DNA from: Octopus vulgaris
Lineage: Eukaryota
Direction: 5' to 3'
Assembly: GCA_951406725.2 (NCBI GenBank)
Contig: OX597814.1
Location: 80,724,001 to 80,788,000, forward strand
Length of the DNA stretch: 64,000 nt
Under the pieces are notes generated by a model. That model was not told where the DNA came from. It saw only the letters and a list, made by a program, of their open reading frames with translations, and ran no database searches. The translations under genes and the position numbers were made by a program. Below, piece after piece: positions 1-64,000 of the stretch; the stretch's first letter is position 1, and the number at the start of each line of letters is the position of its first letter.

Positions 1-519
1 GTTTGTATGTTGACCACTGATTTCACTAAATAAAATTAATAATAAGTTAGGTCCTTTTGTGTTTTCAACTAATCTGCCCAATGTGGATTTCTCCCCCCCT
101 CCCCGAAAATGGGTTTTAGGGTGAGGTATATATTATCTTTACAATTTAAAGTTCAGAAGTGTGGAAGTTGTAAAGATAATTTACGAACATCTCAACTATG
201 CTTAGGTAAAAGAACTAAAACAAATGGAGTAGCAGTGAGTGATAGTTAGACACGCTAATGCAGGCAAAGTGAGTAAAAGGTTTTGTTCTGAATTCACTGC
301 TCTTTTAAGCAAAATAAAACTGCAATTTTTGATGGTAAATTGAATTTAGTTTATCAGTTTCACAGACATTCATATGCAAATATATATATGTAATTAAATA
401 TTAAACTCATTTGTTTTCAAAATATTATTTCCTTTTCTAAGAATAAGATATTTTACAGATTTCATCGATCTTAGAAATGTAAACAAACATGTGCACACAC
501 ACGCACATTCATACGTTCA

Positions 520-589
520 CACATGCATAAACACATGTGTATACGTATGCACATGCAAAGTTATGTATGTATGAATGTATATACATGCG

Positions 590-626
<37 letters not shown>

Positions 627-664
627 ACACACACACACACACACAAACATATACACATGTATAT

Positions 665-750
<86 letters not shown>

Positions 751-845
751 ATTGTTTAACGTCTGACTTCCATGCTGGCATGGCTGGGACATATATATAT
801 ATATATATACAGAGAAAGATAAATGCATATATGTATGTAAATATA

Positions 846-890
<45 letters not shown>

Positions 891-927
891 CATCGTCATC
901 ATCATCATCATCAACAAGTATAGAAGA

Positions 928-958
<31 letters not shown>

Positions 959-1069
959 TGTATGCATGTATGTATGTTTGTATGTATGTATGTATGTTTG
1001 TTTGTATGTATGTATGTATGTATGTATGTATGTATGTATGCATGCATGTATGTATGTATGTATGCATAC

Positions 1070-1102
<33 letters not shown>

Positions 1103-1170
1103 TGTATGTATGTATGTATGTATGCATGTATGTATGTATGTGTGTATGTATGTATGCATGTATGTATGCT
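520..1170. repeat. Compound microsatellite block (CA)n, (TA)n, (GA)n, (TATG)n
   Basis: Directly visible tandem arrays; they account for all the low-complexity ORFs here. Confidence 0.97.
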
Positions 1171-1284
1171 TACAGGATTTTCAGGTTAAATTTTACAGTT
1201 GGCACGAAAGGAAAAGAAAACAATAATATTCCACCTGAAAATAGAAGTATTTTAGAAAAGCATAAACCATCAACTAGATCGTGA

Positions 1285-1650
1285 CTGACCTTGGTGTTGC
1301 AGGCAGAACAGTCAGTGTCTTTCTTAACTGCACTCCACTCATTATAATCCACAGGTTTACAATAAGGGAAATTAGGAGACCAGAAACTGGGGCTGGTAAA
1401 GTCACAGAAATTCTCTAACTACTCCTGATTTTTTCCAGAGGTATGGCAAGGAACAAATCCTGCTGCCACACATGGCTTTCCAGCAGCAATCCTCTCCAGT
1501 CAGGGATTGACCACTGTCTCCAGCAGCTTCATATAGCCATCTGAATTGAGTCTAAGGCCCTGTTCAAAGATGTGGGCAGCATTATGTCACTCTTACTGGA
1601 GACACACTCAAAGACTATCACAGATTAGGAGAACTTGAGTTTTCATGATG
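1285..1650 (-). mobile_element. Degenerate Tc1/mariner (maT/DD37D-like) transposase fragment
   Basis: Minus strand reads HIFEQGLRLNSDGYMKLLETVV..IAAGKPCVWQQD..WSPNFPYCKPVDYNEWSAV, matching the WPPxSPDxNPxDYxVW motif; frameshifted. Confidence 0.8.
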
Positions 1651-1735
1651 TCTATGTCATATCTTAGAGCCTTTACGGTGTTCATAGAGCATCAAGCAAC
1701 AGTCCTAATATTGGCATTTTAATACCTGGTGCAAA

Positions 1736-1872
1736 TCATCTTGATGCAGGTAACTCATTTCCAATACTCAGAGATTTCCACTCCTCTATGTTAGTTAACT
1801 TTTTCTCAAATACATCTTTAACCTTTATGCTTTCCAGTACCATTGACTGTTCACCAATATACCAAGCTGTTT
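1736..1872 (-). CDS. Candidate terminal coding exon (unidentified gene)
   Basis: Strong acceptor (tttccttttttcag) followed by the open frame TAWYIGEQSMVLESIKVKDVFEKKLTNIEEWKSLSIGNELPASR*; phase-compatible with candidate exon 8081-8126. Confidence 0.3.
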
Positions 1873-2139
1873 CTGAAAAAAGGAAACAAAAAAGAATCAT
1901 TAAATTTAGCTCAAACTCCCTGTATATCTATAAGAAAAGAGTACACATGATAAAACTACAGAAATGATAGAAGAAAATGAAAAATAGATAAATGAAAATT
2001 ATGCCCTTCTCAGCTGTTTCTCTAATGACACATAGTTTTGATAACTTGAGATAGAACTGCTACTTCAGTAGTATCAACAAGCCATTGGATGTGGTTTAAT
2101 AACGTACACCAGTATATCACAGATCTATTGTACACAAGT

Positions 2140-2400
2140 AAGGCAAAAGGTAAAGTTACATTCTCGAGTTATGCTGACTCATAAGGGCTGGTTTCCCAGT
2201 TTCATGGTATGTATATTCCCCACCTGGATAGGATACTGGTCTGTCACAGGATTACTCATTTTTGCCTGATAAGTGGACTGGGACAACGTGAAATGAAATG
2301 CTTTGCTCAAGAACACATTGCGTTGCCCAATCCAGAAATTGAATCCACAATCTTACACTCATGTGTTCAAAACCCTAACCACTAAGCCATGTGCCTCCAC
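2140..2400 (-). mobile_element. tRNA-derived SINE (family D)
   Basis: Head tggcttagtggttaggg..gattcaatt..cttgagcaa. Related copies at about 20235-20565(-), 24780-25085(+), 40350-40690(+) and 41145-41455(+). Confidence 0.75.
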
Positions 2401-3194
2401 CATCATACTTGTGTACACTGTATGATACTGTGATATTGTACTTGTGTACCCTACTTGTATACAAGTATATCACAGATCTAAAGTTGGCATATTTTTAAAG
2501 ATATAAATCCCTAATGCCAATTTCTCAGCGATGCCATCTGCCTGAAAAGCAACAGTGAAGTAAGTATTAATATATGTAATGTAATGGGCATTCAAAAATA
2601 TAATTAGAAATAGTTAGCATGAGGAAAGTAAGTTGTAAAGCTTTGATGAAAGAGAGAAAAATCTAAACTGCTTAAAAACTCTACTGACATTTCTGAACAA
2701 AGCTATTTACCAAGAAATTACTTCATTTAGATTAATTATCTACATTCTACTCATTTTTCAACTCAGACAACTAATTTAGTAATAGTTAATTTATGCAATG
2801 GCCACAGTTAATTTCTCTCAAAGTTGATCTTTCTTTAACGTATATTGTCAACACCCTCAGAAATAGGCATGAAAATCTTCAGAACTTCTACTGCTGGTAG
2901 AAAACAATCCACACATGAATCACTATAGGGTGTTGTTGTTTAGTCCCAGGTCAGACCTGATTTAGTAAGCCTATGATCAGAGGCATTCCAACCATGATCA
3001 TTTCATTTTTAAACCCTAGGTCTTTTATCCTTTTCTTTTAGTCAATAAGGTGTCATTTGAGGGAGATTTGGCTGCTATATCTAAAAAATTGAATGACTGG
3101 ATATATACAAGCTCATCTGTCACCATGGGATTTAGGCATAAACTAAATAAGCAACAGCTTTAGACTTCAAAATAATTAAAGGGAATGTCATTAT

Positions 3195-3440
3195 CACCAT
3201 CATTTTTACATCTTTTCCATGCTTCTGTGCATCAGACACAGTTTTACAAAACAGGTTTTCTAGGATCAGATGCCCATCCTGGTGCCAAAATGCACTTGTT
3301 CTTAAGCAAGGTAATATTTACCCATGGCCAGACCTATTCTCACAGAATGTTGGAAATGAATGATATGGCCTGTAGGACAGTGACAGTCATTCACAACTAT
3401 CATACAATGTCAAAGCAAAGGGACACAAATATACACATAC
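3195..3440 (-). mobile_element. SINE-like repeat (family E, (GAT)n-tailed)
   Basis: Shares aaggtaatattt..catggccagac with copies at about 24130-24290, 25100-25315, 51410-51620 and 53140-53365. Confidence 0.65.
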
Positions 3441-3467
3441 ATGCACACACACATCTATATATGCATG

Positions 3468-3505
<38 letters not shown>

Positions 3506-3560
3506 TATATATATATCAAATCAATATGTGTGTGTGTGTGTGTGTGCATGTGTGTGTATG

Positions 3561-3592
<32 letters not shown>

Positions 3593-3627
3593 TGTATGTA
3601 TGTATGTATATATATATATATATATAT

Positions 3628-3836
3628 AGTTAATCCAAACATGAAAACACAAAGAGAAAACATAACAATGTGAGGACGTGGAACAAGTATAGTATTATTG
3701 GACGCTCAGGAAAGAAGGAAAGAAGGAGGGTTTAACATTTTGAGTGGAGCTCTTCGTCAGAAACATAGGAAAAGGAAAGATCCAAAGAAGGGAAGACGGA
3801 GGAAAAAAAATCGACAATGGTACTCATGCGGTCACA
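3628..3836 (-). mobile_element. About 210-bp non-autonomous element with a decayed minimal hammerhead
   Basis: Reverse-complement copy of 49228-49435 with the same ends. HHR at 3730-3764 (gttt CTGACGA a gagc tcc actc AAAA tgtt aaac) shows CpG-type decay. Confidence 0.75.
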
Positions 3837-3839
3837 TTT

Positions 3840-4368
3840 TTAGGGAAATTATTTCCGAGTCCACAGGGGAGTGAAGTTCAATTTAGTGGTACTAAAATGA
3901 ATTACTCATTGTATTATATACATATAAATAGATAGGTTTAAGAGACAGAATCACCCTCAAGCAACTCAATCATCATAGAATGACATTATCCACAATAGGT
4001 ACATATAGGACTAAATATTAAAATTATCAAAATTAATACCTACAATTCTTATTCCAAATTATCAAAATTAATACTGTCAATTCTTATTTCAAATCATATA
4101 CTTTACTACATGCATTTCATGACAACATATTCCTCGATATTACTGAAATAGAATGTCTCTAAATGCAATACCATATGAATACGATTATATTGCCAATCTT
4201 CAGGTCTAGCATATATGATCTTATTTTGCTATTTAGATCCTATATAAAGACATGACAAACTAAAATTATATAACTAGAAGTTGTTGGAATAATTTTACTT
4301 TAGTAAATAATGTCATTCAGTGATGATTGAGTTACTTGAGGGTGAATCTGTCTCTTAAACCTATCTAT
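3840..4368 (-). mobile_element. PLE-like fold-back element with internal hammerhead fossil
   Basis: Inverted arms 3928-3990/4307-4368. Minus strand reads CTGAAGA(4203-4197) t tggcaatata..tatgttgtca t GAAA tgcat GTA. Its 5' part resembles the arm of palindrome 50711-51298. Confidence 0.6.
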
Positions 4369-4371
4369 CTA

Positions 4372-4421
<50 letters not shown>

Positions 4422-4426
4422 CATAC

Positions 4427-4477
<51 letters not shown>

Positions 4478-4935
4478 TGTATGTGTATAAAAATTATATA
4501 CAAAAGGAGAAAGTCACTAAATGGTTTTCCAACATGCTAGATATAGGAGTTAAATCCTAAACCACGAAAAATCTAATTCTTATTTTACTCATGCTGGCCA
4601 CTGGTTAAAATTAATATTTAATTTTTACCGTATATTTTTAGATGTAAATATATATATATACTAAATATGTGGGAAATTCTGTCTGTGGGTGTGTTTGTGG
4701 AGTTGTTAGCTAACTCCTCCTACAGCAAGCAATAATAAATCTCTGAACGAGATGTAAACAGTAACTGCACGACAATGTAAAGTATACTAGTCATCTCAAT
4801 ATGGCTAACCACTAAGGGTGGGTGTTACTGTAGCTTGAAGCCCCAGGAGATCATCGTCTCCAGCTGGCTTTAGGCACACTTTCTGTGCCCTTATGGTATT
4901 TGCAAAGGGAGGTCATCCCTCTCTTGTCAACCTAA

Positions 4936-4994
4936 GTGATATGCATGGACTGCAGTTTCTAGGTATTTGCCTGTCTTCAGCGTACGATAATCAC
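4936..4994 (-). ncRNA. Type I hammerhead ribozyme motif (left arm)
   Basis: Minus strand: cgtacg CTGAAGA cagg caaata cct a GAAAC tgca GTC catgca. Confidence 0.75.
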
Positions 4995-5127
4995 CGGTTT
5001 TCAATGAAGGGAGACCATTTGCAAATCCTTATTTATTGTGCAGACAGTTTTTCGAAATCAGTGCTGAAAAGTTACCGGAAAAACAATAAATAAGGATTTG
5101 CAAACAGTCTCCCTTCATCGAAAACCG

Positions 5128-5186
5128 GTGATTGCCGTACGCTGAAGACAGGCAAATACCTAGAAACTGCAGTCTATGTGTATCAC
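5128..5186 (+). ncRNA. Type I hammerhead ribozyme motif (right arm)
   Basis: cgtacg CTGAAGA c agg caaata cct a GAAAC tgca GTC tatgtg; self-complementary stem III ACTGCAGT. Confidence 0.75.
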
Positions 5187-6009
5187 TTAGGTTGACGAGA
5201 GAGGGATAACCTCCCTTTGCAAATACCATAAGGGTACAGAAAGTGTGCCTAAAGCCAGCTGGAGACGATGATCTCCTGGGGCTACAAGCTACAGTAACAC
5301 CCACCCTTAGTGGTTAGCCATATTGTGATGGCTAGTATACTTTACATCTTCCTACATCGTTTTATTGATTTTGATGAAACTTGACATGTGAGTAGAATTC
5401 ATATCTGGAAACTTCATGGCATGCTCAGATTGTTGAACAAAATTGATAATAGGTGCCCTAGGAAAGGATCCTTTTATATATGTAATATATTTCATTTAAA
5501 CAGCCAATAGAAATAACCCATTCATTTACCTAAATCATTTGGTATAAATAAAATTGAGTATGTTTATTTCTTAGTATTTGAACTGTTAGAATTATTTTCA
5601 CAATTTATCCAGAACAGCTCTTAAACAAGTAAATAGTATTTTTCTAAACAATAGATACACTTATTTCAGTTAGCAACTTATTCACGAATATACCAACACT
5701 AGTGCTGCTGAGGGTAATATTCTCTGGAAACGTACAAAAGCCCTTTTCAGAGTTATTTACTTTGAATTGCTATTATTAACTAATTTCATATTATTGCATA
5801 ATTGACTTCACAATTCGGGTATTCATAACTTATTGGGAATTCCTAAAAACAAGATCCTGTGTAAGACAGTTTATTATTCTCTGTAAATTCACAAAAACCG
5901 TTTCAAGGGCTACATACTTTGTATTGTTGCTATTGTATTAACGAAACAATGATGAGAACAGTACCAAAGGATAAGCGCCGTTTTCACGGGAATTACCAGG
6001 TATGTCAGC

Positions 6010-6046
<37 letters not shown>

Positions 6047-6049
<3 letters not shown>

Positions 6050-6897
6050 GTGCAATAGGTAAATTGTCACCATTTTCTAGTTTTTAATTTCACTCAAGTG
6101 CATTGTTTGTTTTTGATTTTGTTGACTACACAGTATAGTAGGGTCAGTTGGGCACTGTCTGTGAGAAAAACAGCACCAGGATGCAATTCAATCTGCCAGA
6201 AATTTGGAAACAACATGCTGTGCTGCTTGGCATTTGCATCTGAAGCTCCAATACAGATAGTTGCTGAATACACAGAACAACCATTGGCTTGCCATGTCCC
6301 CAAAACATGTACCGAGAGTGACAAAAATCAAACGTCCAATCAACATCATGGTGTATGGAGTGATCAGTAGTGATGGTAAAGTTATGCCTCGATTCATCTT
6401 CACACACAGCCTCAGATTCAACACGGAGGCCTACATCAAGTGCCTGAATGAGGTAGTGCTGCCCTGGGAGAAGAGAGTAGCTGCTGGAAGACCCTATGTC
6501 TGCACCATGCCATACAAGCAGGAGAACCCAGTCATGGCTGTCAGGCAATTTCAGCAAACACAACACCCCTAACATTTGGCCACCTAACTCTCCAGACTGC
6601 AGCTCCCTTGATTACTATGTGTGAGTTGCAGTTGAGTGAGAGAGCAACAAAACTCCTTGTAATACCAAATATGAACTGAAGGTAAGGATTACGGCAGCAT
6701 TCATTAACTTAAACTGTCCAGAAGATTCCAAAATCATCTGGAGGCCATGATTGAAGCCCATGGCGATTTTGTTGAATAAATGTGCTCTTTAGTACTTCAA
6801 GATATTTTAATGTAATTTAGGTAAATATATGTCAAAATGGGATGTCAGTGTTATTTTCATTTTTGCGTAATTTAAATAATATATTCACTGCAACCTG
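6047..6897 (+). mobile_element. Internally deleted maT/DD37D-like DNA transposon
   Basis: Transposase remnant KIKRPINIMVYGVISSDGKVMPRFIF..WPPNSPDCSSLDYYV; both termini are shared with the copy at 8633-9520; TA flanks. Confidence 0.85.
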
Positions 6898-6909
6898 TAT
6901 ATATGTGCA

Positions 6910-6972
<63 letters not shown>

Positions 6973-7159
6973 GGTTTCTTTCAGTTTCCATTTACTAAAT
7001 CTACTTATAAGGCTTTGGTCAGCTTAGGGCTGTTGTAGGAGACACTTGCCCAGTTGGTCACTCAGTAGAACTGAACCAAGAATCATGTGGTCAAGATGCA
7101 AACTTCTTACTACACTGTCATACCTGAACCTATATGTTTTCGATATTATAGTGACCCTT

Positions 7160-7345
7160 AGGATGGTGAGCTGGCAGAATTGTTAGCATGCTGGGCAAGA
7201 CACTTAGCAGCATTTCATCAGTTTTTATGTTCTGAATTCAAATTCCACTGAGGTCAACTTTGCCTTTCATTCTTTTGGGGTCAATAAAATAAGTACCAGT
7301 TGAATACTGGGGTCAATGTAATCTACTTTCTCCCTCCCCCATTAT
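7160..7345 (+). mobile_element. tRNA-derived SINE (family A)
   Basis: gagctggcagaat..gttcaaattcc..gtcaactttgcctttcat..aagtaccag. Copies at about 15297-15515(-), 17068-17305(-), 27490-28030(-, three units), 40980-41130(+) and 41545-41740(-). Confidence 0.8.
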
Positions 7346-8080
7346 GGGAGAATTGTCTTCTAGTTTAGACTCAAGTCAACCAAGGCTTTGTGAGGCAAAA
7401 AGACTAACAGAATAAGTACAAGGCTTAAAGAGAATGTCTTGGGATAGATTTCTTCAACTAAATTCCTTTTAGGCAGTGATCCAGCATGGCCGCGGTCAAG
7501 TGACAGAAACAAGCAAAAGAATAAAAGAATCAGGTCTGACTTGGGATTAAGCATAATCAACAACAACAACAACAACAACCATTATCTTCATAACAGCTGC
7601 AAGATCAAAGATAGACATTTGAGATTCACTTATGCTACAGTCCTAGAAATAACATTATATTAATTAATATGCTTCAGGCCTTCTTTTATTGGACTATTTT
7701 CCTGTGATTAAAAATAGTTCAAAGAATTAACTGATAGGTTGATAGGGTAAAACAAAGTGTTCACTGCAAGAAATATGCAGAAACATAATAAATGAGAAAT
7801 GTCAACCGGCCTAACTATCAGAAAGATCTTTGTTAAACTGATATTTAGTTAGGAATTTGAGAAATCAGTATAAAACCAAAATATAAGAAAAAAAAGAAGA
7901 CATGAAATACATAGATCAATAGATCAATAAGTACTATAGTTATTGAACATTGGAGAATTTACAGAGGAGCTGCTTTGTACCTAAAATGAAGTAGATAAAA
8001 AAAAAAAGAGATATTGATCTGAAATATTATAGCTGTAGGAAATTATTGCAGTAGAAGATAAAAGAAGATTTATACCATAC

Positions 8081-8126
8081 CCTTTCTATGAGTTAAATAG
8101 CGATATATGATTAGATACGCTACAGC
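8081..8126 (-). CDS. Candidate 46-nt internal exon
   Basis: atattttcag|..|gtatgg; reads AVAYLIIYRYLTHRK plus 1 nt and joins in frame to 1872. Confidence 0.25.
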
Positions 8127-8362
8127 CTGAAAATATTGTTATTTTCATATTGATTTCTACCCAGAGATATGGGAGATTTTTGGTGAGAATTAATATCGTT
8201 TCCTCCAATCACTGATTACATTACTTAGCTGTAGAATGTTGCAACAACAACATATTACACCCCACTAACATTCTTGTATTCCTTTACAGGTGGTCTCAGT
8301 CATTTGACACATGCACATAAACAAACACACACACACTGATATATACATATATATCCATGATA

Positions 8363-8411
<49 letters not shown>

Positions 8412-8551
8412 TGTATATATGTATGTATATAGTTCAAAGTATGGAAGAAAGTGGTTACCTGAGAAACGTAAATGACATGAAACTTTGAGCAGTGGTGCAA
8501 TTCATTCAATAATTATACTTTATTAGCGGTATTGATTGCCACATAATATAT

Positions 8552-8610
<59 letters not shown>

Positions 8611-8632
8611 CACACACACATACAAACACACA

Positions 8633-9520
8633 CAGAGGGTGTGGTGAATAAACTGTTGTCTAAATTACTAAAAAATGAAAATAGCATTGACATCTCATTT
8701 TAACAGATGTATTTACTAAAATTACATAAAAATATCTTCAAATACTAAAGAGTAAATTTATTCAATAAAATCGCCATGGATTTCAACCATGGCCTCCAGA
8801 CGACTTCAGAATCTCCTGCAATTCTTCTTGATGGTCTTATTTAGTTGGTGAATGTTGCCATAATCCTTGCCTTCAATTCATCTTTGGGATTACTAGAAGA
8901 TTTGTTGGTCTCTCACTTAAATGTGCCCCATACATAATAATTAAGGGGGTTGCAGTCTGGGGAGTTAAGTGACCAGATATTAGGGTAGATGTGGTTGCAG
9001 AAATTGTCTGACAACCATGACTGGGTTCTCCTGTCTGTGTGGCATGGTGCAGAGACCTGTTGCCAGACATGAGGTCTTTCAGCAGCCATCCTCTTCACCC
9101 AATACAGCACTACCTCCTCTAGGCACTTGATGTGAGCCTCCATGTTGAGTCTGAGGCTGTGTAGGAAGATGAATGACAGCATAACATTACCCTCACTAGT
9201 GATCACTCCAAACACCATGTTGTTGACTGGATGTTTGATTTTTATCACTCTCAGTACATGTCCTCAGATTGCACTGTCCTTAGATTGACACCCAAACACT
9301 CTGAAATGTTCATAATAGAGCTTCTGTACAAATGCCAAGCAGCACAGCATGTCGTTTTCAAATTTCTGGCAGAGTGAATTGTGTCATGGTGCTGTTTTTC
9401 TCACAAGGCAGTGCCAAACTGACCCAACTATACTGTGTAGTTGACAAAATCAAAAACAAAACAATGCACATGTGTGAAATGAAAAATACAAAATGGTGAC
9501 AATTTACCCATCACATCCTG
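8633..9520 (-). mobile_element. Internally deleted maT/DD37D-like DNA transposon (inverted relative to 6047-6897)
   Basis: ORF 8913-9248: MVFGVITSEG..VWQQVSAPCH..WSLNSPDCNPLNYYVW. Confidence 0.88.
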
Positions 9521-9524
9521 TATG

Positions 9525-9560
<36 letters not shown>

Positions 9561-9752
9561 CCTTGCCTTCGAACGTGGAGTAGATGAAACAGGGACAACT
9601 GAAGAAAGGGAATATTCTTTATGTTGTATGTCTTGTTTCTCTGTTTGATTTTTTTTCATTGTTTGAAAAAGTTTGTTTCTATGTTTTTGTTTTTATGTTT
9701 TCATTTCTCATTGTGTTCAACGTTTTTTTTTATGTCCTGTACCCATATATGC

Positions 9753-9801
<49 letters not shown>

Positions 9802-9803
<2 letters not shown>

Positions 9804-10085
9804 TAAAAGGAATTCCAACCTTGTCTGATTTTCACGTTTTATTTACAATCTTATAATGATATATTATAAGATAATATAGTATAATGGAATAAAATAAAAT
9901 AGTAGAATGTTAAATGTTCATTCTGATTGAACTAGTATTTTCATGCATTAAATTCTGCAATCTTCAGGTTCATGTAGTAGTGGTGACAGTCATGCTTCAC
10001 AATTTTTGACTATTATCTTATAATATATCATTGTAAGATTGTAAATAAAACGTGAAAATCAGACAAGGTTGGAATTCCTTTTATT
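9802..10085. repeat. Fold-back element, about 75-bp inverted arms, enclosing a hammerhead
   Basis: Arms 9802-9876 and 10011-10085 are near-perfect reverse complements. Confidence 0.9.
9928..9972 (-). ncRNA. Minimal type I hammerhead motif
   Basis: tgaac CTGAAGA t tgca gaatttaa tgca t GAAA ata CTA gttca; perfect 5-bp stem I. Confidence 0.7.
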
Positions 10086-10165
10086 TATATATTCTTCTAT
10101 ACACAATCACACACACCCATATATATATCTATCTATCTATCTATCTATATATATATATATATATA

Positions 10166-10366
10166 CAGGGTGGCCCAAAAGTAAGTTTACAGCTATTCAA
10201 CTATCTCTTTCACATTCATATATTAACAGTGTAGATCTTAATTAAGTAAAGATATGAAACCATTCTTCTATGCTAATTTAGTTAATTGTAAGATAGAAAT
10301 TTTAATGTAATGTTTTAAAAGAAATTTAAAGTGCCTACGTGATAACTGTAAACATACTTTTGGGCC

Positions 10367-10372
<6 letters not shown>
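10166..10372. mobile_element. Tc1/mariner-type MITE
   Basis: TIRs cagggtggcccaaaagta.gtttacag / ctgtaaac.tacttttgggccaccct, inserted in (TA)n. Confidence 0.85.
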
Positions 10373-10406
<34 letters not shown>

Positions 10407-10474
10407 ACCCATACCAGCATAGAAAGCAGATAGTAAATGATGATGAAACATACATACATACACACATACATATA

Positions 10475-10534
<60 letters not shown>

Positions 10535-10645
10535 GAATAGTATTACAGTGGGGATCAAAAAGGTCTTGGTAAATTCATTTGAAATGCATTTAGCGATGTT
10601 TTGAACTGACTATTCATCTTTGTTTACTTCCTATCTGCCTGTCTA

Positions 10646-10676
<31 letters not shown>

Positions 10677-10779
10677 TTCTATCTATCTATTTATCTATCT
10701 CTATCTCTCTATATATGTATGTATGTATTTACGTACGTACATACGTATGTATGTATGTATCTCTTATGCCCAACTTTTT

Positions 10780-11030
10780 CTCAAGATGCTTGCACTCTAT
10801 CATACAAACACACTGACATTGCACATCCAGCAAAGCATCTTGGTTTCATTTCTTTCAAGCCTACACATGACCTCAGCTGTCACAATCCGTGTTTCATTGC
10901 CATGTAGCATAGCTGTTCGCGTGCAGGCATCATACACTTTACCTTTCACTCTGAGGACGAGGCACTTTATTGCCAGCAGAAGTAGGGGCTCTCTGAACTT
11001 TGCTTAGCCTATTCTTATTCTCACAGCTAC
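10780..11030 (-). mobile_element. RTE-clade LINE RT C-terminal fragment
   Basis: RIG*AKFRE..RVKGKVYDACTRTAMLHGNET..RLERNETKMLCWMCNVS. Confidence 0.8.
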
Positions 11031-11049
11031 GCTCTCTGAACAACCACCT

Positions 11050-11216
11050 CTGCTGCATAAAAGCACCCATTACACTCTCAGAGTGGTTGGCATTAAGAAG
11101 GGCATTCAGCCATAGAGACCATGCCAAATCAGACCGGAGTCTGGTACAGCCTTCAAGTTTGCCAGCCCTAGTCAAATTGTCAAACCCATGCCAGTATGGA
11201 CAACAGCTGTTAAATT

Positions 11217-11252
<36 letters not shown>
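11050..11252 (+). mobile_element. SINE/RTE-tail repeat (family C) ending in (GAT)n
   Basis: aaaagcaccc..gagtggttggc.ttaggaagggcatccagc..acccatgccagcatgg..(gat)n. Further copies at about 16755, 30680, 33290, 33990, 42030, 42690, 43668, 48280, 49980 (two), 54860 and 60190. Confidence 0.8.
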
Positions 11253-11729
11253 TTCTTTGTGCAACATGTGATCAAGCATTGTCTTGCAAGAGAATTGGCC
11301 TGTCTCTATTGACCTATTTCGGTTGTTTAATTGTAAGTTCACTCATCATTTCATCCAATTGGTTGATGTATACCTCGGCTGTAATTTAATTAACAGGTCT
11401 ACACCTATCAAACCATGAAAATTCCTCACTACATCTTATATTACTACAGCCAAAATCAGTTTTTATCCAGTTGGAGTAACTCACTCCAGATTAGGAACTA
11501 CTGCTCTGCAATATGCAATTGAAATTCCTTTTTCAAATCTCATTCTATGGACACAACTTCTATAGTGTAAAGATATTTGAGCATAAAGACCAACTCTCAA
11601 CTGTCAACTGTGTTTAACCTGTAAATTTTCTTATTTATTAAGTTATACTTACATTCTCAACTCATGTGTATGAAGCCTATGTTGTAATCCTTTATATGTT
11701 CAACTGGTATGTAAAGGAGCCAGAAATTT

Positions 11730-11946
11730 CATTCTTTAGCATTAAGATTACTCTTTGCCTTATTTATCCACATTGTTTTGGATTTATCTTGCATAATCTT
11801 ATAGCCTTAAGATTCTGATAATATAATTGTTTATCCTTAAGCTGACATTCTAGGGTAAGTGTAAGAGGCCAGATCTGGCTAGTTTTAATGTAAAGCATAC
11901 AGAATATTTGTACTAGATGTGATGGGTTTAAACACTAAATGGTTAA
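11730..11946 (+). mobile_element. piggyBac-type (TTAA) MITE, decayed
   Basis: Family ttaaccctttagcatt..aatgctaaagggttaa; copies at 31137-31355, 32880-33107 and 53575-53793. Confidence 0.7.
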
Positions 11947-13149
11947 ATGATAGTAACAGAGAATCAAGCTACAATTTCATGTCATACACAGCATGCTTAA
12001 TTTTAAGTACAAGATTTCATAACCATGACCCCACTTATTAGATATTCAATCAATTTGTTATTGGAATACATTAGACACAAGGATATATTTGAAGGTTTTC
12101 AGTTTAAATTTTCTTGTATACAAACAAAAAGAAAATATTTTTCTTCCATCATATTTAAAATATTGAGTGACAATTTGGGATCCTATATTAACCGAGCAAC
12201 TATAACTTTTACTATTTTTATAAGACAAATAATATTTGTGTATTAAGGCTACCATTGGTTTCATGTTAAGGAATACCTCAGCAGTTATCAAGACTATTAC
12301 ATGGAATATTGGTGTTTTTCCTTTATTTGTTCAATATTTAAGATGGACAACTACTATTAACAATTATGGTGTATATATATCAAGAATGTGTGAACACATC
12401 ACTGCGAAGAAGTCAATACACTCATAAGAAGGATTATACTGTACTATTCCATTATTTCTGTGTTTAATAATTTTATACTGTTCTGTATAGTTCATTTTAT
12501 TATTGAAACCATTCCAGCTAAGTTTCTATTACCGCATGTATCACTTTTATTAAATATTAACTTATCTGGTGATAAATTAGAAAATGTCAAATAATTTTAT
12601 CTGTAATGAGTTTTACAAAAGCAGACAAGTGATTGGGACTTTTATTTATGCATATTCTCTTTTCATTCAGTATTTTGTTGTCGTTGTTGTTATCATGTAT
12701 CATATCCCTACAGTGCATTGATAACACTGCAGTGAATGTCTTCCCAATTAATCATGAGATCTCCAGCTGCCTTGCTACTCTTGTCCAACTAGCTTTTGAT
12801 ATTGTCCATCCATTGCACTCTTTGCCTACCTCTCAATATGCTGCCCTTTATTCTTTCTTTTATGATAATTTTTCCCAGACCCTTGCTTCTTTGAATATGG
12901 TCTTAATAGAAGTGCTTTTGTTCTTTCATAATGTTCAATTTAAAATGTATTGATTATGTTTTCTTCAAATTTGTTCAGTCCATGGTTCACAACCGTAGAT
13001 GTCTACTGGCCAAATGAGTGCTTAACTAGCTTTGTTTTTAACTTAGTTGATACACTTTTGCTGCTCCAGATGTTATTAAGCTTTTCCATGGACATTCTTG
13101 TCAGGGTTAGGCATGTCCTAATTCCTTTCTTACATGTGGTTTCATCAGA

Positions 13150-13295
13150 GAGTCGATTTTTATGATTTTTTCAAGACTTATACACGCCCTGATACCCTTG
13201 GTATCTACATATCAAATTTGAGCTCAATCGGATGGAGGATGCCAGAGATCCTATAAGACACACAGACAGACAGAATGGATTTTATATAATAGATA
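13150..13295 (-). mobile_element. Helitron-like non-autonomous element 5' end
   Basis: Minus strand atctattatataaaatcc.ttctgtctgtctgtg; shares about 65 bp with 26710-26778. Confidence 0.5.
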
Positions 13296-13345
13296 TCAAC
13301 AAATATTTCATATACACTATATACACTATATATATAGGAAACTGA

Positions 13346-13504
13346 GATGACAAAGGAATAAACAATTATGTTATGAACTTCATTAGCCCTGATGAAGCTA
13401 TAGGGTGATACACAAGCACTCAACTATGAGTGCGTTGCACCTTATAGCAAAATCAGTTGTAAGCTAATGAAGTTCTCAACTTGATAGCTTATTCCATTGT
13501 CATC
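13346..13504 (+). ncRNA. Extended type I hammerhead (G12 mutated)
   Basis: Long interrupted stem I (gaacttcattagc/gctaatgaagttc; gatgacaa.ggaataa/ttattcc.ttgtcatc), CTGATGA 13389-13395, 11-bp stem II with an inner hairpin, AAAA in place of GAAA, GTA site. Confidence 0.75.
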
Positions 13505-13607
13505 ACAATTTTTTACTACCACTCTGTATTCAACTGACATTTCCTTCTGAGGCATATGTATATTGAGTTCTAACACCTGGTTATTATTGTAAAACCGAAG
13601 CAAAATA

Positions 13608-13650
<43 letters not shown>

Positions 13651-14325
13651 TATAAATATTAATATATATATAATATATATTAATATAAAAATTATATAAA
13701 TATTAATATATATATATATAATGTTTGCATGCATGTTGGCAAGAGAAAGGATTTTAGATGGAAGCCAGGAGGAGATGAGGAGCAGTGATTTGGTCACCTC
13801 TGCTGACCCACCAATGGGAGGGTATTACAGTTCAGGGTCGAATGCTGGATATCATCTGATGACATCAGTTTCTCCTGGTCAAAGCTCCATTCACTTTGGT
13901 GAGTGGAAAAAAGCACTTTCTTCTAAGCGTTATTAATATATGCATGCATGTATGTGTGTGTGTGTATTTAACATGAACAACTTAGCTGATGATAATGTCA
14001 ATATAACTATGATGGTGGTGGCTGCAGTGGTGATGATGATGATGATGATGATGATGATGTCTATGAGGAGAAGGAGGGTTAAATGTGCATAACCAAATAA
14101 AAAGCCCAAGGCTGATGATTCTTTTCAATTACCTTAGTTTACACAATCATTACTGATAGTCGTTTATGGAAGCAAACATACACTCAAGGCAATATATATT
14201 TGTTTACACAAGTGAAACACTACTCTGCATAAGATGTGGATTGTTCCGGAAGAGCTGTTTACATCATTTTTACTTTTCAGTATCTGCCACTTCATCCCTA
14301 AATTTAGTTTTTTTGAAAATACATC

Positions 14326-14382
<57 letters not shown>

Positions 14383-14668
14383 TAGTTCAGTTTTCCTGTT
14401 TTGCTTTTAAAGTATCACTTTCATACTCTGTGACACAGTGTATCTTATGTTTATTTCAGTCATTAGACTGTGGTCATGCTGGAGTACCACCATGAGAATT
14501 TTTACTTGAATGAATTAATTCCAGAACTTATTTTTTGAAGCCTGATATTTATTCTATCAATTCTTTGGCTGAACTGCTAAGTTATGGGGACATAAACGCA
14601 CCAACACCAGTTGTCAAGCTGGGAGACAGACACACACACACATATATATATATAGCCAAAATTACGGC

Positions 14669-14910
14669 ATGGAGTAGATGAAATCCAGGCAACATATGTT
14701 TCATAACTCTCCAGGCCTCAGAGGTAGTAATTATCCAGACAAGGAGTAGACTGCAACCTACTCTTCAGGCAATGACAATGTAAACTTCATGTAATCAAGG
14801 TATTCTTGACCTGATGAGTAGCTTGTGGTCTATCTCTCATTTGAATAATTACTACTTCCAAAGTTCCACTAGCTATGAAATGTATGTAGCCTAGATTTTA
14901 TCTACCCCAT
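14669..14910. repeat. Old palindrome with a hammerhead fossil in each arm
   Basis: Plus strand: CTGATGA(14811) gtagcttgtgg..ccactagctat GAAA tgtat GTA. The minus-strand arm has CTGAAGA..GAAAcatat. Confidence 0.7.
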
Positions 14911-15116
14911 TCCCTAATTTGAGATGTATGTTTGCATATACAGCAACTGCAGTTGCTACCCATGAACTATAAAATAAACTTTTTCCACTTATTGTACTGC
15001 AATACAGGACAAATTCACAACCTTCTACACCAATAAACCACTATTGTTCCTTCTACAGATTGCTTGAAGCTTACTAACTTCCTACACCTTGATCCTTAGA
15101 TCTTACCTTTACATAT

Positions 15117-15156
<40 letters not shown>

Positions 15157-18100
15157 ATGGGCTTCTTTCAATTTCTGTCTACCAAATGCATTCACAAGGC
15201 TTTGGTTGGCCCAAGGCTATAGTTGAAGACACTTCCCTAAGGGGCCATACAGTGGGATTGAACCCAGAACCATGTGGTTGAAAAGCAAGCTTCTTATGTC
15301 TTTATTGCCCACAAGGAGCTAAACATAGAGGGGACAAACAATGACAGACAAAGGGATTAAGTTGATTAGATTGACCCCAGTGTGTAACTGGTACTTTATT
15401 TATTGACCCCGAAAGGATGAAAGGCAAAGTCGACCTCGGCAGAATTTGAACTCAGAATGTAATGGCAGACGAAATACTGCTAAGCATTTCGCCCAGCATA
15501 CTAACGTTTCTGCCTGCTGCTGTTTGATAAGAAGCTCACAAACTTTTTATCACACAGCAACGCCTGCACCTCTATGCTGATAGCAATTACATACAGCTAG
15601 ATATACAGAAGGCTAAAGCTCCTTCCTGAGTCATACAGACTCAGAGGGCCAGTTTCCTGGATTTTCTGGCATATATACTCACAGGTCTAGGGGCCAAATT
15701 CTGATCCCTACTGTGGTTTGCTGTCAATCAATAAATAGTATAGAGCCCAGTGCACTGATTTGTCTAGGGTCCTATTATGCTGCTTAAAACAGTCCTGGCT
15801 ATAGTAGAAGACATTTGTCCAAGGTTCCACATAGTAGGACTGAACCAGAAACCACATGGTCAAGGAACAAACTTCTTAAGTATAGAGCCATATCTGCTTC
15901 TTACAGCCATGCTTGTGATTATGGACATGCCTATATGTCTTTTTGTTTAGCTTAGCAAACAAAACTTTGACTAGATTGAAAGGTGCAGTGTACAGTGCTC
16001 TCATGTACATCTTAATAAAAAGGTATTCATACTTTTGAATATACTGTATTATTTCTTCTCTTTATAACACTAGACCCCATCCTTCTTTCTCTCTCTCTCT
16101 CCCTCTCTCTCTGTATGTATGTGTGTGTTTGTGTGTGTATGTATGAGAGAGGAGCAGGAAGAGACTGATAAATATTCTAAGAGAGATATTTTAATATTCT
16201 AAGAATAAGCTTAGTTATGAGGAAACTTTTAACAATTACAAATTTTAGTGCTTCTGCACTGAAAACTGTTAGTCACATAGGTGACATCTCAGTAAACCAA
16301 TAATTACAACATTCATCAAATTTGGTCTGTGTTTGACAGTTGAAGCTATCCGTATATTGGTAAACTTCGTGGCTGTTACATTAAACTAAACTAGAAACCA
16401 TACAACCTATTTAAGAAACCAATTAGCCTTCCATCATACATTCACACACCATCTGACAGTATACAGCATATCATTAAGAAAATTATCCCATAAACAACAA
16501 CAAAAAGATAAACACATCTTTCAGGAAACCACTCTTAACAGGCCCCACCCCCAACAGTTTTACAATGAGACAATAACATGCAGCTAATATCAAGAAATAA
16601 TTACCTACTCATCAGTTACTTATCATATTTAGTTATTCACTTAAGCCTCTTAATTCCTTATGGAGTATAGGCCATCAATTACTTCATTGTTCTCAATTCT
16701 GTCTTTTCTGCTTCTCTCTAGATGAATTCCTGCTTCCTTCTGGGGCACCCATACTGGTGGCACATAAAAGCACCTGTTACTCTCTTGGAGTGGTTGGCAT
16801 TACGAAGGGCATCCAGCCATGGAAAATCAGACTGGAGACTAATGCAGCCCCTCAGCTTGCTAGCCCTGGTCAAACCACCCAACCCATGCCAGCATGAACA
16901 GTGGACATTAAATGATGATGATGATAATGATGTGTCATATGTTTCCTCTGAAGGAAGACCTTCTTTTCCTTGGTTTTATTGGTTTTGTATTGTCATTGTT
17001 GCATTTGTAAGTTTGCCCTTTTTTCTAGGTGAGAGATGTTAGCATTGCACAAATTAATTTCTACTAAAGGCGGCGGGCTGGCAAAAGCATTTTGCCCCAG
17101 AAGGGGCTACACACAGAGGGGACAAACAAGGACAGACAAAGGGATCAAGTCGATTACATCGACTCCAGTGCGTAACTGGTACTTAATTTATTGGCCCCGA
17201 AAGGATGAAAGGCTAAGTCGACCTTGGCGGAATTTGAACTCAGAACATAACGGCAGACAAAATACCGCTAAGCATTTCACCCGGCATGCTAACGTTTCTG
17301 CCAGCAAGCTTCTTACCATAGAGCCATGCCTGTGCCTATAAATATGCATTCTAACATATGTAGTTAATAGTATAGGAAGGTTCTTATCTAATAGCAACAT
17401 ACTTCAAAATTAAAAATTTACTGAGTTCGCATGGTGAGTCTTGTCAAGGAAGGCCTGCCAGACAAGAATATTGGTCCATAAATACTACATGCATAAAACC
17501 AAAACAAACTACTTCTATGATTTATAGAAAAAAATAAAATGGGAAAGAAATTTTTGCAAAAGAAAATATTGAAACAACCAAGGAGTTGTCTGACAGAAAT
17601 AAAACAGTATGATAGACAATGAGAGAAACGGCAACATACTTTACTGAAAATATTAAGATAAATATGTATGGCATATTTCCTCTCTGATTTACAAAATATG
17701 AAAGATCATAGGAATAAACAAACACTCACACACACACACAGATGTGTGTAAGTGCATGTGTGTATGTGTGTAACGTGGTCTGCACTTTTTCTATTGGAAA
17801 TTATTGATTATAAATAGATACTGACAAATGTTATGCATATATGCATGTGAACACGGTATATGTATATACATACATATCATTATATATATACATACATATG
17901 TGTGTGTACATATATAGATATATACCAAAGACATAAACAGATTAAATTATGTATGATGGTTGTCCCATAAACATTACAAAAGTCTGCATAACTTTTTTAT
18001 TAACCCATTAATGGACAATGTCTAATTTTTGAGACAGATATTTTAAATTTAATATAAATAAATTTTGCAAAGACTTTTGCATTCCTTAGCTTATATTCTT

Positions 18101-18329
18101 CATATTCCCAACATTCTTTAAGTATGCCATTAAAATAAGCAATACAGCAGGAGATGCATAATCAAAGAGCTCTTTGGAGCTAAGAAAATGTAAAAATTTA
18201 TAATATTCATAGTTGAATTATGGCCTCTAATGGTTTAACTGATATATTTCATTCAAATTGCACACATTGGGACAGTATTCTTCTATAGTAACTCTTCTTT
18301 TTGCTCTTCCTTTCAGGCAAATAATTGGA

Positions 18330-18910
18330 TCCAAGCAGAAGCAACCTGCCATCATTTAGTTCTTGACAAGAAGGTTGCAAGCATCCATAGAAGGCTACAG
18401 GTTGTTTGTGGGGACAGTATCATTAAGAACAGCAATGTGTATGAAGAAGTTTAAAGAAGAGGAACCAACATTGAAGACAAAGCTAGCAATGGAAAACCAT
18501 CAACTGCAACCACTGATACGAATTACCAGTGAGTGGCCAAACTGACTTGCATGGACAGATGAGTCATAATCCATGAGATTGCCGCAAAACTGGACTGTGG
18601 TCATAATGCATTACAGATGGTGTGAGACTTTAGGCATGGGAAAATGTGTGCAAAGTGGAAATCATGACAGTTGACACCCAAGAAGGAGAGAAAGATGCAA
18701 GTCTGCTTTGATCTGCTAAAAGCATTTGAAGACAATGAAGGCATGATTTTTTCCAATCTGATAACAGGAGATTAAATGTGAACATATCTTTATGATCCAG
18801 AAATGGAGGCTCACTATATGGAATTGTGTCACACCTCTTCTCCAAAGCTTAAGAAGCTCAAGAGCCAACTATCAGCACAGAAAGACATAATGACTATTTT
18901 TGGATAAGAA
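18330..18910 (+). mobile_element. Degenerate mariner transposase fragment
   Basis: Frameshifted remnants of HEIAAKL..KMCAKW..QLT..ITGD..YDPE..CHTSSPK.KKLKSQLSA..MTIFWD. Confidence 0.7.
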
Positions 18911-18968
18911 GCTTTTTAATTTTAGTGTTTTTGTAGTATATTATTGGTCTTAGCTCACTATTTGATTC

Positions 18969-19004
<36 letters not shown>

Positions 19005-19306
19005 TATATATGTAAATATATGTGTGCATTTCGGTCCTCTTTTTTGTTACCTTTCTCTCTCTCTCACTTTCCCCCACTCTCTTCTCATTCTCTCTTTCCT
19101 TCACTGCCTCTCTCTCTCTTTCTCTTTCTTTCTCTTGGCCAGGTAACCATGTACCTCCACTATAGCAAGACACCTGTTTCTACCTTCCTGTCTCTCTCTG
19201 TCACACTCTAACTTTTCATTATCTGACATCATCATCGACACACACACACACATATATATTTTTTATATAAATATATATATGTGTGTGTATATATGTGTAT
19301 GTATGC

Positions 19307-19356
<50 letters not shown>

Positions 19357-20563
19357 GGTGATTGATTAAATCAGATCAAAGAAATTATAAATATATGGTT
19401 CAAAACTGTACACAAATACAAAAAACAAGAGACAGAGACAGGTGAGAGAACAACAAACAAGGTGTATTAGTTTGACAATCAGGCAACATGGAGGAGTCTT
19501 TGATGTTTTGATCCTATGCCCTTCTATAAAAAGGAATGAGAAAAAAAAACAGATGGAGAGTGGGGAAAAAATGAATAGAAAAGAAAAATGTTTGAATCAG
19601 CAGTTGTACATGTTGAATAAATATAATAGCAAAACACCTCTAAGTACTTTGACTAGACAATTAAATCCAAATATTCTTGATAAATTAACCATCCAGATCA
19701 GTAGTTAATACAAATTTGAAATGATAGTTCACAGGTACTGACTATACAGCAAACCCAAACATTTATCAAAGGAATAATTGGTACGTTCAATGCAGTGTAA
19801 TTTAAAGTAATGAGAATAAATGAATGAATATTTTACGATACTACCATGCATGTTTCCATAGTGTATTTATTCAGAATATGAGCATTATGATGTAACTTGA
19901 CTTTTAGGAGATATCTCAAGTATTTGGAGGTATAATACTTAATGAAATGGTGCTTTATGAAAATACGGACTTGCATAATGTTACACATCAAATTACATAC
20001 CATACTTGTTTTTTGAATAAATATACAACATAAACAGTGCAGTAGTAGCCTAAAATATCTACTTGGTTTATTTTTATTAGTATAAGTGTGGGAACAAACT
20101 TTGCTTTAGGTGTGCAAACCCAGATACAACCCAGCATGCTCAAGGAATTTTCATTACCTCCCAAAAGTTTTAAGAAGTGCAAGCACACTCTCTGCACCCA
20201 TGTTCCCAAGCCTATGCTTATTACAATATATCAAGACCCCCTTCGGTCATGAATAACCATGAGATTGCACCTAGAAAGTTACCCTCTGAAGCACAAGTCC
20301 AGGCAAGGTTGTTTATGGAAGACCATCAGTCACCCATGCATACCAGCCCTCTCCATGCCACCGATGTTATCCAAGGGAAAGGCAAAGGCTGATACAGCTT
20401 GGCACCAGTGATGTTGCAACTCATTTCTACAGCTGAGTGAACTGGTGAAACATAAAATAAAGTGTGTTGCTCAAGAATAAAACATGCAACCCGGTCTGGG
20501 AATCGAACTCACAACCTCACAATCATAAGCTCGACACTCTAACCACTGAGCCACGTGCCTTCA

Positions 20564-20632
<69 letters not shown>

Positions 20633-20954
20633 TATATGTATATATATAAAGATATATATATATATGTATAGAGATATAGATATATACATATATACATACA
20701 TATGTATATAAATATATATACATATATATATATATATATGTATACACATACATACATATATATATAAATATATACATATACATATACATATATACAAACA
20801 CACACACACACATATAGGCACAGGCATGACTGTGTGGTAAGAAGCTTGTGTCCCAACCATATAGTTCCGAGTTCAGTCCCACTGTATGGCACCTTGGGCA
20901 AGTGTTTTCTATTATAGGCCTAGGACCAACCAATATATATACATATGCATATGT

Positions 20955-21720
20955 GGGCACAGGACGTCACAAAACATAAAACAACAAAAGATACGAAGTG
21001 TAAGAACATGGAATATGAACTTTTTTGTGAAAAATGAAAGAAACAAATGGAAAACAAAACAAACAACACAAAGAATGACCCTCCATCAGTTGTCGGCTGT
21101 TTTTCTAATCCGTATTTCAAGCAATTCACAAGATATGCTTTCGATAAAACAGTTGCACCTACAAAGCAAATTAAATAAAATTTGGGATTTGCAGAAGGTC
21201 AAAACTGATGACAAAAACAGAACAATGAAAACAAACAGGAAGGGCTGCTAAGCCTAAATGAAGTTGTGGTGATGAATGCGAATAGACAAGCTTGGACAGG
21301 AGACAGACAAGAATATGTCTACCTTGTCCAGTTGCAACAGGAAGAAAGAATGAAATAAAAGTTAGGAGAAGAAAGGAAAATGGCCAGTGGTCATGAGGGA
21401 GCAACATGAGAGAAGGAGAAAGAGTGAGGGAGAGAGAGTGACAGACAGAGAACTGTGAAGGTGAAAGGAAAAGATTTGGAGGTAGGATAAGAGAGAAAAA
21501 AAGAGAGGGAGAAAGGGAGGTAAAAGAATAAGAGAAAGAAGAAAGGAAGAGAAAAACGAAAGAGTAAAAGGGTAGAATAGTGGGAGAAGTGGAAGTAAAA
21601 GAATAAAAGAAAGGAAGGGGGAAAACTAAAGTGCAAGAGGATAGAATAGTGGGAGAAGAGGAGGTAAAAGAATAAGAGAGAAAAGAAAGAGTAAAAGGAT
21701 AGAATACTGGGATATATAAA
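20955..21720. mobile_element. PLE-like fragment with purine-rich tandem repeats, inserted in a family-B SINE
   Basis: SINE head (20817-20935) and tail (21730-21975) are separated by this block; its 5' part resembles the reverse complement of 9560-9745. Confidence 0.45.
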
Positions 21721-21975
21721 TACATATGTGAGTGTGTGTGTGTGTGTGAGTGTTTCTTTGTGTCTGTGTTTGTCCCTCACCAACGCATGACAACTGGTAC
21801 TGTTGTACTTATGTTCCTGTAACTTAACAGTTCAGTAAAAGAGAGCAATAGAATAAGTTCCAGACTTTGAAAAAAATAAGTCCTGGCATCGATTTGTTTG
21901 ACTAAAAGTCCTTCAAGGCAGTGCCCCAGCATGTCCGTAGTCAATGACTGAAACAAGTAAAAGACAAAAGATACA

Positions 21976-22012
<37 letters not shown>

Positions 22013-22199
22013 GTAGTCAAAATTTACTCCTGTGCTATGAAGAAATCAATGAAATTCATTCTATCAGCTATATGCAATGGTTGAAGAATTACTGTGACAG
22101 AGTTCACCAGTTCCTGACTAAACAGCTTCTTCAGCAGGCAGTTTCCATTACCAGAAAATTGGCCATCACAGATAGCGATTGTTATTCCTGCTCCTGTGA

Positions 22200-23950
22200 T
22201 ACTGGTTGATTTTCTCAAGACATTCAAAAGCAGCCAAAAGCTGATGGAGATGAGAACAATGAAAGTGTAAATAAACCACCAACAATATCACCAACACCCA
22301 GCTCTCATATAATCTCCACATGAAACTTATCTGATAGAGAAGGCTGTAGAATATATAAAGCTTAAAAACAATTTAAAACCACAGTGGGAAAATAATTTTT
22401 CCAATTTCTCTGAGCTATGATTAAATGGTAGATCATTTTTGACAAGAATGAGAGAAAAAAAAGACAACTACATTTCATGTTAAAAGTTATTGACGATCTC
22501 ACTGGAGACCATAAGAAAATGTGCCAACATGTATTAAATTATCAATACCAGCTTGTGCACAATTGCTATCACTCTCAAAGAACATACAGGAGATATTTGC
22601 AGAGCATGCTGTAATGAAATAATTTAATGTAAGCAAACCAGGAGAATAACAAAAAAAAAGAATACAAACAACATCAGCCACAGAAACAGACATTTAAATA
22701 TCCTTATATTGTGAATAAGTTCATATAAAAAAGAAAAGAAAAGAAAAAGTAAATAAGTAAAATTTTACCAAGATTCTACACACAAAACACTTGAGTGGCA
22801 ATTTATAACATCCAAATACAAGCTAAGATATTCAGTGGAAATTTTGTTAATGATAAGAAAGAAAAACACTTCAACGAGTCAACATTAATCACAAGCTTGC
22901 TTCTAATCGACAAGCTGTATACCAAGGATGAAGAAAACAATTTCCTTGTAAAAAGAGCCTCCTTCTAAGGAAGATCTTTAATCACGTTAGTCTAAAATCT
23001 AGAATGAAAAGAAGCATTTTAATCAGAATGCACCACAGCTAGATACGATCAAGGAAAAAGTATATACTGTATTAATATCACCAATAAAACATACAAAAGT
23101 CAATGTTGAAACTTTCACCAAAACTGTGAGAAAGTTGCATAATAGAAAGTTACCAAGAAAAGACTTAATAGTTGGATATTGGTACAAGATGTTGGCATTC
23201 AATAGAAAGTCACTGATATGCATATTTATAAGAAGTATAGAAAGCTATATTGATATACCAAAATGGGTTGTCATACTATGGATAAATCTAGTGACCAAGA
23301 ATGAAAACAAAAATGGTAGAAAACTATAGTCACATTGCTTGCCTAGATATTACATTTAAACTTTACACAACCAGTCTCAACCAAATTCCTCCAAGACCAT
23401 TGTGGGTCCAACAAAACATACATTAATGAGCAAGCAGGTGGAGAGAAAGGTGTGTGGAGACGTGTTGAACAACTTTTGATAAATAAAGCTATTTGAAATA
23501 AAACAAAAATTCCAAAGAGACCTTGTGATAATATGATTGTCAAACAGAAAGACTTTCTATTCTATTTTCAATTCATTGTTGTTGGTGTCACAGCAGCAGG
23601 TGAAAATACCTCTCACTCTTAGTTGCTGTCATTGAAAGGCTCACAAAGACAAGTTCTACAGAAGGTAATTGCAACTGAAAGCAAAACAATTATTTCTGAT
23701 GTTACATTTCAATGAGAATATTCTTAGAAGACATTTTGTCTGTGCTTATGTCTCTTCTGACCCTAAATCCACAGTCTTTTACAAATTATGTGGTTAAGTC
23801 TTAGGGATTGTAATGGCAAGTAACAGTAACATGCCTCATGGTTTCTTTGTAGATGATCGAAAGATCTATATTTTTAATATGGAAATATTTGCAGTTTTGC
23901 AACACTAACACCTGGATTTGGTTCAATACTCAGCTGATACAGTAGAGGAA
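22200..23950 (+). mobile_element. R4/Dong-like non-LTR retrotransposon RT remnant
   Basis: KLHNRKLPRKDLIVGYWYK..IPKW..NEQAGGEKGVWRRVEQLLINKAI..HGFFVDDRKIY, with many frameshifts and stops. Confidence 0.8.
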
Positions 23951-25551
23951 CTAGGTAAATAAAAAAATTATTAATATTATATAGTTGAAGACAGAAAATC
24001 TATTTCCCAAATCCCAAGCATTTCTATTTATATTTTATCAATGGTCTCTCTATATGCACAATTCTACTCAATGAATACAACAAATATCTTTGCCTTAATT
24101 ACATTGTGTTATATACAGGTAAATTGAGGCCCTACCTGTCACCAGCCCTTACCTGTTTCTAAGGAAGGTAATATTTCCTCAAGGTCAGACATGTTTTACA
24201 AGAAAGATTGGAAACAAACAACATCAGCTGTATAATGGTGATGCTCATTTATAATTAGCAGATGTTATCAAAACAAGGGTACACACCAAAACACACAAAC
24301 CTATGGAAGGCTTCTTTCAAGTTCCCTCTACCAAATCCACTCACAAAAGCTTAGTCAACCTAGAACCATAATAGATGACATTTGCCCAAGGCATTATGCA
24401 GTGGGACTGGACCTGAGATCACATGATTGAGAAGCTGGCTTCTCAACCACATAACCACTCTTGTGCCTACCATGGCAGGATGCTGCTAAGACAATAAACA
24501 ATGCCATCTGTGGAAAAGATTACTCCAGAGTAAATATATCCCAGGATAGTCTTTCTGCTGGCTAAATACACACAGTTCCACATGCAAAATATTGATAGAA
24601 CATTTCCCAATCACATTCTTTCTGGTTCAGTTCCTTATGAGCAGATTTTGTAGACAAAAACTAAAAGAAGCCTATTACATATGTAGATCTGTGTGTGTGT
24701 GTGTGTGTTTGTGTGTGTGCATGTGCGTGTGTCTGTGTATGTGCGTCCACACACATTTGTAAGTATGCATGTGTATGTGTGAAGGTACATGGCTTAGTGG
24801 TTAAGATACTTGGCTCACAATCATAAGGTCATGAGTTCAATTTCCAGCAGTGCATTGTGTCCTTGAGCAAGACATTTTATTTCATGTTTCTCCAGTTCAC
24901 TCAGCTGGCAAAAATGAGTAGTATCTGTATTTCAAAGTGTCAGCCTAGTCACATTCTGTGTCACACTGAATCTCTCTAAGAACTACATTAAACATACATG
25001 TGTCTCTGGGGTGTTCAGCCACTTGAAAGTTGATTTTAAGACCAACTAGAAGACTCATTGTCATAACTGACGAAGTGCTAGTTATGCATGTTAATCTCTC
25101 CTTGATTTCATATCACATGATACTAGTAACTAAGTGTCACCATAATGCGAGCAGTGGCCGTCATTTCCAGATGGAAATATTACCTTACTTGGAAGCAGGT
25201 GAAGGTTGGCAATAGGAAAGGCATCTGGCTCAGTAAATCTACCTTAGTAAATTCTGTCCAACTCATGTAAGCAAGGAAAAAATAGACACTAAAACAATGA
25301 TAATGATGATATTGTTGATATTTTCTATAAAATCTTCAACTTCATGGAAATATAACATGTTTGATATAGTTGTTTGGAACAGAAAAGAAAAAAAAATTGT
25401 GTTCTGTCTTTGAGGTCTGCCGTTCAACAGATGTGAATTTCTCTTTCAAAATCAGTGGAAAAGTGAATATTTGCAGACAACTACTTTGAAACTTACAAAT
25501 TCTCTATGTAGATTATAGATTTGTATTTACACCAATAATTAACATTTATAC

Positions 25552-25658
25552 CTATAATTATTGGTGTACATGATTTTGTTAGTAAATATTGATCTCAAAA
25601 CTCTGGAGTTTTCAGACAATGATAGCAATAAGTTAACACGCATTTCCTCCCAGAAAAC
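25552..25658 (-). CDS. Candidate internal exon
   Basis: ttttctcttgtttacag|..tatag|gtataa; single open frame VFWEEMRVNLLLSLSENSRVLRSIFTNKIMYTNNY. Confidence 0.2.
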
Positions 25659-26779
25659 CTGTAAACAAGAGAAAATAGTATCCAGTACATTTCTAAAGGT
25701 TAACATGTAACTCTTTGCAATTATTGTTATCCAAATTCTAATGATTGTGAAACCATTCCCATCTTTCAAAGTAAGAATTCAAATACTTTTTAACAAAATA
25801 ACATATGCACATATATCTCTTTATCATTTTTTTTTATATATATTTGTTTCAGCCATTAGTCCGCAGCCATGCTGGGGCAATGCCTGGAAAAATTTTTTAG
25901 TCAAGTGAATCAACCCCAGTACTTTTTTTGTTAAACCTGGTACTTATTCTTTCAGTTTCTTTTGCCAAACTGCTAAGTTACAGAAACATAAACAGATCAC
26001 ACAAAAACACCGGTTGTCAAGCAATAGTGGGGTACAAATACAGACATGAAGATACACAAACACATCGATATACATATATATATATAATATATATATATAC
26101 ATGAACAAAACGCACCTCACCCTCCGTCCAATGGACAGTGCTGAGTTGTCAAACATTTAAACCAAATTTTCTCAAAACAACTTGTTTGACTGTCCCATAG
26201 GCCTCCCTTTGAAAAGACTGATTTAACCTAAATTTGAGACACCAGCTAAAGAAGAAATAAAGATAGACTTTTTTTCTATTCCAAAGAAAAACGATTTTAT
26301 TCACACAAATATGCAACCGAAGAGTTTAAAGTACCAGTAATGATAAGGCTGTTGACTGGGAGAACACAAACATGGTTTAAACAGTTCTTTTCATTAAAAA
26401 ATAATTAAGCATGCCTTTATCTCAATAAAATTTTGGTTTTGTTAAACGAAGTTAAGGTAAAAAAAAACTTCTTGAGAAACCAAATAGTCTTTCCTTCCTT
26501 CATGCAAGTTTGAAGAAAATATCTCTTTTGCATCTTTGTTGGTCTCTTAAATATACTGCATTTTGTGGCATTATTTCAAGCCAGCCGGCTTTTTTTGTGC
26601 AAACTGCACGTGCATTTCTCTCGCATACACATAGTATCAATCACAACAGCTGATTACTTGCATGTACAAATGCATGTACCCACAGCTTTATTGATCACAT
26701 TCTCACCTGGAATCGATTTTTGTAATTTTTTCAAGACTTATACATGCCCTGATACCGCTGGTATCTACATATCAAATTT

Positions 26780-27170
26780 CTTTTATTTGTTCCAGTCATT
26801 TGACTGTGGCCATGCTGGAGCACCACCTTTAGTTGAACAAATTGACCCCAAGACTTATTCTCTGTAAGCCTAGTACTTATTCTATCAGTCTGTCTTGCCG
26901 AACTGCTAATTTACATGGATGTAAACACACCAACATCAGTTGTCAAGCGGTGGTGGGGGACAAACACAGACACACAAATGTACACACACACATTCGTATG
27001 TATATATATGACAAGTTTCTTTCAGTTTCCATCTACCAAATCCACTCACAAGGCTTGGATTGGCCCAAGGCTATAGAAGAAGACACTCGCCCAAGGTGCC
27101 ACACAGTAGGACTGAACCCGGAACCATGTGGTTGGTAAGCAGGCTACATACCATACACCCACTCCTTATC
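26780..27170 (-). mobile_element. tRNA-derived SINE (family B), near full length
   Basis: Head ..ccaaccacatggttccgggttcagtcc..caccttgggc.agtgtcttct; tail gatagaataagtactaggc..ctccagcatggccacagtcaaatgactg. Many partial copies (about 6972, 7370, 14445, 15155, 15795, 20817, 24305, 25840, 36577, 38095, 43945, 47770, 58160, 58680). Confidence 0.85.
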
Positions 27171-28303
27171 TATTATTATTTACAATTTACAATAATATAA
27201 TATTATATTATTAGTAATATTATAAGATTATAAACTGCAAACATACAAAATAAAAAAAAAGGATGATATAAACAAAGTATGATATGAATTGAATTGACTT
27301 GAACTGGTTTCAGCTCATGAGCTGTGGCCATGCTGGGACACCATTATTTGAACAAAATAGGACTCTTGGCATTCTTCGCTCAAAAGGTGGAATTGAACCA
27401 CTCTGACATAAGTCAGCTACAGGTTTGAAGCCTGCACTCCAGACCACTGAAGCTCATGAAATATATGAAATATTCATTTTTATTATGGGCCCAAAATTTG
27501 TTCAGTAGGAGACTAGTCAATTACACCAATTTCAGTGCTTGACTGGTTCTTATTTTATGGAACTCAATAAGATGAAAGGCAAAGTTGACCTTGGTGGAAT
27601 TAGAACACAGAACATAAAACCAGAAGAAATGCCAGTAAGAATTTTGCCCAGCAGGCTAATCATTCTGCTAGCTCAATTCTACCATGAAATATGAAATATT
27701 AGTTTCAAATTTTTCCACAAGATCAGTAATTTCAGAGAAGAGGGTAATTTATTTACATTGATCCCAAAGGAATGAAAGGCAAAATCAACTTCAGCAGAAT
27801 TTGAACTCAGAACATAAAGATGGATGAAATGCTGCTAAGCATTTTAACTTGTGTGCTAATGATTCTGCCAGCTTGTCACCTTATGAAATATGAAATATTG
27901 GTTTCAAATATAGGCACAAGGCCAGCAACTTCAGAAATTATATCAACCCCAGTACTTAACTAGTACATATTTTATCAACCCTGAAAGGATGAAAGGTAAA
28001 AATCAATTTGAACTCAGAACATAAAGACAGATGATGAAGTATTAAAAGCATAAATCAAATAGCATTTTGAAACACTTGCTTATAATAATTTGAAGAAGTA
28101 AAAATAAATAAGTAATCTCTGTATGATGTTTTTTCTTTCTCTTTTATATGAGAAATGAATAAACCAATGTTTAACTTACTTGTATAGAAAAACAGAAATG
28201 CATCAATTAACTTTGTTTACTCAACGATGGTTATGGCATGATATAGTCAGAGTTCTTGGTTTTGAAATTATGAGAAGACTATGCATGTGCACCTTTCTCA
28301 ACT

Positions 28304-28340
<37 letters not shown>

Positions 28341-28724
28341 TTTTCTGTATGTTTCTCCCTCTCTCTCTCACTTTCTCTTCTCTCATTCTCTCTCTCTATC
28401 TCTCTGATACACACACATACACACACACAAACACACAAGATGTGATTGATACCAAAGACAAGGCTAACAATTTTTTAAATTGGAGATTTTCCATATTACC
28501 TGAATTCAAGCATGGACTGACTATTTTTTCCCTAGCACACAAAAAAGTAAAAATATATTGAATACTTTCAAAATTATTCTTATCGCTAATCTATATCTCT
28601 TACTCCAAAACTGTAAATCTAACTTTTTTTAATTTTTTTTTGTCTATATTTCTTCTCTTGCTGACTAGAAATGAAGACAGTTACTTGAAACACTGCATGA
28701 ATATAATTAATTTACACTCAATAT

Positions 28725-28785
28725 TTCTATAACTCTATACTGATGAAGTACAAGATACAGAAACAGGTTGTCTACAGATATAGAA
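28725..28785 (+). ncRNA. Minimal type I hammerhead motif with intact core
   Basis: ttctataactctata CTGATGA a gta caaga tac a GAAAC aggtt GTC tacagatatagaa. Confidence 0.7.
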
Positions 28786-30867
28786 GGAATACAAGATATT
28801 TTATATTGCATGAATAAATAATTATAACCTGCTTATATTAACCTGAAGAAGAAAAAAAGAAGTGATTTTTCACAAGCCTTTCACCCTTACACAAAAATGG
28901 ATGAACCAAATTATCAAACAGCATCGAGTGTGTGTGTGTGTGTGTGTGTGCATGTGATGAATCAAATTATCAAACAGCTTTTGTATGTACATGTGTGTGT
29001 TTGTGTTCCTTTTGAGGGTCATAATTATCTAGTTACCACTTGTGACACACATACATATACATATTAACACACACACACACACACACACACACATGGATGT
29101 ATATGCTCAAAGAAACTCATATTCATACAGAAAAAGGCATTAACATTTAAAGTGGTATTTAATGTTATTTTAAAGCATTTTATTGATTAAATTTAAAGAC
29201 ATAACAATGTTGTTTTAATAAAACAGTTTTATAACATTTTCTTTTTAAATTTCAACCTCAGAGACTCCTTTTAAAAATTACAATGGAACAGAGAAAGAAT
29301 GAAAGAAACAAACTAACAAAGATAGAGAGAAAAAACTGAAGGCTACGAAATTAAAAAAACAGACGTATGTCATTGATCTGTCAGGAACATTGTCTTTTAT
29401 TTTTGCAGTGAAACAAAAAAATGAAGTAACTGTGGCAGCTTCTTTATGACTTACTGATGCAACTAATGGACAACAAACAACAAATGCTGCAATAGCTGAT
29501 TAATGGCAAATGCTTACATACTGTTTTAATTTAAACACCAGCATCTGCACGATGTCCTCCTGCCTCAACAGGAAACAGTTGATACTTTTGTGTCTCTTAT
29601 ATGCCACTTTCTCTCTTTCTCTCTCTGTTCTGTTGTAATTTTTGAAATGAAACCTTTGCAATCAAAACTAAGAAATAAATAAATGAATAAATAAAATTCT
29701 GTTTTTGTTTTTTTAAAAAGAACTGTGTTCTTTTGGCTTTGAAATCTGTTCAGTTTAATCAATACAATGCTTCAAAATAACCTTAAAACCAATTTTAATA
29801 CTATTTGCATCTATCGGAATGAACCTGAGATAATGTCTATATTTGTTTATTCAAGTGACTGATTACTTTTAACATCTCTATGGAAAATAATTCGAGAATG
29901 GACATTGTCGTTGATTTAAAGTGAATGCTATCTTTTTGTTGCATAACCGAAAAAATATTTATGGTAGCTTCTTCACGATTCACTGATAAAGGAATAAAGG
30001 TATGGTTGATTAGTTGAAAATGTCTACTATTTTAATTCAAACAACTCCTTTGGCCTTGTGCCATATCAGAAATCAGGGTTTATTTTTTATTTCCTTTTCT
30101 TTATATATCTTTTTTTCTCAGTCATCATGTTTTTGTCTTTCTTTCTCTGTTCTAACAGAAACCCATAAGGTCAAAAATCTAAAAAGAAAAAAAATAAATA
30201 TTAAAAACTCATTGTTAAGACATTCAAATCTGTTCACATTAATTCTGGGTAAAGGTGTGAACAGATATGAAGAACTAGTCAATACCAGTTTGAATAGTGA
30301 TCTCTTCAGTGACTGACTGAAACACACTGATAATTCCAAATAAATATTCAAACTTAATGTCATGCGTTATGCATTTTTGGAGGGAGCCTTATCACTTATT
30401 GATGACTCTAATAAGATTCTATAGTGCAGAACAGTGGACTAGCTAGGCAAAATAGGAACACTTAATTCATAGACAACACGCATAAATTATCAGTAGCATA
30501 CACAAGTTTAGAGAAAAGCAACCATTTTTGTTATGCATATCATGTTTTTGACATTCCATTTTTTCACTTTCATGACTTTTCTATCATGAATCATTTTCCA
30601 AAATGGATTGGGTGCATTTTATTAGGGTCACTGACGCTAGAGAGTTTGTCAACAATAAGACCACAGAAACCTCCCTAACCTTTGGCATATAAAAAGCACT
30701 CAGCACACTCTGTAAAGTGGTTAGCATTAGAAAGGGCACCCAGCTATAGAATCCATGCCATAGCAGACAATTGAAGTTTGGACAGCTCTCTGGCTGGCTA
30801 GCTCCTATGAAACTGTTCAATCCATGCCAGCATGGGAAATGTATGTTGAACGATGATGATGATATAT

Positions 30868-31050
30868 ACAAGGGGTGCTGAAAATTCCTGAGTAAAAGAA
30901 AATACAAGTGGATCAGTTAATCATGATTTCATTCAACATATTTCCACTCAGATTCACACACTTACTGCAACGGTCCTTCAGTTTTTCTAAGAACTCAGAA
31001 GGTTGGACCTCCAACCAGGCCTTCCATGATATCTTTAACACCAGGGACTT
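30868..31050 (-). mobile_element. Non-autonomous mariner derivative
   Basis: TIR-like aggggtgctgaaaa..acttgta; transposase C-terminus KLKDRCSKCVNLSG; a second copy lies at 34853-35073. Confidence 0.7.
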
Positions 31051-32802
31051 GTAGGGACTGGTACTGTAGGATTTTTCTTGCAACCTACATTTAGTAGTTT
31101 TAACGTGAGAGTCAAGCCACCAATCCAATCCCATTCTTTAACCCTTTAGTGTTTAAACCAGTCATATTAGGCTCAAATATTTTATCTTATTTTATGTTCA
31201 AACCAGCCAGATTTGACCTCTCACACCTATTCTACAATGACCTTCTAAAAATAAGCAATCACATTGCCAAATCTCAAATGTCTGATTAATTCAAAACAAA
31301 TGTGGATACATAAGCATTACATTTATCAGAGTAATCTAAATGCTAAAGGATTTAAACTTGGAGTCCTGAACCCAGTGAGTAGGCTATTGTTGTTGATACA
31401 TTACCGAATAACCCATATGTAAACATATTGCATTATGTCAGTCTGATAAGGTTAACCCTCAAAAACTTTGGTTTACTTTGCTGTAAATTTATATTACAGT
31501 AACAAAAAAAAAAGCATCATTGTTGGAAGCATTGCTAGCACTCAAAAAATTATGAAATTTTTATTCCAGCTTAGTTCAAATTCTTCATTAGGAGTATCTT
31601 TGACCTTCTCCTGGGTGAATTGACTTACAGGGCTGGAGAGCTCCAGCAACCCGATGTTGTTGAAAGGATGTCAATGAAGGCACCAGATCAACTGAGGGAT
31701 TCCACTCCTTAGTCTGTTGTTGTGATTGACTCTCCTAACCTTTTCCTTTCCCAAGGTACTCTCAAGGCAGTACTTAACACAATACAAAAATTAAATGCAT
31801 GGCCTTATCTGTAATTGGCTTAAAAAAGGAAGAGAAAAAATCAAACAAAAAGTAAAAATGAAATTACTGAACCAAAGAATGAATTTCTGTGATTTTGAAT
31901 GGATTACTGTTTAGCTTATATAGACATTTTCAATAATCAAATACTTTTGAAAAATTATCAGTGCATATACATATAAAAAAATATATACACACACAGAATT
32001 CTCTTCACTAATGCAATAGGCCAATCAGCAAACTATTTTTCCAGTCAATTGAAAGTATGGCATGCAACATCACAATGATAATTCCTCTGGTGATGTTTTA
32101 AGATCATGCCGCCTTATATTGAAAATAAGGTCAAGTGATCTTGAAAGACTGTCATCAACTAATGAATAATCTAATTATACTAATTGCCATTAATAACAAA
32201 GCAGCTAATAAAATAAAAATAAACATATGATTTATTATAAATATGACCTATTAAAACTACTATTGAACATACTAACAGCTTGATGATGTATTGTATTGTG
32301 TATGTGCATGAGTGCGTATGTATGTGTACGTGTACACACATACACACATATATATATATAGATAAATATGTAGATTTACAAACATACTAAGTGCATATAC
32401 GTGTATGTATGTATATATATACACACATATATACATTTACAAAATGGTATTCTATGTGTGTGTTTGTGAGTGTGCAATACATTCATGTACACATAAATAT
32501 ACATAGACAAACAGACATAGACAGATATATTATATATACATAAATTGTTTCTTTCCTCTCTACATCTATTCTTGATTTTAAAACACATAGTACAAGACAC
32601 TATACACAAGAGATAGAGCAAGCTATTTTTTCTCTTAACATATCCAAGATTTTGTGTGTGATTTTTGTTGGCGCAAAAAAACAAAGCAAGTTGGTTGAAT
32701 TTACATGATTAATATTTATGTGTGTGTGTACATGTTTATTTGTGTGTGTATACATACGTATATATGCAAATACATAAACACATATTTATGATTATTTCTA
32801 TA

Positions 32803-32838
<36 letters not shown>

Positions 32839-34309
32839 TGTATGTATGTATGTATGTATGTGTATGTCCTAGGTATGATATTATTCCTTGAGCATTCAGA
32901 TTATTCTGTCAAATGTATAGCTTATGTTTTCACATCATTTTGAATTAATCATGCATTATTTCATAGCATTGAGATTTTGATGATGCGATTGTTTATTTGT
33001 AAATGATACTGTAGGGTAGGTGTGAAAGGCCAAATCTGACCAGTTTGAAGATAAAATCGCTAAGATATTTTGGCTAGATATGGCCAGTTTAAATGCTAAA
33101 GGGTTAAGCTGCACCCAGTAGTGGAGCTCCAGTTCAGAAGTTCTGGAGTTGTGTAGAGTATGGAGTTACCCCTTAATTATCATTACTCAAAGGTCTGTTC
33201 TGACATGGAAGAGTAGTACTTCTCAGGGTCCCACATCAGCTGACACAAGATCCCCTCCTCCAATGCCCCACTCCCACCGTCTCAAAGGATCCTTGTCTTG
33301 CAAAGTTACTTGGTGATCCTGCCAGTGCTGGTGCCATTTACAAAGCATCCAGTCTACACTGTAAAGTGGTTGGCATTTGGAAGGGCATCCAGCTGTTAAA
33401 AACTATGCCAAACTGACCTCACCTGTGTTTGGGCTACATAAAAAGCACTCAGTCCACTCTGTGAGGTGACTGGTGTTAGGAAGGAGATCCAACCATAAAA
33501 AAACTATCAAAACAGATAGAAGTCTGGTGCAGGCTCTTGCCTAACCAGCTCCTGTCAGACCATCCAACCCATGCCAGCATGGAAGGAGGATGCTAAACGA
33601 TGATGATGATGAGTGGTGGCTCCTGTTGTTTTTGACAAAGCCGTGGGGAGGCAGCCTTTCTAGGAAAGAGATACTTTGAATAAAACTTGCAGTCAAACTA
33701 GTACCAGTCATCTTACAATGTTTGTCACTAGAAGCTACTATGGCAACTGAGAAATTAACAAAAGTGTCGGACAAGCTTTTGTCAATTAAAACTGATGATG
33801 CACAGGTGTCTTATTATTGTTTCATTGCTTGATCTGTTTTGTATTTCATAAATCCTATGGCAATGGATGCATGTCATGAAAAGTCACATCTGTGCATAAC
33901 ATAGGGATGGAAGTAAATCAGAACAATCCAGTTGAATGTGAGATGGCTGTTATCTGACAAGATGAGGCAGTCATTATATGTATATGTGTATCATCATCAT
34001 CATCATCATCATCATCGTCGTCGTCGTTTAACGTCGGGTCTCCATGGTTTCCAAGACTGGATGTCCTTCCTAATGCCGTGCTAGGTACATTTTACGTGTC
34101 ACTGTCACAGGTGTGTTTATGTAGCACCAGCATGGGTGCATAAACACAGCACTGGCACTGGTGCTTTTTAAGTGGTACCAGCACCTGAAAAAGCAAGCCT
34201 GTATGTGTGAAAGATAGCGATTTTACTTAGTTGTCTACAGTGAAGAGAAAGAGTACTCATTACCGTAGCAGAGATTAATAATATTTTTATGTTGGTCAAG
34301 TCAGTCTCT

Positions 34310-34560
34310 TGCTTCTCTGGAGTTTTTGCTTCTGCATTCAAGGGATCATCAAGCATCTCATAGCTTGCTAGGAGAGGTGACAGTAAGGACCCTTGGCAGA
34401 GCCTGACACCCATATCAAATGGTCTTGATATAACACCTTTTATTTGAACACAAATAATATGGCATTCCTATAGGGACTTCAAGGTAACAAGAAGCTGTCC
34501 AATGATCCCATACTCTTGCAGAACTTTTCATAACTAGTTCCATGGAATGCCGTCCTGTTT
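34310..34560 (-). mobile_element. RTE-like RT fragment
   Basis: GVRLCQGSLLSPLL (RT QG motif). Confidence 0.6.
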
Positions 34561-34852
34561 TTTGAGGTCTGGTTTAACAAAGATATATATATTATTTTAA
34601 TATAAAATTTTTGAATAATGAATTATGTTTGGTCAAACAAATTTCTTCATTTATAATTTTGTAGTCAAATTATACCTTCTCTACAACTTATATTGGGTAT
34701 GTTCTTTTTTCTGATTAATGAACCCTCCTAAAACAAGTAAATACACACACACACACACACACGTGTTTATATATTTATATATATGTATATATGTATATAT
34801 ATATATGTAAATACATTTATGCATACATTCTTGCATACATATGCATACACAT

Positions 34853-35073
34853 GCAAGCAGAGTGCTGAAAATTTCATGGTTTTGGGTAAAAACTCAGGTG
34901 GATTAGTTAATTATGATTTTATTCAACATATTCCTCTCAGATGCACACACATAGACTTACTACAAGAGTCCTTCAGTTTTTTTAAGTCTTGTAAAAGAAC
35001 TCGAAAGGTTGGGCCTCTAAACAGGCTTTTTGTGATACCCTTAAAGCTAGGATCTTTTCGGCATCCCCTCGTA
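34853..35073 (-). mobile_element. Non-autonomous mariner derivative
   Basis: Homologous to 30868-31050; ends cttttcggcatcccctcgta. Confidence 0.7.
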
Positions 35074-35311
35074 CATGTAAAAAAATAATTGTTAGAATCA
35101 AATAAATTAATTGGATTTTTTTTCAAATATGGCAGGAAAAGAAATAATAAAATATTAGTGCTAGTTCTAAGCCACATCTCACATGAAACAAGTTAGGTAA
35201 CTTACAGGACACTAGAAGTTTGTGGTATCATCGCCAGAGAATGTGCACCATTTTGGGGGCATTCCTCACCGATCAAATTATTAAAAGATAGATATTCTAT
35301 ATTTATCTTAT

Positions 35312-35588
35312 ATACTGTTGTGTCTGGGGAAAGTCATTTTGTTTTTGTGCCTTATAATGTAACACACTCACTGGTAAAATTCCCACTTATTTCTTATTTT
35401 TATTTTCCTAAAATTTTTGTTGTGTCTTGCAACCTTTTCAATAGTCTTAACTCTCTATTGAAAAGGTTGCAAGATGCAACAAAAATTTTAGGAAAATAAA
35501 AATAAGAAATAAATCGAAATTTTACCGGTGAGTGTGTTACATTATAAGGCACAAAAAGAAAACGACTCTCCCCAGACACAACAGAATA
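35312..35588. repeat. Palindrome (about 130-bp arms) with a variant hammerhead-like motif near the centre
   Basis: Arms are reverse-complementary around the spacer tcttaactct; motif cta TTGAAAA g gttgca aga tgcaac AAAA attt tag. Confidence 0.9.
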
Positions 35589-37346
35589 TGCTTCAACACA
35601 CAAACTCAAATAAAGAATCTTGCAAGCCAAATCCAAAAGCGAAATACTATGGATATATTTTCTTGGTAAACTTTCTTCGCAGAGAACTTTCTTCACGGTG
35701 AATTGATGGCGGTGAACTTACCTGTAATTGGTTGGTTCAACTTGAAGAATCAGCCTTGTAATTTTTCCCTGTGTTGTTTTAATGACATTTCCATATTACC
35801 AGGAGCCATGACCTTTCAATGTGAAGAAGTATTCGCTCAACCTGGAGAAATTCTCTGATCTCTGAACTATCCATCCTGTCCAGTAATGGTATCCAGTAAT
35901 GATATTCCAGAGATCCTTTGAAGGAATCCATTTCAACGATTTATATTTATAGATACAATAATTATAATTTTCACTTCTTTCAAATTTCGTTGTGCTTACA
36001 CAAAATAGGAAATTAATCAAATTTTGAAAATAATAAAATTTATTGATTTGAAATATCATTAAATAAAACAAATTTCTCATTTGTATATTTGCAATAAATG
36101 TGTTATCACTAAAAATTATATTGTTAAATTATCAATTACAATAATACTGTAGTAATACTTCGATAATGGAAGGTAAAGAAAAAAATTTTAGAAAAGAATT
36201 GAAGTAAAATTTTCTCTTGAGCTATATATACTGTATAATTAAATACTCAAATCACTCAACTCTTTTGATATCTGACACTGCTCCTAGTTCTACAGTACAA
36301 CATTCATACTTTGTACCATAGAACTAGGGGCAGTCACATTAAAAAATTTTTAATTCATGTTTTAAAATAATTTAAATTAAAACCTTCCCTCAAAATTTCA
36401 CATCAATTTAAATTCCAAAAACTAACTTAATAATGACAAAGTTATTTTACTGAATTCTTCATTTTTTAAAAAGTAATTTAAATAATGTCACTGTTTTTCA
36501 AAATAACTATAGAGGCAAAAGTTTTGAATAACTTTTAACATTGGTTCATGACAACATATTTCCACTAATGATTTACCTGGCATGGCTGTGTGGTAAGAAA
36601 CTTGCTTCCCAACAACATGGTTCCAGGTTCAGTTCCACTATTTGGCACCTGGGGCTAGTGTCTTCTCCTGTGAGTCGATTTGTTTTTGCCTTATCAGTTA
36701 ACCATCAACGAACCTGAACCACGTCATGGTTTTCAAAAAAATAGCTGACCAATTAGGTTGTAGGACTAACCATGACCCCCACCCCACTACACATAGGGAT
36801 TCAGAGACTTGTTGATTGGCAAAAAATAAACACTAACACAGTACTTTAGTTACCACCTGGTTCCTTACTCTCATCAGTACACTTATATACCAAATTTTCC
36901 CATGATGTGTTCACCATCATAGGCTGCTTATGCCATACCATCCACAATGTTGCACCTACTAGCTGGCACTTTACATATGAACTTTCACATCCATAACACA
37001 GACCATATCTTCAAATCCACCACTGTATTTCTATGTAAACATGATGTGAATTTCTATCTAAACATAATGTGAACTACTGCCTAAATCTGTCCTTCCTAAA
37101 AAATCCTCCCAAGAATGACAATAGTCACCTTTCCACCATTGGATGAAGTAACATGGATCCTGGATTACAACACAGGAAGTTTGTAGCTTACTTCCCCTTC
37201 CTATACCTAATTCATTTTAATAAGTTGTACTTCTCTCACAGCTACATGTTTGCTCCTATTCATTTTCAGTCCTCTTCAATAATGACAAATACACTGTATC
37301 TATTGGTAACTGTTTATTATATGTATTAGCCTTCCTAACCACTGAG

Positions 37347-37471
37347 ACCCTCTGAAGAAGCCTGGAGGCACACTCATCATCCAAACTTTATCTGCCCATC
37401 CCTACAGAACACTGAAGAGATGTAGATAGCATGGAAGATTTTGTTGCCTCTTAGCAGAAACGGCTGTAAGG
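37347..37471 (+). ncRNA. Type I hammerhead motif with long stem II insertion
   Basis: cct CTGAAGA(37352) a gc..gaggca ..(about 75 nt).. tgcctc..gc a GAAAC ggct GTA agg. Confidence 0.6.
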
Positions 37472-37690
37472 AACTGACATTTTGCTCTCTTCTGTAATAT
37501 TAATACATGTGTGTTTAACACATAGTTACTACATGTGTATGTTTTCTTCTAATACTTTCTAATGCTTTGGAATAAATAGACACACTGAAATGTCTACCAG
37601 ATGATGTATGTCTCTCTTTTGCATTTTGTATCCTCTCCATTTTCTTATTTGCTGTATGTATGTATGTATGTATATATATATATATATATA

Positions 37691-37970
37691 TATTATCAAA
37701 AGCAAAGAGAGAAGATGGAGATAAGATTAATAAAAGTTTATGAATATATTGACAAGACTAGATCTACAATTGTTTCAATTCCTCACTTGCAACATAAAAT
37801 CAACCAAATTTAATTTAATTTAACTAAATCAGTTTAGTTAGATTAAATTAAATTTAGTTGATTTTATGTTGCAAGTGAGGAATTGAAACAATTGTAGATC
37901 TAGTCTTGTCAATGTATTAATAAACTTTTATTAATCTTATTTCCATCTTCTTTCTTGGTTTTTAATAATA
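37691..37970. repeat. Palindrome (about 138-bp arms) carrying the 3' half of a hammerhead
   Basis: Near-perfect inverted arms, each containing GAAAC aatt GTA. Confidence 0.9.
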
Positions 37971-38980
37971 TTAATAATATATATGTATGTGCCTATATTG
38001 TTGGGTATTCAACCAGTATAATCTTGAATATATTTATCCCTCTGAGGTTTATATCCTCGCCTGTATTTTGAGATGTGTGTGTGTATGTGTGTATACATTT
38101 GTGTGTGTCTATTTCTGTGTTTGTCCCCCCTGCTATCACTTGGCAACTAATGCTGGTGTGTTTATGTCCTCATAACATAACAGTTTGGCAAAAGGGACTG
38201 ATAGAATAAGTACTAGGCTTACAAAGAATAAGTCCTTTGGTCGATTTCTTCGACTAAAACCCTTTAAGGCAGAGCTCCACCATAGCCACAGCAAATAACT
38301 TAAACAAGTAAAAGAATAAACGAATTATTTATCCCTTGTCACTACTCCTTCCTTTAATTATAGTTTATCAAAATTAATTTTGAAAGCTGTAGATTCAACC
38401 TTACAGCTTTCTTATATAATCACTTTATATGAAATTGTCAATTTCAATGTTATAATTTACAACAATCCAATAAAAGCACAATGTTTATGACTTTATATTT
38501 CCTTGTACCTGTTACATCAGACATGTATTGTACTCATGTTTTAGTTAACAATTGTAAAATGAATAATTGTATGATTAATTTACATGTTCAGACTTTAACT
38601 CAGAATTTCAATTTCAATACTTCAGTTAACTGAACAAAAACCAGTATTTTTTTTGTCATAAAACTCAATACATTTTTGCATTATAAAAACATATACAATA
38701 TTAACATTGTTCTGCTCTTTTATATCTTACTTTCTCATTCTCACTCTTACTATATCCAAATCACCTCTCCTCTCATTCTTTATCTGCCATTTCCTACTTC
38801 AACACAATAATGGCTAATGTCACCTCTAACTGATTGTCACTTGATAAACCATGCTATTTAGAATATTTAATTGCAACAATACAGTCATTTGCAGGTACTA
38901 ATAAGGGAAAACGAATTTAAAAAAGTACATAAGATGTTTGATTATTTAAGTGATCATGTGTTTCTTTCCTTGGTTTTCAG

Positions 38981-39007
38981 GTTGTTATATTTCTTTCCTC
39001 AAATGGT
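38981..39007 (+). other. Candidate 27-nt microexon
   Basis: tttctttccttggttttcag| gttgttatatttctttcctcaaatggt |gtaagt; strong splice signals, length divisible by 3. Confidence 0.4.
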
Positions 39008-40201
39008 GTAAGTCTCTAAACTAATTTCCCTCTATTCACAACTTCTTCACACAACTTGTGTTGACTTTGTCATTTACATCAAAATACTTATGTATACTTA
39101 TGTACTCCTCTTTGTTTTCATTTTTTACATTCTCTGAACAACTTGTCTCAGATTTATCATTTGGTCAAAAGATTATATTTCCCTGTTTGTTTAGCATTTT
39201 TTTTTATTATCAACCTTACATAACTTTTACCTATCTTTGTTCATTTTTTTTTTATGTCTACTCAACAACACCGAGCTGTTGACACTGCCTGATTGAACAA
39301 TATTGTCAGATGCTGAAATTCTGAAGATATTCGGTCAACATCTGTGTGGAAGCTCATCAATGGACTGAACCACATACTGCATTACACTCATTCTAAGTGA
39401 GATTTGTTTAAGCAGTGATCATGTCTGTGAAATTCTAAGCCACTTATAAATAATTCAATGAGTAAGTAGTTCATTTGGTGAAACAAGAAAACTCATTGGC
39501 AAAAGTGACAGAGATCCATTTACGACGACGACGACGACGACGATGGATGGAGTCTCACATCATAGACAATGTGTGCGTATTCAGGCTTTGCTGATTGACC
39601 TGCACAAATGATTTGTTTATGGTGATGAAATGTACATACTGTACATCAGCTCACTCCCTCCATCAAATCAACATTGTCAGTACAAGTGTACTAGTGTGCC
39701 ACATATCAGACGTCGAAATAATTGGTGAAATGTTGTCTCATCTGTCTATGATTTTCAGGTGTTTTAACAGCCAGCGCTTTGAGGGAGGCATCCCCACCAT
39801 GCTAAATTGCATCCTGGTGAAGAACAAGCAAAGAACATGCTTGAAGAACAAGCAAAGAATATATGGATGGTTGATGATGTTTACAACACTAGGACCACTT
39901 CTAATTCATATTTGAATATATTCTTATGTATGCACTGTCAGCATATGGTTTTAACATCATTTGTATAGTCATGGACTGGCGATTCAGTTCACCTCCAATT
40001 TAGTCCAGGTGCATGATGTTGATAAACAGCAAAATGGTGAAACATTGATGTCTATTGTTCTTGAATGAAATTTAGGGAGAGTTATCACACTTATGTATGA
40101 CTTTCAGGTGTTTTAACAGCCACTGCTTTCAAAGAGACATCCCCGCCACATTAAATTGCAGCCTACTGGCAAACAAGCAGAGCATGTATATTTAGTATGT
40201 G

Positions 40202-40259
<58 letters not shown>

Positions 40260-40695
40260 CCATGTGCCTTTACATACGTGTGTATGTTTGAGGTGTGTGT
40301 GTGTGTGTGTGTGTGTGTGAGTGCATGCGTGTGTGAGTGCGTGTGTGTGTGAAGGCACATGGCTCAATGGTTAGAGCATCGGGCTCACAATCATGAGGTA
40401 GTGGGTTCAATTCCCAGACAAGACTGTGTGTTGTATTCTTGAGCAAGACACTTTATTTCACGTTCCTCCAGCTCACTCAGCTGTAGAAATGAGTTGCGAC
40501 ATCACTGGTGCCAAGCTGTACCAGCCTTTGCTTTTCCTTTCAATAACATTATTGACATGTAGAGAGGGAGACTGGCATGCATGGGTGACTGCTGGTCTTC
40601 CATAAATAACCTTGCCCAGACTTGGGCATTGGAGGGGAACTTTCTAGGTGCAATCCCATGGTCATTCATGAATGAAGGGAGTTTTTATCCCCCAC

Positions 40696-40727
<32 letters not shown>

Positions 40728-42359
40728 CACACATACATGCAAATGTATTCTTTTATTGCCTTTAGAGAAAAAGTTGTGGCCCCATTGAAACCCAACTACT
40801 ATGGTATGGTTGATTCCATTGACACCCTGGTACTAATTTTATTGACCAGTAATCATATTTAACTTTAATGAAGGATGAATGGCTAAATGGGTTTCGACAG
40901 TATCTGATCATGGAATGTAAAAAGAAATAATCAAATGCCACATGGTATTTTGTCCCCCAATATTGCTATCCACTTGTCTTTACGGCTGTCTTTACATTCT
41001 GAGTTCAAATTCTGCCAAGGTCAACTTTGCCTTTCATCCTTTCGGGGTTGATAAATTAAGTGCCAGTTGTGTACTGGGGTCAATCTAATCGACTGGTCCC
41101 CTCCCCCAAAATTGTGCCTAGAGTAAAAAAAAATATATTATCCACTCGTGGCTGAGTGGTTAGGGTATTCAGCTCACAACCATAATGTCATGAGTTCAAT
41201 TCCTGGTGATTTATTGCGTCCTTGAGCAAGACACTTTACTTTATGGTGCACAAGTTCACTCAGCTGGAAAAAATAAGTAGTACCTGTATTTCAAAGGGCC
41301 AGCCTTATCCCTTTCTACATCATGCTGAATCTCCCTGAGATCTACATTAAGAGTATACATGTCTGTAGAGTGCTGAGCCACATGCATGTTGACTTCATGA
41401 GCAAGCTGTTCCATTGATTGGATCAACCCTTGTCATCGTAACCAATGGACTATCAGTTTTGTATTTTATTAGTTACAAATGAATTCTCATGATCCTTTAC
41501 TGCCCTCTGCAAAATGACACAAAAATTTACCACTCCTGCCATCATATTGATTTCAAATATTGGCACAAAGCCAGCAATTTCGGAGGAGGGGATAAGTCAA
41601 TTACTGGTACTTATTTCATAGACCCCCAAAAGGATAAAAGGCGAAGTTAACTCTGGTGGTATTTGAACTCATAACAAATTTGGAAAAAATGTTGCTAAAC
41701 ATTTTTCCAAGTGCAGGAACGATTTTAAACTCACTGCCTTTTTTAAAAGATTGGTTTGCTACTTTGATGGTAACTGAACTCACACACCAATATTATGATG
41801 TCAAGAGGTCTGCAATTTTATCCAAAGTAACACACCCACTATCATATTCTTCAGAGTATGAGGCCAAGAATGTTTTGAAATATTAATGGATTTGGAAATA
41901 TTATAGTTCCAAACAACAGAAAAATGTAATAAGAATATAAGGAAATATGAGCAATATAACATGTTTGAAAGAAAATAAACCTCCCTTCACACACACACAC
42001 ACACACACACATACACACACATATATATATATCATCACCATCATCATCATCATCACCATTTAGCATCTACCTTCCATGTTGACAGTTTGACTGAAACTCA
42101 TAAACTGGAGAGCTGCACCAGGTTCCAGTCTGATTTGGCATGGTTTCTACGGCTGGAGGCATTTCCTAACACCAACTACTCCAAGAGTGCTTTTTACATG
42201 TCACTGGCATGGGTACCAGTTATGTGACACCAGTATCAGCCATGACTACAATTTCACTTGGCTTGATAGGTCTTCTCAAGTACGCCATATCGCCAAAGAT
42301 TTCGCTCACTTGTCATTGCCTCTGTGAGGCCCAATGTTCAAAGATTCACCATCTCGTCC

Positions 42360-42630
42360 CATGTCTTCCTGGGTCTACCTCTTTCACAGGTTCCTTCCAC
42401 AGACTGGTACTTCTTTACACAGCTGTCCTCATCCATATGCACCACATGAAGATACCAGTGCAGTCATCTCTCCTGCACACCACATTTGATGCTTCTTATG
42501 CCCAACTTTTCTCTGAAGACGCTTACACTTTGTTGTACATACACACCCTCTATAGCAAGAGAAATGTACTGGCCCTGCTATCATACATTAGTCTCTCAGC
42601 ACCTGACAGAGCCACTTTCTGTCTATAATG
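42360..42630 (-). mobile_element. RTE LINE 3' end fragment
   Basis: Decayed RTE C-terminal coding sequence next to a family-C (GAT)n tail at 42030-42330. Confidence 0.55.
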
Positions 42631-44133
42631 CTCCCACTACAACTCCTGGTGGGTGGCTTTTACCTTTCTTCCTTTTATATTCTTTTTCAGTCTTGCAAAT
42701 TACTTGACAACCTCACTAATGCTGGTGGTATGTAAAAAAGTACCCAGTACACACTATAAGATGGTTGGCATTAGAAAGGGCATCCAGCAGTAGTAAACAT
42801 GTAATCATGTGAAAGCACTGGAGCTCAACACAACCCTTCAAGTTACCAGATCCAGTCTAACTGTTCAATTCATGCCAGCATAGAAGCAGATGTTAAATGA
42901 TGATGGTGATAATGATAATGACGACGGCAATGGTGATGATGATGATGATGATGATATGTATATATGGATTGTGGGTTTGGGATTTTGTGTGTGTATGCAT
43001 TTGTGCATTTATGTATACATGAGTTTAGGTACATGTATATTGTTTAAACAGAACAAGTACACTTTATATTGAGTTGCTTTGTCAATAAATGTCTCTGATG
43101 ATTTTAATCTAACACATATATTAAGTCTGTGCATTTGTGAGAGGAAGAGAGAGAGAGAGATAGTTTTGTATGTAAATAGACACCCATAAAACAGATCAGT
43201 TTAAAGAGTGAACAAAATTGAATTTAAATGTTAAAATCACATGATATTGTCAAAAGATGCACCATGAATTCGTAATGGTTCTACAAATTTTCAAGATATT
43301 ATTTGTTAATCAAATAACTGTTAAAATCTTTAAAGATGGAAAATTTTTCCTGATAGTTCTAATTGGTTTGTTTATCTCAGTAGAATCGAATTAACTTTTG
43401 TCAGGTTATTATTTAAAGGTCTTGAAGCAAATAATCAGAACAGTCAGACAACTCAATTAATCATAAAACTAAATTAAAATTGTAGCAGAGAAGAACGATC
43501 AAAGTCTGGTGAATGTAAACTGAGATTTTCTCTTCCTTTTCATCACTGATCAATGAATGCATACGCATGTGTTTGTGTAAAGCATGATAAATATATCCAG
43601 AGTATTTTAAGTGTATGTGTGTGTGTACATATATATATGCATATATATATGCATATATATATATATACATGGCACGTAAAAAGCACCATCCGATCGTGGC
43701 CGTTTGCCAGCCTCGTCTGGCACCTGTGCAGGTAGCACGTAAAAAGCACCCACTACACTCACGGAGTGGTTGGCGTTAGGAAGGGCATCCAGCTGTAGAA
43801 ACAGTGATAGATCAGACTGGGCCTGGCGCAGCCTTCTGGCTTCCCAGACCCCAGATGAACCGTCCAACCCATGCTAGCATGGAAAACGGACGTTAAACGA
43901 TGCACAGACACATGCACACACACATATATATAAATGCACATACAAGGGCCTTCCACACAGTTTCTATCAACCAAATTCACTCACAAGGCATTGGTTACCA
44001 TAGAACTTTATAGAAGGCACTTGACCAGGTATGAGTCTGTGTATGCATACATATATATATATATATGCATTAGTGTGTGTATGTGAGTATATATATATGT
44101 GTGTATATATATATGTATGTATATCCAGTTATA

Positions 44134-44568
44134 TTGGGTTGTCCGGAAATTTCTTGCCAATTTATATTAGCTTACATTTCGACTTATTTTAGAACATAGT
44201 TGAGTCCATAAAATAGGATTTGACTACACCTCCATTTAAAGCACGGTTTGAGCTATCTTTCCGTGGAAGAAAATATTGCTGCAGTTCAGCTGGGATGTGT
44301 TATCCCACCCTCCATATTCACCAGATATTGCTCCTTCGGATTTCCACTTATTCAGGTTCCTGAAGAATAGTCTTAATGGTAAAAAGTTCAATTCCTTGGA
44401 TGATGTGAAAAGATACCTGGGAAGAGGATATTTTCAAGTTAAAGGAAAGGTGGAGACACACTGTGCAACAAAATGGTTCATATTTGGTTGATTAAAAATG
44501 TAATGGCAAGTATTTATTGGCCTTTTTCTTTCCTTTAAAAATCAGCACAAACTTTCTGGAGAACCCAA
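44134..44568 (+). mobile_element. Internally deleted mariner (DD34D) element
   Basis: TIRs ttgggttgtccggaaa/tttctggagaacccaa with TA flanks; WDVLSHPPYSPDIAPSDFHLFR. Confidence 0.92.
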
Positions 44569-45699
44569 TACATAGTGAGAGAAATAGTATGATGAAATTT
44601 ATTTAACAATAAGAAAACTCAGATATCACAACAAATTGTTTTGTAACTTAAAGCATGTAAATATGATTTGTCTATATATAGACATGCATGCACACACACA
44701 CGCACACATACATATTTATGCATGTACGTATTCATGTATGTATGTATATATGTATGTATGCATGTATCTATGTATGCATGCATGTATGTATGCATATATC
44801 TATGTATGCATGTATGTATGTATGTATGTATGTATTGCAGTTGTCATGATGTTTTCTATCTCTTTCTCTCTTTCTCTCTCTTTCTCTTCTCTTCCTCCTT
44901 ATGTTCCTATTGCCTTCCATGTTATAAATTGCCATGCATTTTAATGGAATCTTTTGAGGGAAAAGAACATGACACAACCAATTCTATGACAATAACCAAA
45001 ATTTCCATAACATAGGGGATCATGGTATTAGAAACCATTTAATAAATAAAATTGTTTGAGTGGAGGAAAGTAGTGGAGAAGTCACACTCAGTTATATTAG
45101 AAATAGTATATTTTCAGTTCAAAATGAAATAAATTGGTTGTATGAAAGGCCTAATGTTCCAAGTAGAGACTTTTGTTAGAGAATAAAGTGTAATGCTCAG
45201 AATGGTACATTTTTCTTCCTCATACAAAGCTAAACTATTCCACTTTTATACTATAATGCATTTAGCCTGCAGTTTAATATCATTCCATTATCATTTTCAG
45301 ACATTGAGCATATCTCTCTGAGGTTGCTCAACCTGCTACAAATAGCAACCAAATTTCCCTCAAATCACAGTATAACTTCTTAAATAAAGGACGCATTAGA
45401 TTAAGTAGTCCTACAGGCCTCTGAAAGGATGGAAGAATTTTTTGATCATTGGTGTAACTCAATCAAGTCTGACCTAAGTAAAAATAACAAACCACCACCA
45501 CCAACAACAACAACAACAAGCATTACTGCTTGCACAGCTTTACTACCCTCTTTTTTTTTTCAAGACATGTTATTGATTATAGCAACTGGAATCATATTCC
45601 TGATTTTACCCAAAATCCAATACAACCCACTTTAAACAGTTACTTAATTCCATTTGCTTCTAATCAAAACCATCTTAAAACAGAGTATCAGATAAACAG

Positions 45700-45759
<60 letters not shown>

Positions 45760-45763
<4 letters not shown>

Positions 45764-46480
45764 AGAATTCACAAAAAAACAAAGGACGAAGACAGGTGGT
45801 GTAGACAACAAACAGATGTATTAGTTTAACACTCAGGAAGTGAAAAAGTCTTTAATGTTTCGAGCCTATATTCTTCCAAAGAAAGGAACACAGAAAGAAA
45901 CAAGGATAGAAAATAAAGAACGTGTAGAGGCTAGCGATCTATCATGGCGAATGCCAGACAGAGGCGTCACACAGGAGAGCTTGGAAAAAGGCGAGATAAT
46001 AAAGTAGTGGTGATCCCAAAACGAAGGTGTGCGTACATGTGTATAACAGAGCATGTATGTGCATGTGGAAGAGGGCTAGTGACATTGATGTGTGCATGTG
46101 TGTATGTGTAGGTGTGTGGATGTGGGGCTGGGAAGTGGTCAGTGCTAGTGTGTGCGTGGTGGTGTGATGTGATATGATGTGGTGTTGTGTGGCATGATAG
46201 TGTAGTGGTGTGTAGTGTGGTGTGATGGTGTTGGGATGTGGAAGAGGCGAGAGTGGGAAAAGCAAGGGTGGGGTGTGGGTTAGGCTGAGGATAGGAGTAG
46301 AGGTGGGGGTATGTGGGTGGGCTGAGGGTGGGGGTAGAGGTGGGGAATGTGGGAGTGGGTGTAAGGGAAGGGGTGGGGTGGAATGGATGGGATGGATAAG
46401 GAAGGTGGGGTTGGATTGTGTAGGGGTGGGGTTACGAGGGAGGGGTGACTATGAAGGGAGACAGGGGAAGGGAGTAATAC
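45760..46480 (-). mobile_element. PLE-like terminal fragment with decayed minimal hammerhead and G/T-rich tract
   Basis: Its first 140 bp are homologous (reverse complement) to 48030-48175 and to 19400-19540; minus strand has ..taggctc GAAAc atta aaga. Confidence 0.5.
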
Positions 46481-46619
46481 ATATCTCTCCTTTCATGTTT
46501 GTCTAAATAACTATCAACCTGTATCACTGGAAGTTTTATGGTGTAACTGTGATTTGCCTTTAAATTTGTCAGTAGGGAAGAAATTCAGCAAGTGTGACCT
46601 TTCCAAATAAATTTATATC

Positions 46620-46876
46620 TTATTTGCTGCTGCTGCTGTTGCTGCTTCTGTTGTTGTTGCTGTTGGTGGTGGTAGTGGTGGCAGCGGTGGTGGTGGTGGT
46701 GGTGGTGGTGGTAGTGTTATTGTTAATGTTACTACTACTACTACTACTATTACTACTACTACTACTACTACTACTATCATTATTATTATCATCATCATTA
46801 TCAACAGACTATCATAATCATTATTATTATTATCATTATTATAAACATGATCATCATGATATTCATCATCATTCTT

Positions 46877-46907
<31 letters not shown>

Positions 46908-47418
46908 TTATTATTATTATTGTTGTTGTTGTTGTTGTTGTTATTATTTATCTTCATCATATAATGATGTACATGAAAATCAAGGATGAAATTGATGATA
47001 ATAATAAGCAACGTTAACATCATCATAAACAGTATTTATATCCTTAAAGATTACTTAGATTGTTATTTTACCTATCATAATTTCTATTGCCATTATCATC
47101 ACCAGTATCGTTGTCATCATCGTCATCATGATCACCATCATCATCATCAATCACATGCTTCACTTCATTCTCTACCTCATTATCAATAATCATCAATCCA
47201 TGTTGTTGCCATTAGCAACACTTATCATCATTATCATCATCATCACCACCACTACCATCATCCCCACCTCCACCACCACCACCACCAACATCATCATCAT
47301 TGTCAATATCATTACTATCACCACAACACACACCACCACTACCACTACCACTGCCGCCTTCACCATCACCACCACAACCATGATGATCAATCATCATTAT
47401 CACCGCCTCCACATACCA

Positions 47419-47455
<37 letters not shown>

Positions 47456-47460
47456 ATTTT
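46620..47460. repeat. Compound trinucleotide microsatellite array
   Basis: (GCT)/(GGT)/(CTA)/(TTA)/(TCT)/(TTG)/(CAT)/(CAC) runs. Confidence 0.95.
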
Positions 47461-47712
47461 CTCTTAATCCTCCTTTTCCCACTTTCACTTTCCCTTTTGC
47501 ACAAGAAAGGTTCCCATAATTTTGACTAGTTGTGTGCATGTATGCATACATGCGTATCAGTGCACACATTTGTCAGCCAGCAGGGGATAAAATGTGTGTG
47601 TGTGTGTAGCATCTCCTGCTGACTATATATATATATATATATATATATACGTTTAAATATTTGTTGTGCAAGATTTATTGGCTAAACTGGCAATATGACC
47701 ATTCCAAAATAT

Positions 47713-47748
<36 letters not shown>

Positions 47749-48689
47749 TTTTATTATTTTATTATTCTTTTATTATTTTTACTTGTTTCAGTCATTTGAC
47801 TTTGGCCATGCTGGAGCACTGCTCTGAAGGATTTTAGTTGAACAAATTGATCCCAGGACTTATTTTTTCTAAGCTTAGTACTTATTCTATCGGTCTCCTT
47901 TGCCAAACCACTAAGTTACAGGGACGTAAACACACCAACACTGGTTGTCAAGCAATGATGGGGAGACAAACAAAGATACAAAGACACACACACACACACA
48001 TATATAAACATATATATTATTTGCCTCTCTGTTTATTTTCTCTTATTCCTTTCTGTTGAAGAGTGTAGGATCAAAATGTAAAAGACCTTTACACTTTCCT
48101 GAGCATCAAACTAATACACCTGTTTGTTCTTCATATATCCATCCTCATCTTTTGTTTTTCTATAAATTTCAACTATATATATGTATATGTGTGTGTGTTT
48201 GTGTATACAAATACACACACACGATGGGCTTCATTCAGTTTCCAACTACCAAAACCACACAGCCACATATGTATACATATCATCGTCATCATAATTAAAC
48301 ATCTGTCTTCTATGCCGGCATTAGTTGGCTTTTGACAGGAGCTGGTAAGCCAGAGGACTACACCATAGGCCACTGTCTACTTTGGGCATGGTTTATAAAG
48401 CTGGATGCCCTTCTAAAAACCAACCACATTACTGAATGGACTGGGTGCTTTTTACATGGCACCAGCACCAGTGAGGTCACCAAGTAACTTGCAAGACAAA
48501 GATCTCTCAAGTGATGGTGGGTTATTAAAGGAGGTAGCTTTGTGCTAGGTGATGAGAGCTTAGAGTATGACTGAGGAACAGAAGCAGGTGTCTTGCTGTA
48601 GAGGAAATACATAGTTACCCCAGCTGGAGGGAGGGAGAATATATACTATAGTCTGTCATTGTATTTATCAACAGGTTCTTTCTTTTCCT

Positions 48690-49005
48690 CATATATCATC
48701 ATCATCAATGGCATCATTATCATGTTTATCAACATCTGTTTCAAAATCATTAACATCATCATCATTACTACCATTGTCCTCTTCAACAGTGTCATCTTTA
48801 TCTTCCTCACCACCACCATCATCATCATTATTGTCATCATAATCATCAACAACATCAGTATCATTATCATCACCAACACCATTATCAACATCATCAGCCT
48901 CATAATAATCATCATTTGTAGCATTAGCAACATCATCATCATCTTCGTCATCTTCATAATCATAGTCATCATCATTGTTGTTGTCATCATGTTTATCAAC
49001 ATTAG
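48690..49005. repeat. Degenerate (CAT)n array
   Basis: Visible tandem repeat. Confidence 0.9.
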
Positions 49006-49227
49006 AAAAACAGATAGCTGTACTTTATTGAATTATTGTATTATTTAAGTTGATATCATTCAAAGTTTTCTTTGGCAAAGAATGATAAGGCTTTATTGTT
49101 TGTTGTTTTTTACTTTTTTTTTCAAATGTTAAAGTATGATCTTCAGTTAGCCTTTAAAAAAATGCTATCTTATTTGTGTAACTGTATTTCTATTTCATCC
49201 TCCTCATCATCATTATTGTCATCCCCC

Positions 49228-49435
49228 TGTGACCGCGTGTGTACCGTTGGCGATTTTTTTTCCTCTGTCTTCCCTTCTCTAGATCTTTCCTTTTCCTATG
49301 TTTCTGACGAAGAGCTCCGCTCGAAACGTAAAACCCTCCTTCTTCCCTTCCTTCCTGAGCGTCCAATAATACTATATTTGTTCCACGTCCTCATGTTGTG
49401 TTTTCTCATTGTGTTTTCATGTTTGGATTAACTTT
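49228..49435 (+). mobile_element. About 210-bp non-autonomous element with intact minimal hammerhead
   Basis: Inverted homologue of 3628-3836; ends in (TA)n. Confidence 0.75.
49300..49334 (+). ncRNA. Minimal (dimer-type) type I hammerhead, intact core
   Basis: gttt CTGACGA a gagc tcc gctc GAAA c GTA aaac. Confidence 0.8.
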
Positions 49436-49670
49436 ATATATATATATATGAATTACTTATAAGGATTCAATAAAATCTAGGCACATCAACACACAGGATG
49501 CCAGAAATGGCTAGGTACAATAATATAGAGTTCACAGTGAGTTACACAATAATGAAAAGTATTACTTGTCGGTAGAATACTGCAGATATGTAAGTACCAA
49601 ATCCATTTTAAACTTTAGCTTCAACTCTTGAGTTGGTTCCAGGCATGGCATAGGAATGAAAGAAGAACAG

Positions 49671-49900
49671 AAATGGCATTTTAAATTTATGACAGTTGTT
49701 TTGGCAGAATTTTATTGATATCTTCATAAATCTTCCATAACATTGAATTCATCATGTTCAATGTATGAAGTCTCACCTGTTTGAAATTTTATCGGTTTAA
49801 AATTTCACCTGAAGATAGTGGATTATATGTTATGAACTAATTTATGAATACATCCAGAAAATTCTACCGAAACACCCATCTTAAATTTTAAATGCCATTT
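49671..49900. repeat. Old palindrome with hammerhead fossil
   Basis: Inverted arms aaatggcatttt..; CTGAAGA 49809, GAAAC 49869, cleavage site decayed to ATC. Confidence 0.55.
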
Positions 49901-49929
49901 GTATTCCCTTTATATACATACTTACATAC

Positions 49930-49963
<34 letters not shown>

Positions 49964-50358
49964 CAACCACTTTGAGAGTGTAAAAAGCACCCGCTACACT
50001 CTCGGAGTGGTTGGCATTAGGAATGGCATCCAGCTGTAGAAACCTTGCCAAATCAGACTGAAGCCTGGTGCAGCCTCCCAGACTGCCAGTTCTCAGTCAA
50101 ACCATCCAACCCATGCCAGCATGGAAAACAGACGTTAAACAATGATGATGAGGAGGAGGATTTTATATATATAGTGATTGGCGTTAGGAAGGGCATCCAG
50201 CTGTAGAAACTCTGCCAGATCAAGATTGGAGCCTGGTGCAACCATCTGGTTAGCCAGTCCTCAGTCAAATCATCCAACCCATGCTAGCATGGAAAGCGGA
50301 CGTTAAACGATGATGATGATATATATATGTATATATATAGTTAGTAAATCATAAATCA

Positions 50359-50417
50359 GGGTCTGTAAAGATGCTGTAAAGCTAAGCGCTTTGTGGACAT
50401 GAAACCCTGGGTAACCC
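50359..50417 (+). ncRNA. Hammerhead-like motif with altered core
   Basis: gggt CTGTAAA g atgctgtaaagc taagc gctttgtggacat GAAAC cctgg GTA accc. Confidence 0.5.
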
Positions 50418-50620
50418 CATACACCGGCCATAAGTATCTTTAGCTGAAATATATATGGCTTTTTTGGACTGACTCTTCCAAAGAAGGAATAATCTCAACG
50501 ATAATGGCATGAAACTATTATGATCTCTTGGATGCTGTCTGATGAGGAACGAGCTATGAATTTTCTGTTTGTGTTTTTGTCAAATTTTCTGGTTGTTATG
50601 TCTTTAGGAAAAGCCTTGAA

Positions 50621-50708
<88 letters not shown>

Positions 50709-50710
50709 CA

Positions 50711-51298
50711 TAATAATAATATTAGGGAATATTATTCCAAACTTACAGGGAAAAATTCAATTTAGTAATACTAAATCAAATTTCACCATATATAATATAT
50801 GTATATAAATTAGAGAAGAACTACCTTTTATCAATTCAACAATGAAATAACAATGATATAATTCAATTACACCATATAGAAAAAATTAAATATACAATAA
50901 AAACATATACCAATAATTAAGTAAAGTACAAAATAATAAATAAAATGTATATAATCGGTAAAAAGACTACATGTGTTTCATGGAGAAAAGATGGTTCTTG
51001 TGTAGTCTTTTTACCAATTATATACTTTTTATTTATAATTTTGTACTTTACTTAATTATTGGTATATGTTTTTATTGTATATTTAATTTTTTTCTATATG
51101 ATATAATTTGATTATATCATTGTTATTTCATTGTTGAAATGATAAAAGGTGGTTCTTCTCTAATTTATATACATATATTATATATATAATATATATATAA
51201 ATTAGAGAGAACCAGTATTATTATGTGAAATTTGATTTAATACTAAATTGAATTTTTCCCTGTAAGTTTGGAGTTATACTCCCTAATATTATTATTAT
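50711..51298. repeat. Long AT-rich palindrome (about 260-bp arms), PLE-like
   Basis: Inverted arms around a spacer at about 50975-50998; minus strand has GAAAC acat GTA gtc at the centre. Confidence 0.9.
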
Positions 51299-51609
51299 TT
51301 TTATTATATTATATCATATTATATCATATGATATTATATTATATTATATTATATTATATTATATCATATATACATTGTGTGCGTCTGTGTCTGTGTGTCT
51401 GAATGTGTATGTTTGTGTGTCCTTGTCTTGTGATTGTATGTTGTTTAAATACAAACAACAATGTCACACAAAATTGGTGTCATTCATTTTGCAACCTTGA
51501 AGAAATATTACTTTGCATGGAAACAAGTGAGGGTTGATGACAGGAATGTGCCTCAATGAAAACTCCTCTGAACCATGCAAGTGTGGAAAAGTAGACATTA
51601 AAGCAATGA

Positions 51610-51921
51610 TGGGGATGACGGCAATGTCAATGATGACAACGATGTTGATGACAACGACAATGATGACAACAACGATGATGTTGATGATGATGATGACAAT
51701 GATGATGTTGATGATGGTGATTATGACAATGATGGCAATGACAACAGTGACAACGATGATGATAGTGATGATGATGATGATGACAACAATAATGATGATG
51801 ATGACGATGATGGCAACAATGACAACAGTAACAACAGTAACAATGACAATGGCAATAACAACAATGGTGATAGACAATGATCATGCTGCTGCTGCTGCTG
51901 ATTATGATGATGATGATGATT

Positions 51922-51969
<48 letters not shown>

Positions 51970-51978
51970 TTGATGATT

Positions 51979-52021
<43 letters not shown>

Positions 52022-52060
52022 CGACGACAATGATGATGATGATGATGATGACAACACAGA
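51610..52060. repeat. (GAT)n / (GAC,AAC,AAT) trinucleotide array
   Basis: Visible tandem repeat extending a SINE tail. Confidence 0.95.
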
Positions 52061-52729
52061 TGCAATGTCTTTGAGCATAAGTCTGCTCCTCAATTAGGGA
52101 CAACATGACAAAATATTTCTCATTGTGAAAAATGGCCAGGCTAATAGATTTTAACATGATCTGAATTCATGACCTTCTTGCCACTAGTAACATTTTTTGT
52201 CAATTTTACAACCTTTGAGCCACTTCTCTTTTACACGAGTGCCAAGCCTAAGCCTAAGCCCTAACATAACACCGCACCACCATGCCACACTATACTGTTA
52301 CCGCAAATAGATGAGGTGTGAGTAGCAAAACTGAGGTGAGAATATTTCAACTTTTATAATAATATATTCTGGCACATCAAAACAAGCTTCAGCCAACAGC
52401 AACCAACAGCATCTTTCCAAAATTTCTCCCTAAGGTAATTAGAAGAAAGCTTTATTGCCAAATTCTCTCAATAACATCAATACTTATTTTAAAGTATTTT
52501 CTGGAAAAGTTTCACAATTTTTATTTATTTATTCTATTTGTTTGGATTTTTTTTTATTATATATCATATACTTTTTTAATGTTTTTTATGCATTATTTTG
52601 CTTTTCAAATTAGATTTTAGAGGAAGGATGTAAGTCAGATTTTTAAGTCTTTCCAACTAACTTTGGCATTGTATTATTTCAGTTTTTGTTTTATTTTTAG
52701 TCTCTTGTTAGTTTTCTTTTTCTTTGCAG

Positions 52730-52800
52730 GGGTGAAAGAAGCCAAAACTGTCTTCTTTGATGGATTACTGAAAAAACTCTTTCAAATAATTTCAACGCAA
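52730..52800 (+). CDS. Candidate 71-nt exon
   Basis: Long pyrimidine tract plus tgcag|, single open frame VKEAKTVFFDGLLKKLFQIISTQ, then |gtaatg. Confidence 0.35.
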
Positions 52801-52915
52801 GTAATGATTTAGGTCCCAGACTTCCAAATGAAGTATTGCATATGTATAGTGATATAGATTAGATAATATTCCGCTAAAAATGATTCTACTGCTGCTGCCA
52901 CTGCTGCTGCTTTTG

Positions 52916-52975
<60 letters not shown>

Positions 52976-53491
52976 TGTTTCATTATCTATGTCAGAAGAG
53001 AAGGAATAATGTTCATAACCATTCCAGGCCCAGCAAGTCTACTGAGATAGATATGATTAGTGTCCATAAACATGTATAAGAGGGAAAAAATTAAATAAAA
53101 AGAAGCTAGTCTGAGTAAATGGTGATCATCATAATCATCATCATCATTATTTTAGTATCCACGTTTTCATGCTTGCATGGATTAGATGGAATTTGCTGAA
53201 GTGAATTTTTCTACAGTTGGATGTCCTTTCTATTGCCAACCCTCACCTGTTTCCAAGTAAGGTAATATTTCCCCATGACTAGACATGTTTACATGGAAGA
53301 TTGGAAACGAAACACTCTGCTTGCACAACAGTGATACTTGTCTACAACTATCATACAATGTCATTAACTTTACTACAACCATCAGCATATTTTCATTGTT
53401 GATATTATGAGTTTGGAAACAGAAATTTATGCATTACTTGTTCATTTAAGCACATTACATCATAGATGTGTTGTTTGTTTACATTCTAGAT

Positions 53492-54059
53492 CAGTGATTC
53501 TCAACTAGGGTCCATATAAGATTTCTGGAGGTCCATGCAAACAAACTAGGAAAAAGGGGATCCACTGTAGTATTTTAATCCTTTAGCATTCAGATTATTC
53601 TAAAGTTTATGTATTTACACTATGTTAAATTAATCATGCATTATATCATGGCTTTGAGATTTCCATGATGTGATTGTTTACTTTTAAAATAACACTATAA
53701 GGTAGCTATGAAAGACCATGTCTGACCAGTTTGAAGATAAAACAGGTAGAATATTTTGGCTAGATATGGCTGGTTTAAACACTAAAAAGTTAAAGGTCAA
53801 TGAGAATATTTTCCTTTAAATGCATTTATTGCAAGAAACAACTAAGCTTCTTTCTCAACATGCTTCCAGCCACTGAAACATGTTCTCTCAGAAAGTAATA
53901 TTGCAAACCTAATGAGGGAACATATTGAAAAACAAAACAGGAATTTTGAAAGTATTATCTATAAAATTAGTTTTTAAACATTGAATAGCTGTGGGAGTCC
54001 ACCAGAATAAAATAGTTATCAAAGGGATCCATACGTAAAAAAATGGTTGATAATCACTG
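53492..54059. mobile_element. hAT-type non-autonomous transposon with a nested TTAA MITE
   Basis: TIRs cagtgattctcaac/gttgataatcactg; exact 8-bp TSD TTCTAGAT (53484-53491, 54060-54067); nested MITE 53575-53793. Confidence 0.9.
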
Positions 54060-55169
54060 TTCTAGATCCTTCCCTTGCTGACTCTGGAAAATCTTAGAGG
54101 AGAACTTTTATAATTTTGATGGTGTGGCCCTTTATGCTGAATTATGTACATTTAGTGGCCTTATATAGTAGTAAGTTTTTACAATAGCAAATTTTTCACA
54201 TACTGCTCACACTTCATGTGCAAAGGCAATTAGTTTACTCATTTGTGTTTCTTGTTGACAGTTCCCATAGACCTTAGATAGTCTGCCACGGAATTATAGT
54301 TGATGGTTAGTGAATTTATTATTCACTTTGCACTTAATACTAGTGTCTAGTTGTCTTGTATATTTTTTGAGTCTCTTGATACTTGTTTGGAGATAGGTCA
54401 TCCATTTTAGTTGATTTTTTTCCTCCTTATCAATCTTTGTTACTCTCATTTGTTGATGAATGATAATTGCAGGATAGCATAGATGATATAGTAGAATTTT
54501 CAATGCTCGAGAGATGTAAGATTATTGATTTTCTATGTTTTGAATACTGTCCCCCAAAACTTCTGCAACTGATACAAGCCTGGTAAAAATTGGTTATCAT
54601 TTTTGAAACAAAGATATGATGATGCACCTTTTTTATGGAAGGCTGTAGCTGTAATCAAGCAATGGAAAGTAACTAAAGCATGTGGAATTATTACTATATA
54701 TACCATGGCTAGTGAGGAAACTGGGTTCGGCAATCACAAATTGCAGAATTACTGAAGGATCGAAAAGCCATTGCTTAGATGTATAGGGGAAGAAGAAGGA
54801 AGGTGACATGCACAGACTGGTGCTGTTATAGTAACCAGTCTGCTTCATGTAGTTCCTTTCCATCATTTAACATCCAATTTCCATCCTGGCGTCGGTTGGA
54901 TGGTTTGACTGGAACTGCTAAGCCAGAGAGCTGCACCAGGTTCCAATCTGGTTTGGCATGGTTTCTACAACTGAATGCCCTTCCTAGTACCAATAATTCC
55001 AAGAGTGTAATAGGTGCTTCTTACACAGGTGCAATCTAAATGACACTGGCAATAGCCACGATTACAGTTTCTTGGCTTGACGGGTCATGGTCACTTGTCA
55101 ACTACCCCATGAGGCCTCACATTTGAAGGTCATACGTTATACTTCCCCTCCATGTCCCTCACCTCTGTG

Positions 55170-55206
<37 letters not shown>

Positions 55207-55265
55207 TGTTCGTTTGTTTTCCACCTGCCTTCGTCTTTTGTTTATTTTCATAAAGCTTTCCGTTA

Positions 55266-55338
<73 letters not shown>

Positions 55339-55454
55339 ACATATAAGGGACGGCCATAATAGGACATCCAACTCACTAGAAAGAGCAGCCAAACTCCAAA
55401 CCACTAATTGTTGTAATTCTGAAATGGAAAGAGAAATAAAAACGTTTACCCTCT

Positions 55455-55548
55455 CCTTTCTGGACTATGCATAGTTTCAGCAATCATTTGTAAATAAATT
55501 AATTTTATTTATTTATTTACCACTGGCGTTGCCTCGTCAGCAGAAAAG
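55455..55548 (-). ncRNA. Canonical type I hammerhead ribozyme
   Basis: cttttctg CTGACGA ggcaa..gtaaataaat..atttatttac..ttgct GAAAC tatgcata GTC cagaaagg; all core nucleotides and three stems present. Confidence 0.88.
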
Positions 55549-55699
55549 CCAAGGACTAACATATATCCACGAGGCGATGATAAACATGCCTCGAGTCTCT
55601 ATGCCATAAATTTTCAAAATCCACCACGCTCGCGCGGTTTACTCAGCAGTAAATATAAACTGCCGATTTAATTTCAAAATTAACCAAAAAATCATTAAT

Positions 55700-55777
55700 T
55701 AATAAATTTTAGGGTAGCAAAAAATTCTAGAAAAATTTTTCTAGTATTTTTCTAGAATTTTTTGCTACCCTAAAATT

Positions 55778-55782
<5 letters not shown>
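55700..55782. repeat. 36-bp perfect inverted repeat at the end of the HHR-bearing element
   Basis: taataaattttagggtagcaaaaaattctagaaaaa and its reverse complement. Confidence 0.9.
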
Positions 55783-57185
<1,403 letters not shown>

Positions 57186-57699
57186 CATTAATACATGTAA
57201 AATGCACTTGCATGTTTAAAACTTATATATACTAGTATTTGTACCATAATATATGTACATAAATCAATAAGATAAAATAAAACAGAAGATTTTTTCAAGA
57301 ATATCATACAGTGGAATGTGGCTCTTTGAGGGAAAAAGTACACCTAATTTATTAAGTACAAAACAGCATAGTAAATATTATAAGAAGAGAATTGAATAAT
57401 AAAACAATAATATTGTGAGAGGAAAAACGAATAAGATTGAATAATAGCATTATTGAATAACCCTACTCAATAAATTTTATTAAATTATTATAGTAATTTT
57501 GAGTGGTAAAATAATAAATGTGTAGGCCTTGCAATTCCTTCAATATATACAAAATCAATTAATTTGCCTCTGGACATGTGTGTAAAATATAAGTTTAAAA
57601 AATTAGAAATTAAAAATTAAATTTGGTTAACAAAAGTTATGGGTAAGATTTAGTACAGTTTGACAGAAAAACAAGGGTAGGCATTAAAAACTATCAAAA

Positions 57700-58165
57700 A
57701 TCAAGACAGCTTACTAAAAATCAAAAGTTTTTTATTGTGTATGCTGGAATAGATGTTGATTTATTTGGTGGAAGTGGAGGGAATGCTGAGATCAAAGATT
57801 TGCTATCCATAGGGGATAGTTTGCAATTTCATAAGATATTAGTGAGTCTACAATGGCTCAAGAGCTCTATCTTTCAGTTTAGAGAATGTTAATCCTGGAA
57901 TAGAATATAGAACTTTTCACTCAGGCATAAATTGCATCTTATAGAGGTTCTGAATACCCTGTGCCTGTATGATACAGCCTTTCCAAAAGCAGCCTAGTGG
58001 ATTTTAAATAGCGAAGACTGTGTTTTTTTCCATGTGCCACATATGATTACCTAGGCTCATTGCAGATCTGTTTCCTGAATATTTAAAAGAATTTCTATAT
58101 TGGCAAAATCTTGTTTTAAAGGAATTCACTGTTGAGCCTGCGTACAGCCTGTATTCTCCCATGTT
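57700..58165 (-). mobile_element. L1/Tx1-like ORF2 C-terminal (zf-RVT-like) remnant
   Basis: SLFKIH*AAF..RHRVFRTSIRCNLCLSE..ILFQ. Confidence 0.5.
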
Positions 58166-58445
58166 GATTGTTCAACTAAAACCCCTCAAGACAGTGCTAC
58201 AGATGGCTGCAATCAAATGACTGAAACAAGTAAAAGAATATAAGAATATATATATAATTAAAAAGCTTCAAATGACCCATCCTTGTTTTTCTGTCACTTA
58301 GTTGTCCAGATGTTTTGCGTTCTTGTCCCATTTTGTATTTTATATATATAAGGATATATATATAAACAATTGCAGTGTGGAAAGTGTTTATAAGCCATTT
58401 AAGAAACACACAAAAACCGTTAGATTCACTTCAACATTTAAATTT

Positions 58446-58501
58446 AATTTGTCAAAACATTTTTATCACTTTGAGACCGCGACCTGTTCACTGACAAAAT
58501 T
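58446..58501 (-). ncRNA. Hammerhead-like motif with G3:C8 swap
   Basis: aattttgtca GTGAACA g gtcgc ggtctcaaa gtgat AAAA atg TTT tgacaaatt. Confidence 0.5.
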
Positions 58502-59081
58502 CTGTGCTGCATACACGGATATTACTGAGAGTGTGTAGAGGTAGCTGCCTCTATGGTGCTTATATGTGTGTATGACTTTTAATTACCATTATTGTCAGGA
58601 TCCTGATGCAGGGGTAGCTACATTTGTGGCATTATATTATAAGTGATGGGGTGATACAGACAGTCACAGAAGGTAAGGATTTCTATAGTTTCTGCCTATC
58701 AAATTGTTTTACAGGGCTGTAATAAACACTTACCCATGATGCTATGCATTGGAATCAAACCTGAAACCCAACTATTTTGAAGCAAACTTCTCAACTCCCA
58801 CAGCTATGCCAGCCCTTAATTTTTCAATACCTACAATCCACTGTCAAGGTAATTATCATCAATATTTGTAATATAAAGAAAATATGTTATAAAAAATATA
58901 TAAATTTATGTACCAAAATAAAAGCAAGAAAATCTATAAAGTATGGAATTTCCACAGATCTTTTTACTAATGATAATTGAACTAAAAAAATATTCCCCCA
59001 TTTACAGGCACTCTTAATTATTCCTATTAAGGCTGTGATTAGGAACCAAATAATACTTGATTATTTTCTTTTGTTTCTATT

Positions 59082-59125
<44 letters not shown>

Positions 59126-62100
59126 GTGTGTGTGTCCACCAACACACACATACAGCAATTGGTGAATGACTGGAAATTAGGGTAAACTAGCTCTCCTTCT
59201 TCTCCTTCTTCTCAAATGGGAAAAAATGTGTAATAAAGTCAATATAATAGCTATAGGGAGTTATAAACTAGGTGAAACTAGTAGTTATTACAGCTGACAT
59301 TTTCATTATTTTATTTAATTTGTCTTTTCTTGTGTCTTGCTTTTTGTCACAACAAACTTATAGGAATTTCAAAGTAAATATTTCTTATATTAATAATACC
59401 AACCAAGAAACAAAAACCCGTTCTGAATTTCATGCAGCCATTATCAACCCCCAGTTACTTAAAAGCACCAGTATATTGTAGTATATTGTAGTATAAAGCA
59501 CCAGTATATTGCAGGCAAACCAGTTCCCACAGGTCAAGAACAAATGAAACAAGTGAAAGATGGTGATGGCATGATTTCACAAGCAAAACTTGATGAAGAG
59601 GGCTGTCTATGTCAGCTGCAGGTTCCCTGATAGCTAATAAAACCAATACAAGATAGACAGGCCCCAACCACAGTAGCAACAAGGGGAAGTTTATTTCAGC
59701 ATCAGTACTGATGTGTCATAGTCATTTCTTAATCTTCTGTCCTCAAGTTCAGCTCAGCTTGGTATATTGCCAAGCATTATGATTAGGGAGTATAGCAAGC
59801 TACTAATTCTAAATATAAAGTCTTCTATCTATGCTTTATTTGGTGAATATAAAAGTACTTAAAAATTTATAGTAGTTTAAGTAATTTATGATTATACACA
59901 AAACTATATAAATATCATTTTTCATCAATACAAAATACACCAAGATATTTTTAATTGTTCTGAAGTGTACCGTGGTTTAAAAAAAAATCACTACTTCATA
60001 TGACTACTATTTTCGTTTATCATGGGTGCTTGGTTCCAAAACAAACAAAAAGCCAAAACTGGTAAATGAATCAGTGAAAAATGAATTATAGAGCACGTGG
60101 GGAAAATACACTTCATTTCCAAATCCTAAGTTGTCCCCTAACTTATCCAAAGAACTTCTCCAAGCAGTATTACAAACACAATGAATTGCTTCATCATCAT
60201 CATTTAGTGTCCATTGCTGAAGCTGGCATGGGTTGGATGGTTTAACCAGAGCTGGCAAGCTGGGGAGCCGCACCAGACTCCAGTCTGATTTGGCATGGTT
60301 TCTATGGCTAGATAACCTTCCTTTACAGAGTGTGCTGGGCGCATTTACATGGTACTGCACATGGGCATTTTTACATGGTGCCACACGGACTTTTTTATGT
60401 GGCACCACACAGGTGGCACTGCATGGGCTCTTTTATGTGGAACTGCACAGGCACTTTTATGTGACACTACCACAAGTACTTTCACCACCAGAGGAACCAG
60501 TCTTAACATTTCTGCAGAGTATGGGTCTTCTTGAGTATAGCAAGGCACCAGGCTGAAATAATATTTAGAGTAAAATTTAACAAGATGTGATTTAAAATTT
60601 AATAACATAGTAAATAATAAAGAATATATCAGTGAAAAATATTTTTTCTGTTCATTGGTGTTATGTTGATGGTTACTTGTACATAAATCTGTGTGAAAAA
60701 TACACTGACAGACAGGAGAGAGATGTAAACACAAGTGATAATCATTGCATTCTGGGTGGCTGAGCATTTGAATGGTCGCTGGGGATTTTTTTTGTGGTCT
60801 AAACGAAATCTTTGACTGATTGCCAACTTTGTTATCACTATTCAGTTTGTGTTAAGTGTAACATGGTTCGCAATTCAGTGTACCATGTATCCCAGATGAG
60901 TGATAAATGAAGATAGATATAAGCTATAATACTGAGAAGGAAAACAACAGTGAATGTAATGGGATACAAGTGTGTGTTCTAGAAACAACAGCCAAATCTC
61001 CCTTAAATTAAACACCTTTTCATCTGAAAATATTTACAATTTTTTTTTTTTTACCGGAAAGGTTTCTCCCATGATTCTTGAGTGCATATTGGTCAAAAAC
61101 TTTGGACAACTCAGTCCGGAGGTGAAGTGTGTGAAAAAAATTATAAACTTTCAAAAATTGTTTTTCATAAAAAGATTCCACCCATCATTTCAAAAGCTGT
61201 GGTGAAAAAAAAAAATGGAAAAATTTCACTCAAAATAGAGAAAATCCAACATGTATGAGCATCCTGATCCAAAACTCAGCTGATCATCTGCAAATAGTTT
61301 CAAATTGCTTACTTTTTCTACCAAAAAGGCTACTCTCATGGTTTTTAAGTGTGTAGTACAAAAAAATTTTTTTTTAAATAGGCCAAAATCAATCAGGATG
61401 GTGTGGAGAGGGGAGATGAAAAAATCATAAATTTTTAAAAAATTCTTTTCACAAAAAGATGTATGCAACTTCCTTACAAATAGCAAAAATCAGCTGCTAC
61501 ATATATGGCACTCATAAATTAGGTTAGCATCATGGTGCAGAGCTTAATTTGCATATCTCTACGTTTGATTGCTAATCATTAATTGAACAATATGAATTTT
61601 TATGAACAACACAGCATAAATGAGATGAAATGAAATACATTTAAATATTACTATGTCTCCCTGTAGGTGAAATAAAAATGTAGACATACAGTATATGCTA
61701 TTGACATACAAAAGAAAAGAAATGGGTAGTCTCCTGACAGACGGTTTGATGGTTTGTTGACTATTCTTCAGTGAAGATGTACTCAGCTTCCTTCCCTAGT
61801 CAATAGATGTGGTTGTGGGGTCACCCCGGAGGCTCCTGGAGAGAAGGAGAAAAGCATTAACACTGCGGACAATGCACAGATATTTAACAGACTAGACATG
61901 CTCACGCAGCGTGTACCACAAGTGGAAGCACCAAGGAATAGTGGTGCCACCCAGGTTAACTTCAGTGCCTAATGTGGTAATACAGACCTAGGTGTGGACA
62001 GACAAAGTACAGAGACCTGCAAAGTCTCTCAAAAGCACAAGGTTTACATTGTGACGTGCGCCAGGGGCATGGTGGTCAAGCGCATGATGCAGCTGGAATT

Positions 62101-62949
62101 GGTTACAAACGCCAACAGCAAGTAGCCTGGGAGAGTCCAATATTACAACTTAACAAAACAGGATACCTTCGCAGCAGAAAAACAAAAAACAAACAAAAAA
62201 CACATCTATGCCAAGTGACACTTATTTTGGAGTCAAACATTTTTGAATAAACTATGAGAGAAAAAAAAGAAAAAAAGATTTAAAATGTATTAAATGTAAC
62301 TGCTCAAGTGTCGGGTTTGAGTAACCATCATTCATTTGCTTTATTTTTTTCTTCCCCGCTTCATGTTTTGTCTGTCCTTGTATTGTCACCTTTGTATTTC
62401 ACCCTTTGTGGGTAATAAAGAATTAGTGGAGTAAACCCGAGAGGAGAAGAGGTAGAATATGATACCCTACCTCCAGCTGTAGATTACAAAGACATAATAC
62501 ATGAACTCATAAATACAGTAAGTAAAATTTTAAATGATGAAAATCTGATAAAAAAAAACTGAAAACAAAAACAGTTAAATGTAACCACCCAAGAGTGGAG
62601 TTCAAATGGTCATTTTACCTTCATTTTTATATAATTTCACCTTTCATCCTTTTCTTGTTTTGTCCCCACTTGTATTGTTCTGTCTGTCCTTGTGCCATCC
62701 ACTCTGTGTTTCAGGCCTTTGTGCCTAATAGAGAATTAAATCTTTGTATAAAAATGATTTTGGTCTTATATTTTGAAAGTGTCTAAAATATGTTTTCCTG
62801 AAGTTATTATTTTACTTGGCTGTGTGAAACTAAGGTGAGCTTTGTTTGTAAATTTGTTGGAGTTATTTGTCGAAGCTAATTGTTGGTTGAAGAACTGTTC
62901 TTATTGCTGTTGAAAGCAACCTGTTTCAAATTCCCCCGTGTGTGGGAAT

Positions 62950-64000
62950 TATTATTGTTTAAAATTTCTGTACAGCGTCAAGCCAATTTTTCTATGGGAA
63001 GTAACCCCAAAATTTGTGTGTTCAGCATTGGCCATTTTCCATGACTCAATGGAGTTGAAAGTTATACTCTGAAACTGTCACCAGTATCATCGGTGGAATC
63101 ACCATTGTCTCAAGTCATGTAAACACCAGTCATGTCACCACAAAATGTGGCAACAAAAAAAAGGAAAAGAAATATGGATGTACCTAGTTTGTCTACCGGT
63201 GAGTCACTGGTAACTCCTGAAAAATGAATTTGCTGGCAGCCTCGTCAAAAAAGGAGTTAAATCTGAAAAGAAATATTGAAGTACCCAGTTTGTCTACCAG
63301 TGAGTCACCTGTGACTCCCGGAGAAAAGAATTCATCAGCAGTGTCACCTAAAAGACTTAAGTTTTGCAGCCGCAGCTGGCAAGAAAAGAAAAAACATAAC
63401 TATAGAGAAAAAGGAACTTGCCAAGTATAAAGAGATGCTAAGAAAGGAGGGGTCAGAGGTTAAAGTGGCCTCTCCAAACACCATAATGAAAAACACAAAT
63501 AAAACAACTATTGTGTACAAAATGTTCAACATAAAAGCAAAGAAATCGATAAGGTATCCGGAGAAGCAGTGGAGGAGTGTCTAAAGCTGATATGGCAAGA
63601 TATCACTTACCTAACGAGAGGAAAAAGTTTCTGATGATTGAAGTAAAGATGGCTATGGAGGAGAAGGCGAAACATCACTCCAAACCAACCTTAAAAACAG
63701 AAGTAATTTTCCTCCCCACTTACAAGGGGAGGAGAACTTCAAGGATAAAGATAGTGAATATCCCACTGGAAGTGGATGCTGCCTGGTTAGTGACAACCAC
63801 AACCATAGACCTGGAGGAGAAGATTACACTCCTCCAAGCTACAGTTACAGAAAAACAGATTTGGCAGGGGCAAAGCTTCAATACATACCAGAGGTGATTC
63901 ATGTGGGAGAGGCCAGATTGGTCATCTCTGTAGAAGGATGTAAGCCCAGATGCTTTAACTGCAGCAAGATAGGCCACATAAAGGCCAAATGCAACCCTCC
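62950..64000 (+). mobile_element. L1/Tx1-clade LINE 5' region, decayed ORF1 with CCHC zinc knuckle
   Basis: KTEVIFLPTYKGRRTSRIKIVNIP..; in another frame EGCKPRCFNCSKIGHIKAKC (CX2CX4HX4C, 63951-63992); runs off the window. Confidence 0.8.

Follow-up and report, generated by a model that had tools for sequence, protein, structure and literature searches.

Retrozymes with hammerhead ribozymes are a known kind of element, and Penelope-like elements have been proposed as their helpers on the basis of co-occurrence and pseudo-LTR similarity (PMC7229834; bioRxiv 10.64898/2026.07.22.740005). Insertions of Penelope-like elements are described as 5'-truncated, partially tandem, accompanied by inverted pieces and biased toward microsatellites (PMC8557442), and for the anole enzyme initiation is reported at two internal sites, both located downstream of the hammerhead (PMC11167929). 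Tails, initiation and inverted insertions are not discussed in the main text of the retrozyme preprint; it reports that one of nine predicted retrozyme dimers was cleaved (bioRxiv 10.64898/2026.07.22.740005), which calls for caution on activity. An octopus repeat family, one copy of which lies in the window analyzed here (the whole stretch of 64,000 nucleotides), fits the sequence criteria of non-LTR retrozymes. It probably represents such a family, with a unit of ~470 nt that Penelope-like elements would likely copy as a self-cut RNA circle.

The motif that led to this family occupies 55455..55552 on the minus strand, a span that includes the 5' strand of a proposed pseudoknot, and every hammerhead part named in the first-pass annotation was located there. 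Stem I pairs CUUUUCUG (55548-55541) with CAGAAAGG (55462-55455) through eight pairs, seven Watson-Crick and one G-U. The core CUGACGA (55540-55534) leads into the stem II strands GGCAA (55533-55529) and UUGCU (55483-55479), which are extended by an AU-rich 10-bp hairpin (55520-55490) whose length differs widely between copies, and these are followed by the core GAAA (55478-55475) and a 12-nt palindrome (55475-55464) that forms stem III either as a 4-bp hairpin or as a 12-bp dimer duplex. The GUC ends at C17 (55463), so that the predicted cut falls between 55463 and 55462, within the segment 55455..55463 that also holds the 3' strand of stem I. With CUGANGA, GAAA and UH arranged around three stems, and with stem I open, the motif belongs by sequence to type I.

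A type I descriptor matched the window once, at this hammerhead (55548-55455), and on Markov resamples of the window it matched 1 of 300 in its loose form and 0 of 300 in its strict form; the motif is confirmed as real and beyond chance. A chance match would agree with the failure of Rfam to score the motif, as no hammerhead match was returned at the gathering score or at E<=10, and with nearest-neighbor folding, in which the hammerhead fold of the window copy lies 4.5-5.6 kcal/mol above the minimum. The Rfam miss probably reflects the long stem II insert, and the folding energies do not separate the window copy from other copies of its sub-family (median 6.1 kcal/mol above the minimum in 39 rows). 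Given the 0-1 matches in 300 resamples, and the core conservation and covariation across sub-families described below, chance is scarcely credible as an explanation. Two other classes of match were discarded: Rfam miRNA matches at 55700-55782 were far under their cut-offs and reflect the hairpin located there, and a weak match at 53215-53252 (E 0.023) was taken as chance.

The hammerhead had also been called fully canonical. However, the first stem II pair of the window copy is a G10.1-U11.1 wobble, with U at 55479 in place of the family's C11.1, and the hammerhead is therefore not fully canonical. A G10.1-C11.1 pair is given as conserved in hammerheads (PMC4209133), and most copies in the family have it (76 of 100 aligned rows). 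Among 27 close copies, position 55479 is C in 22, T in 4 and G in 1, and the change from C11.1 to U is of the CpG type. A G-U at 10.1-11.1 is still a pair, which lowers the expected rate while hammerhead membership is kept.

A search of the 2.8-Gb genome with the block 55335-55737 gave 2577 first-look candidates, of which the best 40 were scored and were 90-100% identical. Exact matches numbered at least 189 for a 22-nt core motif and at least 251 for a second motif, with none in both reversed controls; all family counts are lower bounds. The copy number, which the first-pass annotation had left to such a search, is that of a dispersed repeat with hundreds of copies genome-wide. Six sub-families were sampled, from A, which includes the window copy, to F, down to ~71% identity. 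In five natural tandems the unit measures 465, 468, 470, 474 and 478 nt from cut to cut and contains one hammerhead, so that the head-to-tail units with one type I hammerhead each that characterize non-LTR retrozymes are present at the level of the family. The GC content of the 468-nt unit is 0.32, within the low-GC character of retrozymes. No reading frame is kept across sub-families, indicating that the unit is non-coding, and a remnant ORF was sought in it and rejected on the same ground. Insertions are mostly dispersed and span 0.3-2.5 units, most of them with fewer than 2 units each rather than long arrays.

Pieces of the family also occur in contigs of four runs guessed to be RNA (X1, X5, X16 and X17), in which ends, strand and circles are not readable. 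The unique flank 54000-55140 had contig coverage at other repeats alone. In runs X5, X16 and X17 the family occurs in contigs labelled as two other organisms (B and C), and words of it occur in a third (D); it is therefore likely older than this species. No published account of it was found for octopus or cephalopods, for which supplements or repeat databases may hold one. The same genome contains several unrelated hammerhead-like families with a long AT-rich stem II and a mostly palindromic stem III (L134-L145), recognized with a loose hammerhead pattern that gave 567 matches versus 64 in controls. Minimal Penelope-type hammerhead motifs were seen in other repeats (L183, 363-390, plus strand; L193, 1031, minus strand).

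Selection was examined in 57 copies obtained by whole-unit BLAST, after 3 of 60 had been dropped as parts of the same insertion. Variants shared by four or more copies occur in none of the 14 core columns versus 111 of 353 other columns (Fisher p=0.007), and the family ribozyme is under selection; a core no better conserved than its flanks, the outcome that the first-pass annotation had named as counting against it, was not what the family displayed. Core position 7 varies freely (C/A/U/G in 28/18/10/1 of the 57). Private changes affect the core and the rest of the unit about equally (2.5% and 2.1%), and selection therefore acts on source lineages, not on inserted copies. In a 100-row alignment, about half of whose rows came from core-containing patterns and whose rows are related by descent, so that shuffle counts do not amount to probabilities, 94.4% of cells pair. 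Covariation is seen in stems I, II and III; at two positions of stem I, C-G replaces U-A, in 12 of 98 rows at one and in 28 at the other.

Two sub-families depart from this picture. In C (L100, L110, L121 and related copies), A-A occurs at 10.1-11.1 in 11 of the 100 rows, and in F, which is 71% identical, the core variant U4C is present in 21 of 32 copies; strong cleavage may therefore not always be needed. The C copies with A-A also carry C-G as the first pair of the pseudoknot discussed below. Family F (L146-L175, e.g., G000:C1:117494379-117494899) is a young sister whose best copies are 97-98% alike.

The anatomy of the window copy is that of a single compound insertion. Its main segment (55335..55737, minus strand) represents ~0.87 of the 465-478-nt unit and lacks ~60 nt that come after its 3' end in full units. 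That end, referred to as b, lies ~+130 from the cut and runs into (TA)n (55335..55345, minus strand). A second piece of 37 nt (55746..55782, plus strand) is inverted and 5'-truncated and stops at the other fixed 3' end, a (~+227), and the (TA)n target flanks the whole on the left (55264..55334) and right (55783..55837). The first-pass annotation had reported a perfect 36-bp inverted repeat at the end of the block; the repeat exists, with arms of 37 bp (55700-55736 paired with 55746..55782), and it is produced by the inverted second piece rather than being a feature of the element. The block was rightly described as CpG-retaining, with an observed/expected CpG ratio of 1.02 versus 0.25 in the window, and the placement of the motif in a young mobile block is supported.

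The window copy differs from the sub-family A majority at 10 positions, C11.1 among them. Having a single ribozyme and less than a full unit, it is unable to release RNA of unit length. Cleavage of this copy in vitro may still occur, and its sequence marks it as an ordinary decaying copy with a weakened stem II. A host function, such as cutting a transcript that runs through it, could be argued from the intact core and from the capacity of all three stems to form. Such a role is very improbable for one of hundreds of young copies that carries these 10 differences from its sub-family, in a family where private changes strike cores at the background rate and with no gene recognized nearby (148 of the 217 open frames of the window were scanned, and none matched at the Pfam curated cut-off). 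Several other features of the window were recorded. An abundant short-repeat fragment lies at 54860-55010, where contig depth is high in four runs. An open frame at the window end (63642-63998, plus strand) has a weak zinc-knuckle match below the cut-off (E 0.0015) and is possibly the start of a retroelement. A tRNA-Sec match at 27378-27461 (minus strand) scores 59.9 bits against a cut-off of 47; ARAGORN calls no tRNA there, and the acceptor stem is mismatched to the model.

Traces of how the copies were made were sought in the ends of 103 segments from 90 loci. The 3' ends of 95 of the 103 segments fall in two short windows, near +130 and +227 from the cut, while the 5' ends are scattered. 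TA-rich flanks adjoin the 3' side in 68 and the 5' side in 12 of the 103, a head-to-head inversion is present in 28 of 72 insertions, and 27 of the 103 segments are longer than one unit. These ends match those published for Penelope-like insertions and were likely made by a Penelope-like enzyme, for which the two fixed 3' ends would be the sites where reverse transcription starts. A MITE or other DNA transposon was rejected, as the inverted repeat, instead of bounding both ends of the element, is at one end only and its length is different at every insertion.

The same end anatomy would be expected if the copies were 5'-truncated insertions of an autonomous Penelope-like element whose pseudo-LTR is the unit, and Penelope-like elements are described as carrying hammerheads in their pseudo-LTRs (PMC4209133). 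What lies upstream of the copies, however, is another unit and not an ORF, and 61 of 116 segments exceed one unit. No RT frame is continuous with the unit in the loci scanned, which were the best 40 of more than 2000 candidates per search, a depth at which a rare RT-bearing parent could be missed; nor was an RT/GIY-YIG frame found between pseudo-LTRs in these loci, and the unit was rejected as an autonomous element on this basis. RT fragments beside L002, L042, L059 and L127 read as separate insertions, a reading checked at the sequence level for L042 and L127. Copies that form pairs at kilobase distances (L121 and L122) have no RT frame between them, nor do two copies separated by 3.7 kb. This origin of the unit is accordingly considered improbable.

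Whether the template is circular bears on the role of the ribozyme. A set picked by BLAST from A, C and F favors long copies, and its C ends are less sharp. In this set, 109 of 111 crossings show no gap at the cut site, and a single 5' end among 116 falls within 5 nt of the cut. A further check used 30 copies selected by nothing but the 126 nt that follow the cut; the window copy is one of these, and two pairs among them come from shared insertions. Of the 30, 29 run through the cut and one breaks a few bases upstream. A conserved core together with the absence of stops at the cut is most simply explained by a ligated circle as the template.

Seamless passage of the cut site fits an uncut tandem transcript as well as a circle. 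The family might thus be a non-autonomous, Penelope-dependent repeat made from uncut multimers, in which the hammerhead rarely cuts, or serves another step, and no circle forms. The prevalence of U4C in family F is in line with this account, as is the report that a Penelope-like enzyme used uncut RNA in vitro as its main template and did not need the hammerhead (PMC11167929). Nevertheless, the core is selected in A and C, which an uncut route does not need, and U4C, which lowers activity in vitro, is described as permitting viroid infectivity and keeping enough activity in vivo (PMC3088659); moreover, related animal retrozymes are reported to yield abundant circles (PMC7229834). Copying from uncut transcripts is thus unlikely, though it is the most serious of the alternatives. 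In 32 of 37 cases, tandem units of one insertion diverge from each other by less than their median divergence from other insertions; this measure was abandoned as a test for circles, as it cannot separate a circle from a tandem source.

Under the preferred reading of a retrozyme copied from circles, we infer cleavage, circle formation and the identity of the helper alongside the observed anatomy, core selection, covariation and end statistics. Tandem source copies would be transcribed and then cut by the hammerhead into unit RNAs, which are predicted to be ligated into circles. A Penelope-like reverse transcriptase/endonuclease would likely copy the circles into (TA)n sites, with copying starting at one of the two fixed internal sites (~+130 and ~+227 from the cut), passing the cut site and stopping at random; a second piece in inverted orientation would often be joined to the first. 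One such product would be the window copy, comprising 0.87 unit and the 37-nt inverted piece and now decaying.

A feature absent from the first-pass annotation is a proposed pseudoknot between the internal loops of stems I and II. Its putative strands are UUGGC (55552-55548, minus strand), which belongs to the internal loop of stem I and lies on its 5' side, and GCCAG, in the stem II internal loop (55527-55523, minus strand); the last C of UUGGC competes with the eighth pair of stem I. A loop1-loop2 helix of 4-5 bp probably docks the two stems. Its covariation support is moderate. The helix pairs in 94.9% of cells of the 100-row alignment, where the first pair is U-G in 72 rows, U-A in 13, C-G in 11 and other in 1. 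When rows from D-F were added, 117 of 130 could be anchored and 13 could not, and the anchoring by construction leaves the central two G-C pairs invariant. In the 117, the next pair inward is C-G in 92, U-A in 9, U-G in 7, C-A in 6 and other in 3, and the inward U-A has three origins on the tree, at least two of them on well-supported branches. Family F has lost the outer pairs (U-U 22, C-U 18), and one C clade has a C-A mismatch in 4 of its 8 rows. Whether a weak U4C core can be rescued by the pseudoknot is a question for which family F provides a natural test.

The suggestion that stem III can fold as monomer or dimer gained ground on its dimeric side. Stem III is one of three different perfect 12-nt palindromes among the sub-families, all with a UGCA center. 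The A palindrome forms a duplex of -15.9 kcal/mol and is not stable as an isolated hairpin, in keeping with the dimer cleavage described in PMC4209133. The ribozyme may accordingly cut best as a dimer joined through the palindrome.

A candidate helper is present in the genome. Young RT elements have open frames of 753-782 codons, TA targets and inverted pieces, and thus autonomous Penelope-like elements, as expected beside retrozymes, occur in the same genome if their inferred clade label is correct. A GIY-YIG-like stretch preceded by a Cys linker points to the Neptune group. Across 10 RT loci, no similarity to the unit was found beyond a nested copy in L193. The very young RT element with these intact frames (L186-L192, e.g., G000:C6:62859000-62865000) has in its 3' region a hammerhead-like motif that the scan did not score; on visual inspection it was taken for a U3-A8 variant whose stem III is palindromic.

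The single window copy matters little; it is the insertion ends of the octopus family itself that carry the Penelope signature. As the genome also contains RT elements that are young and intact, the pairing of retrozyme and helper can be tested in vitro, and the covarying sub-families could serve directly as controls for dimer cleavage and the pseudoknot. A bolder proposal, which we hold tentatively and at somewhat less than even weight, is that the family preserves in the genome a record of circular retrozyme RNAs being copied by Penelope-like enzymes, in the form of fixed internal start sites, uninterrupted copying across the ribozyme junction and copies of more than one unit, and that its hammerhead has a kissing pseudoknot between two internal loops that is strong enough to let the sister family tolerate U4C. 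If the record of circle copying is true, it would fill a step of the retrozyme cycle that the retrozyme papers cited here propose and would define a signal in the RNA by which a Penelope enzyme is loaded with cargo.

Compared with hammerheads of known tertiary architecture, the octopus motif resembles those in which a pairing between the stem I and stem II regions has been predicted (~40% of cases, with a 5-bp example in human; PMC3088659). It would place both strands of the probable pseudoknot in internal loops of long stems, unlike other pseudoknot-stabilized hammerheads described in PMC3088659 and PMC11300833, and it is not the pistol-like PK hammerhead of the latter. The ~500-bp pDo500 repeat of cave crickets is alike in unit size, in its conserved and covarying hammerhead and in its single and double forms; according to its description, however, pDo500 is a satellite (PMC2837043), whereas the octopus family appears to be dispersed by retrotransposition.

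With Penelope-like elements, the family shares two fixed 3' ends downstream of the hammerhead cut, as reported for Poseidon PAc (PMC11167929), and the AT-rich targets, partial tandems and inverted 5'-truncated pieces reported for Neptune and Naiad (PMC8557442). It differs from them in having no RT/GIY-YIG frame and a full-size rather than minimal hammerhead, and its two ends are ~100 nt apart versus the 30-40-bp tail given for Penelope-like elements. The closest likeness is to the metazoan non-LTR retrozymes of coral, mussel and axolotl, which are likewise described as non-coding tandem units with one type I hammerhead (PMC7229834) and share with the octopus family low GC, the lack of LTR features and the presence of Penelope-like elements in the genome. 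The octopus unit falls inside the 51-972-bp range given in bioRxiv 10.64898/2026.07.22.740005 and, at 465-478 nt, exceeds the length of the invertebrate retrozyme examples described (170-400 nt). To judge from sequence, it is set apart from these metazoan retrozymes by its dispersed insertions, its long AU extension of stem II and its probable Watson-Crick pseudoknot.
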